DNA of 64,000 nt from Candidatus Latescibacterota bacterium (GTDB taxonomy: Bacteria; Latescibacterota; UBA2968; GCA-2709665). Shown here in pieces: positions 1-64,000 of this stretch. The stretch spans positions 1,920,001 to 1,984,000 of the forward strand of contig OZ241917.1 in the NCBI GenBank assembly GCA_965203805.1, written 5' to 3'. The notes under the pieces were generated by a model. That model did no database searches, had not been told where the DNA came from, and worked only from the letters and a program-made list of their open reading frames with translations. Position numbers and translations under genes: made by a program. The stretch's first letter is position 1, and each line of letters starts with the position of its first letter.

Positions 1-671
1 TGGGAATTGGTAGAAAGAGCCACGCGATACACAACATCCCATCTGGACGGTTCAAGGCGTCGCAATTCCATTATCTTCATCGGGTTTACCATAAGTACGA
101 AGACCTCGCCCAATCTACCCGTTAACACCCTGGTGGCATGTAGTAACCGTGTCGTGTCCACATGCTTCCCGGCTCTGTCATATCGGACAATCTGGCCATA
201 AGTTGAATCCAACAGGTACACCATACCCTGCGGGTCTATTGACATATAACGAGCACTGCCATATTCGCCTGGTCCGCGACCCTGACGACCGAAAGACTGG
301 ATATAGCGTCCGTCCGAAAGGTCAAACTCATGTGCTCTTTCACCAATCCGGTCGGTAAGCAGTAGAGTGTTATCCCGTGTCACACCTATCCAGTTTGCCT
401 CACCAATCCCAGGTGTTTTTTCGTTAAAGTCCAGACTAAATTGGCGCTTCAAATCAAGACCGATTTCGCCGATATATTCCAACTTCGTTTCGTGAATGGA
501 CTCTTCGTTGGCCTCGTGAGGCGAAGACTTCGAATACGTCTCCTTCGACTGGTCCGGCACTTGTGCAACCGCCCGGGCGTTTCCGGAAACAAGAACGACC
601 GTAAGTAAAAAAACAAAAAGACTGAACATTCTTTCCGTCCAATGACGTCCACCTAACGTGCTCTTCTTCAT
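1..671 (-). CDS. Secreted 6-bladed beta-propeller (NHL/TolB-like) protein, runs off the left edge (partial)
   Basis: Not in the ORF track; translated by hand. ATG at 671 preceded by GGAG, open to position 1: MKKSTLGGRHWTERMFSLFVFLLTVVLVSGNARA (signal-like)...LLLTDRIGERAHEFDLSDGRYIQSFGRQGRGPGEYGSARYMSIDPQGMVYLLDS... The GxxGxGPGEY and IDPQGMVYLLD motifs are typical NHL-like propeller blades. Confidence 0.8.
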   Translation of the reverse strand, partial: MKKSTLGGRHWTERMFSLFVFLLTVVLVSGNARAVAQVPDQSKETYSKSSPHEANEESIHETKLEYIGEIGLDLKRQFSLDFNEKTPGIGEANWIGVTRDNTLLLTDRIGERAHEFDLSDGRYIQSFGRQGRGPGEYGSARYMSIDPQGMVYLLDSTYGQIVRYDRAGKHVDTTRLLHATRVLTGRLGEVFVLMVNPMKIMELRRLEPSRWDVVYRVALSTNS

Positions 672-788
672 CGTGAACTCCTTTCGAATTTGTGCTGTGT
701 CATTGTGTAATGGTTATTTGCGTAACCATATTATAATACAATGACTTGTGTATGGAACCTACCTTTTCTACGAATTATTCAGGCTTAG

Positions 789-1087
789 TATGCATGACGT
801 CGCCGATACCCCAGCGACACAATTGGATTCTCACGTTCACCTTTTCTCCAACGGCGGCGGCCTTCCACTTTCAAAACACCGTTCGCCTCACGCATTACCT
901 CTCTCGAGGCCTGCTAAACCTTCACTCGCGTTACGGACTGTATACTTGCAAGTTGCCATGCGACCTATACACCGGGGGTTTAAGACAACTCGATGCTTTC
1001 CTGCCCGCTTTACTTGCTACCGACGGCGGCAACATTTGGCTGGTGCGACTCTCACCCACAAGAGTTCCGCGCCTTTTCACGGCGCAT
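789..1087 (-). mobile_element. Degenerate 5' fragment (domain I) of a bacterial group II intron; no RT ORF, no domain V/VI
   Basis: Minus strand reads ATGCGCCGTGAAAAGGCGCGGAACTC..GGGTGAGAGTCGCACC..GGTAGCAAG..CCGTAACGCGAGTGAAGG..AGCAGGCCTCGAGA..GGAAGGCCG..GGGGTATCGGCGACGTCATGC. This follows in order the conserved blocks I recall from bacterial group II intron 5' ends (GTGCGCCGTGAAA..GGCGC), with the first G mutated to A. Confidence 0.7.
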
Positions 1088-1158
1088 TGTTGTCGAATTA
1101 GGACTAATCAAACAATAATGTACGAGGAGACTCGGTTGATCGAGTTCTATAAGTAGCC

Positions 1159-2631
1159 TCACTCGGCATCACCTTGATTAACCAATCTTAGATTGTACCT
1201 CTCCTGCAACAGTTTCTTGTCCGTGTTTTGAATTTCTATACACATTTCCATGGCGAGTTCATAGCTATAACGGATCTGGTCGCACGAGACAGGGTTCGGA
1301 TTTATCGGGTCCCCAGTTGCAGTCCGGGCATCATATATACACCCCCCCCCACACAGGTTTCTTGCCCAGCAACGCCGGCAGTCGGAACGGGAATCGACAT
1401 GGAACGAATCTTTGAATCCATCCTGGACATTTTCGTCAAGACCAGAGAATACGTCGCCCATCTTAAACTCCGGCCGGTCGGCAAGACTTGAGCAAAAATA
1501 GATGTCGCCATCTACATCCACGGCCAGAAATGTCCTGCCGCCTTGACAGCCATAACAAGATTTCGCGCGAGTCATCAATCGTTCGATATAACGGTCGAAA
1601 AATCCTCTCTCGTGCGATCCTTCCAGAATTCTCTCCGTCTCCTGGCTGCTTAAACCGCGAAGTCTACGCTTTATTTCAGGCAGATGCTCCTCGCGAAGTG
1701 CATAAGGTTCTTCAGGTGCAGCAACGACAGGAGCCACTCTAACACGACATGCGCCAAGTTGCCTCAAATCATCAGCAATGGACTCCCTGTCCAGATTGTA
1801 CGAAGTCATTGTTGCGCGTACCGATACCTTATCCGGTGACTCTTTCGTCAATTTCAACAGGTTCTCGGCCACCACATTGTACGTTTCACTGCCATCTCGA
1901 AACTTCCGCAGTCGGTTTTGGTCTCTCGGGTTGCCATCGACACTAACCTGAATGTGAATTTCCTCATCAATCAGAAACTGTAAGATTTCATCCGAAATTA
2001 GAGTGCCATTTGTTGCGATTCCAAAAGAGACCTGAACCCCAACCCGATGGGCATACTCACGGGCAAAGGGAATGATATCTCGAATTAACTCGAAGTTCAG
2101 GAGCGGTTCCCCACCGAAAAAGTCTATCTGACACCTGCCGAACGAGCGAGCTTCACTCAGTGCCCATCGTACAGCCTGCCTTGCAACATGCGGCGTCATA
2201 AATCCCGGTACCCTTCCGTAGTCGCCGCCATGTGCGAAGCAATAGGTACATTTGACGTTACAGGCGTGCGAAACGTGTAACGTGATATAAAAATGACTCG
2301 CACCGGGCCCGGACTCTGGCAATCCGCAGATCCCTTGATCCGGCCCCTGTGAATCTGAATAAAGTTTCAGCGAGGCATCGTATATGAGCTGGGCTTCGGC
2401 AAGGACCTCAACTGCCTTTAACACGTCCTCGCCAGGAAATTCATCGGCCAATTTAAGAACGACTTCCTGGTCCGTTAGTCCGTCGCAAATCTTGAGGATC
2501 GACTCATAGAGCGGATCCAGTTCAAAGAACAGTCCCGTGTAAACCTGAAACGAAAAAGCACGTTTCGACTGGTATGTTCTGAAGAGATGCATATCAGATT
2601 TTGCGATTCGTACCACTTCCTCTGCCCCCAT
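1159..2631 (-). CDS. Radical SAM/SPASM peptide maturase with N-terminal RRE-like domain (CteB/PapB/QhpD ranthipeptide-maturase-like)
   Basis: CxxxCxxC (CNVKCTYC), FFGGEPLLN, ATNGTL and VSVDG motifs; SPASM CYGCQGG..DGDIYFC..CRRCWARNLCGGGC..C; N-terminal ~90-aa winged-helix-like RRE region. The ORF track start (2766) overlaps the peptide gene, so the likelier start is ATG 2631 (or 2592). Confidence 0.93.
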   Translation of the reverse strand: MGAEEVVRIAKSDMHLFRTYQSKRAFSFQVYTGLFFELDPLYESILKICDGLTDQEVVLKLADEFPGEDVLKAVEVLAEAQLIYDASLKLYSDSQGPDQGICGLPESGPGASHFYITLHVSHACNVKCTYCFAHGGDYGRVPGFMTPHVARQAVRWALSEARSFGRCQIDFFGGEPLLNFELIRDIIPFAREYAHRVGVQVSFGIATNGTLISDEILQFLIDEEIHIQVSVDGNPRDQNRLRKFRDGSETYNVVAENLLKLTKESPDKVSVRATMTSYNLDRESIADDLRQLGACRVRVAPVVAAPEEPYALREEHLPEIKRRLRGLSSQETERILEGSHERGFFDRYIERLMTRAKSCYGCQGGRTFLAVDVDGDIYFCSSLADRPEFKMGDVFSGLDENVQDGFKDSFHVDSRSDCRRCWARNLCGGGCIYDARTATGDPINPNPVSCDQIRYSYELAMEMCIEIQNTDKKLLQERYNLRLVNQGDAE

Positions 2632-2657
2632 TACCCAACAAACAACCAACCGACATA

Positions 2658-2876
2658 CTATTGGGCTGACTGCTTTTCCTGTGGAGTGAGTCCATTCTGT
2701 GATTTTTCGATTGACGCCACGATTGTCATTGGAGGGGGCAGAATAGGGAACCACGGCCATACGCATACCAACGCTTCAATAGGAGTCGTCGATCCAAAGC
2801 ATCCGTGAATTCTTCCCCTATTGTCGGAAACACCGTTGATCAAGTACAGGGAAGGTTCGGGATTACTATGTGCCAT
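2658..2876 (-). CDS. Putative RiPP precursor peptide, 72 aa
   Basis: AAGGAGG RBS 6 nt before ATG 2876; lies 26 nt upstream of the rSAM/SPASM gene and downstream of a sigma54-like promoter. Sequence MAHSNPEPSLYLINGVSDNRGRIHGCFGSTTPIEALVCVWPWFPILPPPMTIVASIEKSQNGLTPQEKQSAQ. Confidence 0.8.
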   Translation of the reverse strand: MAHSNPEPSLYLINGVSDNRGRIHGCFGSTTPIEALVCVWPWFPILPPPMTIVASIEKSQNGLTPQEKQSAQ

Positions 2877-2971
2877 TATCGTCCTCCTTGCCCGTTCAGC
2901 TTTGCGCGTCTCTATACTACAATGGAGATCAAACACGTGGCGCCAATTCCATCATGCAATTAGTAGGATAT

Positions 2972-2987
2972 TGCAAACCACGTACCC
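2972..2987 (-). promoter_or_regulatory. sigma54 (RpoN) -24/-12 promoter for the peptide/rSAM operon
   Basis: Minus strand GGGTACGTGGTTTGCA versus consensus TGGCACG-N4-TTGCW. Invariant GG and GC are exactly 10 nt apart; the site is adjacent to a sigma54 activator gene. Confidence 0.75.
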
Positions 2988-2988
2988 G

Positions 2989-3022
2989 AAAAACAAAAAA
3001 CGCTTGTGTGAGACCACAAGCG
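2989..3022 (-). terminator. Rho-independent terminator after the kinase/sigma54-activator gene
   Basis: Perfect 8-bp inverted repeat CGCTTGTG-N6-CACAAGCG (3001-3022) followed on the minus strand by TTTTTTGTTTTT. Confidence 0.65.
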
Positions 3023-3252
3023 AAATAATTACAATGATTTATTTATTTGTTTTTCTTTTTTATTCCCGACGAGAGTCCGTTCTTAAATTGTATTCATTGT
3101 ATACAGAACTCTTCCTATGTGAAAGGTACGCGTAAATTCAAACGAACAAAACCTTAAAATACAATACTTTAAATTCTGTCCAACGCCGTCTACACTACTT
3201 TAGGATCGATGCGCAAGCTATCTACGCTGATGGCGAGGCTTCATCGTGCGAC

Positions 3253-6200
3253 TCAACGCAGACCATAACGCGTCATCATCTTCTGAAGTCCATTTCGGCT
3301 GAGACCCAAATGAGCGGCAGTATGAGAAATGTTGCCCTTGCATTTGTCAAGTGCCGCGGCTATCATCCTTTTTTCAAGGGCAGCCACCTCCGATTTTAGA
3401 TGTCCTCGCGAACCTTGTTCGGCGTCTTGACGATGTTCAATCCTCTTCGAGAATAGATCGACGGAAACCTTCTTTCCTTCTTCAACCAACGCAACCGCGC
3501 GTCTTATCTCATTCTGCAATTCACGGACATTGCCCGGCCACGCGTGATCCATTAATCCCCGCATTGCCCCCACTGTAAGGCCCAGTACTTCCTTTCCCTG
3601 CTCCGAAGAAACACGCTTCAGTATATGCTCTGACAACGAAGGGATGTCCTCAATACGGTCACGCAGTGGAGGCATTTCAATCTGTAAAACGCGCAGCCGG
3701 TAATACAAGTCCTCCCGAAAAAGACCGGCACGCACGTCCGCTTCCAGGTCGCGATTCGTCGCTGCAATCACCCGAACGTCTACGTGGCGAACATTAGTCT
3801 CTCCTACTCGCTGTGTCTCCCCATCCTGCAGTACGCGCAACAGGCTTATCTGCAATTGCGAAGAGGCATCCCCGATTTCATCCAGAAACACGGAACCGCC
3901 CTCCGCGGAGGCGAATAGTCCCTTGCGGTCGGATGAAGCCCCGGTGAATGAGCCTCTTTTGTGACCGAACAGCTCGCTCTGAAGCAGTTCGTGGGTAAGC
4001 GCCCCGCAATTTGCGGAGAGAAAGGGTTTCGCCTTGCGGTTGCTCCGGGTATGGATAGCCCGGGCGGCCAGTTCCTTCCCCGTTCCCGTCTCACCCTGTA
4101 TAAGCACAGTCATGTCGCTTTCAGCCGCCACGTCGACCAGTTTGAACACTTCCTGCATCACCTGACTCTGTCCGATAAGTTCTCCCATTCGGTAGGTGCC
4201 CTCGTATTTTTCCTGGAAAAAAAGTGCCTGCTCCTGGATCCGGGAGAACATCCGGGCGTTGACAACCGCAATGGAGGCCAAATTCGCAAATGCCGCAAAC
4301 AAGGCTGTGTCTTCTTCGCGAAACAAATCTTCTAGCTTTCTATGGTCCAAATACAGCGCGCCGATGACACCCGATTCCGCATGCCGCAGTGGAACGCAAA
4401 GCACCGATCGGATGCCGTAGGCCGAAACGCTGGCCCTTTTTCTGAATCGATCGTCAACGCGGGCATCCAGACTCAATACGGGCTCGCACTGCTGCATCGA
4501 CCACCTGATTATTCCCTCGCTGATCTCCCTTGCTGCTAAATCATCCAGATTATACTTACGCGCAACCTTGACGCGACCGGCTGCCCCATCCTCGATAGCA
4601 ATCAAAACACGTTCGGCATGGCTCACCTTCTTCAGTCGGTCCAGAATTCGATCAAGTAGCACATTCAGGTCCAAGACCGACGTCAAGTCTTCGGATACTT
4701 CATAAAGGGTCTGCAGATGCTCTTGGGAAAGCGCCGTAACCTTCGCCTCTGGTGTTATAGTCATCGCAGTTTCCTCAATAACCAGGTTTAGGAGATCCGC
4801 TGCCTTTCGGGCCAGATAACGCAGATTCAAGCGTTCGGCAGCCTGAAGGGCGTTTTCCAGGTGCCGCCGGGCATCGGCATGACGCCGTCGCTCAACATAA
4901 TAACTGCCCGCTACAACCAACAGATTTACCTGTTCAAAACCGTCAGGCGAACCCTGTGTGTCCGATGCATGATCAATCAGGGAATCGACTTCTTCATGAC
5001 GGTCGGCCGCAACAAGCGATTTTGCCTTTGCAGTCCATGCAAGGGCGCGGACATTCCCGCCGTACTCTACACCCGGCCAAGCCCGTTCGGCCCAGGCCAG
5101 CGCCTCTTCGACACGGCCGGTTTGCGCCAATGTCTCGGCAAGCAACGCATGAGCCCGGCACATTTCATCGGGACTTTCGGCACCCGACAGAAGCCCCACC
5201 GCGGCACTCGCGTGGGCCTCTGCAGCCTCGGTATCTCCACGTTCCAGGACAATCCTGCCCAAATACACGAGTGATCCTGCTTCCGCAAGTCTCGAACCGC
5301 GTTTGGCCCAAAAATCCTTAAGTTCTAAGAAAATCTCCTCGGCCCGATCGAAATTTCCCAGCCGATTCTCTGCACGTCCCAAAAGGAAAAGACAGTTATG
5401 GCGATAAGTGCGATCGCCGTTATTCTCCAGTAGATTCAATGAAGAATCCAGGAGCTTTTTCGATCTGTCATTAAGATAGGTAAACTGCGCCGCAAACCCG
5501 AGATGCATCAAAGCGCGTGCTTCGTTGATAGACCCTCCCATTTCGCGACATTTCGCGGCGGCTAATTGACTATATCTCGCAGCAACCTCTTTTTTATTCA
5601 GCGCTACGTAGAGATTAGACAACAAACCCAAAACCCTAAGTTCATTCTCGGCCTCGCCCTGATTCCGCAAGAGTTCCAGCGCTTCTAACAACATCGACTC
5701 AGCTCTTTGGTAGTCCCCGCCATTCACGCAGGTAATTCCCAAAATCCTCAACACATTCGCCCTTTGCGCGGGCATTTCGACGGACGCCCACTGCAGGGCC
5801 CCTTCCATCTCCCGGCGGGCGTCCTCGTACCTGTCGCATCCGCATAGCGCTTCGGAGTAAGCGCAGAGAAAGTCGAGATGCATCACGGACCCCCTTGCAA
5901 ATCCGACGGGCGCATCGGGCGAGAGCGCGCCTTTTTTGAGAACAGTTCGGAACTGTTTGAGTGCGTACGAGAAATATTGCATCCCCAATGCCTTGCGGCC
6001 GGATTCTGTCACGTACAGCGCCATTTTTTCAAGGTCGTTCGACCTCGAAAAGTGATAGGCCAATTCATCCAGTGACTCAGCGGCGCCGCAATCCAACCGT
6101 TTCTCTAAGGCCCTGCCTGCCTCCTGGTGAAGAAACGTACGTTGGCTTTCGGAAATGCCTTCATAAACGGCCCGCCGAATCAGTCCATGTGAGAACCGAT

Positions 6201-8139
6201 AACGTCCACTCGGTTCTTGCAAATCTTCCAAATGGCCCAGGTTGACGTTCGTATCCAGCTTCTCTAGTAAATCCAGTTCATCCTTGCACCAGACCTCTGA
6301 AATCAGCTCGAACGAAAACGCACCGCGAAAGATCGAGGCATATTCCAGCACCTGCCGTTGGGACGACTGCAGCCGTCCCAGACGCAACTCGATTGCCTGC
6401 ATAATGCCCGTGGGCATCGGCCATTCGGTTGACTTCGGCCAATTCCAATTGCCTGCCGAATCCTTCCAGATTGAGCCGTCCGCAATAGCTCCTCGAACCA
6501 TTTCTACGATAAACAGTGGATTTCCCCCAGTTTCCAGGAAGACCCTCCGAGCTTCTTCCTCGGAGACCACCTGCTCTCCAAGCAGGGACGCAGCCAGACA
6601 CCCAGTTTCGTCCATACGGAGAGGCTGGAGATGAAAATGTACAATTCGAGTTCCATCTGACCCATTTGTCAGGTCGTCGATTCCCGGGGGTAGCGGATCT
6701 TCGTCCACAGTGCGGCAGGCGAGCCCGAAGATGAGAGGTGCGGGATCAGGATTTCTCCTCGTAAAGTCAAGGAACCGCAGGGTCAAGTCATCGGCCCACT
6801 GCAGGTCTTCAATGCATACAAGGGTGGGCGCTTCCCGGCTCAGATCGACGAGCAGTTCCGACAAAGTCTCCATCGCCGGGTACGGATCCGGCTGATCGGC
6901 GGGCACCGGACGTTCGATTTGCGTTAGAACCCGCCTGACGGATGCTTCGAGGTCCGAACCTCTAATGTCGGGCAGTTCCGCCATATCCCTCAGCATTTCA
7001 AGAAATGGACCAAAGGCTTGGCCGCCGCTCTCATAACAACGTCCTGTTTGTACGCGCATCCCGTTAACGCGGGCGTCGGCCTTAAATTCTTCGAGAACTT
7101 GCGTCTTCCCGATGCCAGCACTCCCGCTAACGAGAATCATGTGCCCAATACACTCGCGAGTATCCTGCAGGATCTTCCACAGAGCCTTCATCTCTTGTTG
7201 CCGACCCTGGAACTGGGGTTGCAAAAATGGAACGTCCGTGGTACCCAAGACAGGCAGCATTGTGACGGTAGCTTCGTCGCAGTATTCATGGAATCCGCTT
7301 GCCTCGTTAATCGTCAAATCATAGAGCAAGCTCCCAACCGAACTGTACCGGTCAATCGGCTCCTTCTTGAGAAGCTTCATTACTGACTCTTCGATTCCCG
7401 AGGAATTTTCGCCGGCAACAAGGTGCGGAGGACAAGGTAATTCTTGCAAATGCTTAGTCAATATTGTCGCCGGATCTGTTCCCGTGAACGGTGGATTCCC
7501 GGAGAGAATCTCGTAAAGAATGACTCCCAATGAATAAAGGTCGGATCGCTGGTCAACTCCCCGGCCCCGAATCTGTTCGGGAGACATGTACTCCAAGGTC
7601 CCCGTAGCTGCTTCCGGAGGCTGCAGGCGTTCATCCGCAGCATCTTTAAATCGCGCCAGACCCAAGTCCAGAATCGTAACCTCGGGTTGGCCGTCATTTT
7701 CTGAAATAATGATATTGGAGGGTTTAAGATCTTTGTGTATTACACCAAGTTCATGGATGTATGCAAGCCCCTCACCAGTCTGCCGGACAAACGGAACGAG
7801 CCACGCGGATTTTAGTTTCCCGCGGTATTCTGCGCTTGAAATCAGGTCAGACAGTGGATGACCCTGGACATAATCCATCGAAAAATACGGTCTCCCGTCG
7901 TGAAGGCCCCACCTGCGTGAAACTACAATTCGAGGATGTCGGATCCGAGACAGGATATCAAACTCCCTCAGAAATCGCCTTTGCGCCACTTCCCCAGAGA
8001 TATTCAACACCTTAAGCGCTACAATGGAGTCTTCCCGGACGTCCCGCGCGCGATATACGATTCCTATACCTCCGTTTCCGACCGTATCCAGGATCTTGTA
8101 TCGTCCGTCGACAACCATTCCAGTCTCTATTTCGGCCAT
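3253..8139 (-). CDS. Multidomain Ser/Thr protein kinase - AAA/STAND ATPase - TPR - GAF - sigma54-dependent activator - Fis HTH (1628 aa)
   Basis: Kinase: [43 protein letters not shown]. ATPase: [20 protein letters not shown]-like helical repeats. GAF: [15 protein letters not shown]. bEBP: [47 protein letters not shown]-terminal [17 protein letters not shown]. Confidence 0.95.
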
Positions 8140-8441
8140 AGTAGTTAACCTGAGGAAAAATGACTCGCGTCTAGCGAACCTGGTTCGTTCACGTTCCGTC
8201 TAAAAACAAACCGGAGTTTGATCGCGGATACCTTCGTCCCTATCGTCGAGTATAGCGATCTGTGTGGCTCGACGAGCCATTAAAGAAGCAACGTTCAAGC
8301 CCTCCGACCCCGCTACCGAATTGGTTGGGGGATGGTTGGTCTCACCGCTGACAGCCGAGGGCTGAAGGCATTCCTACAGGAAACTCCATTGAAACTCGCC
8401 GAGGGCGGTTACCCCGCAGTCTGATTTGCAAGCCTGGATCA

Positions 8442-9600
8442 TTACGGGTTCCATCGGTCCGCCGGATCCTCCCACAATTCCCGAAAGTCATTCATTCCGA
8501 GGGGTACCAGTTCACACGACGAAACCGATGGCTGTAAGCAGTTACACCCCGTCCTACCAACCGTTACGTTTTGGACTGTTCCTCGTGCAGGATTTCCTGC
8601 AGCCTGCGGTAGAGTGAAATTCTCCGTTCAGCGTCAAGGGTACGGCGTTATCGATCAAGAATCCGGTCCGCATCTTCATTCTCGAAACACGGATAATTCC
8701 TGCTGTCTTTGACCTGCGACGAATGCCAGCTTGCCCTCAGATCGAGGGGAACGGCGGAAAGGCTTCCTCCACCTGTAAATAACGCCTCGAACTCCTGCGT
8801 TCGCAGCCGATGCAGGTAAACGGAATATTCGATTTCTCGTACCTTGCAATCAACTCCCACATCCGCCAGTTCGTCCTGCAACACTACGCCGATGTACTTG
8901 CTGACTTGAGAACCGACCGGTACCAGGAATTCGAACCTGAATACGGTTTTGACGCCGTCCACAGCCCGATCCAGAACGCCGTCGCCGTAGGTATCGAACG
9001 AGCCAGCCGCCTGGAGCAATTCTGCGGCCCGATCGCGGTCGTATTCGAGAGATTCCAAGCCGGCGTGAAATTCCGGACAGGACAAATGAATGGGCCCGTC
9101 GATGTTAGCGCCAAGTCAATGGATCAGATCTCGAATAATGCTCTTGCGCGGCGTCAGATGAGCCATCGATCGGCGGACCCGTTTATCGCGAAATATCGGT
9201 TGGGCAATGTTCCATGCGATGTAATTGATACCGCTTGCGTATCGGATGACCTTGAAGCTGAACAAGATGTCCGCCGGGGTCACCGACCTGCCATCCGAAA
9301 AACGGGCGTCTTCGCGAATGTCGAACGTATTCGAAAGCTTGTCAGCGGACGCCACGGAATAAACGGCCGCCAGTTTTCCCTTGAATTGGTATGGCGGCAT
9401 GTTCTCCATTAATATCAAATTCTCGAACATGTGCTCTAGGATTCTGTGTGAACCATAGTCCATATTTCCATACGGATTGAGCGTTGCCGGCTCCGAACAA
9501 CGCGTGGAGAACCAGCTAGTCTCCATAAACAGGGCTTTCATTCCCTTCGTGCCTCGCCAGCACCTTCTCGGTCCCGTCGAGCACCATCAACCCATGATTC
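8442..9600 (-). pseudogene. Decayed ABC transporter family-5 (peptide/nickel) solute-binding protein
   Basis: Fragments GD*LVLHAL/SEPATLNPY, F.DGRSVTPADILFSF, YIAWN..PIFRDKRVRRSM, FDTYGDGVLDR, QDELADVGVD and RRTLDAERRISLYRRLQEILHEEQ are split by stops and frameshifts, and the central region is deleted. The 5' boundary is approximate. Confidence 0.8.
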
Positions 9601-9768
9601 TTCGCCAGAATCTTCTCTACTCTCTTCTATATTCACCGGCACCAGCCTCTACACCGAAGAAGCTGGGAAATGCGTCAGAGCGAACAAGACCGTACTTGTA
9701 ATTGGTGTATTCAATGGATCCACCGATGATTGACAAGTTCAATCACTTTTGATCGCATGCTGCCAATT

Positions 9769-10776
9769 TCATCTAAACTGTAGTATTAACTCGCTCAAAT
9801 CCGCGATTTCGGTCTGTCGTAACCTCGTAGCATAGTCACGTAGAGCTGCAAGGAACCGGCGTTGGCGATCATCCAAGTGCAATTCCCGATATCGCATAAT
9901 GTGATCCCGAACGAATCCCAGGTCTCGGATAGTCTCTTCCACCAGCATTCGATTGGCTACGATCCAGGTGCGTTTCAATAGTGCCCGTAACACTTTGGTC
10001 GGGTCGTGTGGCGCTTCGGCCATTTCCGGCGATATTACATCCAAAGGGACTTCCCAATAGATTTTCTGCATTATGATTCGATGATATTCAAGGTGCTTGT
10101 CGTTCAAATGCGTTGTTTCGAACCGATCCTTTTCGCAACCCCGTAAGCCATCGTGTTTACGTACTCTTACCAACGGCTGGCGTAAAACGCCTGCCTTATA
10201 TCCAGCACGCGCGAGCCGGATCCACATATCGTAGTCCTGAGCGCGAATCAGCCTTTCATCGTAGATTCCCACCCGATCATAACACGCTTTGCGAACGACA
10301 ACTGAAACACCGCTGATGAAATTTCCGCTCAGGAGTTGACCCAGCATTTCTGCTTCCGGATGTGCGGTAGCCTCTACCGTCTCGATCACGTTGTCCGCGT
10401 CGTTTCCTTCAAAAAACGCGTATCCGCTATAGACGAACCCGACCTCGGGCTGCAATTCGAAAACCGATATGTGCGACTCTACCAGTTCAGGCAGCGCGAC
10501 GTCATCATCGTCAAAGACCCAGACATAGTTACCGGAGACGTGTTTGAGTCCTAGATTCAAGGCAGACGATTTGCCCCCGTTCGACTTTTCAGAGTACGAT
10601 ATTCGACCGAGAAATGGCTCCAACTTCGTCTTCGTTTCATCCGTCGACCCGTCATTGACTACGATTACCTCGAGATTTCGATACGTCTGTGCCAAAACGC
10701 TTTCGAGCGACTCAACCAGATAGTTCGCCCTGTTGTAAGTTGGAATGATGACGGAAACCAAGTCTTGATGGCTCAT
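9769..10776 (-). CDS. Glycosyltransferase family 2 (GT-A)
   Basis: VSVIIPTYNR, VVNDGSTD, FDDDD (DxD) and QDYDMWIRL motifs, plus a helical C-terminal extension. Confidence 0.92.
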   Translation of the reverse strand: MSHQDLVSVIIPTYNRANYLVESLESVLAQTYRNLEVIVVNDGSTDETKTKLEPFLGRISYSEKSNGGKSSALNLGLKHVSGNYVWVFDDDDVALPELVESHISVFELQPEVGFVYSGYAFFEGNDADNVIETVEATAHPEAEMLGQLLSGNFISGVSVVVRKACYDRVGIYDERLIRAQDYDMWIRLARAGYKAGVLRQPLVRVRKHDGLRGCEKDRFETTHLNDKHLEYHRIIMQKIYWEVPLDVISPEMAEAPHDPTKVLRALLKRTWIVANRMLVEETIRDLGFVRDHIMRYRELHLDDRQRRFLAALRDYATRLRQTEIADLSELILQFR

Positions 10777-10786
10777 GGTCAACACG

Positions 10787-10814
10787 AAAAACGCCCCCGG
10801 CGATACCGGAGGCG
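10787..10814 (-). terminator. Intrinsic terminator-like hairpin immediately upstream of the GT2 start
   Basis: Minus strand CGCCTCCGG-TATCG-CCGGGGGCG-TTTTT. Confidence 0.5.
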
Positions 10815-11473
10815 CGTTTGGAAAATGGACCTTGTGCGAAGTGCAGGCAAACGGTCGGTTCGGCTTACAAACTCCTCGGGAGATGACAATGCAAAGTCAG
10901 CATGGAAAGAATACCGCGAGCCGTCCAGCCTTTTCTCTGCAGCCCAGAACTCCTGTGTTTTCGATCTCTCGTTACAAGCATCGGGAATCGCACCCGTGCC
11001 AAAACCCTGATTAAACATAACGTCTACGTATGCTACTTACCCTTTATTTTGTAACCGCTGGCGTCCCTCAGGGAGCGTCTCCTTCACACCAACTCGATAC
11101 GTATCCGCCAGTCTGTGATTGAAAGCCTGCGGCTCAGTTTGCTCAATTTGATGGCACCGTGGGAACCAAGTCCGGCAGAATATAGGCCGTAAGGTTCGAA
11201 CTGTCAAGTACAGGTTAGGGAATATATGGCAGCGCCGGTTATTCAACAGAACCCGAGCGTTCCTGGGATTCTGACGGAAGACGACAACGGTCCGCTTTCG
11301 CAAGAAAACGGGCCGGGCGGAGCAGTTCATTTATCTAAGGCGAGGAATAACTAGACTGGATGCCGAATGGATGTGAGGTGCAGAATTGCACTGCATTGTA
11401 TGGGAAAGGCGTCCCACCCTTGGATCTCGCGGCCGGTATGCAATCAACCACGGTCGTCCGTCCTGACCCAGGT

Positions 11474-12110
11474 CTAGGGCACCCGGAGTATCCATCTTGT
11501 GATCATGCGCGGCGACTCGAGCGCCGGATCAAGTATGACATGACCCTTGGTGAGACTCTCCCGGCAGGATTCGACCTGCAGCGCGCCATCGCGGTGACGT
11601 TCGGCAAGAAAACCGATCCACTTGAACACTGAGGGGTTTCCGAGACGTGCGGCATAGCTGAGAAGCGCGTCTTCGTCGCGGTTATTGCAGGAAAGGTACG
11701 CCGACAATCAGTCGACAACGTGCTGGATTTCTCCGCCCAGGACCGGATCATCCAGAATGTCGGCCATCTTGCGTTGGATGTTGGAGACGACGAACCCGCC
11801 TTTGCCGCACCAGATTGCCCTGGTCTCGAAAATCCTGCCTTCGTCGATATGTTTCAGACTGAACCGTTTGCCGTGGAGTCACGGGGATTTCTTGCGACAC
11901 CAGGGAAACAATGTCGTTGAAAGTCTGCTCGGTAAGGTCCCAGTGCTCCACGGCACAGCGCTCTCAGACATAGGCCGGATCGAAAAAGCAGAGTGCAAGA
12001 ATCCAAGGATAACAAAGTCCTAATATTCACCCCTTGGTCACCAGCAAATATACCCAGTCTTCTCTCCTGAACACGTTAGTCCCTTTCTGTAAAGATATCG
12101 TCCCGCCAAC
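11474..12110 (-). pseudogene. Frameshifted type IV toxin-antitoxin AbiEi-family antitoxin
   Basis: Fragments in different frames: PWILALCFFDPAYV*..EHWDLTEQTFNDIV; VVSNIQRKMADILDDPVLGGEIQHV; YAARLGNPSVFKWIGFLAE..LTKGHVILDPAL..ITRWILRVP. These match AbiEi antitoxin motifs. No intact AbiEii toxin follows; the 5' boundary is approximate. Confidence 0.75.
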
Positions 12111-12274
12111 CTGAGTTCTCGGATTTGTATGCACCACGGATTCTCAATGTTTAACAGCAGCCGAATCTGAAAGACTCAATAATGCGCAGACGACTTACCG
12201 AAGAAACGCATCCGCCGCCCGCGCACCATAGATTATGCATCCTGTCTCCATGGTGTACGATTGATTTCAGATAA

Positions 12275-13495
12275 TCAATAAATGCCCAGGTTCTGCCAGA
12301 AAGTACCCCATGCGAACCAGAACCCGTTGTGCGACGGTAACTGCGTCAACGTCCTGCCCTCGTGCGTTCCGGCGACGCCCTCTCCCTTCAGGTTCCAGGT
12401 GGTTCCGGTCTCCTCGTCTTTCAGCAGGAACGGATACGCGGGCAGCGTCGAATTCACCCTTTCAAACGTCAGCGTGGATGTCTGACCGTTCGCGCTGATT
12501 TGCCGCGAAAAAGGAATGGCCAACTGCGCATTCCTGTAGTAGACCACCAGAACGGGATGCTGCCTCGGGCCTTCCACGATGACGTCGTTGATGACGTCTT
12601 CGGCGCGCATGGCCTCAAAGAGATAGGCCTTGACCATCTCGCCGAAGCGAATGCCCATGGCCAGATCCTTTGCGCTCAACAGGTCTGACGTGGCTGTGTT
12701 CATATTCGGAAATATGATATACGAGTGCGATGTCCGATAATCCTGGGCGCCTGATATATACGGGTACTGCGTGTATTGGCTGATGGGGTAGCGTGTGCCG
12801 TTTCCGTCGATCACCCTTGTATCGGGGTGGATCCGCTTCCAGTATTCCCAGGTGCATTCGGTCACCGGCAGCAACGCCAGCTCCTCGCCCTGACGCGAAC
12901 CCAGTATCCCTTTATATATCATCTGTGGGTAAAGGGTCCGCTCATTTCCCTGGTCCCGCCTGTCGTACATAATCAGGTTGTTATTAAACAGAAGGCCGGA
13001 CACGCCGACTTGGATCCGCTCGCCATTTGCGGCGACGCCGTTGAAGACCATCCCGGTACCGGTCAGGGGACAGAGCGTTACGATCACGCTCTCGTCGCCC
13101 GCCGTATCGTTGATGATCTCGTGCCACCAGCCGATGTTGTGGGGGTAGGCCCTCGGCTCTCCGTCAATTACAATCCCCATCACGATATCGTCGTCCCGAA
13201 GATACCCTGCGCCAGCGTGGCCGGGTCCGACGAAATCCGGATCGGTTAGTGCGGGAATACAATCGGCGCCGGAGCAGCCGATGGCGATCTCGTCTATCGG
13301 AAACGACGCCACGTCCAGGAAATTGCCGCCGGCTCGAGGGGCGCGCGCATGCTCGCTGCGGCCATCCGGTGAAGGCGACCCGCCCGGTGTCGTACCCGGC
13401 CCGCCGCCGGTGGGACCGGTCGGGTCTCCGCCGCCGTTTCCGCACGCGGCGAATGCAAGAGCGACGATCACGGGCAGCGAAAAGAGTCGATTCAT
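12275..13495 (-). CDS. DUF3179 domain lipoprotein
   Basis: Lipobox LAFAAC, Gly/Pro linker, DCIPALTDP, RAYP..WWHEIIND, TLCPLTGTG, GVSGLLFNNNLIMYDR and FWFAW motifs. Confidence 0.85.
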   Translation of the reverse strand: MNRLFSLPVIVALAFAACGNGGGDPTGPTGGGPGTTPGGSPSPDGRSEHARAPRAGGNFLDVASFPIDEIAIGCSGADCIPALTDPDFVGPGHAGAGYLRDDDIVMGIVIDGEPRAYPHNIGWWHEIINDTAGDESVIVTLCPLTGTGMVFNGVAANGERIQVGVSGLLFNNNLIMYDRRDQGNERTLYPQMIYKGILGSRQGEELALLPVTECTWEYWKRIHPDTRVIDGNGTRYPISQYTQYPYISGAQDYRTSHSYIIFPNMNTATSDLLSAKDLAMGIRFGEMVKAYLFEAMRAEDVINDVIVEGPRQHPVLVVYYRNAQLAIPFSRQISANGQTSTLTFERVNSTLPAYPFLLKDEETGTTWNLKGEGVAGTHEGRTLTQLPSHNGFWFAWGTFWQNLGIY

Positions 13496-13620
13496 TCCGG
13501 GCCTCCGTCGGGTCGCGTAAAGGACTCAAGTGTCGAGGGCGAACTGAGAAGATTCAGATTGCAGAAAATAATATACCGGGTACAGGATGAAATGCAAACA
13601 GTACAAAATTGGCGCGTTCC

Positions 13621-13649
13621 TTGACTAAAATCCAACTTCCATATATTTT
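13621..13649 (+). promoter_or_regulatory. sigma70-type promoter for the DUF6785-type gene
   Basis: TTGACT-17 nt-TATTTT in an AT-rich divergent intergenic region. Confidence 0.45.
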
Positions 13650-13714
13650 ATGCACGCCGCGGACAAACCCGTTAACCGCTGACCACTCCCTGAATCTAAC
13701 TACATTCCCGCCAG

Positions 13715-15706
13715 ATGGCACTGCCAAAACCGCAAGCGACCTCGCCTGAATCGGAAACCGGACTCCAGGACCGGGGAATCACGCTCCGTTCCGTGGGAAT
13801 GGGCGTGCTCGTTTCAGCCATGACCAGCGGCTGGATCGCGTACTCCCGCACGGCTGCGGATACATCGTCGGTCAATATCACCCACCTGCCCGTTTCCTTT
13901 CTCGGCGTCTTCCTCGTTGTCCTTACGATCAACCTGATTCTCCGCACGCGGCCCGGGTCGACCTGCCTGGTTCCTTCCGAGATGCTGGTGATCATCGCCA
14001 TGGGCCTCGTCGCCGCGATGATTCCCGCGCGCGGGCTTACCGGCATCTGGCTGGGACTGATGGCCGTCCCGTACTACCGCAGCACCCCTGAAAACGGCTG
14101 GATCGACTATATCCAGCCCCATCTCCCGGACTATCTGTTCCCGACCAACGACGGCCGGCAGACATCTCTACTCTACGAGGGCCTGCCGCCGGGCGCCGAC
14201 ATTCCCTGGAACGTCTGGTACCTCCCGCTGTTCTGGTGGCTCACGCTCATTCTGGCGGGATTCACCGTTTGCGCATGCATCGCGGCGATCCTTCGAAAAC
14301 AGTGGGTTGAATACGAACGCCTGGACTATCCCCTCCTGTCACCGATTCTGGAAACCATCGACGACGTCCGCGACCCTTCGGGAAGGAACAAGTGGCCGGA
14401 CTATTTCAAGGGCCGCCTCTTCTGGATCGGATTCGGGATCGCCTTCGGCATCATCGGCTGGAACATGATCTCGTATTTCCAGCCCACGTGGCCGCGCATC
14501 AGCATGAGCCCGAACAAGGGCCTGTTCTACTTCGCACGGGTCTTTCCGCCCCTGCTCACCCACATCAATACGTACACGATCGGCTTCGGGTATTTCGTGA
14601 AGCTGGAAATCCTCTTCTCCATCTGGTTCTTCCACTTCCTGCTGATGTCCGAGATCGCCCTGATCAGAAAAACCGGCTTTCAGTTCGGCCGGATGCACAA
14701 GTCCGGCGGCGGATGGGGCGATCCGCTCGTGCAGTGGCAGTGCCTGGGCGCGCTCTTCGTCTTTGTCGCGTGGGGGTTCTGGGCCGCGCGGCACCATCTC
14801 AGAGACGTGATCCGCAAGGCATTCTTCAACGAACCAGGCGTGGATGATTCCAACGAAATCCTCTCGTACCGCACGGCGGTCATCGGGTTTATCGCGGGCA
14901 ACCTCTACATTGTCGCATGGCTGCACCAGGCCGGTATCGAACTCGCCTTGATGGCCATCACCGTTCCGGCGTCGATCATCATCTACATCGCGCTGGCGAG
15001 ATTCGTGTGCGAGTCCGGCACCCTGTACCTGGGCCTGCCCACCAGCCCCCTGGACATGGGCTATCAGATCCTGGGCACCGAGACCATTTCCGCAAGGGTC
15101 CTGACCGCATCGGCCACGTCGCATGCGCTCCGGTGGATGTATTTCATGCCGGCGCTTTCCCAGGGAGTCAAGGCCATCGACCGAGCGCGAGGCAACCGGC
15201 GCATGTTGTTCTGGGCCGTGCTGGGCGGACTCCTTACCGCGTTGGCCGTGAACATCTGGATGGTGCTCTATCTCGGATACAAATACGGGGCATTCAACTT
15301 CACGGAGTATCCTTTCACGAGATACGCGCCCCGCCTTTACGATGCCGTCGTGTCGAACATAAAATCGCCGGAACCGGCCTCGTGGGAACGACTCGTGCTG
15401 TTCGGATTCGGCGGACTCATCATGGCCGCGCTCACGCTTTTGCGATACCGTCTGCCCTGGTGGCCGCTGCACCCCGTGGGATTCATCGTCACAACGACCA
15501 GCCTGCTGCACGAAATCACCGCCATCCTCATCGTCTGGCTCTTCAAGGCCATCGTCATGCGCGTTGGAGGCGTGGGGCTGTATCGCTATTTCCTTCCCCT
15601 CTTCTTCGGAATCATCGTCGGAAGGGCCACGGGCGTCCTGGTCTCCTTTCTGGTGGACCTGATCTGGTTTCCCGGAGGGGGCCACCACGTCCATGGATGG
15701 GCGTAG
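13715..15706 (+). CDS. Polytopic membrane protein, DUF6785/DUF6784-like (putative transporter)
   Basis: Many TM helices; GITLRS, ILRKQWVEYERLDYPL, WWPLHPVGF and PLFFGIIVG motifs. Confidence 0.8.
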   Translation: MALPKPQATSPESETGLQDRGITLRSVGMGVLVSAMTSGWIAYSRTAADTSSVNITHLPVSFLGVFLVVLTINLILRTRPGSTCLVPSEMLVIIAMGLVAAMIPARGLTGIWLGLMAVPYYRSTPENGWIDYIQPHLPDYLFPTNDGRQTSLLYEGLPPGADIPWNVWYLPLFWWLTLILAGFTVCACIAAILRKQWVEYERLDYPLLSPILETIDDVRDPSGRNKWPDYFKGRLFWIGFGIAFGIIGWNMISYFQPTWPRISMSPNKGLFYFARVFPPLLTHINTYTIGFGYFVKLEILFSIWFFHFLLMSEIALIRKTGFQFGRMHKSGGGWGDPLVQWQCLGALFVFVAWGFWAARHHLRDVIRKAFFNEPGVDDSNEILSYRTAVIGFIAGNLYIVAWLHQAGIELALMAITVPASIIIYIALARFVCESGTLYLGLPTSPLDMGYQILGTETISARVLTASATSHALRWMYFMPALSQGVKAIDRARGNRRMLFWAVLGGLLTALAVNIWMVLYLGYKYGAFNFTEYPFTRYAPRLYDAVVSNIKSPEPASWERLVLFGFGGLIMAALTLLRYRLPWWPLHPVGFIVTTTSLLHEITAILIVWLFKAIVMRVGGVGLYRYFLPLFFGIIVGRATGVLVSFLVDLIWFPGGGHHVHGWA

Positions 15707-15807
15707 GGCGACTTGCCGTTTTGCAAGCCCTTCCTTGACAGGCCTCCTCGTTTCCGCGTTATTTTTCTTTTAATCCATGCCGGGTATTCTCCCTGGAGGA
15801 TCTGCCT

Positions 15808-17580
15808 ATGAATAAGCGCGTCTTGTTTTTTCTCATGGCTTCCGTCGTGTTGGCTTCTTCCGCCGCCGCGCAAGAAGACCCGGTCCTTACGAGTTTCCCT
15901 CACGAAGTCACCCCTCTTGACGAAATGGGCGGGCTGCCCGGCGCCGCGATGTTCGACTACGACAACGACGGCGACCTGGACATCTACGTTGCAAACGGTC
16001 ATGGCTATCGTAATTACCTGCTGAAAAACGACGGGTCCGGCAATTTCACCGACGTCTCCAGGGAGGCGGGTGTGGACATCACTGTAGAAACCCACGGCGT
16101 TGGCAGTGCCGATATCGACAATGACGGCGACGCGGATCTCTTCGCGGCCACCGACGGACGGAATTATCTCTTTCTCAACAACGGCGACGGGACGTTTGCC
16201 GACATCACGGAATCGGCGGGCATCGTCTCGCGGTACTTCTCATCCACAGTCGCCTTCGCCGATATCGACAATGACGGGTACGTGGACATCTACGTAGGCG
16301 GCGCGGGCGGCGAGGATGGTGTAGAAATAAACAGAAGAGTAGGCACGGGCGAACTCTATCTCAATAACGGCGATCGCACGTTCAGGGACATTACGGACGA
16401 GACCGGCACGGAATCGACCTACACGTGGTCGGTCCGCTTCTGCGACTATGACGACGACGGCGATCCGGACCTGTTCACCGCGAACGATCAGGGCATTGCG
16501 CTGGCGGGGGAATGGTCGCCCATCCGATTATATCGGAACGAGGGCAATCTGACGTTTACCGACGTCACCAGAGAAGCGGGCCTGGGCATCACGGGTAGCT
16601 GGATGGGGCTCGCGTTCGGAGACTACGACCTGGACGGCGACTTCGACTTTTTCGCCACGAACGTGGGCGGCTCCTTCGTGGACAAGAAGGGTCACCAGGA
16701 ATACGATCTGCATGGGTTCTTCCGCAACGACGGGGGTGTATTCAGAAATATCGCCGAGGAACTGGAAGTTGCGCCGGATGTCACACTGGCGATGCTGGAA
16801 TTCGGATGGGGCACGGTCTTTACGGATTTCGACAACGACGGCGACCTGGATCTGTACTACGTGGGCAATTACGACATGCTCCAGGCATATAACAACCCGG
16901 GGCACCTTTTGATCAACGACGGGGCCGGTGCGTTCAGGGATTCCACGGCTCGCTACGGTCTGAGGACGATTGACGGAACCGGCACGCCCTCCATCGCGGT
17001 GGGCGTGGCGACCGGCGACGTGAACGACGACGGCCACGTGGACATTTTCGTCGCCAATGCCGGCACGGATTTCCGAACGGGCTATCCGATGCTGTTTACG
17101 GAAAAATTCGACGACAACAACTGGATTCGCCTCAAACTCGAAGGCACCGAAAGCAACCGGTCTGCCATCGGCGCCAGGATCCGGCTTACGGCCGGCGGGA
17201 AGACCCAGATCCGCGACGTGGCGAGCGGAGGCAGCAGTTTCTCTCAGAACAGCCTGTGGCCCACGTTCGGCATCGGCGAGAGCAAGGTGATCGACGCCAT
17301 CGAAATCCGCTGGCCCAGCGGGATCGTCCAGATATTCGAGGACATCGAGCCCAACCAGACGCTGGAGATCCGGGAACAGCGTCCGCCTCCCGTCGTAGTC
17401 TACGCCAACCCTCGGGCCGACTTCAACGGCGACGGCAACGTCGACTTCAGCGATTTCATCGCCATCGCCAGTGCATTCAATACGGATGATTCAACCTACG
17501 ATCTGAACGGCAACGGCGTGGTTGACTTCAGCGATTTCATCGAATTCGCGAAGTCTTTCGGGCGTCCTCTGCCTCCTTAA
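15808..17580 (+). CDS. CRTAC1-family protein (FG-GAP/VCBS repeats + ASPIC/UnbV) with C-terminal dockerin/EF-hand-like domain
   Basis: Signal peptide; repeated DxDNDGDxD motifs; SNRSAIGARI..FGIG..IRWPSG (ASPIC); ADFNGDGNVDFSDF / DLNGNGVVDFSDF pair. Confidence 0.9.
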   Translation: MNKRVLFFLMASVVLASSAAAQEDPVLTSFPHEVTPLDEMGGLPGAAMFDYDNDGDLDIYVANGHGYRNYLLKNDGSGNFTDVSREAGVDITVETHGVGSADIDNDGDADLFAATDGRNYLFLNNGDGTFADITESAGIVSRYFSSTVAFADIDNDGYVDIYVGGAGGEDGVEINRRVGTGELYLNNGDRTFRDITDETGTESTYTWSVRFCDYDDDGDPDLFTANDQGIALAGEWSPIRLYRNEGNLTFTDVTREAGLGITGSWMGLAFGDYDLDGDFDFFATNVGGSFVDKKGHQEYDLHGFFRNDGGVFRNIAEELEVAPDVTLAMLEFGWGTVFTDFDNDGDLDLYYVGNYDMLQAYNNPGHLLINDGAGAFRDSTARYGLRTIDGTGTPSIAVGVATGDVNDDGHVDIFVANAGTDFRTGYPMLFTEKFDDNNWIRLKLEGTESNRSAIGARIRLTAGGKTQIRDVASGGSSFSQNSLWPTFGIGESKVIDAIEIRWPSGIVQIFEDIEPNQTLEIREQRPPPVVVYANPRADFNGDGNVDFSDFIAIASAFNTDDSTYDLNGNGVVDFSDFIEFAKSFGRPLPP

Positions 17581-17670
17581 CAGCCCGTTGATAAAGTCCA
17601 TCCGGGCTGGTAAAAGAACCCGGCAGGTGTTCCGCCGGGCCTCACCTGTCGTCTCCGCGCCGTCCGCGTT

Positions 17671-18600
17671 TCACGGTTCCTCAACCACGATGAAGCCCAG
17701 TGAATCCACGGACGCGGATCCGAAGAGTCCGATCCCTCCCTCCACGTGGAAGAGCGGACGCCTGAAATTCTCGCCCGCCAGTCCGCCGAACCAGCTCTCC
17801 TGCGCGCCGGGTCCCGAGCGCGCGTAGTCGTACCAGTTCCGGTCCACCGCGTAGATCCGCATCAGGTGACGCCCGGTGAAGTAGATCGCGAACCACGGCA
17901 GCCTGACGCTTCCTTCGGTCGATTCGATCGCCGGCGAACTTCCCGTGCGGTCCGGGGTTTCTTCAGATAATTCCCTGTCAACCTCTTCGGCGTCCCCGTC
18001 CAGACTCACGATACCGACCTGATAGCCCGGTACGTCGATCGGGTCGAACCTGGCCTCGAGAAACCCTGTCTTGTAAACCACCCTGTTTTCAGGTGCACGA
18101 TAGACGCCGTCCGCCGCTTCGGCAAACGTCTTCAGTCTCTGCAGCACCTGCTCGGTCTCCTGATTCAGAACGACGCCCTCACGCAAACGAAAGCGCCTGG
18201 GAGTGATCGTCGTGGCCCGCGCCGTCGTGTCTCTTGCGGTAACCACCATGACGTACCGCGTCTCGGGGGCGACGACAGGGGGATCGGGCGGCGGCGAATA
18301 CTGAAACGGACTTGCATCCGGGTCCCGGACATACCGGAAGACGCGGTCGCCCTGCCGTATTTCCACGACGGCGTCCGGCGCCATGGCGTGCCTCGGGCTG
18401 TCGCGGTCGCCTGTCGTAACCGTCTGCGTCACGAAGACCGGGGGAAGCGGCCGCCCCACGATCAGCAGTCCGTCCAGCACGAGTTCACCCCCGGCATCCG
18501 GGCCGAACAACGATTCGGGCGTCCGTTCGGCCTGACACGCCGCCATCTGCAGGATGAAAACAACAGCCAGGAGTCTTCGGGCTGTAATCCGTGAACTCAT
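17671..18600 (-). CDS. DUF4249-like lipoprotein partnered with a TonB-dependent receptor
   Basis: Lipobox MAAC; C-terminal AVDRNWYDY..HVEGGIGLFGS; directly downstream of the TonB receptor. Start moved to ATG 18600. Confidence 0.7.
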   Translation of the reverse strand: MSSRITARRLLAVVFILQMAACQAERTPESLFGPDAGGELVLDGLLIVGRPLPPVFVTQTVTTGDRDSPRHAMAPDAVVEIRQGDRVFRYVRDPDASPFQYSPPPDPPVVAPETRYVMVVTARDTTARATTITPRRFRLREGVVLNQETEQVLQRLKTFAEAADGVYRAPENRVVYKTGFLEARFDPIDVPGYQVGIVSLDGDAEEVDRELSEETPDRTGSSPAIESTEGSVRLPWFAIYFTGRHLMRIYAVDRNWYDYARSGPGAQESWFGGLAGENFRRPLFHVEGGIGLFGSASVDSLGFIVVEEP

Positions 18601-18696
18601 CGCAAGGATGTCCCGTTCCGGCAGTTCGCGCCGCAATGAGGAAGCGGCGATTTGCGCGCCGATAGTGAGTCCGGCGACCCCGATTCCATTCGGCCG

Positions 18697-20934
18697 TCAA
18701 AAAGCATAGTTGATGCCAAGCGTGGGTACGATCGGCAGCATCTTCACGACCTCGGGATCGACATTGACGGCATCCGGATCGAACTGGACGAACCATTCGT
18801 TGCGCCGGCTGTAGACGTTGAACACCTGAATATAGGCCTCCGCATCGGTTCGGAAAATCCGGAATCCACGTTTGATGCTCAGGTCCAGCCTGTGATAGGG
18901 CAGCAGCCGCGCGCTGTTCCGGTCGGCCGGCAGCGCATAGCTCTCGATTCCCGCTTCCGGCTCGGCCGGCGTCCTCAGCCTGTATACCGCCGACGCCGGC
19001 GTGAACGCCTGCCCCGTCGCGTATAGCAGATTGGCCCCGAAGGTCCACCTGCCAACCCGCCAGTTGCTCACGAATGAGAGATCATGCCGCCTGTCGTACT
19101 TGGGTGAAAACCTCTTTCCTCGGTTCAACTCAGCGAACCGCCGCCGCGTCCATCCCAGCGTATATCCGATCCACCCGGTGACCGATCCCGTACGCCGCTG
19201 CAGGAAGAACTCAACGCCGGCGGCGACGCCGGTCCCGCCGCTCACGAACGTGTCTTCGGAGGTACCCGCATCGGAGCCGACGGCGACGTTGTTGTCGAAT
19301 AAAACCAGGTTCGCAAAATCCGTACAGTACGCTTCCATCGTCAGTTCATACCGCTTCGACGGTTCCCATTCCAACCCCGCGACGCCCTGCCAGGAACGGC
19401 CCGGCTCCACGGTCCGGTCGAGAGGGACCCAAACGTCGCCGCCGCTGAAAACCTCCGTGGTCACGAGCTGGATGTACTGCCTGTATGATCCGGCGCCCAC
19501 CTTCAGCTTCAACGTCGGCGCGAACCCGTGGCTGAGGGCGAACCGGGGTTCGGCGTGAAACCGGCTTCCCTCGCTGAAATAGCTGGCGCGCGCGCCCAGC
19601 CTGACGCTGGTCTCCGCGCGCGGCTGCCACAGGTCCTGCGCATATGCCGACAACAGAATCGGCTTTTCGCGGATATCCAGCTGATCGACCCGATTGAAAC
19701 TCTGCCGGTACGCGAAGTCATACCACGTGGCAAGGAATCCGGAATTCAGGGAATGCCGGCTGCTCGCAAAAAAGTCCAGATCGCCTTTGATGGTTATATC
19801 CCGGATCCCGTTGGAAAACAGGATTGGAGTCTCGATCGCACGCACTTCAGTGTAACTGTCGTATTTGCTTCCCGATACCACGAGATTTCCGAAAACCGCA
19901 GGAGAGAACACGTGGGTCCATCGGCCCGTAAAGGCCGTATTTCCCCATCGTACGTTGAAAAAGCTCCCATCCTCAAATTCGAAATTCAAGTCGTCGCGTC
20001 CGAAGTATCCACTGAACATCAGCCTGTCGCTGTCCGCGAAATCCTGATTGAACTTTGCGTTCGTATCGTAGAAATAGTAGGTAGGCACTTCGGTGTCTTC
20101 GTCCCTTATCAAGGAGAGTACCGGTTCCAGATACGTCCGCCGTCCGGAGACCATCCAGGACCCGTTCCCGGCCGGTCCCTCCAGGGTCATTCGCGCGGAG
20201 ATCAGGCTGATCCCCCCCGTTCCCTCGAATCCCTTCCGGTTGCCGTCTCGGTTGCGCACGTCCAGAACGGACCCCAGCCTCCCGCCGTATTGGGCAGGAT
20301 AGGCGCCTTTGTGCAGGCTCATATCCTTGATGGCGTCGGGATTGAACGTGGAAAAGAAGCCGAATGCGTGCGTCGGGTTGTACAGCGGGATCTGATCGAG
20401 CAGGATCAGCGTCTGGTCCGGTCCGCCGCCCCGGATATACAACCCGCTGCTGAAATCCGAAGCCGCCTGTATTCCGGGCAGCAGCTGAAGGCTGCGCAGG
20501 AGGTCGGTCTCACCGACGGCGGGCAACTCCTGCAACTGCGCGGTTTCCAGCGTCACAAAACCCGTCTGCACGTTCCGCTCCGCCTCGTGGGGGTCCGCTT
20601 CAACCACGATTTCCCGGGTCAGAATCGGTTCGGGGACCAACTGCACATTCAACTCCCGAAGCTCTGTCCCGGAAAATCGAAGCGTGTCAACATAACTCCG
20701 GTAACCGATGTAGGTGACGACGAGTGTGTATTCGCCGGGGGGGATATGCTGGACCGCGTAGTAACCGTCCACGTTGCTCAGCGCGCCCAACGGCGAGTCG
20801 CCCCCTTCCAGGACCACGTTCGAGTAGGGGAGCGACTCCCCGTTCGTGCCGTCCGTGACGAATCCGCTCAGCGTCGCGGCCCACAGGCTGCCGGGAAAGA
20901 GAAATGCCAGTATCATAATGCGCATTGCGTACAC
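18697..20934 (-). CDS. TonB-dependent receptor with carboxypeptidase-regulatory-like N-domain
   Basis: LSGFVTDGTNGESLPYSNV, plug LQLLPGI..YIRGGGPDQ, AQYGGRLGSVLDV, RLLPYHRLDLS and C-terminal Phe; GGAGG RBS before GTG. Confidence 0.93.
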   Translation of the reverse strand: MYAMRIMILAFLFPGSLWAATLSGFVTDGTNGESLPYSNVVLEGGDSPLGALSNVDGYYAVQHIPPGEYTLVVTYIGYRSYVDTLRFSGTELRELNVQLVPEPILTREIVVEADPHEAERNVQTGFVTLETAQLQELPAVGETDLLRSLQLLPGIQAASDFSSGLYIRGGGPDQTLILLDQIPLYNPTHAFGFFSTFNPDAIKDMSLHKGAYPAQYGGRLGSVLDVRNRDGNRKGFEGTGGISLISARMTLEGPAGNGSWMVSGRRTYLEPVLSLIRDEDTEVPTYYFYDTNAKFNQDFADSDRLMFSGYFGRDDLNFEFEDGSFFNVRWGNTAFTGRWTHVFSPAVFGNLVVSGSKYDSYTEVRAIETPILFSNGIRDITIKGDLDFFASSRHSLNSGFLATWYDFAYRQSFNRVDQLDIREKPILLSAYAQDLWQPRAETSVRLGARASYFSEGSRFHAEPRFALSHGFAPTLKLKVGAGSYRQYIQLVTTEVFSGGDVWVPLDRTVEPGRSWQGVAGLEWEPSKRYELTMEAYCTDFANLVLFDNNVAVGSDAGTSEDTFVSGGTGVAAGVEFFLQRRTGSVTGWIGYTLGWTRRRFAELNRGKRFSPKYDRRHDLSFVSNWRVGRWTFGANLLYATGQAFTPASAVYRLRTPAEPEAGIESYALPADRNSARLLPYHRLDLSIKRGFRIFRTDAEAYIQVFNVYSRRNEWFVQFDPDAVNVDPEVVKMLPIVPTLGINYAF

Positions 20935-21108
20935 CAGGAGGCCTCCATGCGCTCTGTACCGCCGAGCACTTGCATGACCGACGCCACTCAGACCGAGTTT
21001 CGGCTTCGTGCGTGTCCATTCAGCACTTCACGGGCTGAGTTGGTTTCTTTTGTGTTTTTGTGCCTTTTGCGGCAATTGCCTTTGCGCGTCAAACGGGTTC
21101 AGACGCAG

Positions 21109-21134
21109 AAAAACCCGGCGTTTTCGCCGGGTTT
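21109..21134 (-). terminator. Intrinsic terminator (possibly bidirectional)
   Basis: AAACCCGGCG-TTTT-CGCCGGGTTT perfect hairpin flanked by A/T tracts. Confidence 0.75.
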
Positions 21135-21260
21135 AATGGTTTTGGAACCCGTGCGCAGTCCGTTAGATCCGCCTCTGGAACGACCGGATCCCGACTGGAG
21201 TTCCAGGATTCCGTAACCAAGCTGCGTCTTCGGAATCCTAATTAGCCGACATATGCATGT

Positions 21261-22292
21261 TCAGGACACCCACTTCAGCAGGCGAAGCACGCCCTGTTTC
21301 ACGGGGTCCCGATGGATGGACCTCGCGCGCGCCCGGCCTGCCTCAGATCCATGCTCGACAAACCAGTCGTAAGCCTGGATCATCGTCTCCACGTTGCCGT
21401 ACCGGGGTCGCCAGCTAAGGTGTTTCATGGGCTCTGAGAGGTCGAAATAGAATGGCTTGTGGTAGGTCAGGTAGTGCCAGGGAGCGAGCGGGCAGATTTT
21501 CAGAACATCGAGGACCTTCAAGGCAGACACGGTCACGCCGACCGGCAGCCCCACGATTCCTGTCCTGCTGCCGGCATGCCTGACGGTTGCGGCCAGGTCT
21601 TCGCGCAGTGTCGAGTACCTCTCTGCGCCGATATTGAATACGCCCTGCGTCTCCCTCTCCGCGCCCAGCAACGCGGCCGTCACCAGGTCGTCGACATGAA
21701 TGAACTGGAACGGATTGTCGCCCTTGCCGACGACGTAGATGTTCCGGTTGTCGCGAATCCATTCGAACAGGATCTGAAAAATGCCCAGCCTGCCAGGTCC
21801 GAGGATGGTCCGCGGGCGAAGAACCAGGCTGGGCAACCCCTTGCGTCCGGCAGCCTGAACCTCCTGCTCCGCCGCAAGCTTCGCACGGCCGTAGGCCTCG
21901 ACCGGCGCGGGCGGCGTCTCACCGGTAATCGGACACGCGTCGGGGATGCCGAATACCGCCGAGGACGACATATGAATGAACAGCCGGACACCGGCGTCGA
22001 GCGCGGCATTTGCGGCAATCCTCGTACCCTCGACGTTGACGTCCCGGAACTCCGGGCCGGCCTTCGCCAGAGGCACCAGGGCGGCGTTGTGGTGCACAAA
22101 GCGCACTCCCTTCATCGCTCCCTGCACGTGCCGTCGATCGCGAATGTCGCACGCCACAAACTCAGTGCCGGGCGGACGGTCCGGAGAATCGACGACATCC
22201 AGAACCCTTACGCTCTCACCCTCGGCGCGAAGCCGGCGGACGATGTGGCTTCCCAGAAAGCCCGAGCCACCCGTTACCAGATGCATTGCCAT
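21261..22292 (-). CDS. NAD-dependent epimerase/dehydratase (3-beta-HSD-like extended SDR)
   Basis: TGGSGFLG, YGRAK and FQFIHVDDL motifs. Confidence 0.9.
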   Translation of the reverse strand: MAMHLVTGGSGFLGSHIVRRLRAEGESVRVLDVVDSPDRPPGTEFVACDIRDRRHVQGAMKGVRFVHHNAALVPLAKAGPEFRDVNVEGTRIAANAALDAGVRLFIHMSSSAVFGIPDACPITGETPPAPVEAYGRAKLAAEQEVQAAGRKGLPSLVLRPRTILGPGRLGIFQILFEWIRDNRNIYVVGKGDNPFQFIHVDDLVTAALLGAERETQGVFNIGAERYSTLREDLAATVRHAGSRTGIVGLPVGVTVSALKVLDVLKICPLAPWHYLTYHKPFYFDLSEPMKHLSWRPRYGNVETMIQAYDWFVEHGSEAGRARARSIHRDPVKQGVLRLLKWVS

Positions 22293-22879
22293 ACGGAAGA
22301 CCTGCCCTCACCGACGCCGCGAACGACCTCCCGCGCCAGTGCGAGAATCTCATAGACCATGTGCAAGGGCCTGACCCGATAGTACCAGAGGCGGTCGACA
22401 ATGCGTTCGTTGGAGAAGGCTCTGCAGGGAACCCGGTGGACCCGAGCGATTCTGAAGCCCGACCTGGCGAAACAGTAACGCGCCCTGTACGAATGGATAT
22501 CGGCGCATATCAGGTCGACAGGGCCCGGAGGCCATCGCCTGCGATCGAGAAGGTACCTGCGAAGCAGCAGCGCATTGCCGAACGTATCGACATAGCCGGA
22601 CGACGCATAGACGGGACAGTGAATCTGCAGGCAATCCGACCTGGCGTTCAGATAGTCCCGTGCGGCCTCCTGCTCGTGGACGGCGCCGCCGAACCGGTTC
22701 GCCGGCGCCAGATAAACGACGGAGTCCGTCGCTGCAATCGTCGCGACGTAGTCCAGCACCTGGCGAAAGACAAAACTTGGCTCGGAAAGGGTCCTTCCCA
22801 GGGCGTCTTTGGCCAGTCCTTCCGGCACGACAACCAGAGGCCTTCCCGTCAAGGCAGGAATCCCCGGTCGATACACCAT
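22274..22879 (-). CDS. Hypothetical protein, DUF218/YdcF-like
   Basis: VVVPEGL..S.VFRQVLD, YVDTFGNALLL, DIHSYRARYCF and YEILAL resemble the DUF218 pattern. Start is ATG 22879 or TTG 22852 (the latter overlaps the upstream stop). Confidence 0.6.
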   Translation of the reverse strand: MVYRPGIPALTGRPLVVVPEGLAKDALGRTLSEPSFVFRQVLDYVATIAATDSVVYLAPANRFGGAVHEQEAARDYLNARSDCLQIHCPVYASSGYVDTFGNALLLRRYLLDRRRWPPGPVDLICADIHSYRARYCFARSGFRIARVHRVPCRAFSNERIVDRLWYYRVRPLHMVYEILALAREVVRGVGEGRSSVWQCIW

Positions 22880-23892
22880 TTGATGGACCGTCGCATGCCC
22901 TCCTCCAGGCCGATCCGCGGACAATAACCGAGTTCCCGTTCGGCTTTTTCGATCGAACATGCAATCGTCTTGTTCATCTCCGACAGGACGTGCACCTCCT
23001 GCCAGTAAAATCCGGCGCGTTGTATGATCCAGTCGCAGGCAACGGCAAACTCACTGGCGATGGCGGGCAACCTCATCCGCCTGTGCGCCACGGGCAGGTT
23101 GAATTCATGCGCCAGGAGGTTTTCAATCGTGTCAACCGTCTGGTTCATCGTGTAGGGCGTCCGGTCGGCAATCCAGTAGGTCTGACCGTTTGCTTCATCG
23201 ATCCGGCCGGCGAGCAGAATGGCCTGGCAGAGATTATCTATATAGGTCATCGAACGCCGGTTCTCTCCCCCGCCGACGACGGGTACGCGCCCGTCCTGGA
23301 TCATCTTGAAGAACCGCGTCTGCCGCGGCGGCTGGCCCGGGCCGTAAAACCAGCAGGGTCGGAGAATCGTGGTTTCGATCCCGCCCGACTCATGCGCCGC
23401 ATTGACGAAATCCTCCGCCAGCTTCTTCGACTTGCCATAGTTCATGTATGGTCGATTCGGCGAATTCTCGTCGAACAGGCGATCGTTGTCGGTGTGATGA
23501 CCCGCCGGACTGTTGGATGAGATCATCACCAACCGCTTCACGCCATGCGCCAAGGCACAGTTGACGACGTTGCGTGCGCCGCCCGTGTTCACGTCGTAAA
23601 ATTCCCTGGCCCGCCTGGGATGAATGACACCGATGAGGTGAAAAAGTGTGGCGTCTTCGCATTCGGAAAAAAACGGCTCGAGGGAGGACGGGTCGCGCAC
23701 GTCACCTTCAACCACGCCGACCCTCGGGGAAAACCCGCGAAGTTCGTCCGAGTTCACGCCGTTCAATACCAGGCAGCGGATGCGGCGATCGGTATACGGT
23801 TCCGTGAGCGACGGCATGCACGGCAGTCCATTGACGATCGCATCGACCAGACGCGTGCCCAGCCATCCGGGCGCACCGGTAATCAGGATCAT
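22849..23892 (-). CDS. NAD-dependent epimerase/dehydratase (3-beta-HSD-like extended SDR)
   Basis: TGAPGWLG, YGKSK, LRPCWFYGP and RSMTYIDNL motifs. Confidence 0.9.
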   Translation of the reverse strand: MILITGAPGWLGTRLVDAIVNGLPCMPSLTEPYTDRRIRCLVLNGVNSDELRGFSPRVGVVEGDVRDPSSLEPFFSECEDATLFHLIGVIHPRRAREFYDVNTGGARNVVNCALAHGVKRLVMISSNSPAGHHTDNDRLFDENSPNRPYMNYGKSKKLAEDFVNAAHESGGIETTILRPCWFYGPGQPPRQTRFFKMIQDGRVPVVGGGENRRSMTYIDNLCQAILLAGRIDEANGQTYWIADRTPYTMNQTVDTIENLLAHEFNLPVAHRRMRLPAIASEFAVACDWIIQRAGFYWQEVHVLSEMNKTIACSIEKAERELGYCPRIGLEEGMRRSIKWCIDRGFLP

Positions 23893-23958
23893 GCGCGAGA
23901 CTTCCTTCCGTCCTTCACGTCCGGACTGCCCGGTTTCCCGGTCGGGCAGCAGGAGGCG

Positions 23959-24375
23959 TCAATCCACACGGGCACCCACCCACTCGCTCCTGTTGCAGGT
24001 GATGTCCACGACGTTTCCATCGGGATCCAGCACCTTGAACGAGACCGGCGGACGCACGTCAGGATCGACCTGGTTGCGCTCCTTCACGTTTTCTCTCACG
24101 ACTTCCGCACCCCACGCCAGAATGCGTTCCCAGGTCGCGTCCAGGTCTTCCACGACCACGCCGAAATGGATATATTCGTCTCCTTCCCGGAGCATCGGTC
24201 GATTCGAGCCCTCCGGCTGCTGGATCAACGTGATGTTATTCGTTCCGTCGCTCATATCCAGCGCATCGCCGTGGGCGCGGCGCGCGACAAAATGCCAGCC
24301 GATCACTTCCTCGTAAAACCGCCTGGACTGTTCCATATCGGCGCAACGGAGCGCCAGGTGTCTCAACAGACCCAT
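23959..24375 (-). CDS. VOC/glyoxalase family protein
   Basis: RHLALRCADMEQSRRFY, HFGVVV and DPDGNVVDI motifs. Confidence 0.88.
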   Translation of the reverse strand: MGLLRHLALRCADMEQSRRFYEEVIGWHFVARRAHGDALDMSDGTNNITLIQQPEGSNRPMLREGDEYIHFGVVVEDLDATWERILAWGAEVVRENVKERNQVDPDVRPPVSFKVLDPDGNVVDITCNRSEWVGARVD

Positions 24376-24453
24376 GGGTTCCCCCTATTGGCACTTCCTC
24401 GGACAGAAAATCCAACGTCTCCACGGATGAAAGACTCTAAATTGCCTGGCACC

Positions 24454-25434
24454 CTAAAGAACACCCGCTGCCCTGAGAACGGTTTCCTGCACGATCAACT
24501 CATGGTCCAGTGACCGGACCGGCGGTTTCCGGCCCCTGATCTCGGCAACCATCGAGCGCAAGCTTCTCACGTATCTCGGTTCGTTCGCCACGGGTACCGT
24601 CTGCCATCCCTCGCTGAAGCCGTCGCGGGCACCGTCCAGACAGAGGCGGACCTCGGGGTCGGGCTCGAGCGGCTCCATGACGATGCTCCCGCGTGTGCCG
24701 TATACCTCGAATCGGCGCGACGGAAACGCGGACACTTCCAATGAGGTCGACTCGACGATCGCCATCGCGTTTTCATATTCGAAGACCGCCGCGGTATTGT
24801 CCCTGAAAGCGGGCACGATCCCTCGCTCGTTCCTGAGAAACGACGTGACCCTGTCGGGCCGCCCCAGCACCGCCACGACGATATCCATGAGATGGCACAG
24901 CAACTCGAACAGAATGCCCCCTTTATGTACGGCCAGCGCCTCACGTCGATCGTCGGCAACCAGCGTCGACATCCGCCCCCTTACAGAGAACACGTCCCCG
25001 AGCCGGCCTGATTTCACGCAGTCCAGGACGAACTGAAACCCGGCGTTGTACCGGAACATATACCCCAGCTGCAGCAGCAGTCCCTTTTTTCGGGCCAGGG
25101 CGACCAGCGCCCGGAACGCCTCCCAGTCGTCTCCCGCGGGCTTATCCAGCCAGACATGCTTGCCGTGCTCCAGCGCCTCCCGGGCGAATCCCAGATTTTG
25201 TGCGATCGCCCCTTCAACCGCAATCGCCGCAATCGAGTCGTCTTCGAGCATCTCCTCGCGAGCGGCGTACCAGTTGACACCGCTGTACGCCTCCTGCACG
25301 CCTCTCGAGGCCTTCACGGACGGGTCCGGCTCATAGACGCCGCAGAAATGTACGTCCGGATCCGCCTTCAGTACCGCTGCTTTGCCCGCGGCGTGCGAAT
25401 GCTGAATTCCGTATTGCGCAAACCTGATTTTCAT
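24454..25434 (-). CDS. Gfo/Idh/MocA family oxidoreductase
   Basis: GKHVWLDKP, LGYMFRY, GGILFELLCHLMD and FEVYGTRG motifs; start at ATG 25434. Confidence 0.9.
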   Translation of the reverse strand: MKIRFAQYGIQHSHAAGKAAVLKADPDVHFCGVYEPDPSVKASRGVQEAYSGVNWYAAREEMLEDDSIAAIAVEGAIAQNLGFAREALEHGKHVWLDKPAGDDWEAFRALVALARKKGLLLQLGYMFRYNAGFQFVLDCVKSGRLGDVFSVRGRMSTLVADDRREALAVHKGGILFELLCHLMDIVVAVLGRPDRVTSFLRNERGIVPAFRDNTAAVFEYENAMAIVESTSLEVSAFPSRRFEVYGTRGSIVMEPLEPDPEVRLCLDGARDGFSEGWQTVPVANEPRYVRSLRSMVAEIRGRKPPVRSLDHELIVQETVLRAAGVL

Positions 25435-25509
25435 GGTTCCCCCTGCCCAGTCATATCGACCCGATTTCCGAACTGCTCCGCACAGCTTGCTCCGGGAGCA
25501 CCGGGACAT

Positions 25510-26550
25510 TCAGCGTGTTTGATCCCGGCGGCGCGCCTCGCCGCCCTCACCGAATCCCGGCGGAACGGCAGCCTCCCCGAACGGCGTCTCTACGCCCAGT
25601 TCCATCGCAACCCTCGCCAGATCCCGCTGGTGATCCGGACCGATTGGAATCCCCTCCACGGCCCAGCTGTGCTCCCGTTCCCATTCCAGCGCCCCCGGAA
25701 GCAACGCGCGGTCCTCGCCGGGAAACGGCAGGAGTGCTCGCACGGCAGCCACAAAGTCATCCATCTGCCGTTGAAACGTCTCCCTCGGCGCAAAGCCGGA
25801 AATATCCACTGCCAGGATGAACGACCCCTGGTTCACGGCCGGCCATTCCGCGCCCTGCTCGTCAAACGTCTGAATTCCCGCAAGCAGGCCTCCCAGTGCG
25901 TGACAGACCGCACCCAGACCGAGACTCTTGAAGAACGACGAAGGCATGCGTTGAAATACCGTTTCGAAGTCCGCGTTTCCGCCCAGCGCGACACCGGTTG
26001 ACATATCCAGCACGATCGGATGCTCCCCGCCCGATGGAATCGCAAAACTCATCGGCGAGGCGCCATTGGCCGACATGATTCCCTGTCCGGACGAGAAGCG
26101 CCGGACGTGCGACGACACGACAAACCCGGCCATTCCGGCGCCTGAAATGACCCGGGAATACTTGCCCGCGGCGCCAAAGTGGAAATGGTTGCGCGTGACG
26201 ACTGCCGCCAGTCCGGCGGCTCGAGCCTTTTCCACCGCGAGGTGGGCCGCCCGCCAGGAAGCAAAATGCCCCAGCCCGCCGTCGCCGTCGATCGTGCCCG
26301 TCGCCGGGGCCTGGCACACGACGGACACATCCGGGTTCGGATTCAGATCTCCGTCGCGCAGGAGAGGCAGGTAGCGCGCCGACTGCCGCGTCCCGTGGCT
26401 GAACACGCCGCGAATATCCGTACCCACAAGAAGCTCCGCGATCAGCCGCGCCCGGTCCACGGACATATCCACCCGTCGATACATCTCGAAAACAAACTCG
26501 CGCATGCGCTCCGGCATCACCCTCACGAATTCCACGGGAACGACGTTCAC
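25510..26550 (-). CDS. Ldh_2 family (malate/L-sulfolactate/ureidoglycolate dehydrogenase-like) oxidoreductase
   Basis: DIRGVFSHG, DGDGGLGH, RNHFHFGAAG and VLDMST motifs; GGAGG RBS before GTG 26550. Confidence 0.88.
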   Translation of the reverse strand: MNVVPVEFVRVMPERMREFVFEMYRRVDMSVDRARLIAELLVGTDIRGVFSHGTRQSARYLPLLRDGDLNPNPDVSVVCQAPATGTIDGDGGLGHFASWRAAHLAVEKARAAGLAAVVTRNHFHFGAAGKYSRVISGAGMAGFVVSSHVRRFSSGQGIMSANGASPMSFAIPSGGEHPIVLDMSTGVALGGNADFETVFQRMPSSFFKSLGLGAVCHALGGLLAGIQTFDEQGAEWPAVNQGSFILAVDISGFAPRETFQRQMDDFVAAVRALLPFPGEDRALLPGALEWEREHSWAVEGIPIGPDHQRDLARVAMELGVETPFGEAAVPPGFGEGGEARRRDQTR

Positions 26551-26575
26551 GCCATATCCCTCCTGGGGCCCGAGT

Positions 26576-27262
26576 CTACATGATCCCGAACCGGTCCCAC
26601 GCTTCTCTTGCGGACATTCCGCCTTCAATCGCCTCCCTGACCCGGTTCTCTCCCCTCACCTTGTCCAGCGCCCGGTGGATGGCGTCGGGTGCGGAATCGG
26701 ACGGGACGATCACCACGCCGTCCAGGTCGCCGAACACGATATCGCCCGGCGAGACCGCGGCGCCGTTTGAAAACGTGAGCGTACAGCGGAAGTCGACCAC
26801 GCGCCCCCGCACCCGCTGGTCCTGCGCGTACCGACCGGCGCAGAACGTCGGAAATTCCAATTCAAGTATGCCACGGGTATCGCGGCTGAATCCGTCCAGA
26901 ACGGCGCCCGCCGCGCCCAGCTTCAACGCCCTGGTACTCAACAGTTCGCCCCAGAGCGCGTAGGTGGGCGATGCCCCGGTACAGATATAGACGTCGTTCT
27001 CGGCCAGATCGTCGACCGCTTCGAACATCAGGCCGAACGCCCGGTTTCCGTCCGCGGAACGGTCGTCCGGTTCCGCATAATCGGCCTCAAGGACCGGCAT
27101 CGCCCTGCCCGCAACGACCATATCGTCGCGCAGCGGCTGAATCTCCGGCGGCAAGAACTGCCTGACCAGGCCCACCTTGTCCATCACGTCACCGACCACG
27201 GCGGTGAACAGTTCCCGCTTCATCAACTCGAAAAGACCCGCATCGTCGCGCCATTCAGCCAT
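26576..27262 (-). CDS. RraA/HMG-aldolase family protein
   Basis: TAVVGDVMD, ALWGELL, DGFSRD and PGDIVFGDLDGVVIVP motifs. Confidence 0.9.
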   Translation of the reverse strand: MAEWRDDAGLFELMKRELFTAVVGDVMDKVGLVRQFLPPEIQPLRDDMVVAGRAMPVLEADYAEPDDRSADGNRAFGLMFEAVDDLAENDVYICTGASPTYALWGELLSTRALKLGAAGAVLDGFSRDTRGILELEFPTFCAGRYAQDQRVRGRVVDFRCTLTFSNGAAVSPGDIVFGDLDGVVIVPSDSAPDAIHRALDKVRGENRVREAIEGGMSAREAWDRFGIM

Positions 27263-27354
27263 AACGTCGTTCTCCGGGACTCCCCGGCTGCCCAGTCAGG
27301 ACCGCGCGTGGAAACCACATCCGGAATCGCACCGGGAATTCCGGAGTCAACTGC

Positions 27355-30345
27355 TTACCATTGGGCTTCGATTGTCCGCACGACCCGAAATCGGGCACCC
27401 GCCTCGAAATCGGTAACGAACCCCTTCGAATAGTCCAGTTCGTCCACCATTCCCCGCACGAAATCCACGTCTCCCACGTCGATCAGCGTTCGACCGCCCA
27501 CCCCGCGGACGTCGTGAATTCGATAGGTCGCATCGCGTTCATTCTCGTTCTCAACGGAAATGAACCCGCCCCGGAGGCCATCCGCGGGCGGCTCCGAGGA
27601 AGTCCAGATCCCGCCCGGTTCGTACGCTTCCACCGTGCCCCGCCATACGCCCTGCGACGCATGGATGGACCGGTCCCGGGTTCCGAGAACACTGCCCCCC
27701 ACCAGCGTACCCCACCGGGCAGTACCGTTCACCTCCGAATATACGCCCAGACTCCCGTCGAAGGTGATGCGGCCGTCCACCTCGATACAGGAAACGCCGT
27801 CGCCGAAAACCAGCGTATCCACCCGACCGCCCGGCAGTCGAACCTTCAGCGACCTCGCCGGACCGGATACCGCAATCTCCTCCACGGAACGGACGACGCG
27901 ATCGCCTTCGTAGGCTTCGACCAGGCTGAGAAACGAGGACTCAAGCCCGTCGCCCCCTTCGTGCGAGGCAACCCCGTACGTCAGTAGCCGCGGGTTTCCG
28001 GGTTTGTTCTGCGGCGGGTCCCCGTGGCACAGCGCTATTTCTCCCGGCGGATCGAACAGACTCCACCGCAGATGCACGTCGGTCATCAGCGGCTTCCCGG
28101 CGGCACGGGAACGAGGTCTCACCATCCAGGTATCCTTCACGCGCCAGTCTACCGAAACGACCCGCTCCGGCGCGGTGCAGCGCCGCACGTCGTACAGATA
28201 TTGAAAGCCGCTTCCTCTGTACCCGTTCAGGTCCACGACGGACCCGTCGTAAAACTCTCCGAATCCGACGTCCTCTCCGGCGTACGTCCCGCGAGTCTGC
28301 GCATCCAGGCGCATCCCCGACGTCTGTACGCCGCCTTCCGCCGCGTGAAACATGAAATGATGGGAACGCCCGCCGGACACACGGAAGAGATCCACGACAT
28401 AGAAGTCCCTGTCCGATATCCGTACCAGAACGCTGCACCTGCCGTAGGCCGGGCACTGCGGATAAACGTCGGTAGAGGATACCGAAATCGCCTTGACGTG
28501 CTCCGCAAATCCCGCGAAGTCGACCTTTCCCGAATAGGTACCTTTCTGCGGACTTCGATCCACCAGTACCGTATTGTGCGAGACCGTATGGTTCGTCCAG
28601 CCCGACCGTTTGGGCCAGACACGCGCGTGCTCGGGATATCCAAGGTCCGGCAGCAGATCCAGCCCGAAGCCATAGAGACCCAGATTGAGGCGGTCCGCGT
28701 GTCCGTGGCCCTTGTTGCGTCCGTAATACAACCACAGCGTCCGTTCGAACGCTCCCTGACCGTCGCGCAGCAAGGCCAGACCGTACCCGGTCAACACGTC
28801 GGAGGTCAGCCGGAGCGGACCGTGTCTGTCCACCGCCTCGGCGACCCGGGTCCGTATCGCCTCCGGATCCGGGTCCGTAATCGCGCCGTGCACCTTCGAC
28901 AGATCACCACCGGCCAGGTGATCGACCGCCTGTGCCAGCTCGGGGTCTCCGAAGATTTCAAATCCGCACAGGCATTGCTCCAGGTCCACGCCACCCAGTC
29001 CCGGGCTTCCCGTACTGCCGCTGTCCCCAATGGACGGGACGTAGCGATTCAACGCCGTTACCCGCATAAATGCCAGGTACATCTGGCGGTAGCGGGCAAA
29101 GTCGCGGATTGCGTGGCGTGTATATGACGGTCGTGACCGGAGGATCGTCTCCAGGGACCGCATTCCCAGTGGCCACCTCAGCCAGCCCAGGCTGTATCCC
29201 GGCGCGCCCTCCGATCCAACGCCATCCCGGTCGATCTCCCGTGCGAAGAGCAGGGGTATGTGACCCCCCGTGGGCTGACGGCCGATCAGAAATCCCTCTT
29301 GAAAGATCCAATCCAACAGGTCATCCGTGCGGTCGTCGTCCAGGGTGACGGCCAGAAGCGCCATGGTCGCCTGATCGCCGGGCTCGTTGTGGTGGATATC
29401 GCCTTTGAGAATGGCGTCGACACCTTCGCGCAGGATGTGGCTTTCGATATGCGCGCACAACGCATCAGCGGTATCCTGTTCGACGAGACCGTGCCGCGAC
29501 TGCTTTGTCCGAAGAAATCGAAACAGCTCGTCTTCGTCTTTCCAGGCCGTACGAGCCAGATCGAAACATTCGGCAAACGCCTTCAGCAGGCCGGGCTCCC
29601 AGATCCTCCCGTAGATGCGACCCCTGCCGCTGAGTCCGTCGGAATTGAAAAACCCCTGCCGCGCCCAGAACGACCAGTCCATTTCGGGGTAAACGTCTGC
29701 GATGCGTGCAAGAAGAACCCCCGACTTGTGGGCGTAAATACCGTCTCCCGTCAGGAGAAACGCTTCGCGTAACGCGCTGCAGGCGGAGCTGACCTCAGTC
29801 CAGATTCCATAGTGAGCGTAGACCCCGATCAGTTTGAACGACTCTCCGGTCTCGTCGGTCCACCCCGTCCCGTCGTCCACCGCGAACATGTGCTTCGCAT
29901 CCCGCGGGTCCGGATGGTCGACATTGAAGAGCAACGTCCTGTCCGCACGTCCGGGGTCGAATACCCCGTTTACCGCGATTCCGCTTCGGTAGAATGCCTC
30001 GAAATCGTTCGCCGGAAAGCGGCCGCTGCAGGAGGGACATCTGATCTTCCATGGATCGGCCAGCACATCGACCTCGAATCGTCCGCCATGCCGATAGATT
30101 CCCTGACCGCATTCCGGACACCCCTTTTCGACGCTCGCATTCGTGCTCCGACCGATCGTCTGGCCCGTCACCATCCCCCAGAGCCGGTCGTCGTTGAGTC
30201 GGACCCATCTCTTCGCCTTCTCAACCGCGGCATCCCGCCGGACGGCCGCCCATTCGTACCGCGTCACGTTTCGCCGGGCGTTTTCAACCTGCTCCGGCGT
30301 CACCAGTTTCCCGCCGCTCCCCAAGCAAACCTCCTTGCTGTGCAT
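27355..30345 (-). CDS. Heparinase II/III-like (polysaccharide lyase-like) protein with CxxC..CxxC insert
   Basis: GHGHADRLNL..LLPDLGYP..HTVSHNTVLVD, DGVGSEGAPGY and YVVDLFRVSGG motifs; CPEC..CPSC. Start is ATG 30345 or TTG 30324 (AAGGAGG RBS). Confidence 0.82.
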   Translation of the reverse strand: MHSKEVCLGSGGKLVTPEQVENARRNVTRYEWAAVRRDAAVEKAKRWVRLNDDRLWGMVTGQTIGRSTNASVEKGCPECGQGIYRHGGRFEVDVLADPWKIRCPSCSGRFPANDFEAFYRSGIAVNGVFDPGRADRTLLFNVDHPDPRDAKHMFAVDDGTGWTDETGESFKLIGVYAHYGIWTEVSSACSALREAFLLTGDGIYAHKSGVLLARIADVYPEMDWSFWARQGFFNSDGLSGRGRIYGRIWEPGLLKAFAECFDLARTAWKDEDELFRFLRTKQSRHGLVEQDTADALCAHIESHILREGVDAILKGDIHHNEPGDQATMALLAVTLDDDRTDDLLDWIFQEGFLIGRQPTGGHIPLLFAREIDRDGVGSEGAPGYSLGWLRWPLGMRSLETILRSRPSYTRHAIRDFARYRQMYLAFMRVTALNRYVPSIGDSGSTGSPGLGGVDLEQCLCGFEIFGDPELAQAVDHLAGGDLSKVHGAITDPDPEAIRTRVAEAVDRHGPLRLTSDVLTGYGLALLRDGQGAFERTLWLYYGRNKGHGHADRLNLGLYGFGLDLLPDLGYPEHARVWPKRSGWTNHTVSHNTVLVDRSPQKGTYSGKVDFAGFAEHVKAISVSSTDVYPQCPAYGRCSVLVRISDRDFYVVDLFRVSGGRSHHFMFHAAEGGVQTSGMRLDAQTRGTYAGEDVGFGEFYDGSVVDLNGYRGSGFQYLYDVRRCTAPERVVSVDWRVKDTWMVRPRSRAAGKPLMTDVHLRWSLFDPPGEIALCHGDPPQNKPGNPRLLTYGVASHEGGDGLESSFLSLVEAYEGDRVVRSVEEIAVSGPARSLKVRLPGGRVDTLVFGDGVSCIEVDGRITFDGSLGVYSEVNGTARWGTLVGGSVLGTRDRSIHASQGVWRGTVEAYEPGGIWTSSEPPADGLRGGFISVENENERDATYRIHDVRGVGGRTLIDVGDVDFVRGMVDELDYSKGFVTDFEAGARFRVVRTIEAQW

Positions 30346-30683
30346 CGGACCGCACCGCTGTGGAGAATGGGTCAAGATACGCGCCACCGGCCCGATGATC
30401 AACGGTTTTGTGACCGCATGTATCCTGACAGCCCATGTCCCTCCTGATAGGGGTTGACTTGCGGTTCCGGCCCAGCTATCATACCGCCCGGCGGCCCCCA
30501 CCAGTCCGTTGGAAAAGTCGCTCTGCAGGCGAGGCCGAGTCATTGTGGCCGAAGACAAGGCGCGCGACCGACGCGAATCCCTGGATTCGGGGAGGGAGCG
30601 CAACGCTGTATTTCGGTCACAAGGGCCGGACGCAGCCCGGATGGACTTTATCAACGGGCTGCTACGCCACGGAGGAGCATTCC

Positions 30684-32087
30684 ATGCCCCGCAACAGCCT
30701 CTTCACGTTCCGCACCCACGGCGGTGTCTGCGCCGGCGAGACCTGGATTTACGATCACGACGAGCCCATCGCGCGTCTCGAAGACAAAGTGATCGAACAG
30801 CCGGAACAGAACCTGCGTTATTTCAACGGTAACGCCAAACCCGTCAATTTGCGGGACCTGAAGCTGGCCCCCGGCGGACGTCCGCTCGTGGGCGGCGTGC
30901 AGATGTTCTGGGTATTCCAGCACCGTGTGCTTGCCACCACGAATCTCATCGATATCCGGGTGGCGGGACAGGAGTCCGACCGCCTCGTCCTCACGGTGAT
31001 CACCGGGGACCCTGGCGGCGTGGCCACCTCGCGCCGTGTGCTCACGTTAACCTACGACGCCGAATTGGCAACGTATATCTACGACTTCCGGGCGCACCTG
31101 GATATCCACAGTCCGGAAGCATTGGACGGTGACGATGACGTCAATTTTGAGTATTGCGACCCCTGGTACAACGACATCCCCGGACCGACCGTCGAATTCC
31201 CGGGGATGTGGCGGAAACGATACTCGCATCTCCTGGCGGAGACCGGAGACGGCTCCATCTGGCAGATGCCGCTCAACCACATGGCGACCGGCATTCCCGG
31301 CCCCCGATCGCTCAAGCCGGACGGCATTCTCGTTCTGGCCGACGATCCGGGAAACAATCCGGCGTTCGAGTTTTCGGGCGACACCGCCGAACGCACGACG
31401 GTGGGTGTGTGCAACTGGGGTTACGACATCCATTTCGCGGGTCACTACACACGCGACGAACTCTACGCGCCTTTGTGTGAGCGCTTTCGCATCCGACTCT
31501 GTCCGGACAGGAACGTGGCGAAGATGATGGCTCGGGCGGAACCCGTTCCCAAAGTCGCGTACAACGGCTTCGAGGAACTTCCCCTTTACGAACGTAAAAC
31601 CAGTTTTTCCAACGGACTGCAACTCAACAGACCCACCACGGGCGACACCGATCCCTGGCCCTGGCTTCCGGAGGGAGAGGGCGCGGAATGGTGCAGGGAT
31701 CACGGGCGCACCGACCTTTTTTCGCTTAAGATCAGCAAACTGACGGACGGACCCAGCGAGTGGGTTATGGACCGTGAAAGCGACGGCGCATGGACCGAAA
31801 GATGGACCCTCTCAACCGGGTTTCGCGTGACGGCGTACATCAAGACCGAACACGTCCGGGGGCGCGGCGCCTTTCTTGCCGTGCGCTGGGGCGTCTTCAA
31901 CGAACCCGAAAAGTATCCCTACATCTGCTCCAGAAAACTCACCGGCACAAATGACTGGACACAGGTCAGCGTAGAGATCCGCGGACCGTCGCCGCCGGAC
32001 AGCGGCGCCGTCTACCTCATCCTTAGGCAGGACGGCAGCGGCACAAGCTGGTTCGACGACCTGGAAGTCGAACGCCTGCACGCCTGA
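30684..32087 (+). CDS. Hypothetical protein with C-terminal carbohydrate-binding-module-like domain
   Basis: GGAGGA RBS; C-terminal AYIKTEHV..LTGTNDWTQVSV..GTSWFDDLEV is typical of CBM4/9-like beta-sandwiches. Confidence 0.7.
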   Translation: MPRNSLFTFRTHGGVCAGETWIYDHDEPIARLEDKVIEQPEQNLRYFNGNAKPVNLRDLKLAPGGRPLVGGVQMFWVFQHRVLATTNLIDIRVAGQESDRLVLTVITGDPGGVATSRRVLTLTYDAELATYIYDFRAHLDIHSPEALDGDDDVNFEYCDPWYNDIPGPTVEFPGMWRKRYSHLLAETGDGSIWQMPLNHMATGIPGPRSLKPDGILVLADDPGNNPAFEFSGDTAERTTVGVCNWGYDIHFAGHYTRDELYAPLCERFRIRLCPDRNVAKMMARAEPVPKVAYNGFEELPLYERKTSFSNGLQLNRPTTGDTDPWPWLPEGEGAEWCRDHGRTDLFSLKISKLTDGPSEWVMDRESDGAWTERWTLSTGFRVTAYIKTEHVRGRGAFLAVRWGVFNEPEKYPYICSRKLTGTNDWTQVSVEIRGPSPPDSGAVYLILRQDGSGTSWFDDLEVERLHA

Positions 32088-32169
32088 ATGCGCCGTCATC
32101 CGACTCGCAATATTGCTTACCGGAGACGGCAACGACCCGCGAATCCCTTGAAGCTCCAGCCAGGGACAA

Positions 32170-33090
32170 ATGATGAACAGACGTCGCGCGCCATCGCCGG
32201 TGGGATTCATCGGCCTGGGGGCAATGGGCGGCGGAATGGCCCGCAATGTAATGAAAGCGGGATTTCCACTTCTTGCCTACGACATCAGAAAAGAGCCACT
32301 GGACCGGATCGCCCGGTGGGGCGCGCAGGTGGCCGATGATTTATCCGGGATGGCGGAGGCTTGCGACCGGATCATCCTGATGCTTCCGGATACCGGGACC
32401 GTCGAATCCGTGCTTTTCGGAGAGTCCGGCCTTCGTACCGGCCTGAGAGCGGGACACATCATCGTCGACTGCAGTACGACCCATCCCGGTTTCACGCGCA
32501 AGACGTCACGATTTCTGGGTGATCTCGGAATCGGTTTTCTGGATTCGCCATGCTCGGGGATGAGCAGCCGCGCGGCGGAAGGGACCCTTACCATTATGGT
32601 GGGTGGCGACATTGGCGCCTTTCACGCCGTCGAACCGCTCCTGAATGCCATGGGTTCGTCCATTCTCTACATGGGGAGGTCCGGAAACGGCCAGCTTGCA
32701 AAAATCGTCAACAACACCCTTTTCAACATCTCCTGCGCGGCACTGGCCGAAGTGCTTCCGCTTGCGGTCAGACTCGGCCTGAACGCGGAGGAGATCTGCA
32801 AAGCTGTGAAGACCGGAAGCGGCCAGAGCTACGGATTCGACACCTTCGCGTCTCTTGTCCTCGAACGAAATTTCGGTCCCGGCTATCCAATGAAAAACGC
32901 GCGAAAAGACATCGACGCCATCACCGAGATCCTTGAAAGAGAGGGTGTGAGGTTACCCGTGGTATCGGCCGCTGCCGATACCTTTCGCGCAGCGCTGGAC
33001 AAGGGAATGGGAAACCTGAACAAGGGAGCAATGACCCGGGTCTGGGAGGAAGCTCTGGATGTTGAAGTCAGGAGAGAAACCCGGAACTGA
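32170..33090 (+). CDS. 3-hydroxyisobutyrate/tartronate semialdehyde reductase family (beta-hydroxyacid dehydrogenase)
   Basis: GFIGLGAMG, DCST, DSPCSG..AAEGTLTIMVGG and AKIVNN motifs. Confidence 0.9.
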   Translation: MMNRRRAPSPVGFIGLGAMGGGMARNVMKAGFPLLAYDIRKEPLDRIARWGAQVADDLSGMAEACDRIILMLPDTGTVESVLFGESGLRTGLRAGHIIVDCSTTHPGFTRKTSRFLGDLGIGFLDSPCSGMSSRAAEGTLTIMVGGDIGAFHAVEPLLNAMGSSILYMGRSGNGQLAKIVNNTLFNISCAALAEVLPLAVRLGLNAEEICKAVKTGSGQSYGFDTFASLVLERNFGPGYPMKNARKDIDAITEILEREGVRLPVVSAAADTFRAALDKGMGNLNKGAMTRVWEEALDVEVRRETRN

Positions 33091-33165
33091 TCTCCGGTTC
33101 GCGCTTATGGACCGACCGACCTTGCGACAATCGTGTCGGCTGCCCGCAATGGGCGCATCTATTCG

Positions 33166-34434
33166 ATGAAGACCAGCACAGACATCCTCATTATTGGCGG
33201 CGGCTCCATCGGCGTCTGCACCGCCCACTATCTGTCGGAAGCGGGAAAGGACGTCGTCCTCGTCGACAAAACCGACATTTGCGCGGGCAGTTCTTACGGC
33301 AACCAGGGACTGATCGTTCCCAGTCACAGCATACCGCTTGCCGCCCCCGGGGTTATCGGGAAAGCGCTCAAGTGGATGTTCGATCCCGGGAGCCCATTCT
33401 ACATAAAGCCACGGCTGGACCCGGATCTCATCGCATGGCTATGGCAGTTTCAAGCCGCCTGTACACCGGCGCGGATGCAAATATCCCTCGCGACCTTGAG
33501 AGATCTCAATCTGGCCAGCGTACGGCTTTTCGCGGAGATCGCCGCCATCGACGGCCTCGAATTCAGCTTCAGGGAAAATGGCGGCCTGATGGTTTACAGG
33601 ACCGAAAAGGGGCTGGAGGGGGGTATCACGGAGGCCGGCATCCTGTCTGAAAAAGGCATCCGGTCGGAAATTCTCGATCCGGACGGACTCCGAAGGCTGG
33701 ACCCCGCGGCAAACTACAATGCCGCCGGCGCCGTGTACTATCCACAGGACGCCCACCTCGTCCCCTCAAGATTCGTTACGGAACTCGCCCGGCACGTTGC
33801 CGAAAATGGCAATCGCGTCAGGATTCATCCTTCGACGGAGGTGATCGGCTTCAGAGGACGAAGCCGCAGGATCCGGACCGTGGTGACCACGCGGGGCGAG
33901 TTCAGCACGAAGGAAGTCGTACTCGCCGGCGGCGCGTGGTCGCCGGCCATCGCCTCTGAACTCGGACTTAAACTGCCGATCCAGGCGGCCAAGGGCTACA
34001 GCGTCACTTTCGAACGACCGGAACGGTGCCCCTCGATTCCGGCCTCGCTCTCAGAAGCCAAGGTTGCCGTCACGCCCATGGGCGACATGCTGCGGTTCGG
34101 CGGCACCCTGGAACTGGCCGGGATGGACATGTCCATCAACAAACGGCGCGTGGCGGCCATCCTCGACGCGGTACCCCGCTATCTGCCCGACCTGAGTCCG
34201 AACAAACTGAAACACATCGAAACATGGCGCGGCCTCCGGCCCTGCACCCCGGACGGCCTGCCTTTTCTGGGACGCAGTCCGACTTACGAAAACCTCACCG
34301 TTGCGGCCGGACACGCCATGATTGGAATCTCGCTGGGACCCATTACCGGCAAGCTCGTCTCGCAGGTGATCACAGGCCGGACGCCCTCCATCGACCTGGA
34401 CCCCCTTCGGGTGGACAGATTCGCCAATTATTAG
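33166..34434 (+). CDS. FAD-dependent D-amino acid dehydrogenase (DadA-like)
   Basis: IIGGGSIG, SSYGNQGLI, AKGYS, WRGLRPCTPDGLP and GHAMIGISLGP motifs. Confidence 0.9.
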   Translation: MKTSTDILIIGGGSIGVCTAHYLSEAGKDVVLVDKTDICAGSSYGNQGLIVPSHSIPLAAPGVIGKALKWMFDPGSPFYIKPRLDPDLIAWLWQFQAACTPARMQISLATLRDLNLASVRLFAEIAAIDGLEFSFRENGGLMVYRTEKGLEGGITEAGILSEKGIRSEILDPDGLRRLDPAANYNAAGAVYYPQDAHLVPSRFVTELARHVAENGNRVRIHPSTEVIGFRGRSRRIRTVVTTRGEFSTKEVVLAGGAWSPAIASELGLKLPIQAAKGYSVTFERPERCPSIPASLSEAKVAVTPMGDMLRFGGTLELAGMDMSINKRRVAAILDAVPRYLPDLSPNKLKHIETWRGLRPCTPDGLPFLGRSPTYENLTVAAGHAMIGISLGPITGKLVSQVITGRTPSIDLDPLRVDRFANY

Positions 34435-34545
34435 ACCTGCGGGGGAGAACAAGGGCAAACAGATGCAAGCGCCTCGCAGCCGGTACGGCACCCGCGCAAT
34501 CGCAGAATCGCCCATCCGAACCGGAAAGCCAACGAAAGGTCGCGC

Positions 34546-36024
34546 ATGCCCGATTTCATCCGTTCCGACAGACCCAATGTACTGCTGATCTGTACCGATC
34601 ACTGGAGCGGGATGCTCACCGGCGAGGCGGGCCATCCCGTCGTCTCCACGCCGACGATCGACAATCTGGCCAGGTGCGGAGTCTCCTACACGAATGCCTA
34701 TTCCGCATGCCCCTCCTGCATACCCGCCCGCCGCTCCCTGTTCACCGGCATGAGCCCGAAGGCAAACGGCATGCGCTCGTTTGTCGACGGCGTTGACTTT
34801 CCCGATGCGCCCACGCTCGCCCAGTGCTTTCGCGACGCGGGATATCAGGCCTACGCCGTGGGGAAACTGCACGTCTATCCTCAGCGCCACCGGATCGGCT
34901 TCGACGACGTCCTCGTGGAGGAGCAGGGGCGGCACATCCATCACGACATTCCGGATGGCATGGCCGACGACTATGAGCTCTTCCTGGCCGAACAGGGGTA
35001 CGGAGGACAGGAGTACGCCAGCGGGATGACGCAGAACGAATACATCGCCCGAACCTGGCACCTGCCCGAATACTGCCATCCGATAAACTGGGCGGCGAGG
35101 GAGATGTGCAAAACCATCCGTCGACGGGATCCGAGAAAGCCCGGATTCTGGTACCTCTCCTTCTCCGCGCCGCATCCGCCCACGACGCCGTTGCAAACCT
35201 ACCTGGATCTCTACCGGGACGTACCTCTGGACGAACCTGCCACGGGCAACTGGTCGGAAAACTTCGATGACCTTCCTTACCATATCAAGACACTCAGCAA
35301 CCCGGACAACCTCGCGATGGCGCGCGCCAAGCCGCACGAATGGGAATTCTCGCGCCGCGCCTATTACGCAACGCTCACCCATATCGATCATCAGATCCGG
35401 GTCGTCATCGGATACCTGCGGGAATGCGGACTCCTGGACAGCACCATCGTCGTCTTCACGAGCGACCACGGCCACATGGTCGGAGAACACGGCCTGTGGT
35501 GTATGACGCCGTTTTACGAAATGTCGGCCAGGATTCCTCTGGTCGTCATGCCCGTGAAGGGAGACGCTCGTCTTCCCGCCGGAACACATGACGGTCGTCT
35601 GGCCGAGTTCGCCGATATCATGCCGACCCTGCTGGACCTGACGGGCGTTCCCATCCCGGACCAGGTCGACCGGCAGAGCCTGGCAGGCGACCGGCGCCGC
35701 GACGAACTCTACGGCGAACATGGAGAAGGTTCCGCGGCGATGCGCATGGTACACGACGGGCGATTCAAACTCATTTACTATCCCGTAGGAAATCAGGCTC
35801 AGCTCTTCGATATCGAAAATGATCCGCGGGAAACGCGGGACCTCGCCGCCGATGCCGGCCACGCCGGCATCCTTGACCGGCTCAGGAATCGTCTGGTCGC
35901 GAACCTCTACGGCGAAGATCTCAACTGGCTCGAGGACGGCGAACTCGTCGGCCTTCCCGCCAGGGAATACGTACCCTCGGCCAAGCGTGCGATGCGCGGC
36001 CAGCGCGGCCTTCGGTATATGTGA
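34546..36024 (+). CDS. Formylglycine-dependent sulfatase
   Basis: RPNVLLICTD, Cys-type signature CIPARRSLFTG, GKLH and TSDHG motifs; no signal peptide. Confidence 0.93.
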   Translation: MPDFIRSDRPNVLLICTDHWSGMLTGEAGHPVVSTPTIDNLARCGVSYTNAYSACPSCIPARRSLFTGMSPKANGMRSFVDGVDFPDAPTLAQCFRDAGYQAYAVGKLHVYPQRHRIGFDDVLVEEQGRHIHHDIPDGMADDYELFLAEQGYGGQEYASGMTQNEYIARTWHLPEYCHPINWAAREMCKTIRRRDPRKPGFWYLSFSAPHPPTTPLQTYLDLYRDVPLDEPATGNWSENFDDLPYHIKTLSNPDNLAMARAKPHEWEFSRRAYYATLTHIDHQIRVVIGYLRECGLLDSTIVVFTSDHGHMVGEHGLWCMTPFYEMSARIPLVVMPVKGDARLPAGTHDGRLAEFADIMPTLLDLTGVPIPDQVDRQSLAGDRRRDELYGEHGEGSAAMRMVHDGRFKLIYYPVGNQAQLFDIENDPRETRDLAADAGHAGILDRLRNRLVANLYGEDLNWLEDGELVGLPAREYVPSAKRAMRGQRGLRYM

Positions 36025-36078
36025 CCGTCATCGCCGCGAGACCCACACAACGCGGTCACCCACCGGAAGGAGCCTTGC

Positions 36079-38439
36079 ATGCCCTCATCCGCAGCCGAAA
36101 CGTCCGTCCGCGCGGTCACGGTGATGATCTACACGCGTTACGAATATCGCAAGGTGTACGCCCGGGTCCACCTGCTCGGCGAAACCCATCTCGCGCCAGG
36201 GGGCAAAGTGGAACTGGTCCTGTACAGCACGCGTTCCGGTGAGACGAGAGAAACCAAAGACGTCGAAGCTGTCGGGTGCGACGAAGTCGCCTTTGACACC
36301 GGGGAGATTCCGTCGGGCTGCTGCGACTTCAAGGCCACCTTTATCGACCGGTTCGGTACCCGCTTCACCACCCGTACGCTGCAGGACAAGTGGCCGGGCG
36401 ACTTTCCGTGGCTGGGGTCCCGCGAGGGGATCACCCGCCGGGTACCCGGACCATGGACGCCGCTGAATACCACCGAAACCGGAGACGGCCTGGAAATCAC
36501 CTGCTGGGGCAGAACCTACACCTTTTCGACAACCGCCTTTGCGGCGCACGCGACCTCAGCCGGCAGCCGGCTGCTTGCCGGCCCCCTGAGGCCGGTCGCC
36601 CGTGTAAACGGCAAAAAGGTCCGCTGGACCGGCGGCCGTCTCGAACTGATCTCGGCGGAAAGAGACCAGGCTGTGTTCAATATACGATTCGAATCCTCCT
36701 CGAGTCTGACCGTGTCGGCCAGACTCGAAGTCGACTTCGACGGGATGGCACGAGTCGACTGGTCCGCCACCGCCGGCACGATCCTGCGCCTCGACGCGCT
36801 TTCGGTTGAAATGCCCGTTCTGAAGGACCACGCAAAATATCTGTACCACTTTCCCGGTAGCTGGGGCGAAGCCAGAAACGTCGGCGCGCTGCCGAAGAGC
36901 GATATCAAGATGGGGTTTCGCCCGTACATCTGGCTGGGGGACGAGGACCGCGGCATCTCGCTGTTTGCGGAGTCGGATGCGGGTTTTCACGTCCGTAATC
37001 CGGGGAAAGTGACAGAAATCGTCCGTCGCAAGAACCGGGTACGGCTGCGCGTCCATTGCGTCTCTACACCAATAAAACTCCTTCCGGGCAGCCGCCAGGG
37101 CGGGCAGTTTACAGGTTTCGGAACCGAAGATCTCAAGCCGCTCACGCCCGGCGGGGTCGTCACGGACAAACTTCGCTACACCTTCGGATTCCAGGCCACG
37201 CCCGTCAAGCCCGTTACGGAGGACGCCTGGGACCAGCGCGTCTTCTGCATCGGCCAATCCACGACAGGTTTCAGTCCCCGATTGGACGTTTCGGACGCCC
37301 TCCTGGACAGGTGCGTGGAGTCCGGCGTCCGGGCCGTCGTCCTCTTCGAACACTGGGCCGACGCCGAAGCGTACACCCGAACGCCCCATGCCGCTGAAGT
37401 CCGGAAGATCGTCAGGGCCTGCAAGGACCGTGGACTTCAGATTCTGCTCTACTTCGGTTTCCTGATCTCGGATATCATCGACGAATGGCAGGCCGTGGGC
37501 AAAGACGCGCTCATCCTGCCCAAGGGCGGATATCCTGTCTTCCACTACCAGCCGCAGCCCGAACAATCCGCCTGGCGGGTCTGTCTCAACAGTCCCTGGC
37601 AGGACCTGCTCACCGACGGAATGGCGAAGATCATGGATGAATTCGACATCGACGGCGTCTACCTGGACGGGACCGAATATCCGTTCGGCTGCTGCAACAC
37701 CGAGCACGGATGCGGGCATGTAAGGGCTGACGGCAGCATCGCACAGACCTATCCCATCTTCAGTACGCGCTCGGCGATGCGGCGCATCTACGACATCGTA
37801 ACGTCCCGCAAGAAGGACGGCCACGTCAACGTACACAACTCCACCTGCATGACCATGCCCACCCTCGGCTGGGCGACCGGTTATTGGGACGGCGAGCAGT
37901 TCCAGGGTGTCGGCGGCGGGGTGGACGTTGCCAAACTTCTGCCTCTGGATGCTTTCCGCGCCGAATTCATGGGCCGGCAGTGGGGCGTTCCCGCCGAATT
38001 CCTCCACGCGGGCGCCGCCTACACGTATGAACAGGCCTGGGCGTTCACGCTTCTGCACGACGTTCCCGTCCGGCCCCACAATGCGGACGATGACCTGGAC
38101 CTCGCCGCCCGGATCTGGCGGGTCATGGACGCATTCGACCGCAAAAACGCCGATTGGCTTCCCTATTGGCGAAACAAGGACCAGATCGGCGTTTCTCCAA
38201 GGAACGCGCACGCCAGCATCTATCGCCACCCGGAAAACGGCGTCCTTGCGGCGATCTCCAATATGGGCGGCAAACGCCGGACCGTCACCGTCAGGTTGGA
38301 CCGGAAGAAGCTGGGCCTCAGGGGAACCTTGCGTGCGATGGATCCCCTGAACAACAAAACCGTCCCGATAAGGGACGGTGTATTGGAGTTTCCTCTTTCC
38401 AGCCTGGAGTGGAAACTCATCCGGTTGGTCGATGGCTGA
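36079..38439 (+). CDS. DUF6067 / GH123-like glycoside hydrolase domain protein
   Basis: VPGPWTPL..ITCWGRTY, EVDFDG, PYIWLGDEDRG, FGFQATPVKP, DGVYLDG, WDGEQ and WLPYW motifs. Confidence 0.72.
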   Translation: MPSSAAETSVRAVTVMIYTRYEYRKVYARVHLLGETHLAPGGKVELVLYSTRSGETRETKDVEAVGCDEVAFDTGEIPSGCCDFKATFIDRFGTRFTTRTLQDKWPGDFPWLGSREGITRRVPGPWTPLNTTETGDGLEITCWGRTYTFSTTAFAAHATSAGSRLLAGPLRPVARVNGKKVRWTGGRLELISAERDQAVFNIRFESSSSLTVSARLEVDFDGMARVDWSATAGTILRLDALSVEMPVLKDHAKYLYHFPGSWGEARNVGALPKSDIKMGFRPYIWLGDEDRGISLFAESDAGFHVRNPGKVTEIVRRKNRVRLRVHCVSTPIKLLPGSRQGGQFTGFGTEDLKPLTPGGVVTDKLRYTFGFQATPVKPVTEDAWDQRVFCIGQSTTGFSPRLDVSDALLDRCVESGVRAVVLFEHWADAEAYTRTPHAAEVRKIVRACKDRGLQILLYFGFLISDIIDEWQAVGKDALILPKGGYPVFHYQPQPEQSAWRVCLNSPWQDLLTDGMAKIMDEFDIDGVYLDGTEYPFGCCNTEHGCGHVRADGSIAQTYPIFSTRSAMRRIYDIVTSRKKDGHVNVHNSTCMTMPTLGWATGYWDGEQFQGVGGGVDVAKLLPLDAFRAEFMGRQWGVPAEFLHAGAAYTYEQAWAFTLLHDVPVRPHNADDDLDLAARIWRVMDAFDRKNADWLPYWRNKDQIGVSPRNAHASIYRHPENGVLAAISNMGGKRRTVTVRLDRKKLGLRGTLRAMDPLNNKTVPIRDGVLEFPLSSLEWKLIRLVDG

Positions 38440-38447
38440 ACGGCGTG

Positions 38448-39428
38448 TCAGGATTCATTGACTGCCTGCATCAGGGCGTGGATGTACCCGTAGGTATAGG
38501 CGAAGGCGACTTGTGCCGGTGCCTCGCCTGATATTCCGGGGACGTGATCCGGCATGATCATATACTCGTAACCCACCTCCTTGAACGTCCGCAGTGCTCT
38601 CAGCATGTCCACGTCGCCTTCGTCGGGAAACACCTCCACAAAGTCCCGGAATCCGCCCCTGATATTTCGAAAGTGCAGGTTGAAGATCTTCTTTCGGCGG
38701 CCGAACCAGCGGATTATCTCGTAGATTTCCTCGCCGGGATTTTCAAGGCTCTCTGAAATCGTGCCGAGACAGAAATTCAGACCGTTGTAAGGGCTGTCGT
38801 ATGTCTCGACGAACTTCTTCAGCCCGTCCACCATGCCCATCACCCGGGCGACGCCCCGGTACGTGACATCCCCTATCCCCGGGTCGGATGGATGACAGGC
38901 CATCTGGATCCGGTACTCTTCGGCCACCGGCATAATGCGTCCGAGCCAGTATTCGATACGTTCCCACATCGTATCGGCATCGGCCGCCCCGCCTTCGAAC
39001 ACCCCCAGCGTCTGGTCCAGTTTTGCGTATTCAAAAGAGGATAGCCGCGCCCCGCCGCGACCGGTTCTGGACCCGGTCCGGAGGTGACCGAGTATCGTTA
39101 TGTTATAGTTCAAGCCGCGAAGCCCTGCTTTGGAGGCCATCCGTACGATCTCGCACAGCCGGTCGATCTGCCGTTCCCGCTCATCTCCCGGGCCCAGGAA
39201 GACGGCGCCCGCGGGATTGCTGAACGCGCTGCCCGAACTAAGCGGGATGTGAATCATCTCGAGATTGATGCCGTACCTGTCGAATCGCTCGCGCATCCGG
39301 ATGAGCATCTCCGCCGTCCAGTCCGTCCACGGCTCCGACGGCGTCTGGTCCACATGATACACGCCCAGCTGCGAAAGGACCTTGATATCGGTTTCATGCC
39401 GGCATCCGACTTGCGTCCCTATGTACAT
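38448..39428 (-). CDS. uxuA: Mannonate dehydratase family protein
   Basis: MACHPSDP, SPYNGLNFCLGT, HFRNIRG, EVFPDEGDVDM and MPDHVP motifs. Confidence 0.82.
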   Translation of the reverse strand: MYIGTQVGCRHETDIKVLSQLGVYHVDQTPSEPWTDWTAEMLIRMRERFDRYGINLEMIHIPLSSGSAFSNPAGAVFLGPGDERERQIDRLCEIVRMASKAGLRGLNYNITILGHLRTGSRTGRGGARLSSFEYAKLDQTLGVFEGGAADADTMWERIEYWLGRIMPVAEEYRIQMACHPSDPGIGDVTYRGVARVMGMVDGLKKFVETYDSPYNGLNFCLGTISESLENPGEEIYEIIRWFGRRKKIFNLHFRNIRGGFRDFVEVFPDEGDVDMLRALRTFKEVGYEYMIMPDHVPGISGEAPAQVAFAYTYGYIHALMQAVNES

Positions 39429-39465
39429 GCTTGAGTCCTCTCGATGGAATCCACAGAACCTGGCA

Positions 39466-40344
39466 CTACAGCACGCCGATCGCCGGGCGGGACGGCATCG
39501 CAGCGGCAAACTGCGCCACGCTTTCCCACGGGGGCTTCAGCGCGTGACGGGAGGAGACCGGCTCGGGCCGGCGATAACGCACGTGCACGGTGTGTCTTGG
39601 ACGCGCGGTGTGCCTGACGGATCCGCAGTGATAGCTGCAATTGTTGAACAATACAGCGGTTCCCGCCCTGCCGTATATATCGACCCGGCCCGTTCGGCGC
39701 GTCAGTTCGCGTCCGAAAGCATCCACCCAGACGGGACGCTCCGGGTCGACGTAACTCACGTCGGCGTCGTCGATGCGCAGCCGGTCCCGCGCACCCCACC
39801 CGCTGCTCCCTGTGTGCGTTTTCGGCAGACTTCGCTTGGTCTCGACGCTTTCCGGAATGATGCTGAAGCAGTGGGATTCGTCGTCGACGTCATCCATGTA
39901 GAAGATCGCCTGCAGCGCCGGGACGAAAAACTCGTTTTGGTCTGCGCCTTCCACGTTTCCGCTGTCTTCACGATGCCACACGCGCGTGAGACACAGCGGA
40001 TCGCCACCATCGGCATCTTCGGGGGGTTGGACGTCGCAGGGCTCCCGCCTGAGAAACGTCAGACCGGACAACCGGGCGTCCGGGCCCAGGATACGTCGGA
40101 CGAGGGGCGCGATTGAGGGATGGCAGACCAGCCCGTCCAGGGCCTCGGTCCGGTGGAGGAGTTCGGGCGCGTCGCAGCCCACGGACAGATGACCGGACGC
40201 GGCGGGAGACGGCTCCCAGAATTCCGGATGCGCGTCGCGGTCCGCGGCGATTCCCTTGTTGACCCGGGCAACCTCTTCATCGGTCAGTGCGTCCGGGACG
40301 ACGATATAACCGTTTTCTCTGAAAAACCCGATCGTTTCTTCCAT
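39466..40344 (-). CDS. Phytanoyl-CoA dioxygenase (PhyH) family Fe(II)/2OG enzyme
   Basis: FFRENGYIVVPDAL, WHRED, IFYMDD..IIPES and AGTAVLFN..YHCG..R motifs. Confidence 0.8.
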   Translation of the reverse strand: MEETIGFFRENGYIVVPDALTDEEVARVNKGIAADRDAHPEFWEPSPAASGHLSVGCDAPELLHRTEALDGLVCHPSIAPLVRRILGPDARLSGLTFLRREPCDVQPPEDADGGDPLCLTRVWHREDSGNVEGADQNEFFVPALQAIFYMDDVDDESHCFSIIPESVETKRSLPKTHTGSSGWGARDRLRIDDADVSYVDPERPVWVDAFGRELTRRTGRVDIYGRAGTAVLFNNCSYHCGSVRHTARPRHTVHVRYRRPEPVSSRHALKPPWESVAQFAAAMPSRPAIGVL

Positions 40345-40706
40345 GGATATCTTCCCTCTCGCTACCGGTTCAGCCCGGAGCATCCAGGGGTTCGTCCCCG
40401 AACGTTCGTTCTGAGCGTTCCGACCGTTGGAGGAACCGCAACCCGTTTATTGAGAGCCTTCGCCCGTTACAACCACGGGTGCTTCCCACAAATCTAACGA
40501 GATGAATAGATAACAACGAGCGGGCATAAGTCAAGGCAAAAACCGCTGCAGCCGCCGTGCGCAAGGATGTTGCCGGGTGGTCATGCGATGGATATATTGT
40601 ACGCCGCTCAGCCATCACTGACCGCCATTCTCAAAACCAAGGCGGTGGAACCACCGGGCAGCCTGTTATTCGACTCCGATCGCCCGAAACCGCAAGAGGG
40701 GCCCCG

Positions 40707-42269
40707 ATGTCCAGACTTCGGAACGTCAACACGACCGATATCGCGGATGCCATCCGCCTGGGCTGCCGCACGATGTGCAACGTGTTCAACGCGGATGACG
40801 ACAATGTCCCCTTCTTCGGTTCCAGGGTGTTCCCGGAAGCGCGGCTGAGCTTCAGTCCCGTGCATTCCGAATCACACGTTCCCGGGCGCCACCTGAACGC
40901 ATTGCTCAACGCCGAAGATGCGATCGGGATCGAACTGGACGAGCGCTGCATCGACAACCACGCCAGCGCCGCCTTTCTTGCGTATAGCGGGCCCGTTGCC
41001 CTGCCGATCAACCGGGACGAGGCTGGGGGACCGCCAGTCAACTTCACGCCGCATAACTGCCGGGAAGGATTCCATGCGTTGTACCCCCTGGTCCATTTCA
41101 GACATTCCGAACGCGCCAGGGAGTTCGCCGAAGCCAGTATCCGCGCAATTTTGAAATACTGGAGTCCGATGGCCGGCTGGGACTACGATACCCTCGAAGA
41201 CGAACTGGGACTCCGTGTCCACCGCTCCACCTATGTCGTCGGGCTCGGACGTTCCATCGGACCGCTGGTGAAGTACTATAAGGCGACGGGATACGGCGCC
41301 GCACTCGACCTGGCTATCGTCCTGAAGGACAAGGCGCTGGAGTTTTTCACCGAGAGCGGGGACTACAACCGCGAGACCTTCGGTTCCCATACGCACTCCA
41401 CCACGTGTGTGATGTCTTCCCTCGCCCAGTTCGCCGAACTGACGTCTGACGCTCGCCTGATGGGCCGCGTGAAAGCCTTCTACGACAACGGACTCCCCGA
41501 ATTCAGCGATCCGCTCGGTTGGGTCATTGAAAACAGCGGGGACGAAGCGCCGGCCGACCGGGGAGAAATCAACAACTCCGGCGACATACTGGAAACCGCG
41601 CTCATCCTCGGCCGCTGGGGATTTCCCGAGTATTACGGCGACGCGGAACGCATTCTTCGGTCCCATATTCTGCCTTCCCAACTGCGCGACGTGTCGTTTA
41701 TCAATGACCCGCCCAATCCCGAGGGTGAGGACGGCAAACGGGCCGTCGCCGATCGTCACCTGGGCGCATTCGGCTTTCCGGCACCGTACGGGCACCATCC
41801 GATCGACACGGAAACTATCAGTTTCAATATGGACATCGTGGGCGGCGGTGTGGCCTCACTGTGTGAGGCCTACCGGGAAATTGCCCGTACCGACATTGCG
41901 GGCCACCGTGTCAATTTGCTGTTCGATTACGAGTCGCCGGGACTGAGGATCGAATCCCCCTACACGCATCCGGCGCTGCGCGTCCGTGTAAAGCGCGCGG
42001 GCCCGCTGTTCGTGCGCGTTCCATCCTGGGTACAGACGTCTCAAGTCCGCGTCCGCGGCGCGCGGGAGGCACCGCGGCAAACGAACGACTATCTCTATAT
42101 CGCCCGCCCCCCGCTGAACCGTACGATGACGTTCGAGTTTCCACTCACCGAACGGAAAATCGTCCTGGACCACCGGACCCGGCAGATCCGCGCGAGACTG
42201 CGAGGAGACGAAGTGGTGGCTATGGACAACTTCGGCGCGAACCTGACGTTTTTCGATCCGTACGAGTAA
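40707..42269 (+). CDS. Hypothetical (alpha/alpha)6 protein, GH127-like
   Basis: Long ORF with good codon bias; AERILRSHILPSQ, RVNLLF and LFVRVPSW resemble GH127/146 C-terminal motifs. Function uncertain. Confidence 0.6.
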   Translation: MSRLRNVNTTDIADAIRLGCRTMCNVFNADDDNVPFFGSRVFPEARLSFSPVHSESHVPGRHLNALLNAEDAIGIELDERCIDNHASAAFLAYSGPVALPINRDEAGGPPVNFTPHNCREGFHALYPLVHFRHSERAREFAEASIRAILKYWSPMAGWDYDTLEDELGLRVHRSTYVVGLGRSIGPLVKYYKATGYGAALDLAIVLKDKALEFFTESGDYNRETFGSHTHSTTCVMSSLAQFAELTSDARLMGRVKAFYDNGLPEFSDPLGWVIENSGDEAPADRGEINNSGDILETALILGRWGFPEYYGDAERILRSHILPSQLRDVSFINDPPNPEGEDGKRAVADRHLGAFGFPAPYGHHPIDTETISFNMDIVGGGVASLCEAYREIARTDIAGHRVNLLFDYESPGLRIESPYTHPALRVRVKRAGPLFVRVPSWVQTSQVRVRGAREAPRQTNDYLYIARPPLNRTMTFEFPLTERKIVLDHRTRQIRARLRGDEVVAMDNFGANLTFFDPYE

Positions 42270-42359
42270 ACCCACCGACGATAAACCGGATAGCCGTCTT
42301 CGAGACGCCAACGTCCCGCGCAATCAGGAACATGACCGCGCTACGGAAAGGAGCAAGGT

Positions 42360-43454
42360 TTGAAGATTATCCACATCAGCGCCACCCCGATCCGCGTACC
42401 GCGCCCGCAGACCTTTACCAGCAGCCTCGGGCGCAGCCAGGAGACCGAGAACGCGATCGTCGAAATACAGACAGACGAAGGCATTACCGGGGTTGGCGAA
42501 GTGTGCAGCATCTGGGACCGCAAGGGCCGCGGTCAGGCCGAAGACATCAACGACCTGCTCGCGGGGGCGCTTTCGGGCCGGGACCCATTCCGCATCGCGG
42601 AGATCCACGCGCTGATGAACAGCCTGTTGCATCGCTCCGAACCGGCGAAGGCCGGTGTGGACATGGCCCTGTACGACATCGTCGGCAAAGCGCTTGACAC
42701 GCCGGTTTACAACCTGCTGGGCGGGCTGGTGCGGGACCGCGTCCTGCTCAGCCATTCGCTATCCATGGGCGAACCGGATCAGATCGCCGAACAGGCCGCC
42801 GCGCTCGCGAATAGGGGATACCGAACGCTCAAGGCGAAGATCGGGATGGACCCGGAAGCCGATCTCGCCACCGTTGAGGCCATTCGCGAGCGTGTGGGAA
42901 ACGACGTCGTGCTGCGCGTGGACGCCAACATGGGCTGGCGAAACGCCAAAGAGGCCGTGAGAAATATAAAAACCATCGAACCCTTCCGGCTCGAACTGGT
43001 GGAACAGCCGCTTCACTTCAGCGACCTGGAGGGCCTGCGACACATCCGGGACCATGTAGACACACCCATTATGGCCGACGAGAGCGTCTGGACACCGACG
43101 GACGCCATGGCCTGCATCAAGGCCGGAGCCGTGGATGTCTTCAATGTCTACGTGGCTGAAGCCGGAGGCATCTTCCCGGCCGCACAGATCTTCGCCATTG
43201 CCGAAGCCACCCGGCTGCCCTGCATCATCGGGAGCATGCCCGAACTGGGTATAGGGACCTCCGCCCAGGCTCACCTCGCATTTGCCATGCGAAACCTGGG
43301 GTATGCCAGCGACGTGAACGGCTTCGTGTACCACGCTGACGACATCATCCTCGAAACCCTGAAGATTGAGGACGGCCACCTTCTGCCGCCCCCGGGACCG
43401 GGACTGGGCGTGAGTCTGGACCGGGATAAAGTCGAGAAATATCGGATCGTGTGA
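42360..43454 (+). CDS. Enolase superfamily, muconate-lactonizing-enzyme subgroup protein
   Basis: TDEGITGVGE, DMALYDIVGK, LKAKIG, RVDAN, EQP, ADES and GPGLGV motifs; AAGGAG RBS before TTG. Confidence 0.9.
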   Translation: MKIIHISATPIRVPRPQTFTSSLGRSQETENAIVEIQTDEGITGVGEVCSIWDRKGRGQAEDINDLLAGALSGRDPFRIAEIHALMNSLLHRSEPAKAGVDMALYDIVGKALDTPVYNLLGGLVRDRVLLSHSLSMGEPDQIAEQAAALANRGYRTLKAKIGMDPEADLATVEAIRERVGNDVVLRVDANMGWRNAKEAVRNIKTIEPFRLELVEQPLHFSDLEGLRHIRDHVDTPIMADESVWTPTDAMACIKAGAVDVFNVYVAEAGGIFPAAQIFAIAEATRLPCIIGSMPELGIGTSAQAHLAFAMRNLGYASDVNGFVYHADDIILETLKIEDGHLLPPPGPGLGVSLDRDKVEKYRIV

Positions 43455-43496
43455 AACCATACCCCATTTCCTTCATAATGACAGCTGGAGCACGCC

Positions 43497-44831
43497 ATGA
43501 CCACCGCCAGAGCCGGATGGGCCGAAGTTGAAACCACGCCGCCACTCGGGTTGCCCATGGGAGGACGCGGTCCTCGCTTTACACCCGGCGCACACATCCT
43601 GGACCCGCTCTACGCACAGGCCACGGTATTGGAAGATTCAAGGGGAACGAGGACCCTCTGGATATCCGTGGACCTGATCGGGCTCGCGCCGGTGATCGCG
43701 GAACCTCTCCGGTACGACCTCTCCGCGCTCACCGGGATTCCCATGGAAGCCGTCGTCCTGAATTTCTCGCACACCCACAGCGGCCCCATGGGCGGCTTTG
43801 AAGGCTATGCCACACCCGTGACCAAGCCGCGCGAACTTCACGCGTATGACGAACGCCTTTGCCGTAACATCGTTCGGGTGGCACTCGAAGCCGTGGATAA
43901 CCTTCAACCGGTTGCCGTAACCGAGTACCGGGCCGCGTCGGCGGTAGGCATCAACCGCCGCAGGAAAAGCCCGTCGGGCGAGATTCAGATGGGGCCCAAT
44001 CCGGATGGCGCACACAACCCGGACCTGTGGCTGATCGACGTTTCGGCGAAGGAGAGCGACGACCGGTGTGTCGTATTCAGCTACGGATGCCATCCGGTGA
44101 TTGTCTACGGTTACGCCTGGGACGGTATCTCAGCCGACTATCCCGGCGTTTGCCGCGCCACACTCAGGTCGGAACTCGGCGCGAACGTCCATTGCCAGTT
44201 CATCCAGGGCCTCGCGGGAAACATCAGGCCCCGTGTTCTGGCCGATCCGGATCGGGACGCATTCCGAAAATCGACGCCGGCCGATACCCAGGCCGCGGGA
44301 ACTGAACTCGCACGCGATATCGTCGTCGCACTCCGCAATGGCGGCAAAGAGCTGGACCTGAACATCGCGGCGGTTCAGGGACGTTTCCTTGCCCCGAGAG
44401 ACCAGGCGAGAATACCGCCCGTGGACCACTGGCGGTCTCTCCTGGATTCGGAAGATGAACTCAGCCGGAATCTGGGTGGCTACTGGGTCGCGCGGCTCGA
44501 GAGCGGCATCCCTCCGGTCAAGGCGGTACCGTGGCCCGTCGGACTGATCCGGCTCGCCGAAGGGCGCCGGATCGCATGGATTGCGGGCGAGGTCCTTGCC
44601 GAATGGCTGGACCTCGTGAGAATCTGGCTCAACGATACCGACCTGATTGCCTGGGGCTATTGCCAGGAAGGACGGGGTTATCTGCCCACCGACGAACTCC
44701 TGCCGGAAGGTGGATATGAGGTCGACCGCGCCAACACGTACACCATCACCGGACCCGGTCCCTTCTCGGACGGACTCAATGCGGCGGCGCGGGAGACCTT
44801 TCTTTCGCTCGCCGGTCAACTTCGGTCCTGA
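43497..44831 (+). CDS. Neutral/alkaline ceramidase-like amidohydrolase
   Basis: TPPLGLPMGG, DPLYAQA, SHTHSGP, YGCHP, SADYPG and YLPT..GGYE motifs. Confidence 0.82.
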   Translation: MTTARAGWAEVETTPPLGLPMGGRGPRFTPGAHILDPLYAQATVLEDSRGTRTLWISVDLIGLAPVIAEPLRYDLSALTGIPMEAVVLNFSHTHSGPMGGFEGYATPVTKPRELHAYDERLCRNIVRVALEAVDNLQPVAVTEYRAASAVGINRRRKSPSGEIQMGPNPDGAHNPDLWLIDVSAKESDDRCVVFSYGCHPVIVYGYAWDGISADYPGVCRATLRSELGANVHCQFIQGLAGNIRPRVLADPDRDAFRKSTPADTQAAGTELARDIVVALRNGGKELDLNIAAVQGRFLAPRDQARIPPVDHWRSLLDSEDELSRNLGGYWVARLESGIPPVKAVPWPVGLIRLAEGRRIAWIAGEVLAEWLDLVRIWLNDTDLIAWGYCQEGRGYLPTDELLPEGGYEVDRANTYTITGPGPFSDGLNAAARETFLSLAGQLRS

Positions 44832-44881
44832 AACTCCGCCCGGCCTGCGCTCCGCCGCGGTCCGCTTCCGGCATCGTCAAC

Positions 44882-46579
44882 ATGCCCCATCATTGGAGAG
44901 ATAGAGCCGGCACGTCCTTTGAAGTCCAGAAACAGCCGGCGTCCGGATCGCGCGGCGTGGTTGCGGCCAACCATCCTGTCGCCTCGGCCGCGGGCGCGCA
45001 TATGTATGCCCTGGGCGGGAACGCCATCGACGCCGCCGTGGCCGCGCTCTTTGCCCTCAACGTGGTCGAACCACAGATGGTGGGTCTGTTCGGCGCCGGG
45101 TGGATCAACATCCGTCTCGCCGACGGTACGCCCGTCATCCTCGACGCCTACGCCTGTGCACCCAATCAGGCGACGCAAGACATGTATGCGCCCGTGTCCG
45201 ACACCTGGCCGGACTACATGCGGGCCGAAAACGACGCCAACAAGGTCGGCCCCCTTGCGGCCGGGGTTCCGGGCGCGCTGAAGGGATGGTGCGAAGCGCT
45301 CCGACGCTGGGGCGTCCTGGATCTGAAGACCGTGGTCCAGCCCGCCATCCATGTCGCCGAAAACGGGTTTCCCGTCAGCCGTTACCTGGCCGAATCCGTG
45401 GAACAGAATCAGCGGCATCTCAGCAGATTTCCGGAAACGGCCCGGATTTTTCTGCCCCGGGGGCAACCGCCGGCGGCGGGCACACGCCTCGTTCAACCCG
45501 ACCTTGCCGCGACCCTGCGCGACATCGCCGAGGGAGGACCTGACGTCCTCTACAAGGGTCCACTCGGGAACAGGATCGTCGACCACGTCCGGCAAAGCGG
45601 CGGCATCCTCACCATGGAAGATCTCGGCGCCTACCGCGCCATACTGCGCAACCCGCTGCGGGGAACGTACCGAGGATACGAACTCGTTGTCCCGCCGCCG
45701 CCGTCTTCCGGCGGCGTTCACGTGCTTCAGATCCTCAATCTACTCGAGGGTTTCGACGTAGCCGGCCTCGGGTTCGGCACGGCGGACGGCATCCACGTCC
45801 TCGCCGAATGCTTCAAGATCGCCTTTGCCGACCGCACAATATACCTTGGCGACCCCGAACATATCGATGTGCCCGTCGAATGGCTGGTGTCGAAGACCTA
45901 TGGAGAGCAGCGCCGCCCGGAAATCGACATGGGGGGAGCGGCCAGCCCCGGCGCCGGCGTTCCGCCCCTGTCCGAATCCGCGTGTACCACCCATGTGACC
46001 ACCGCCGATGCGGCCGGCAACGTAGCCGCCATGACCCAGACCATCAACGAGGGGTTCGGCTGCAAGGTCGTCGCTCCCGGGACGGGCCTGCTCCTGAACA
46101 ACAACATGGCCCTCTTCGACCCCCACCCCGGAATGGCCAACTCGGCAGGGCCCGGCCGGCGCATGCTCAGCAGCAACGCACCCACCATTGTATCCAGAAA
46201 CGGCGACCCGTGTTTCGCACTTGGCACGCCCGGCGGGGTACGCATCTTTCCCGCCGTCCTGCAGGCCCTCGTCAACCTCATCGATCACGGAATGACGCTG
46301 CAGGAAGCCGTTGAAGCCCCCAGAGTCTGGACACAGGGCCAGGAACTGGAAGTCGAACCCGCCATCTCCGGATCCGTTAGAACCCGGCTCACGGGCCTGG
46401 GCCACGACGTTCGCGAGGTAAACACGGTAGCTGGAGGGATGAACGGCATCGCCTGCGATCACGACACGGGGACCATCACCGGCGCCGCGTGCTGGCGCGC
46501 CGACGGGTCTCCGGTTGCCATTGCGGGCGGCCCCGCGCGCCGCGGTATCCGGTTCAGACCAGACGCCGGCCGCGAATAA
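44882..46579 (+). CDS. ggt: Gamma-glutamyltransferase family Ntn hydrolase
   Basis: GGNAIDAAVA, GVPGALKG, PPPSSGG, nucleophile CTTH, LLNNNM and GTPGG motifs. Confidence 0.92.
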   Translation: MPHHWRDRAGTSFEVQKQPASGSRGVVAANHPVASAAGAHMYALGGNAIDAAVAALFALNVVEPQMVGLFGAGWINIRLADGTPVILDAYACAPNQATQDMYAPVSDTWPDYMRAENDANKVGPLAAGVPGALKGWCEALRRWGVLDLKTVVQPAIHVAENGFPVSRYLAESVEQNQRHLSRFPETARIFLPRGQPPAAGTRLVQPDLAATLRDIAEGGPDVLYKGPLGNRIVDHVRQSGGILTMEDLGAYRAILRNPLRGTYRGYELVVPPPPSSGGVHVLQILNLLEGFDVAGLGFGTADGIHVLAECFKIAFADRTIYLGDPEHIDVPVEWLVSKTYGEQRRPEIDMGGAASPGAGVPPLSESACTTHVTTADAAGNVAAMTQTINEGFGCKVVAPGTGLLLNNNMALFDPHPGMANSAGPGRRMLSSNAPTIVSRNGDPCFALGTPGGVRIFPAVLQALVNLIDHGMTLQEAVEAPRVWTQGQELEVEPAISGSVRTRLTGLGHDVREVNTVAGGMNGIACDHDTGTITGAACWRADGSPVAIAGGPARRGIRFRPDAGRE

Positions 46580-46618
46580 ACCTTCAATGCTGCATATCCG
46601 GAATCAAAGGACCCTTGC

Positions 46619-49417
46619 ATGGTGAACGACTGGCTCGAAACCTGGCACGGTGAATTCGATATCCCTGAAATGCAGGACCCGGGCCGCTGGCGCCGATACC
46701 GGTCTCGCGTCCGCCATCCCGCAACCATCTTCTCACCTGCCGATATCTGCCGCGCACGGGAAAACGTCTCCCGGCACCCATGGGCCCGAAAAGCCCTGGA
46801 GACGCTTCTGGAGAGAGTCGACGCTGCCGGGGCGGTTTCCCGGGAGTGGGCGCGGACGTACGTGCCGTCAACGACACCCTATTCACCGCATTTCACCATG
46901 TGTCCGAAGTGCGAATTCGCGCCCATGCACGGCGCATACGACTGGAGTCCGGACGATCCTGCGCACATTCGATGCAAGGGTTGCGGCACCGTGTATCCCA
47001 ACGACGATTTTCCAGAAGACGTAATTTTCGAAAGCCGCTTCGACCCCCGGCAGAAAATCACGCTCTACGGCGGCAAGTCCTGGCAGGCCTACGGATATGC
47101 CGTGATCCACTCCAGCTTTTCCGGCCATGCCCGCATCCACCGGTGCCGGCACGCAGCCAATACCGCCGAAGACCTGGCGCTGGCCTACGCCCTGACGGGA
47201 GAAAGGGAGTACGCAGCGGGCGCCGCTCTTGTCCTGAAGCGGTTTGCGGACGTCCATCCCAAGTATCTTGTACATTCCTCGTACGGCGACATTGCGGATC
47301 TGGATCCGAAGATCGCCGCCACCCGGGTCGACAATCTGCCCGAAGACGAGTGGTGCCCGCCGGGAAACCGGCCGAACCGTAAGCTCCATCCCGGATACTG
47401 GGCCGTACTGCGCTGGGGCTCCTCCGGAGGGATGGAAGGCACCTCCCTCCAAAAACTCATCCTCGCCTACGACCTGGTCGCCGAAACCCTGACAGACGCG
47501 GAAAAACGGCATATCGAGCACGACCTGCTGCTTGACGCGGCCGTGATGCTCTTCTCGGACGACGTCATCAACAACAAGACCGGAATGAACCGATGCGCCG
47601 TGGGCCTGATCGGAATCGTCTGCGGCGATCCGCTGCTGATCCGGTTCGGCCTCGACGGCTTTGTGAGGGCCGTGCGGGACTGGTGGCTGCCCGACGGCGG
47701 AACGCCTGAATCCATCGGTTACGCAGGAATGATGCTCTCCGGCATCTGGCGTCTCGCCGAAGCTCTCAAGCGCTATTCGGATCCGGATGGCGTCGGTTTA
47801 CCTCCGGCGCCGCTGCATCGAGTGGACCTCTACAATTGGCCGCGCTACCGCGCGGTCTGGCAGAACATGGCCCGTCCGCTCCTTCCGGATCTGGATTATC
47901 CGCTGCTGGCCGACAACCGGCTGCCCTGCCACCTCTCCGCTATGTTCGCCGACATCCTCGCGCGCAATTACCCGTCCGAAAACCACCGCATGCTTCAACG
48001 CGATATCGCGAAGACGGACCGCTGCTATGCCGGCCGAATCGCGCAGTTCTGGTACGGCGGCAACCTGGACACGGCCGCCGCCTTCTACCGACAGCCCGTT
48101 TTGGCGTCCGATCAGCCGCCCCGGTTCGCAGACGACCTGGGGCCCCACCTGAACATCGGAACCCAGCGCACGGGGCACAGGGGAAACGGCGCCGCGGTCA
48201 TCCTTTACGGCGCAGACTTCAAAGGGCACCATCATCACGACCATCTCAATCTCTACTACTGGAAAGACCGGCGTGAACTGCTCACCGATCTCGGCTATCT
48301 GTGGGACATGGAGGAACTCCGCTACGGCGTCATTCGCACCTTCGCACACAATCTGGTCGTCGTGGACGGCGAAGAACAGATGGCGCGCGGCCGCCGGGCG
48401 ACCTTTCACCTTTTTTCGGCATGTCCGCGGGCGAGGGTGATGGAGGCTTCGTCAAACGTCTACCCGGGCACCTCGATCTACCGGCGGACCATCGCCACCG
48501 TCGGCAGCGGTCCGGACGAATACATCGTGGATATCTTTCGCGTCAGGGGAGGCGAAAGACACGATTGGGTCATGCACGGACCGGTCCGGTCCATCGCGCT
48601 TTCCGGCATACAGACCCGGCCGGCAGACGAGGAAATATACGATCTCACGCGGGTCCGTGCGGGCCGATCCGTTTCCCCCTGGTCGGCCGCGTGGACGCCC
48701 GGCGGCGGGAAGCCATTCCGTGCGCACATCCCGGCGCACGAAACCGAACAGGTCTATATCGGACAGGGATTCGGTCAGCGCAAAGCCCGCGACAGGGGCG
48801 CCACCGTACCGTACATCGTGCGGCGTCGAGTCATCGGCGACAGCGCCTTCGTTACGGTATATGCCGATGGTGAAGCCGTCACATCCGTGCGCATCCTCTA
48901 CCTGAACCCGGCCACCATGGCGACCGTCGTCGAGGTCGCAAAGAACACGGGGAGGGATCTGCTGATCAGTGCAGGAGACGGGCAGACCCCCGAAACCGTC
49001 GAGCGGCAGGATCCTGCCCTGCGTTTCAACGGCCGATTCGGTTTCATTTCAGCCGGAGACGCCTGGCTGGTGGGAGGCACCTGTCTGCAACACGGCGAAA
49101 TCACCCTCGGGAGCGATTTCGCGGCGCAGTCGGGCCCCGTCCTGGAGACCCGTGTTACCGAAAGGGAATCCGGTCTGGTGACCACCGGGGACGCGAACGG
49201 GTTGCGCCAATTGGAGGGCAGTCACATCTTCGTGACCGACAGCCGGCGGATGGTTCGCGCTTACCCCGTTCTCGGGGTCGGCGAGTCCCGGGGTCATCCC
49301 ATGCTGGTCACCCGACGCGGCGACAGGGGCTACGATATCCGCTCCGGCGTGACATGGACGGCCTGGACGGAGACGTTCCGGACATTGAGAAGGACCGCGG
49401 AAACCTGTCTGAGGTGA
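46619..49417 (+). CDS. Heparinase II/III-like protein with CxxC..CxxC insert
   Basis: GHHHHDHLNL..LLTDLGY..AHNLVVVDG, DGGTPESIGY and YIVDIFRVRGG motifs; CPKC..CKGC. Confidence 0.82.
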   Translation: MVNDWLETWHGEFDIPEMQDPGRWRRYRSRVRHPATIFSPADICRARENVSRHPWARKALETLLERVDAAGAVSREWARTYVPSTTPYSPHFTMCPKCEFAPMHGAYDWSPDDPAHIRCKGCGTVYPNDDFPEDVIFESRFDPRQKITLYGGKSWQAYGYAVIHSSFSGHARIHRCRHAANTAEDLALAYALTGEREYAAGAALVLKRFADVHPKYLVHSSYGDIADLDPKIAATRVDNLPEDEWCPPGNRPNRKLHPGYWAVLRWGSSGGMEGTSLQKLILAYDLVAETLTDAEKRHIEHDLLLDAAVMLFSDDVINNKTGMNRCAVGLIGIVCGDPLLIRFGLDGFVRAVRDWWLPDGGTPESIGYAGMMLSGIWRLAEALKRYSDPDGVGLPPAPLHRVDLYNWPRYRAVWQNMARPLLPDLDYPLLADNRLPCHLSAMFADILARNYPSENHRMLQRDIAKTDRCYAGRIAQFWYGGNLDTAAAFYRQPVLASDQPPRFADDLGPHLNIGTQRTGHRGNGAAVILYGADFKGHHHHDHLNLYYWKDRRELLTDLGYLWDMEELRYGVIRTFAHNLVVVDGEEQMARGRRATFHLFSACPRARVMEASSNVYPGTSIYRRTIATVGSGPDEYIVDIFRVRGGERHDWVMHGPVRSIALSGIQTRPADEEIYDLTRVRAGRSVSPWSAAWTPGGGKPFRAHIPAHETEQVYIGQGFGQRKARDRGATVPYIVRRRVIGDSAFVTVYADGEAVTSVRILYLNPATMATVVEVAKNTGRDLLISAGDGQTPETVERQDPALRFNGRFGFISAGDAWLVGGTCLQHGEITLGSDFAAQSGPVLETRVTERESGLVTTGDANGLRQLEGSHIFVTDSRRMVRAYPVLGVGESRGHPMLVTRRGDRGYDIRSGVTWTAWTETFRTLRRTAETCLR

Positions 49418-49525
49418 GACATCGCTCGCTGCGACCTTCCGTATAGCGGAACTTCGAACGGTCCGGAGCGTTTCAGAGTTATCCCTCCTTTGCGTTCCTC
49501 AAATTTTCCGCAGGGGGCCTCGCCA

Positions 49526-49942
49526 ATGACCGGCATTTCACTTCGCGCGCTTTCGGTTGTTGTCTTTCTGCATGTTTTCTCGGAACCGACGTCCGGAGGT
49601 CCGCCCGCGTCCACCGATTCGCTGAGAGCCAGACCACCGAAACCCTCGTACGGACTACCCGGTCTGAAAAACCTGAACGGCCTGCGCCAGAGGCTTAATC
49701 GAAAACGGATGACCGCGAAAGAAGACGCGATAATCGCACTCATGCTTCAGAACCCGGCGGTCCGGCGATCGCCGCTGGATAACATGCCCCTCGTGAACCC
49801 CGGCGCCGGGCTCGCGTACGGCATGCCCATTATGAGACCGAACCCTCTCATAGACTACAAGATGCTCTTCCCTGGAACGCCGTCCGTCCCGGACACCAGG
49901 GCGCCGGTCCCGCCCGGGACCTGGCGATTCAAACGAAAGTGA
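49526..49942 (+). CDS. Small exported Pro-rich hypothetical protein
   Basis: N-terminal hydrophobic signal-like segment; followed by a terminator; DNMPLVNP / GMPIMRP repeat. Confidence 0.55.
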   Translation: MTGISLRALSVVVFLHVFSEPTSGGPPASTDSLRARPPKPSYGLPGLKNLNGLRQRLNRKRMTAKEDAIIALMLQNPAVRRSPLDNMPLVNPGAGLAYGMPIMRPNPLIDYKMLFPGTPSVPDTRAPVPPGTWRFKRK

Positions 49943-49961
49943 CGCGTCGGGATCCAGAATA

Positions 49962-49989
49962 GGCTCCGGGTTTTTCCGGAGCCCTTTTT
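49962..49989 (+). terminator. Intrinsic terminator
   Basis: GGCTCCGG-GTTTTT-CCGGAGCC-CTTTTT. Confidence 0.75.
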
Positions 49990-50046
49990 GCCGTCCGATT
50001 CATTCGCTTACCGGGCTGGATCGACCCGGAACGACCGTGGATCGCG

Positions 50047-51276
50047 TTACGCCATGGCAAGCGCAGTTTCGATCAGTCGCTTTCCGGCCTCCCACGTCAT
50101 CGGCGCCGGCAGATCGGAATTGAACATAAAGGCGGACCGGACCTCGTACCCTCCCGTGTCCCATGCATCTCTCGACGGGAAATAGCCGGCATGCCCGTTC
50201 GCCTGATTCACGATCAACAATCGATCGTCAGGCCATCGACGCCGCAGCGCAAGTCCCCACGAACCGAACAGCTGTCCCGGAAAACACGCCAGAAATACAT
50301 CCCCGATGCGAAATCCCTGCACCTCCAGCCGTACCGAGGTGAGGACGGCCTCACCTGCCGCGCGCATCGACAATTGGTCCCGCGCCCAGCCCGCCTGGTA
50401 AGATCCGGGTCCGGAACCCGCCGCCTGTTCCTTCAAGTCGTCTTCGGTCGGGATGGCATCGAGCGGGCAGGTACAATAAAGCCGTTGCGAGGCGAGTCCG
50501 TAAACACGTTCTTGCGACAGGTTGCGGGTCATTTCCAGCACCCGACCCGCAAGCCCTCGCCCGACTTTCCTCACCTCCTCGAAGTTCTGCTCGGGACGGT
50601 ACGGCCCGACATCGCCCAGGCAACCGTTGAAGAAAGCGGTAGTGCCGCCGCAGGTTGCTTCCAGTTCATTGCAGACCACTCCCGGAAAATCCGGAGACCA
50701 GGAGAGATTCGTCCCCGTCAGAATTGTTGGATGGCAGCCATAGTTCACCCACGCGGCCACGACGCGTCCGTCCGTTCCCGCAAAGCGCACCAGCCCAAGC
50801 GTAGAATCGATCGGTTGATCGTCCTTGCGGCGATTGTGGTGAAACACCGGTACCCGCATGTGCCCGAAACCGACCGTGACCGGCTCCAGGCAATGCGACG
50901 CCCTGACCACCGTGTCGACGATCCGTTCCGTCAGGTCCGACATGTACGTGGGATCGGGTACATCGTCGCGAAACCGGGTGGTAACCGGTCCCGAGTGGGT
51001 GTGGGTCGTTGCAATGAGAATACCGTCGTGCGCGATTCCCGTCCGCGCCTGGATCGCCGTACGGATCGCGTCCGTGGTGTGGCCGCTGAATCCGACCACG
51101 TCCACCACGACAAGCGCCACCCGCATCGATCCCTGTTCGCACACAAAGGCCCTCGACCACAGCGGCATATGCGTACCGGTGGCAGGGCTCTTGCGACCCG
51201 CGTATCCGGCCATCGACAGGCCGATTGGCGGCGTCACGTCAACTTTCGCGGCGCCCATCGTCAGGTTGTCCGGCAT
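50047..51276 (-). CDS. Neutral/alkaline ceramidase-like amidohydrolase
   Basis: VDVTPPIGLSMAGY, THTHSGP, NYGCHP, SPDFPG and GYFP..GGYE motifs. Confidence 0.85.
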   Translation of the reverse strand: MPDNLTMGAAKVDVTPPIGLSMAGYAGRKSPATGTHMPLWSRAFVCEQGSMRVALVVVDVVGFSGHTTDAIRTAIQARTGIAHDGILIATTHTHSGPVTTRFRDDVPDPTYMSDLTERIVDTVVRASHCLEPVTVGFGHMRVPVFHHNRRKDDQPIDSTLGLVRFAGTDGRVVAAWVNYGCHPTILTGTNLSWSPDFPGVVCNELEATCGGTTAFFNGCLGDVGPYRPEQNFEEVRKVGRGLAGRVLEMTRNLSQERVYGLASQRLYCTCPLDAIPTEDDLKEQAAGSGPGSYQAGWARDQLSMRAAGEAVLTSVRLEVQGFRIGDVFLACFPGQLFGSWGLALRRRWPDDRLLIVNQANGHAGYFPSRDAWDTGGYEVRSAFMFNSDLPAPMTWEAGKRLIETALAMA

Positions 51277-51331
51277 CCTGTCCTCCGTGAATCGCTTTGC
51301 CTCAGGTGCTGCCTTCTACCGAGAATTACGC

Positions 51332-51360
51332 TTGACACGCAACCGCCGCTTTCTTATGTT
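51332..51360 (+). promoter_or_regulatory. sigma70 promoter of tRNA-Thr
   Basis: TTGACA-17 nt-TATGTT, about 47 nt upstream of the tRNA. Confidence 0.7.
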
Positions 51361-51407
51361 ATAGGTTTCGCGTTCTGAATGATAATAAGCTGTTTTTCAT
51401 TGCTTTA

Positions 51408-51483
<76 letters not shown>

Positions 51484-51493
51484 GATAAACGAG

Positions 51494-51526
51494 AGGGCCT
51501 GTGTGCTGGATACACAAGCCCTTTTT
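51494..51526 (+). terminator. Terminator after tRNA-Thr
   Basis: AGGGCCTGTGT-N7-ACACAAGCCCT-TTTT. Confidence 0.6.
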
Positions 51527-51563
51527 CGTTGCCGGAGGCAATTGCCAGGGGGATCTCGTCGGA

Positions 51564-52232
51564 TCACACGACAATCGTCTCCCGCTGGTTTTCCTTCCAG
51601 ACGTTCCAGTCGCTCAGAAAGCGCTCCAGACCGTCGTCCGTCAGTGGATGCGCCAGCAGCTTTTTCAACACGTCAGGCGGCAATGTGGAGACATCCGCCC
51701 CGGCCCTGGCGGCATCAATGACATGCAGGGGGTGCCGCAAGCTGGCCGCAAGGACCTCGGTGCGGAATCCATAGTTGTCGTAAATCTGTCGTATGGTTGT
51801 GATTAACTCCATGCCGACCTGTCCGATATCGTCCAGGCGTCCGAGAAAAGGGCTGATGTAGGACGCTCCGGCCTTCGCGGCCAGAAGCGCCTGATTCGCG
51901 GAAAAGCAGAGCGTAACGTTGGTTCTGATCGCTTCATCGCTGCAGGCCTTGATCGCCTTCAGGCCGTCCAGCGTTATTGGGACCTTGACCACCACATTGT
52001 CGTGGATGCTCGAAAGATGGCGCGCTTCCTGGAGCATCAGTCTCCACTCGGTACTCACGACCTCGGCGCTGACCGGCCCGTCCACCACCTCGCAAATTTC
52101 AAGTATGATTTGCTCAAACGCGCCTTCTTCCTTTGAAATATGCGTCGGATTGGTTGTCACACCATCCAGCACCCCCATCTCGTTGGCCTCACGTATCTCG
52201 TCCAGATTGGCCGTGTCGATAAAAAACTTCAT
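51564..52232 (-). CDS. tal: Transaldolase (MipB/TalC small type; often annotated fsa)
   Basis: FFIDTAN, GVTTNP and Schiff-base VVKVP motifs. Glu in SAEV and Phe in SPFLGR are the transaldolase (not FSA) residues. Confidence 0.9.
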
Positions 52233-52535
52233 CGCTCGCCCTCCTGCGGTATGGTTGTCGAGGGAGACTAACTTTGATTCGTCATTTTTCGGTGACGTTA
52301 AACCGAATATACGCAAGTTGATAAAGGCGATTTAACGTGGGATTTCCAGGATATTTCAGGTCTCTGTACGTGAACACAAAAAGTGTCCCTTTCGACGACG
52401 TCTTCGGCCCAGTCTGGAAGGATTGTCGCGTCGCTGCTATTGTCGAACCAAGGCCAAATCTGTCGTCGAATCGGTGAATCGTCTGGTGATTGGCTGGAAA
52501 GGCCGTCAATGTACGAGGTTTCGGGTCTCAGGGAC

Positions 52536-53579
52536 TCAAAATGCCCTATCTACCAGAAAACTGCACATCTCGCGCATCGTTTCCCTGGCCTCGGAAGGAG
52601 GAATCTCGTTCAGATGCGCTTCTGCGGCCGCCGCCCATTCACGGCAGGCGTCTTCGGCGCGTTCAATGGAACCGTAGTGGTTCATCAGCGAAATCGTCCG
52701 CTCGACCTCATCGATCTGCGTCTCGGATCGGTCCCGATTCAGAATGTCCCGCACCCACGCCTGTTCATCCGGGGAACATCTGTGAAAGAGGTCGATCACC
52801 ATCAGTGTCCGCTTGCCTTCGGCGATGTCTCCGCCGCGTTCCTTGCCGTATCCGCCCGAAGTCGTCGCGGGGGCCTGGTGTGCATCTTCGGCCCGCACGG
52901 TCAGATTCAGCAGATCGTCTTTAATCTGAAACGCCACTGCCATTCGCTCGCCGAACGCGCCCACGGCCCGCTGCAGATCGGGAGATGCGCCGGCGACGAT
53001 GGCGCCGGCCGTACACGGCCCCCTCCCGCTGTACCAGCCCGTTTTCAGACGCAGCATTTCCAGAAAATTCTCAACTCCGGGGATCTCGCCCGACTCGATC
53101 CATCCGATATCGTACGCCTGTCCTTCGAATGTACGCTGGGCTCCGTGAAGCATCTCCTGAATCAGGTCAAGCGCCACCGCGTCACCGAGGATCTCCCGGT
53201 TGGTGGCGAGTATCTCGAACACCTTCGAATGCAACGCGTCGCCCGCATTGACGCTCAACGGCACGCCGTGGAGATGGTGAAGACACGGTTTGCCTCTGCG
53301 CATTTCAGAACCGTCTTCGATGTCGTCATGAACCAGTGCGAAAGACTGGAACATCTCAAACGCCGCGGCCGTCCGCAATGCCCTGTGAACGTCACCTCCC
53401 AGACCCTCACACGCCAGCAGCACGAGCACCGACCGAAATCGCTTCCCGCCCCGAATCGGATAGTCCCGCATCGGTTCGTACAGATAGGCGAACGGCTCGG
53501 CCTGAGGCAGGAACTTGAAGAGTTCCGCGTCGATGAGAGGCACAAAGGACTCTAGGTAGCTCTTCAGGCGGTCGTTCAC
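52536..53579 (-). CDS. Polyprenyl (likely GGPP) synthase
   Basis: GGKRFR, FARM SFALVHDDIED..RRG, VNAGD, EGQAYD, KT, FQIKDD and DIAEGKRT motifs. Confidence 0.92.
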   Translation of the reverse strand: MNDRLKSYLESFVPLIDAELFKFLPQAEPFAYLYEPMRDYPIRGGKRFRSVLVLLACEGLGGDVHRALRTAAAFEMFQSFALVHDDIEDGSEMRRGKPCLHHLHGVPLSVNAGDALHSKVFEILATNREILGDAVALDLIQEMLHGAQRTFEGQAYDIGWIESGEIPGVENFLEMLRLKTGWYSGRGPCTAGAIVAGASPDLQRAVGAFGERMAVAFQIKDDLLNLTVRAEDAHQAPATTSGGYGKERGGDIAEGKRTLMVIDLFHRCSPDEQAWVRDILNRDRSETQIDEVERTISLMNHYGSIERAEDACREWAAAAEAHLNEIPPSEARETMREMCSFLVDRAF

Positions 53580-53621
53580 CTGCCGCTTCCTCGTGCGCTA
53601 CCCCGTGGTGTCGATAGCATG

Positions 53622-53849
53622 TCAACCTCGGGCGGCCGATCCGCGTGGGACAACGCCGCTTGCGTACGTAATGCCTTGAACGGCAATTTCAGACGTCCTG
53701 GAGACGGACCTGATGCCAGAAAGCACCGGTTCGGGATAATTCGTTGCGAAGGAGTATTGCCAGGGAAGGAGGAGGTCGGGGAAGAATGTGTAAGAAAATA
53801 TAGCGACAAGCACGAATGCGGTCAACTGTTTTTGCATTCGATGGCGCAC
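53622..53849 (-). CDS. Small hypothetical membrane protein
   Basis: Fills the gap between two co-oriented genes; one hydrophobic N-terminal helix; no recognisable motif. Confidence 0.35.
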   Translation of the reverse strand: MRHRMQKQLTAFVLVAIFSYTFFPDLLLPWQYSFATNYPEPVLSGIRSVSRTSEIAVQGITYASGVVPRGSAARG

Positions 53850-53854
53850 CGTCG

Positions 53855-54790
53855 TTACCAGCGATAGGCATCGAAGACGATTCTCAAATCCCGTCTCGCC
53901 TTCAGATAGTCCGAGTACGGCTTCCGGCTCCGGTCATCCACGCATCGCAGAAAGTCCCGGGTCATCTCCCGATATCCCATCAGATCCGATATCCCGGGTA
54001 CGTAGAGCCGGCGACCATCATGAGTCTTTTGAAGGACATACAGGCCATTGCTCTCAAAGATGATCTGTCCGTGTGTACCATTAATGCGGGAATGCTGAAA
54101 GGTGCCCTTCGTGCGGCTCTTTGTGTTCCAGGAATACGATATTTCAGCCTTTACGTCGCCGGGATAGGTCAATTCGGTTACCGATGACCGTTCCGGTTCT
54201 CCCTTTCGGCGTCCGGGAAAGCGCCCGACGACGCGTACCGGCGCACACTCGAACATCGCGGAAATAAACGCGACAAAGTGGATACCGCCTTCGAGCAACG
54301 CACCGTACTGTCGTCTCCAGCCCGATGTCGCCTGCGTGAACAGCTTTTTCACCTGTACCGATCTGATGTCTCCGATCCGGCGCTGCCCGGTCAGGGCCTT
54401 GATCCTCCTGAGCAATGGCTTGTAATAGTAGTTTTCGGCCACCATCAGCAGCGCGTCCGGATGCATCGCCAGTGCTGCGCCGACTTCATCAACCTCCGCC
54501 GGAGAAACGCACATGGGCTTTTCAACCATCACTGCCTTTCCCGCTGACAGAGCGCGGATCACCTGATCCTTGTGGTATGCGGGAGGGGATGTGATCACCA
54601 CCGCGTCGAGGCCGGGCGATGCCAGCGCCTCCTCCAGGCGACTGAAGATGCCGCTGCCGCGAAAGTCGATATTGAAACGGCGTGCACCATCTTCGGAACG
54701 GCTGCAGAAATACAGCTCGGCGACGCCCGCCAGATTCTTCGCGTGCAGCCGGGCAATGGTCCCGCAGCCCACCAGACAGATTTTCTTCAT
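53855..54790 (-). CDS. Gfo/Idh/MocA family oxidoreductase
   Basis: LVGCGTIA, VEKP, VAENY and GALLEGGIHF motifs. Confidence 0.9.
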   Translation of the reverse strand: MKKICLVGCGTIARLHAKNLAGVAELYFCSRSEDGARRFNIDFRGSGIFSRLEEALASPGLDAVVITSPPAYHKDQVIRALSAGKAVMVEKPMCVSPAEVDEVGAALAMHPDALLMVAENYYYKPLLRRIKALTGQRRIGDIRSVQVKKLFTQATSGWRRQYGALLEGGIHFVAFISAMFECAPVRVVGRFPGRRKGEPERSSVTELTYPGDVKAEISYSWNTKSRTKGTFQHSRINGTHGQIIFESNGLYVLQKTHDGRRLYVPGISDLMGYREMTRDFLRCVDDRSRKPYSDYLKARRDLRIVFDAYRW

Positions 54791-54857
54791 ATTCCGGATT
54801 CCAGGGTCGGGGCGCCAACGCATAATGAACCGAATCCGGCCGGCCGGAAGCAGCACA

Positions 54858-56354
54858 CTAGCCAAATTCCGCGTGAATGACGTCCGCGACCCTCAGCGCG
54901 TTGGCTGCGATGGTAAGGCTCGGATTCACCCCTCCCGACGTGGGCATGAAACTGCCGTCGAGGACAAACAGATTGTCGATACCGCGAAACCTGCAGAATT
55001 CATCGAGAACGCTGTCTTCGGTGCGGCTACCGAAACGCAACGACCCCACCGCGTGAGAGAACGTCTCCAGTTTGTAGACGCGACGAAACAGGCCTCCCGC
55101 CTGCTTCAAGATGCGTCCGGCCCTGTCTGTCAGATATTTCCTGCGCAGGCGGTCTCCGTCCGAATATCGATGTACGACACCCGTGACCGAAATTCCGTAG
55201 TCGTCCCGACGGGCGGTCAGATGCACGCGATTGTCATATTGCGGCTCATCTTCCGCGATGCAAAGCAGATTCTGTACGTACTGTGCCACGAATGCGGACA
55301 GATTTCCGTATCCGATGGGCGCGTAATGCTTCAGGACCTCAGGCGCGGGCGTGTAGATGTCCTGAATCGTACCCACCGACGTGCCCGATCGCTGCCTCAT
55401 GTCTTCGTAGAAGTCCGTAAAGCACAACTGTTTGTGAAATGTACGGTCGGGATTGGTCCTGAATGGAAAGAGACCGGTGACGACTGCATTGCAATGCCGC
55501 ATCAGAAATCGCCCCACCAGCCTGTGGTTGCCGAATCGCTCCAGGCCGGAACGCAAGAGAATCGCCGGGCTCTGCAGGGCGCCTGCGCTGAGAATCACGA
55601 TCTTTGCGTTGAAATTCACCGCGCGTCCTGACGTCCCGTCGAGACATCTGACCCGTACCACCCTTCCGTTCCGGGCCTCCAGCTGCAGTACGATCATCCC
55701 GGGCATGACAGTCAGGTCGAATGCCTGGGCTTTTGCCAGAAGCGTCATGGCCACGTCGTTTTTGGCTTCGATGCGGCACGGAAATCCATCGCAGGTCGAA
55801 CATCTGATGCACAGCGGCCGCTCGTTGTTCGTGAAATTGAGTGCGAGCGGTATCCTGAAGGGACGGTGGCCGAGCGCATTCCCGGCTTTGCGTATCCGCT
55901 TCGCCGGAGCCGTGAGTTCTATTTCGCCGAATCGGTAGTCCCCGGACCTCGGCGGTTCATGCATATCCGCCCCCGCCAGACCATGTACCTCCAGCAAATG
56001 CTCGGCCTGCGTATAGTACGGCTCCATTGAGGCGTAATCGATCGGCCAACTCGAGAAATCCTTCTCACGCAACCGAAGCGACGCCCCACCGTAAAATACC
56101 GACATGCCGCCGACCGCTTCATTCGGATAGACGGATTGACGGTCTCCGTCAGCTTCTACCTGTACCGGTGAGCGGCTTCGGTACCGTTGATCGATGAGGA
56201 TCCCGCGCGGGCTCCAGTCCAGAGCATCCCGCTTTACCCACCCGCCGCGTTCCAGGAGCAGCGTCCGGAAACCCGCCCGGCTGAGCGCATAGGCCGCGGC
56301 GCCGCCGCCAAGACCCGACCCGATCACGATGGCTTCATAGGGTCGTGAGTTCAT
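54858..56354 (-). CDS. GMC family FAD oxidoreductase
   Basis: IGSGLGG, LLERG, VGGMSVFYG, CIRCSTCDGFPC Fe-S-like motif, SHAVGS and GGVNPSLTIAA. Confidence 0.92.
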   Translation of the reverse strand: MNSRPYEAIVIGSGLGGGAAAYALSRAGFRTLLLERGGWVKRDALDWSPRGILIDQRYRSRSPVQVEADGDRQSVYPNEAVGGMSVFYGGASLRLREKDFSSWPIDYASMEPYYTQAEHLLEVHGLAGADMHEPPRSGDYRFGEIELTAPAKRIRKAGNALGHRPFRIPLALNFTNNERPLCIRCSTCDGFPCRIEAKNDVAMTLLAKAQAFDLTVMPGMIVLQLEARNGRVVRVRCLDGTSGRAVNFNAKIVILSAGALQSPAILLRSGLERFGNHRLVGRFLMRHCNAVVTGLFPFRTNPDRTFHKQLCFTDFYEDMRQRSGTSVGTIQDIYTPAPEVLKHYAPIGYGNLSAFVAQYVQNLLCIAEDEPQYDNRVHLTARRDDYGISVTGVVHRYSDGDRLRRKYLTDRAGRILKQAGGLFRRVYKLETFSHAVGSLRFGSRTEDSVLDEFCRFRGIDNLFVLDGSFMPTSGGVNPSLTIAANALRVADVIHAEFG

Positions 56355-57135
56355 AGGCGTACAGGATCATCAATCCAATGATTATGATCCAGGCCATATA
56401 GTGGAATTTCTCGCGTGTCTCGATGTAGCGTGCAATCCGAGGCAGATCAGACCGGAACTTGCCGGACATCGTGCGCTGCACGTAGGTCTTGTAATATTCA
56501 ACCAGAAACCGCTCCAGTCCGCCGTACATGAATATCAGATACCCGAGCGGCACGGGCGCTTCCGGATTATTCGAAAAGTAAAACAGTGGAGAACTGATGG
56601 CAAGCACCGCTGCAGAACGAAGGAATTTCAAGGGGACGAATCCTTCAAAGGGGGCGTCCTTATATGCGCCGCCGAGAGAAACCAGCATTCCCGTCGAAAA
56701 GGCGACCACCGCGAACACCGGAAAGTCCGCGATCGGCATTGAGAGAAACAGCAGGGCAAAGACCCCCGACACCAGAACAGCGCCGGAGAAGAGGCGCAGC
56801 GGTTCGCTGGTAACCGGCCGGCCGAAGAACGTAATTCTGGAGGGTACGGCGTATTTCGACTGATCTTCCGCTCTGAAGAATCCCTTGTACAGCTCTGCGA
56901 GGAACCGTTCCAGGCCCATGATGGCGAAGAAAACCTGGAAAAGGCTTAGACTCCGGAAACTCTCCTGGAAGGCGGGCAGACCGTAGAGCGCAACGAAGAT
57001 GACGGCATGGAAGTAGATGCTGCGGGGAAAGGTTGGCAGCTTCAGACCTTCATAGGGTGAGTCCTTGAAGGCGCCCCAGAGCGAGGTATACAGGCCTGAA
57101 ATCAAACTCACCAGAAACGGGAACCAAAAATTCAT
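56335..57135 (-). CDS. Uncharacterised membrane protein with two-fold internal repeat
   Basis: SLWGAFKDSPYEG..RS / SLGGAYKDAPFEG..RS and GLERFLAELYK / GLERFLVEYYK repeats; about 7 TM helices. Confidence 0.8.
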   Translation of the reverse strand: MNFWFPFLVSLISGLYTSLWGAFKDSPYEGLKLPTFPRSIYFHAVIFVALYGLPAFQESFRSLSLFQVFFAIMGLERFLAELYKGFFRAEDQSKYAVPSRITFFGRPVTSEPLRLFSGAVLVSGVFALLFLSMPIADFPVFAVVAFSTGMLVSLGGAYKDAPFEGFVPLKFLRSAAVLAISSPLFYFSNNPEAPVPLGYLIFMYGGLERFLVEYYKTYVQRTMSGKFRSDLPRIARYIETREKFHYMAWIIIIGLMILYAYELTTL

Positions 57136-57199
57136 GGAATGGCGCCCCGGCGGCTGGCATCACTGAGGATAATCGAATGGAATCCCGCCTCGTGCCGGA

Positions 57200-59647
57200 T
57201 TACGGCCGTGCGCTTCCCGCTCTGACCGCGTGCCGGTTCCGTTTCAATCGATCGAGGATTTCCAGTACGGCAGGCAGAACGACAACGGCGGCCACAAAAC
57301 AGGTCAGAAGGCCGATCACGGCCAGTTTCCCGATGGAATTCAAACCGGGATGCCTCGCCGTGATGAGACCGAAAAAGCCGATCATCGTAGTCATCATCGA
57401 GACGAGCATCGCGCCTCCCGTATTCCTGAGGATCACCGGGATGGAATCCGCGCCTTCCTCCTGGTACCGGTGAAAGAGATGAACGCCGTTATCGATGCCC
57501 ATCCCAATGATCGTCGGCAAGGCAACCATATTGTAAAAGTTCAGCTTCATTCCGGAAAGATACATGCTTCCACACATCCAGATCGCGCCGCAGATGAGCG
57601 GCAGCATCACGAGCAGCCCGTTTCGGATGCTTCGAAAGTCGATAAATACGATCAGGAAAACGACCAGAAGCGTGATGCCGATCGCCCACCGGCTGTCCCG
57701 GATCATCAACTTGAGCATATCCGCGAAAATTATGCTGGAACTGGAAGAATAGAAACGCTTCCCGGACTCGGTCGTTATCAGATGGGTGTCATCCGCGAAC
57801 TCGATGGCCTGTCGTCCGTCGCGAAGTTGCACGCTGGGATAGATGAAGGCAAAATGGGCCCGGCTGCCGTCCACCGTTGAAAACTTGCGGAGGATGTTTT
57901 TCGGCAGATCGTCCACATCCAGCCCTTTCACGTCCATCAGTTCGCGCAACTCGTCCACCCGCTCCTTTTGATCGTCCTTGAGCAATTTCGCGCCTTCGCC
58001 ATCCACGAGTTCGCGAAGTTCAGCAATCAATGCCAGCTTTTCATCTTCGCGATCGGGCAGGAAGGACCAGAGCGTCCTGATCTTGTCAATTGTGGGGGTC
58101 GGGTCGTCCGACGCGATCTTTCCCTGCACCGCTGCGACGATTTCATCCAGTTCCTCTTTGCTGTCGGCGAGGATCACGCTTGGCGAGTGCGACTCGCCCC
58201 TGAATTTGGAAAGCGAATTGATCTTGTCTTTCACTTTCTTGGATTTGGCAAGATTGGAACGCAGATTGGTGAAATCGTATTCGAACTGAATCCGATCCAG
58301 ATTGTATGCCAGGTAAACCGTACCGGCAATGGCAACGGCGAACACGACCGGCGCCATCGGAAACCGGCCCCCGCTGGTGCCGCGTTCGTGGCCGAGCACG
58401 TGCCGCATTCGCACAAGCTTCAGGCGCTCGTCGGCAAGAACGAGAAAGGCCGGAAGCACCATGGTCATGGACACAAGGGACATAATTATCCCCGTTCCGA
58501 CAATAAAGCCGAACTCCGAGAATCCCTTGAAATCCGTAATGGTCAGCGAATAGAACGCCATCGATGTGGTCAATGCAGCGGTGAGGATGGCCTGCCCCGT
58601 CTGAATCAACATCGTCTCGACCGACTGCCTGACGTCCATGCTCGCCATGCGGTCCTCGAGGTACCGGGAAAACATGTGAATCCCGAAGTCGATTCCAAGA
58701 CCGAACAGAATCACAAACAGGAATCCGGTCATCGTGTTCAGGTTGCCGATCACCCAATAGGTAACCGAAAACGCCCACGTCAGCCCCATAACGAGCGGGA
58801 TAGCAACAAAAAAGGCAGCCAGCGGCTGCCTGAAATAAAACGTGAGAAGCAGGACGACACCTACAAATCCAAATATTACCGTTGACTTGATGTCGTCCAG
58901 AATGGTGTCATATTCATCGATCTTATTCTTGAACGACCCTCCGATCGAGACCAGCATATCGGGATGATAGGACATCGGTTTCAGCTTGTGCACGGCGTCC
59001 TCGAGCACGCTGTACATCTCTTTGCTGAAACCGATATTACTCACCGTTCCCGATGCCGTGACCTCCATGGCGACGATGGTACTGTCCGGATTGGTATAAT
59101 AGACTTCGTGTCCGCGGTCTCCGTTTTCCTTGTACTTCGCTTCAATATCCGAAAAATCCAGCGGCTCGTCGTCTTCTCCGTCGTCCAGGTTGAAGAACAG
59201 CGGAGACAACTTCAGTTTTTCCTGCCGGATGCGATCGTCGATACGAAGTTGTATGTCTTCCAGATCCTCGAGATCCATATACAACAACGCGTTGTCTTTG
59301 AAGAAATCGACTTCACGCTTGTAATCGACGTAGTTTACGTATTTCCAATACTGTTCGGCCTTCAATTCAACAGCCAGATCTTCCACGAATCGCCGTGACG
59401 CGGTGAAATCCCCGCATTCCGCGAGAACAACGAGGCTGCCAACGCCACCGAGGCGCGCCTTGATATCTTCGAGCGTTCTCACGCTCGGATAGTGTTCCGG
59501 TATCAGAGCCGCGATATCCGTCTCGAGACGCTGAATCAGTCGATAGACAAAAAAGCTGCAAAAAATGGAAAGGAAGGTCGATACAACGATAATAATGGCG
59601 TAACGTCGATAGACAAAGTCCGCCAAAAGCCGCAGCCTGTCCTGCAT
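57200..59647 (-). CDS. MMPL/RND family lipid transporter (HpnN-like)
   Basis: Two RND halves with GLGIDFGIH and GMGIDNGVH motifs; large periplasmic loops. Confidence 0.92.
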   Translation of the reverse strand: MQDRLRLLADFVYRRYAIIIVVSTFLSIFCSFFVYRLIQRLETDIAALIPEHYPSVRTLEDIKARLGGVGSLVVLAECGDFTASRRFVEDLAVELKAEQYWKYVNYVDYKREVDFFKDNALLYMDLEDLEDIQLRIDDRIRQEKLKLSPLFFNLDDGEDDEPLDFSDIEAKYKENGDRGHEVYYTNPDSTIVAMEVTASGTVSNIGFSKEMYSVLEDAVHKLKPMSYHPDMLVSIGGSFKNKIDEYDTILDDIKSTVIFGFVGVVLLLTFYFRQPLAAFFVAIPLVMGLTWAFSVTYWVIGNLNTMTGFLFVILFGLGIDFGIHMFSRYLEDRMASMDVRQSVETMLIQTGQAILTAALTTSMAFYSLTITDFKGFSEFGFIVGTGIIMSLVSMTMVLPAFLVLADERLKLVRMRHVLGHERGTSGGRFPMAPVVFAVAIAGTVYLAYNLDRIQFEYDFTNLRSNLAKSKKVKDKINSLSKFRGESHSPSVILADSKEELDEIVAAVQGKIASDDPTPTIDKIRTLWSFLPDREDEKLALIAELRELVDGEGAKLLKDDQKERVDELRELMDVKGLDVDDLPKNILRKFSTVDGSRAHFAFIYPSVQLRDGRQAIEFADDTHLITTESGKRFYSSSSSIIFADMLKLMIRDSRWAIGITLLVVFLIVFIDFRSIRNGLLVMLPLICGAIWMCGSMYLSGMKLNFYNMVALPTIIGMGIDNGVHLFHRYQEEGADSIPVILRNTGGAMLVSMMTTMIGFFGLITARHPGLNSIGKLAVIGLLTCFVAAVVVLPAVLEILDRLKRNRHAVRAGSARP

Positions 59648-59650
59648 GAA

Positions 59651-60271
59651 TCAATCCTTCCCTTTCCCGTCCGCCGCGTCCTCGTTGAGCTTGTCCCTAA
59701 GCTTATTAACAAGACCCTCGTACGACGACTTTCGAATTTCCCTGTAGAACTGCGACCGGTTGTTTCTGGCAACGCTCAAGTCATCGATGACCATATCATA
59801 AACCAGCCACTCTCCGTTAACAGGGTGGAGCTTGTAGTCGATGTTGCTCTGCTCGTCCTTATAGTGCACGACAGTCCGAACGAGACCATCGGTGCTGTCG
59901 ACTTTCGAACCCACGTATTCGATTTTCTCGGATTTGGTATAGAGCTTCGGATCGGCGTAATTTTTGACGATGAGTCGACGACATAGATCGGCAAATTCAG
60001 CCTGCTCGGCCCGGGTGCGGCGCTGCCAATGCCGGCCCAATGCAAGCATGCTGAACCGGTGGAAATCGAACATATCCTCCACGATTTTCTTCAATTGCTC
60101 CCGTTCTTCGGCCGTCTCACCCCCTGTTTCCGAATTCACAACCGCCTTGATTGCCCCGTCCCGAGTTTTCATGACCTCGAGGAGCGCCCCGGCCTGATCC
60201 GCACCCAGGGCGGAACCACGACCAAAGCCAACAAGAGCAAAAAACACAATAATATAGGACAATTTCTTCAT
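59651..60271 (-). CDS. MlaC/Ttg2D (HpnM-like) periplasmic lipid-shuttle protein
   Basis: Signal peptide; FDFHRFSMLALGRHW and IDYKL..WLVYDMVIDDLSVARNNRSQF motifs. Confidence 0.88.
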   Translation of the reverse strand: MKKLSYIIVFFALVGFGRGSALGADQAGALLEVMKTRDGAIKAVVNSETGGETAEEREQLKKIVEDMFDFHRFSMLALGRHWQRRTRAEQAEFADLCRRLIVKNYADPKLYTKSEKIEYVGSKVDSTDGLVRTVVHYKDEQSNIDYKLHPVNGEWLVYDMVIDDLSVARNNRSQFYREIRKSSYEGLVNKLRDKLNEDAADGKGKD

Positions 60272-60385
60272 TATGGCCAGTTCCTTCTACGGGCTGAAAT
60301 AAAACGATCCGACGTCAGTACACCTCCATCGTCGGCTCGATGAACATTCGAATCAATGGACGATTTACGGAAACCCGTATATCCA

Positions 60386-61825
60386 TCAGTCCGCTTTCCC
60401 TGAAACCAGCTTGTCCGTTTGCGTCGTGCGCGTTCGCATAATATGCCCGATGAATCCGAATACGGCGCTTACAACGAGGCCGGAACCTAGAACAAAAATC
60501 CAATAGATCGCCCCAAGGCAGTTCAAGACCGCCAGAACACAGAACAAAGCCGCGGAGAAGTCCCGCCGGCACGCGAACTTCATTCCGCAAAAAATCCGGT
60601 GCAGTCGTCCACGATGCGCTTCTGGAACTTCGCTGGAAAACCCAATGTTGAAGCTTACGATACTTCCGGAACCGCTCTGCCTCAGGTACACGCAGATGAG
60701 CAGGACCGCCAGTACGTCCAGCGCAAGCGCGACGAATCCCAGCGCCATGAGAACCGGTTCTCCGGTCAATTTGAACATGCCGTAGATGACACCGGAAAAG
60801 AAAACCAGATAGGATACATTATCGGCCACGGTATCCAACCATTCCCCAAGGCGCGAACCGGAAAACTTGAGCATGGCGATCTCGCCGTCACAGCCGTCCA
60901 GGATGGATGCGAACTGGACCAGCAGACCTCCGAGCGCGACGCGCAAATAGCTGCCTTCCGCCACGGACCAGCCCGCCAGGAACGTGACCATCATTGCGGC
61001 AATTGAAATCTGGTTGGGGGTCACCGACGTTCGCACCAGCAGCCTGGAAATCCGCTTGGAGATTTTCCGGTTGAAATGGCGGGAAACAACCCCGTCGGTC
61101 GATTTACCCAAAAACCCGAACAATGCCTTTTCCCCCAGGTGCAGTGCTTCGGGCGTATCGACATCCTGCCAGAACAGACCGTCGATTTCCACCGCGCGCA
61201 TGTTCCCTTCGGAAGCCAGAATCTGCACCCCGCCCGAGAGTGATTCGTCGCCTCGGGCGATGGCTCGTTCGATTCCGTCAAATAGCGCCGGGGTACACAG
61301 GAAAATGCCGGTATCCACCGCGTCGTACTGGTCCAGCGCTTTGCCGATACGCAGAATCCGTTCGCCTCCCAGAACGACTTTGGTGGCATCGTCCAGATCC
61401 TGAACCCGATCCAGCCGGGTGTCAACACACAGCGCCGACTCGCCGGCGCTCAACAAGAGGCGCCGCATACGTGTAATGACCCGCGGTTCAAACAGATGGT
61501 CCGCCATCATCAGGAGAAACTGGCCCTCGACAAAATCCCTGGCCTTCAGTACGGAAAGGCCGTTGCCGCGCATCCATTCATCGTTTTCAACCCAATCAAT
61601 GTGTACGTCGATCTGCGGATCGTTGGCGATCGCGGCCCGAATTTCATCGCCCCGGTAACCGATCACAATGGCGAACTCGGTGATCCCGGCCCGCTTTGCG
61701 GTCAATATAGCGCGCTTCAGCAATCCGACGCCGGCCACTTTAACCAGCGGCTTTGGCCGGCCGCGCCCATACCCGTTCAGGCGGCTGCCCATACCGGCAG
61801 CGATAATCACTGCCCTATCTGCCAT
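60386..61825 (-). CDS. Bifunctional inositol-1-phosphate cytidylyltransferase / CDP-alcohol phosphotransferase (IPCT/DIPPS-like)
   Basis: IIAAGMGSRL..PKPL, GNGLS, MADH, DATKV and WQDVDT in the N-domain; DGVVSRHFNRKIS, TPNQIS and DGCDGEIA..GEWLD (CDP-OH transferase signature) in the C-domain. Confidence 0.9.
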   Translation of the reverse strand: MADRAVIIAAGMGSRLNGYGRGRPKPLVKVAGVGLLKRAILTAKRAGITEFAIVIGYRGDEIRAAIANDPQIDVHIDWVENDEWMRGNGLSVLKARDFVEGQFLLMMADHLFEPRVITRMRRLLLSAGESALCVDTRLDRVQDLDDATKVVLGGERILRIGKALDQYDAVDTGIFLCTPALFDGIERAIARGDESLSGGVQILASEGNMRAVEIDGLFWQDVDTPEALHLGEKALFGFLGKSTDGVVSRHFNRKISKRISRLLVRTSVTPNQISIAAMMVTFLAGWSVAEGSYLRVALGGLLVQFASILDGCDGEIAMLKFSGSRLGEWLDTVADNVSYLVFFSGVIYGMFKLTGEPVLMALGFVALALDVLAVLLICVYLRQSGSGSIVSFNIGFSSEVPEAHRGRLHRIFCGMKFACRRDFSAALFCVLAVLNCLGAIYWIFVLGSGLVVSAVFGFIGHIMRTRTTQTDKLVSGKAD

Positions 61826-61838
61826 GACATCCTCCCCT

Positions 61839-63278
61839 TTACTCCAGAATCGAACTTCCGGTCGCGCGCCTCAGTGCCACCCAGGCCAGGTTGAATTCCA
61901 ACACGGACTGATAATACCTGGCGCGGATGACACCATACTCCTTGACCGCGTCGACCATCTCCCCCGCCTCCTCCAGACCGGCATTGAATCCATCTCTCGC
62001 CGAAACAAACCACCGCCTTGTTGCCCGACGGGCTTCTCGCGCCGCCCTGATGTTCGCTTCCGCCTCTACGAGCGACCGATAGGCGCTTTCGATTTCCAGA
62101 CGGGCGCCCTGAACCGCCAACTGCGCCTGGTAGCTGAGTTTCTCGTAGGCCAGACGGGCTTCTTTCACCTTCCCTCTCGTGCTCGCGAACGACAATGACT
62201 GCCGGAAGCCGAGGACTGCGCCCAACTGAGTCACGTTGAACTCGTCCTTGAGAAACGGGTTCCGCTGGCGGTCCCTGTTCGGCGCATAACCGTATTTAAA
62301 CTGGCCGGCCAGAAAGACCTGTGGAAACAGATCAGTTCGGACGGCCCGCACCTGTGCCGACCGCACCCGTAACCCCTCCCGAAGCTGACCCAGATCCGGA
62401 CGACCCTCCGCGAGCGAGAGGTAATATTCCAGTGGACGAATCCGAACGTCTACCGGTTTCAGCTTCCCGTCGGCAAGGGTAAGAGAGTCAGACTCGGAAA
62501 GCCCCAGAAGAATACGAAGCGCCGACCGTGCGAGCGCCTGACTCTTGACGACCTTGTTTGCATTTTCCTCCACGTCGTACACAAACCTGTCGATACGGTG
62601 CAGATCCGTATACGTAAAATCCCCCGTGTCCCCTTCCAGTTTCTCGACGATGGTTCTCCGCGCCCTGCCGATCTCCTCCCTTGACTCATTCGCCAGGTCT
62701 CTAAGCTGATCTGCCAGCAGGAGCAGATAGTAAGCCCTGGCTACCTGCCGCTCCAGGTCGAATCGGGTTCTCTTCAGACCTGCGCGCTGCGCGCCGATGC
62801 CGCCGGATGCGGCTTCCAGTGCCGCGTCGAGTTTGCCGAAGGTGAACAGCGGCTGAACCAGCGACAATTCGGTCCTTGTAAACACACCCATCTGCCGCCA
62901 GTTGCTGACCCCCGTAAGGGCGTCGCCGCGAGCTTCCGGCGAGGGGCCGAAAATCCAGGTGAAATCCAGATGGGGAAGAAATCGCGCGGCGTGTACCTGG
63001 CTGAGTCGATTCTGTGCAATCTCCAGATCGGTCTCGGCGGCCTGAATGGACGGACTCGACGCGAGTGCCATCCTTACGCACCCTTCAAGATTATATCGAA
63101 CCTGTCCGGATTCGGAATAACAGGGACCGATTCCGATTCCCGTCACGCAGATCAGGACAATCGAAACGGGGAGCCACACCCTGTGTGAACTTTTACCACA
63201 TGTGTGGAAAAATTGCAACGCTTCCTCCGAAGCCCTCCCTGACCAACGGTATTCCAGTGTCCTCAGAAAATCTATCAA
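61839..63278 (-). CDS. TolC family outer membrane protein
   Basis: LEGCVRMALASSP, LVQPLFTFGK, VARAYY and FPQVFL outer-membrane efflux repeats; true start may be downstream of 63278. Confidence 0.88.
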   Translation of the reverse strand: MIDFLRTLEYRWSGRASEEALQFFHTCGKSSHRVWLPVSIVLICVTGIGIGPCYSESGQVRYNLEGCVRMALASSPSIQAAETDLEIAQNRLSQVHAARFLPHLDFTWIFGPSPEARGDALTGVSNWRQMGVFTRTELSLVQPLFTFGKLDAALEAASGGIGAQRAGLKRTRFDLERQVARAYYLLLLADQLRDLANESREEIGRARRTIVEKLEGDTGDFTYTDLHRIDRFVYDVEENANKVVKSQALARSALRILLGLSESDSLTLADGKLKPVDVRIRPLEYYLSLAEGRPDLGQLREGLRVRSAQVRAVRTDLFPQVFLAGQFKYGYAPNRDRQRNPFLKDEFNVTQLGAVLGFRQSLSFASTRGKVKEARLAYEKLSYQAQLAVQGARLEIESAYRSLVEAEANIRAAREARRATRRWFVSARDGFNAGLEEAGEMVDAVKEYGVIRARYYQSVLEFNLAWVALRRATGSSILE

Positions 63279-63326
63279 TTATCTGGAAATACTAAAGATA
63301 TTTTCATCCGGCCAGGATTTTTCCAA

Positions 63327-64000
63327 TCAGGGAATCTGTCTATTTGCAGCGAAAGCCGTGCCATAGTGCAGTGCACGTCCCGCGTGGCTTTGGACCCGGA
63401 GCGCTTCAAGAATGATGGCCTGCACACGCCGGGCTACCTCAACCGCGTCGTGCCGCTGAACCGCCGAGACGCGGGCGGCCTCACCCATCCGCTGTCGCAA
63501 TCTCCGGTTCTCGACCACCCTGAGGATGGTGTCGGCAAGCCCGGCGGCGTCGTTCGGCGCCACCAGGAATCCGTTGTAACCATGCCGGATCAATTCAGGC
63601 ACACCGCCTGTATCGGACCCCACCACCGGTGTGCCCAGTGCCAGAGACTCGATAACGCTTCGCGGACAGGGGTCGGGCGCAGAAGAAGGAACGAGTGTGA
63701 CATCCATGTCCTTCAGGAACGGTCTGACGTCGGTCTGAAATCCTGTAAAGTGGACACGACCTGAAAAGCGGCCGTTTGCGACCTTGCGGCGATAGCGGTC
63801 CAGCAGGTCCAATGACCGGCGAGGGCTGCCACCGACAACCACCAGCACCACGTCCTTGCGCCGGACCAGGACCTGCTCCATCGCCGCCAGCAGCGTGTCG
63901 ATGCCTTTCCACGCAACGATACGACCGACGAAGCCCAGAACCACTTCGTCCGGTCCGATCCGGTACATCCGGCGCACGCACCCCCGGACGCCGGCAGGGT
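63327..64000 (-). CDS. Glycosyltransferase family 4 (GT-B), 5' part outside window
   Basis: GFVGRIVAWKG, FTGFQTDV and PDPCPRSVIESLALGTPVVGSDTGGVPE motifs; frame open to 64000. Confidence 0.92.
   Translation of the reverse strand, partial: PAGVRGCVRRMYRIGPDEVVLGFVGRIVAWKGIDTLLAAMEQVLVRRKDVVLVVVGGSPRRSLDLLDRYRRKVANGRFSGRVHFTGFQTDVRPFLKDMDVTLVPSSAPDPCPRSVIESLALGTPVVGSDTGGVPELIRHGYNGFLVAPNDAAGLADTILRVVENRRLRQRMGEAARVSAVQRHDAVEVARRVQAIILEALRVQSHAGRALHYGTAFAANRQIP

Follow-up and report, generated by a model that had tools for sequence, protein, structure and literature searches.

The open reading frame at positions 2658 to 2876 of the window, as we call the whole 64,000-nucleotide stretch of Candidatus Latescibacterota DNA analysed here, is best explained as encoding the precursor of an undescribed family of radical-SAM-modified RiPPs from Latescibacterota. 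The peptide is very probably the genuine substrate of the radical SAM enzyme encoded next to it. The fuller account, in which this precursor is placed under the control of a neighbouring activator, is bound through its leader by the RRE of the maturase and receives a thioether at Cys38, is one that we hold with slightly better than even confidence. The family is not described in the literature that we consulted on Latescibacter radical SAM RiPPs, ranthipeptides and sigma-54 links; the supplementary tables of a compendium of 15,000 radical SAM enzymes (PMC10288494) may list it.

The precursor gene

The precursor gene and its translation start are laid out as follows.

2658..2876, (-) strand: precursor peptide gene, 72 aa (coding 2661-2876, stop 2658-2660)
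About residues 1-24 of the peptide: leader, with L10-x-L-I-N14-G15 and G21-R-I
About residues 25-49 of the peptide: core, with C38-V-W40-P41-W-F43-P-I-L-P-P-P
Residues 50-72 of the peptide: tail, polar and variable
2883..2889, (-) strand: Shine-Dalgarno sequence AAGGAGG, 6 nt before the ATG at 2876

The sequence-only reading had the ORF, its 72-aa translation and the residue numbering right (P8, SLYLING at S9-G15, G25, C26, E34, C38, W40, W42, FPILPPP and a polar tail). The ORF can also be read in a longer form that begins at a GTG at 2936; we prefer the ATG at 2876 because the Shine-Dalgarno site and all orthologues favour it. Loci of the sister subfamily described below share the layout of AAGGAG followed by ATG with the window peptide gene.

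The window peptide has no Pfam match and no NCBIfam match at E<=0.1. Comparison between genomes shows that the ORF is a conserved gene and not a chance ORF, because it has a paralogous pair in its own genome, linked peptide ORFs in other loci, 273 profile matches and orthologues of 72 residues. The second peptide/radical SAM pair (G000:C1:3888093-3889773) encodes a peptide that is 38% identical to the window peptide (E 2.3e-8) and an enzyme that is 60% identical to the window enzyme. In related loci, the radical SAM homologue is preceded by small ORFs that share the leader and have one Cys, and a length of exactly 72 residues is found in 4/4 close orthologues, the window peptide included. An alternative explanation is that the ORF is an untranslated but conserved 5' leader of the radical SAM mRNA and that the substrate of the enzyme lies elsewhere. 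In favour of this, conservation between G000 and G002 is lower in the ORF than anywhere else in the locus. However, the ORF has a strong Shine-Dalgarno sequence, the frame and its 72-codon length are retained in all four orthologues, hundreds of relatives have an open frame of 55-75 codons in which amino acid motifs are conserved while the DNA varies, the core has a dN/dS of 0.28 (calculated over few sites), and the search of window positions 1-12000 against Rfam gave no family match. We consider the untranslated leader very improbable and continue with a translated precursor.

A profile built from 20 upstream peptides matched 273 unannotated small proteins at E<=0.01 in a collection of 5.8 billion proteins; among the best 120 of the 273, none has a Pfam domain and the sole name given is 'hypothetical protein'. 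The full HMMER scan returned 21 clusters (50% identity) at E<=0.001. Only one close relative is named, a Candidatus Latescibacterota MAG, and parts of the window DNA occur in sponge metagenome runs. A scan of genome contigs was dominated by SCIFF maturases; of the 80 loci retained from it, one was a close relative.

Conservation of the peptide

We analysed a set of 136 peptides, composed of the best 120 of the 273 profile matches and the loci examined. What is conserved across the family is the leader L-x-L-I-N-G ... G-x-I, one cysteine, corresponding to C38, and a Pro-rich block. The ING motif of the leader is the most conserved part, with N14 invariant in a 20-row alignment. The core cysteine is present in 136/136 peptides, a count biased towards Cys-bearing members as the profile includes the Cys column; it lies 21-26 residues from the leader Asn, and 118/136 peptides have exactly one Cys after this Asn. 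Exceptions are a distant relative, L107/L128, which has Gly at the Cys position and a Cys only at the C-terminus, and the representative match P0195, which is without any Cys.

In the LPPP-type subfamily, to which the window peptide belongs, C-x-W-P-x-[FW]-x-x-L-P-P-P is found in 15/15 peptides, so that W40-P41 and an aromatic residue at 43 are always kept. In 120 peptides of the large sister subfamily the Cys, V-P and P-F-P are invariant, and the most variable positions are Cys+1 and Cys+4 to +6. Near the Cys, only Pro is conserved across both subfamilies.

The sequence-only reading had pointed to five residues whose conservation should be checked. C38 held family-wide and W40 throughout the window's subfamily, but the other three did not hold: position 26 is Cys in 8/15 subfamily peptides and Tyr in 4, position 34 is Glu in 7/15 and Lys in 5, and position 42 is Trp in 3/15. 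In the sister subfamily the column that matches position 26 in the 20-row alignment is mostly Tyr (83%), and in the own-genome paralogue Tyr and Lys occupy the positions equivalent to 26 and 34. Because of these counts, the combination of two cysteines with a WPW motif, which had been read as the signature of the core, is, by alignment, the look of a narrow lineage of 4 orthologues (the window's own included) and not a property of the family. Within this lineage the motif GCFGSTTPIE is fully conserved, and the G002 orthologue, whose ORF is 85% identical overall, nevertheless has zero substitutions in G25-A35 and in W40-P44.

The radical SAM/SPASM maturase

The enzyme is encoded directly downstream of the precursor gene and belongs to the SCIFF/PapB/QhpD clade.

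1159..2631, (-) strand: radical SAM/SPASM peptide maturase, 490 aa from the ATG at 2631 (alternative start ATG 2592)
2383..2535, (-) strand: putative PqqD-like RRE region, residues 33-83 (15.5 bits, sub-threshold)
2239..2262, (-) strand: radical SAM cluster motif C124-x3-C128-x2-C131, invariant in an 11-row alignment
1282..1557, (-) strand: SPASM region, with C359, C362, C380, C418, C421, C427, C431 and C450 (auxiliary Fe-S clusters)

The Pfam Radical_SAM match scores 60.1 bits. The Pfam SPASM score of 19.8 bits is slightly under the cut-off of 21.5; the alignment to CteB spans the SPASM region. Seven of the eight SPASM cysteines do not vary in the 11-row alignment, and the eighth, C359, is retained in at least 90%. 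The PqqD-like match of the window maturase (E 0.023) is likewise under its Pfam cut-off of 23.4, whereas the own-genome paralogue reaches 21.7 bits and the relatives P0137 and P0138 reach 24.4 and 34.8 bits; PF05402 is annotated on 12/65 homologues.

The proposal of a RiPP precursor with a radical SAM/SPASM maturase from the thioether-forming clade was borne out. The best NCBIfam matches are the SCIFF maturase (TIGR03974, 247.9 bits versus a cut-off of 425), the maturase of the Nif11 system (TIGR04064, 244.3 versus 518.7), PapB (NF047865, 239 versus 340) and QhpD (TIGR03906, 228.7 versus 453), and the best relative of solved structure is CteB (5WGG; E 5.1e-58 over residues 32-453). Second among the solved relatives comes the anaerobic sulfatase maturase (E 1.4e-19; NCBIfam 104.4 bits). 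Models for cyclophane maturases score far lower (darobactin 59.7 bits versus a cut-off of 650, dynobactin 97.4 versus 450), and there are weak matches to the cyclophane-forming SPASM enzymes YhhB (75.6 bits) and FxsB (61.4 bits). The maturase thus falls short of the curated cut-offs of all named maturase families, and it may catalyse a reaction that none of them does.

Nature of the modification

We propose that the RRE of the maturase would bind the leader through L10-x-L-I-N14-G15 ... G21-R-I, and that the enzyme would then make one intramolecular thioether that joins Cys38 to a C-H carbon of a downstream residue, a few positions away, in C-x-W-P-x-F...LPPP. The resulting small ring would display a loop of variable sequence on a Pro-rich scaffold that is constant. 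QhpD, PapB and CteB are homologous and RRE-using enzymes according to parts of PMC13692751, where PapB and QhpD are also described as forming radical thioethers to non-alpha carbons with the leader bound by the RRE. In the same paper the acceptor of ranthisynthases lies 3-4 residues beyond the Cys, also in non-acidic motifs like CPLVL, and PMC10288494 presents KgrA as a sactipeptide precursor with a single Cys. As judged from sequence comparison, a thioether at C38 has about an even chance of being the modification; sequence alone does not single out the acceptor residue.

The bridges first suggested for this peptide involved a second cysteine and a glutamate, either as a C26-E34 link in a QhpC-like GC...P..E motif or as an E34-x3-C38 link. 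In such a ranthipeptide with two bridges, C26 and C38 would both be linked to acceptors such as E34, as in the Cys-Glu link of QhpC, and both would be essential. The conservation of GCFGSTTPIE in the four closest orthologues, the 33 coding nucleotides of this stretch that are without substitution relative to G002, and the presence in the enzyme clade of QhpD, which parts of PMC13692751 describe as the maker of Cys-Glu and Cys-Asp links, all speak for this explanation. However, neither bridge can define a family in which Cys26 and Glu34 each occur in about half of the subfamily, in which the sister subfamily mostly has Tyr for Cys26, and in which the paralogue with Tyr and Lys at these positions is served by an enzyme 60% identical to that of the window. 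This non-conservation suggests that such a link is at most a lineage-specific extra, and we give two essential bridges a small chance. In the single-thioether proposal, C26 and E34 would add at most a second link, and only in the narrow lineage.

A cross-link on the aromatic residues was also considered, either of the C-C (cyclophane) type or of another kind on Trp40, Trp42 or Phe43, with the Cys acting as a cluster ligand or recognition residue. The invariance of W40 and of an aromatic residue at 43 within the subfamily is in keeping with it, as are the weak YhhB and FxsB matches. The W-x-W form in which a cyclophane was originally suggested does not survive the finding that position 42 is rarely Trp; moreover, Trp is found at Cys+4 of the sister subfamily in only 49/136 peptides, some cores have no aromatic residue before P-F-P, and thioether-forming maturases are matched three to four times as strongly. 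The chance of such a cross-link appears smaller still than that of two essential bridges.

Anaerobic sulfatase maturases oxidise Cys to formylglycine on C-x-P-x-R, and the Pro found at Cys+2 in 93/136 peptides recalls the C-x-P of sulfatases. It could be that the enzyme alters Cys38 itself without forming a ring, by conversion to formylglycine, epimerisation or another change of a side chain, and the rank of the anaerobic sulfatase maturase among the solved relatives and its NCBIfam score are compatible with this possibility. However, the C-x-W-P of the window's subfamily puts the Pro at +3 and not at +2, Arg at +4 is not the rule, and the enzyme resembles SCIFF, PapB and QhpD maturases far more than it does sulfatase maturases. 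A ring-free change of the Cys is therefore improbable, and the single thioether at Cys38 remains the modification that we favour.

Promoter and regulator

Upstream of the precursor gene lie the following features.

2972..2987, (-) strand: sigma-54 type -24/-12 promoter element GGGTACGTGGTTTGCA, 96 nt upstream of the ATG
2991..3022, (-) strand: intrinsic-terminator-like hairpin (stem 3001-3022) with a T-run, which would end the regulator transcript just before the sigma-54 promoter
3089..3105, (-) strand: inverted repeat TGTAT-N7-ATACA, candidate upstream activator site
3253..8139, (-) strand: 1,628-aa regulator, upstream of the peptide and co-oriented
Regulator, N-terminal part: Ser/Thr kinase 14-265, STAND AAA_16 309-470, TPR about 790-1110
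Regulator, C-terminal part: GAF 1157-1292, sigma-54 AAA+ 1321-1488, Fis-type HTH 1586-1625

The operon of peptide and radical SAM enzyme is predicted to depend on sigma-54: it has a GG/GC element, an rpoN gene is present in the genome, and an enhancer-binding protein is encoded next to it. The search of the 64 kb for the element, with at most one mismatch, gave 2 matches versus 1.27 expected by chance, one of them being that at 2972..2987. A sigma-54 element lies <=160 nt upstream of the peptide in 15/21 related loci, compared with a background of 0.036 per 160 nt in the rest of these loci; in the other 6/21 loci it was not found by the patterns used. The layout of a hairpin followed by the promoter is also present in 5/5 aligned sister-subfamily loci. 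The inverted repeat at 3089..3105 is identical in the G002 orthologue, and TGTATC...ATACA-like palindromes recur upstream in sister-subfamily loci; we infer that this repeat is a candidate binding site of the sigma-54 activator. In the proposed mechanism the activator would switch on the peptide-radical SAM operon through the sigma-54 promoter.

Assignment of the locus to a known anti-phage system was rejected, as PADLOC gave only generic domain matches to kinase, sigma-54 AAA+ and viperin-like radical SAM domains.

The three-gene module

The order of a giant kinase/STAND/TPR/GAF/sigma-54 activator, the peptide and the radical SAM enzyme, with the activator co-oriented, was found in 17/17 loci examined. 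A genome carries two to three of these modules in complete form, and every module has a regulator of its own; between modules the enzymes are 87-94% identical and the peptides 58-81%. Two species with a background identity of 78-86% were compared: the enzyme and the output half of the regulator are 97-99% identical, whereas the peptide gene and the kinase/STAND/TPR half of the regulator are only 81-92% identical. A diversity-generating retroelement was considered as the source of the divergence of the peptide gene and rejected, there being no adenine bias (12/50 changes at A).

Downstream of the maturase is a gene outside the conserved module.

3..671, (-) strand: secreted-looking 6-bladed beta-propeller (DUF5128), cut by the window edge

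The downstream genes vary between loci, and no conserved protease or exporter was seen in the loci examined, which suggests that the product may stay attached to its leader or rely on unlinked genes.

The modified peptide may be a signal for the neighbouring activator, sensed by the TPR/STAND or GAF domains in the cell or after release, and the activator would in turn drive the operon that encodes the peptide. This would be a closed, pherotype-like circuit of peptide and receptor, duplicating and diversifying as a three-gene unit. The constant gene order, the multiple modules, the greater divergence of the peptide than of the enzyme, the variable loop between invariant blocks and the divergent sensor half of the regulator all fit such a circuit, to which we give a low but appreciable chance.

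Comparison with known systems

The SCIFF system (CteA/CteB, PDB 5WGG/5WHY) is similar in having a radical SAM/SPASM enzyme with an N-terminal peptide-binding domain, which is the closest relative by both structure and NCBIfam match, and a small precursor encoded directly upstream of the enzyme. SCIFF cassettes are not known to have a conserved protease or exporter, and the cassette in the loci examined here is compact in the same way. The SCIFF-like leader first suggested for the window peptide did not withstand profile comparison: homology to 18 SCIFF precursors was undetectable by hhalign (probability 0.07%, E 0.67), and the resemblance that is left is only the short leader motif of a basic residue, a hydrophobic residue, x, T/L, [LI] and N. 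The systems also differ in that there is one conserved Cys here versus six in SCIFF, the window peptide having two Cys of which one is conserved, in the Pro- and aromatic-rich core, in the score of the maturase well under the SCIFF cut-off, and in the place of the window maturase in a quick tree, where a branch with 100% SH-aLRT support divides it from 15 SCIFF maturases. Furthermore, the named relative comes from Latescibacterota and not from Bacillota, and a dedicated sigma-54 activator is attached here.

The pairs PapB/PapA and QhpD/QhpC share the enzyme clade, but the window maturase scores below both cut-offs and the peptide is without the repeated C-x3-D/E. The neighbours examined included no gene for a quinohemoprotein amine dehydrogenase, and the family does not conserve Glu34. 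The Nif11-leader radical SAM system differs in that the enzyme scores less than half the cut-off and no Pfam family matches the precursor. The darobactin and triceptide cyclophanes are set apart by the scarcity of Trp at position 42 and by maturase models far under their cut-offs.

Enteropeptin represents a single-Cys radical SAM thioether peptide type. The window peptide is like the KgrA/enteropeptin type in being a precursor with a single conserved Cys that is handled by a radical SAM enzyme (for KgrA, as given in a part of PMC10288494), but taxon, leader and core are apparently unrelated, a distinction that we draw from the description of that type and not from a sequence comparison.

For the regulator, the closest parallel is the TOMM kinase/cyclase fusion (TIGR03903), a model named for its link to RiPP clusters, which matches the STAND/TPR part (residues 311-721) at 250.1 bits; both are giant kinase/STAND/TPR sensors beside a RiPP cassette. 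The match is under the cut-off of 705.75, and the output here is formed by GAF, sigma-54 AAA+ and HTH domains, not by a cyclase.

Significance

These findings define a previously unannotated precursor family with hundreds of members from a largely uncultured phylum. The hypervariable loop lies between a single conserved Cys and a rigid Pro-rich block, an arrangement that may provide a simple scaffold for work on peptide cyclisation, and the position of the maturase outside every curated family means that the reaction may be new. In a survey of sponge Latescibacterota, 'ranthipeptide' clusters are listed with the statement that their function is unknown (PMC12993501). The strict coupling of the family to a kinase/STAND/TPR/GAF/sigma-54 activator would offer a testable handle on the purpose of such RiPPs.

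The peptide gene and its signals

The claim of the sequence-only reading that the window encodes a precursor peptide is borne out: the peptide is a true precursor, belonging to a family with a conserved leader and Cys and with a radical SAM/SPASM enzyme encoded next door. The residue numbering used there (P8, SLYLING 9-15, G25, C26, E34, C38, W40, W42, FPILPPP) is correct. The gene and its surroundings comprise the following features.

1159-2631, minus strand: radical SAM/SPASM protein (rSAM), 490 aa
2658-2876, minus strand: ORF of the 72-aa peptide, opened by the ATG at 2876
6 nt ahead of ATG 2876, minus strand: AAGGAGG (Shine-Dalgarno sequence, SD), upstream of the peptide ORF
2972-2987: -24/-12 element upstream of the peptide, a sigma-54-type promoter pattern
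3001-3022: terminator-like hairpin just ahead of the promoter, ending the regulator transcript
3089-3105: TGTAT-N7-ATACA, the window's counterpart of palindromes in sister loci
63348-63363, minus strand: sigma-54-like element TGGCACGGCTTTCGCT, the window's only other match at ≤1 mismatch

A mechanically listed longer ORF for the enzyme (start 2766) runs into the peptide ORF. When N-termini are compared across relatives, conserved enzyme sequence starts near ATG 2631, possibly 2592, so that the peptide gene ends shortly before the enzyme gene begins. The -24/-12 element is one of only two matches in the 64-kb window, with 1.27 expected by chance; in 15 of 21 related loci the 160 nt ahead of the peptide contain such an element, against a background rate of 0.036 per 160 nt in the remainder of those loci. 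Five aligned sister loci repeat the order of hairpin, promoter, SD and ATG, with TGTATC...ATACA palindromes before it, and the window's genome has one copy of rpoN. No Rfam family matches the 488-nt gap between the rSAM stop and the start of a beta-propeller gene (672-1158), nor is any ORF supported there; the gap is 90-95% identical to the same-genus genome G002.

A module with a giant regulator

The peptide gene is a conserved small gene with clear signals, tied to a radical SAM/SPASM enzyme and a sigma-54 activator. In all 17 loci with long flanks the regulator (about 1,600 aa), the peptide and the rSAM follow one another on a single strand. The regulator combines Ser/Thr kinase, STAND AAA_16, TPR, GAF, sigma-54 AAA+ and Fis HTH domains, and its STAND/TPR part resembles the 'TOMM system kinase/cyclase fusion' model, with a score below the cut-off. 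We infer that it activates the sigma-54-type promoter ahead of the peptide.

The genes downstream of the rSAM differ by locus (glycosyltransferases, an AraC-type regulator, a UvrD-type helicase, a second SPASM enzyme, a 300-aa protein), and no protease or exporter recurs in the 17 loci. The protein of about 300 aa follows the rSAM in six of them (L120:9450-10355 and five other sister-subfamily loci); it has no match in Pfam or NCBIfam, and by eye a G-S-G-P-S stretch resembles a methyltransferase SAM-binding motif. Upstream of the regulator, seven of the 17 loci share the window's GT2 cluster. Two adjacent short minus-strand ORFs in the window correspond to the two ends of a family-5 solute-binding protein, 8648-9085 to its C-terminal part (profile 263-363) and 9116-9541 to its N-terminal part (profile 4-47). 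Together they look like the remnant of a decayed gene, lying between the regulator and the GT2 glycosyltransferase (9769-10785).

Extent of the family

The window's own genome, G000, contains a second complete module (G000:C1:3886813-3891273; locus L006, also L116): a sigma-54 activator, a 67-aa peptide, an rSAM and then a GT4 glycosyltransferase, with its own TGGCATG-N4-TTGCT element. Its peptide is 38% identical to that of the window (E 2.3e-8), with Tyr and Lys at the places of C26 and E34, and its enzyme is 60% identical. The rSAM has matches at E≤1e-40 in 26 of 61 related genomes, and at E≤1e-90 in 24 of 168 genomes of the phylum, all within three families of one class. Among 80 loci kept by the scan, the single named close relative is a Candidatus Latescibacterota MAG; the maturases of the other 79, mostly from Bacillota and many with SCIFF precursors, are 27-36% identical.

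Small ORFs sharing the window peptide's leader were found upstream of rSAM homologues. A profile of 20 such peptides matched 273 proteins at E≤0.01; the best 120 carry no Pfam domain and no name other than 'hypothetical protein'. Scanning 1.84 billion cluster representatives in full with HMMER gave 21 clusters at E≤0.001, of which three are long repeat proteins unrelated to the family. The leader part of peptide profile A2 (positions 6-23) also matches the first strand-turn-strand of all five scavenger-receptor cysteine-rich (SRCR) domains of the repeat protein P0203 (L-R-L-V-N-G ... E-G-R-I-E-I-Y). This likeness is curious, as the bacteria are seen in sponge metagenomes, and probably reflects a common beta-hairpin pattern.

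Conservation of the peptide

In the 20-row MAFFT alignment, which splits the Cys column by one position between the two subfamilies, N14 and one Pro are the sole invariant columns, and L10, G15, D18, G21 and two further Pro are nearly so. Counts anchored on the Cys cover 136 distinct peptides. All have a Cys 21-26 residues past the leader Asn, 118 have no further Cys beyond that Asn, and a P-x-x-P block, which the search pattern did not pick up in two, begins 5-8 residues past the Cys. In the sister subfamily (120 peptides) the leader, Cys, V-P, P-F-P and acidic D-rich tail are almost invariant, and variability is greatest at +1 and +4 to +6 past the Cys. All 15 LPPP-containing peptides of the window's own subfamily share C-x-W-P-x-[FW]-x-x-L-P-P-P. 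In more distant relatives the basic leader persists with [IV]-N, and their one Cys sits in an L-S-C setting ahead of aromatic and Pro residues. There are exceptions to the conserved Cys: at one distant locus Gly takes its place and a Cys occurs at the C-terminus, and one cluster representative has no Cys at all. Three other representatives look frameshifted.

Residues at three positions in the 15 window-subfamily peptides
Position 26: Cys 8, Tyr 4, other 3
Position 34: Glu 7, Lys 5, other 3
Position 42: Trp 3

The complete GCFGSTTPIE block occurs only in four close orthologues, including the window's own. Of the residues whose invariance was to be checked by profile, the core Cys (136 of 136) and W40 (15 of 15 in the window subfamily) hold, whereas C26, E34 and W42 vary. 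The Cys-Glu bridges of QhpC type and the WxW cyclophane proposed earlier draw on residues that are unconserved beyond a narrow lineage. The leader does share a short motif with SCIFF, as had been noted, but the likeness lacks statistical support.

The enzyme and its putative chemistry

Among 11 rSAM relatives, conservation covers the C124-x3-C128-x2-C131 motif and eight cysteines in the C-terminal part. The best NCBIfam matches of the window's enzyme all fall below cut-off: the SCIFF maturase (247.9 bits, cut-off 425), Nif11-peptide maturase (244.3, cut-off 518.7), PapB (239, cut-off 340) and QhpD (228.7, cut-off 453) models. The closest solved structure is CteB (5WGG, E 5.1e-58, residues 32-453). 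In a 75-row tree made with a quick method, 15 SCIFF maturases split off across a branch with 100% SH-aLRT support, and all 58 family enzymes, the window's included, form one set with 96% support. The sub-cut-off scores, the CteB match and the tree together place the enzyme in the thioether-forming clade but in none of its named families. Its PqqD-like (RRE) match is sub-threshold (15.5 bits); two relatives exceed the threshold, and such a match is on record for 12 of 65 close homologues. In three loci another SPASM enzyme, from the same broad clade and far more divergent, is encoded downstream of the family rSAM (L118:9551-11029, L119:10316-11704, L128:7932-9329); two of these were scanned against the QhpD model, with scores of 194.9 and 158.4 bits, and that of L118 is about 25% identical to the window's rSAM.

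CteB reportedly holds the substrate Cys on an auxiliary cluster. Going by the enzyme's clade and by PMC13692751, the RRE of the window's rSAM would bind the peptide leader, and the conserved Cys would be the sulfur donor of a single thioether, with the acceptor probably a few residues downstream. PapB-type and CrpC-type substrates place the Cys ahead of the acceptor, with CAVD and CPLVL among the motifs (PMC13692751), and KgrA is a precedent for a single-Cys rSAM thioether precursor (PMC10288494). Pro is the only residue near the Cys common to both subfamilies, and the sequence points to no particular acceptor.

Divergence within the module

A conserved enzyme serving a fast-evolving peptide is the usual RiPP pattern. 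The syntenic background of G000 and G002 is 78-86% identical, yet window 1-4800 is 97-99% identical, except for a tract at about 2560-2876 (84-89%) that takes in the peptide ORF, the spacer and about 24 codons at the start of the rSAM gene. The two genomes agree fully in promoter, SD and ATG, and elsewhere in the 5' UTR they differ by no more than a few changes plus a 9-nt indel immediately past the promoter. Substitutions in the peptide ORF begin at codon 3, spare G25-A35 and W40-P44, and show no adenine bias.

Divergence between G000 and G002
Peptide (few sites): dN 0.154, dS 0.20
rSAM: dN 0.022, dS 0.069
Regulator residues 1-1113 (kinase, STAND, TPR): dN 0.09-0.14, dS 0.34-0.43
Regulator residues 1114-1628 (GAF, AAA+, HTH): dN 0.003-0.011, dS 0.04

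The mosaic, seen in one genome pair, fits a peptide and a regulator sensor half that diverge together. In 55 pairs of sister-subfamily modules the difference runs in the same direction (enzymes 87-94% identical, regulators 78-88%, peptides 58-81%), and enzymes of paralogues within one genome are 93-94% identical. The 97-99% identity to G002 covers the beta-propeller, the rSAM and the GAF/AAA+/HTH half of the regulator, and the break between 1-4800 and 4800-9300 falls inside the regulator gene near residue 1113. The pattern points to a recent interspecies exchange of the 1-4800 segment, within which the peptide gene forms a divergent island. Elsewhere in the window, a MITE-like dispersed repeat of about 163 bp (30502-30664) matches the window's genome 42 times, at up to 98% identity, and G002 more than 40 times; a second repeat family near 52269-52438 has about 40 weaker copies in G002.

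Relation to known RiPPs

In the main-text literature searched, we found no description of the precursor family, the single-Cys core or the regulator. PMC12993501 lists antiSMASH 'ranthipeptide' clusters for sponge-associated Latescibacterota without further study, and these may be the present loci. Judged by homology, the peptide/enzyme pair appears to belong to the known rSAM/SPASM-modified RiPPs, with a putative thioether chemistry. Its unusual points differ from those singled out by the sequence-only reading: one conserved Cys, a variable loop framed by a rigid C-x-W-P...LPPP (or V-P-P-L-P-F-P) scaffold, and an obligatory giant kinase/sigma-54 regulator.
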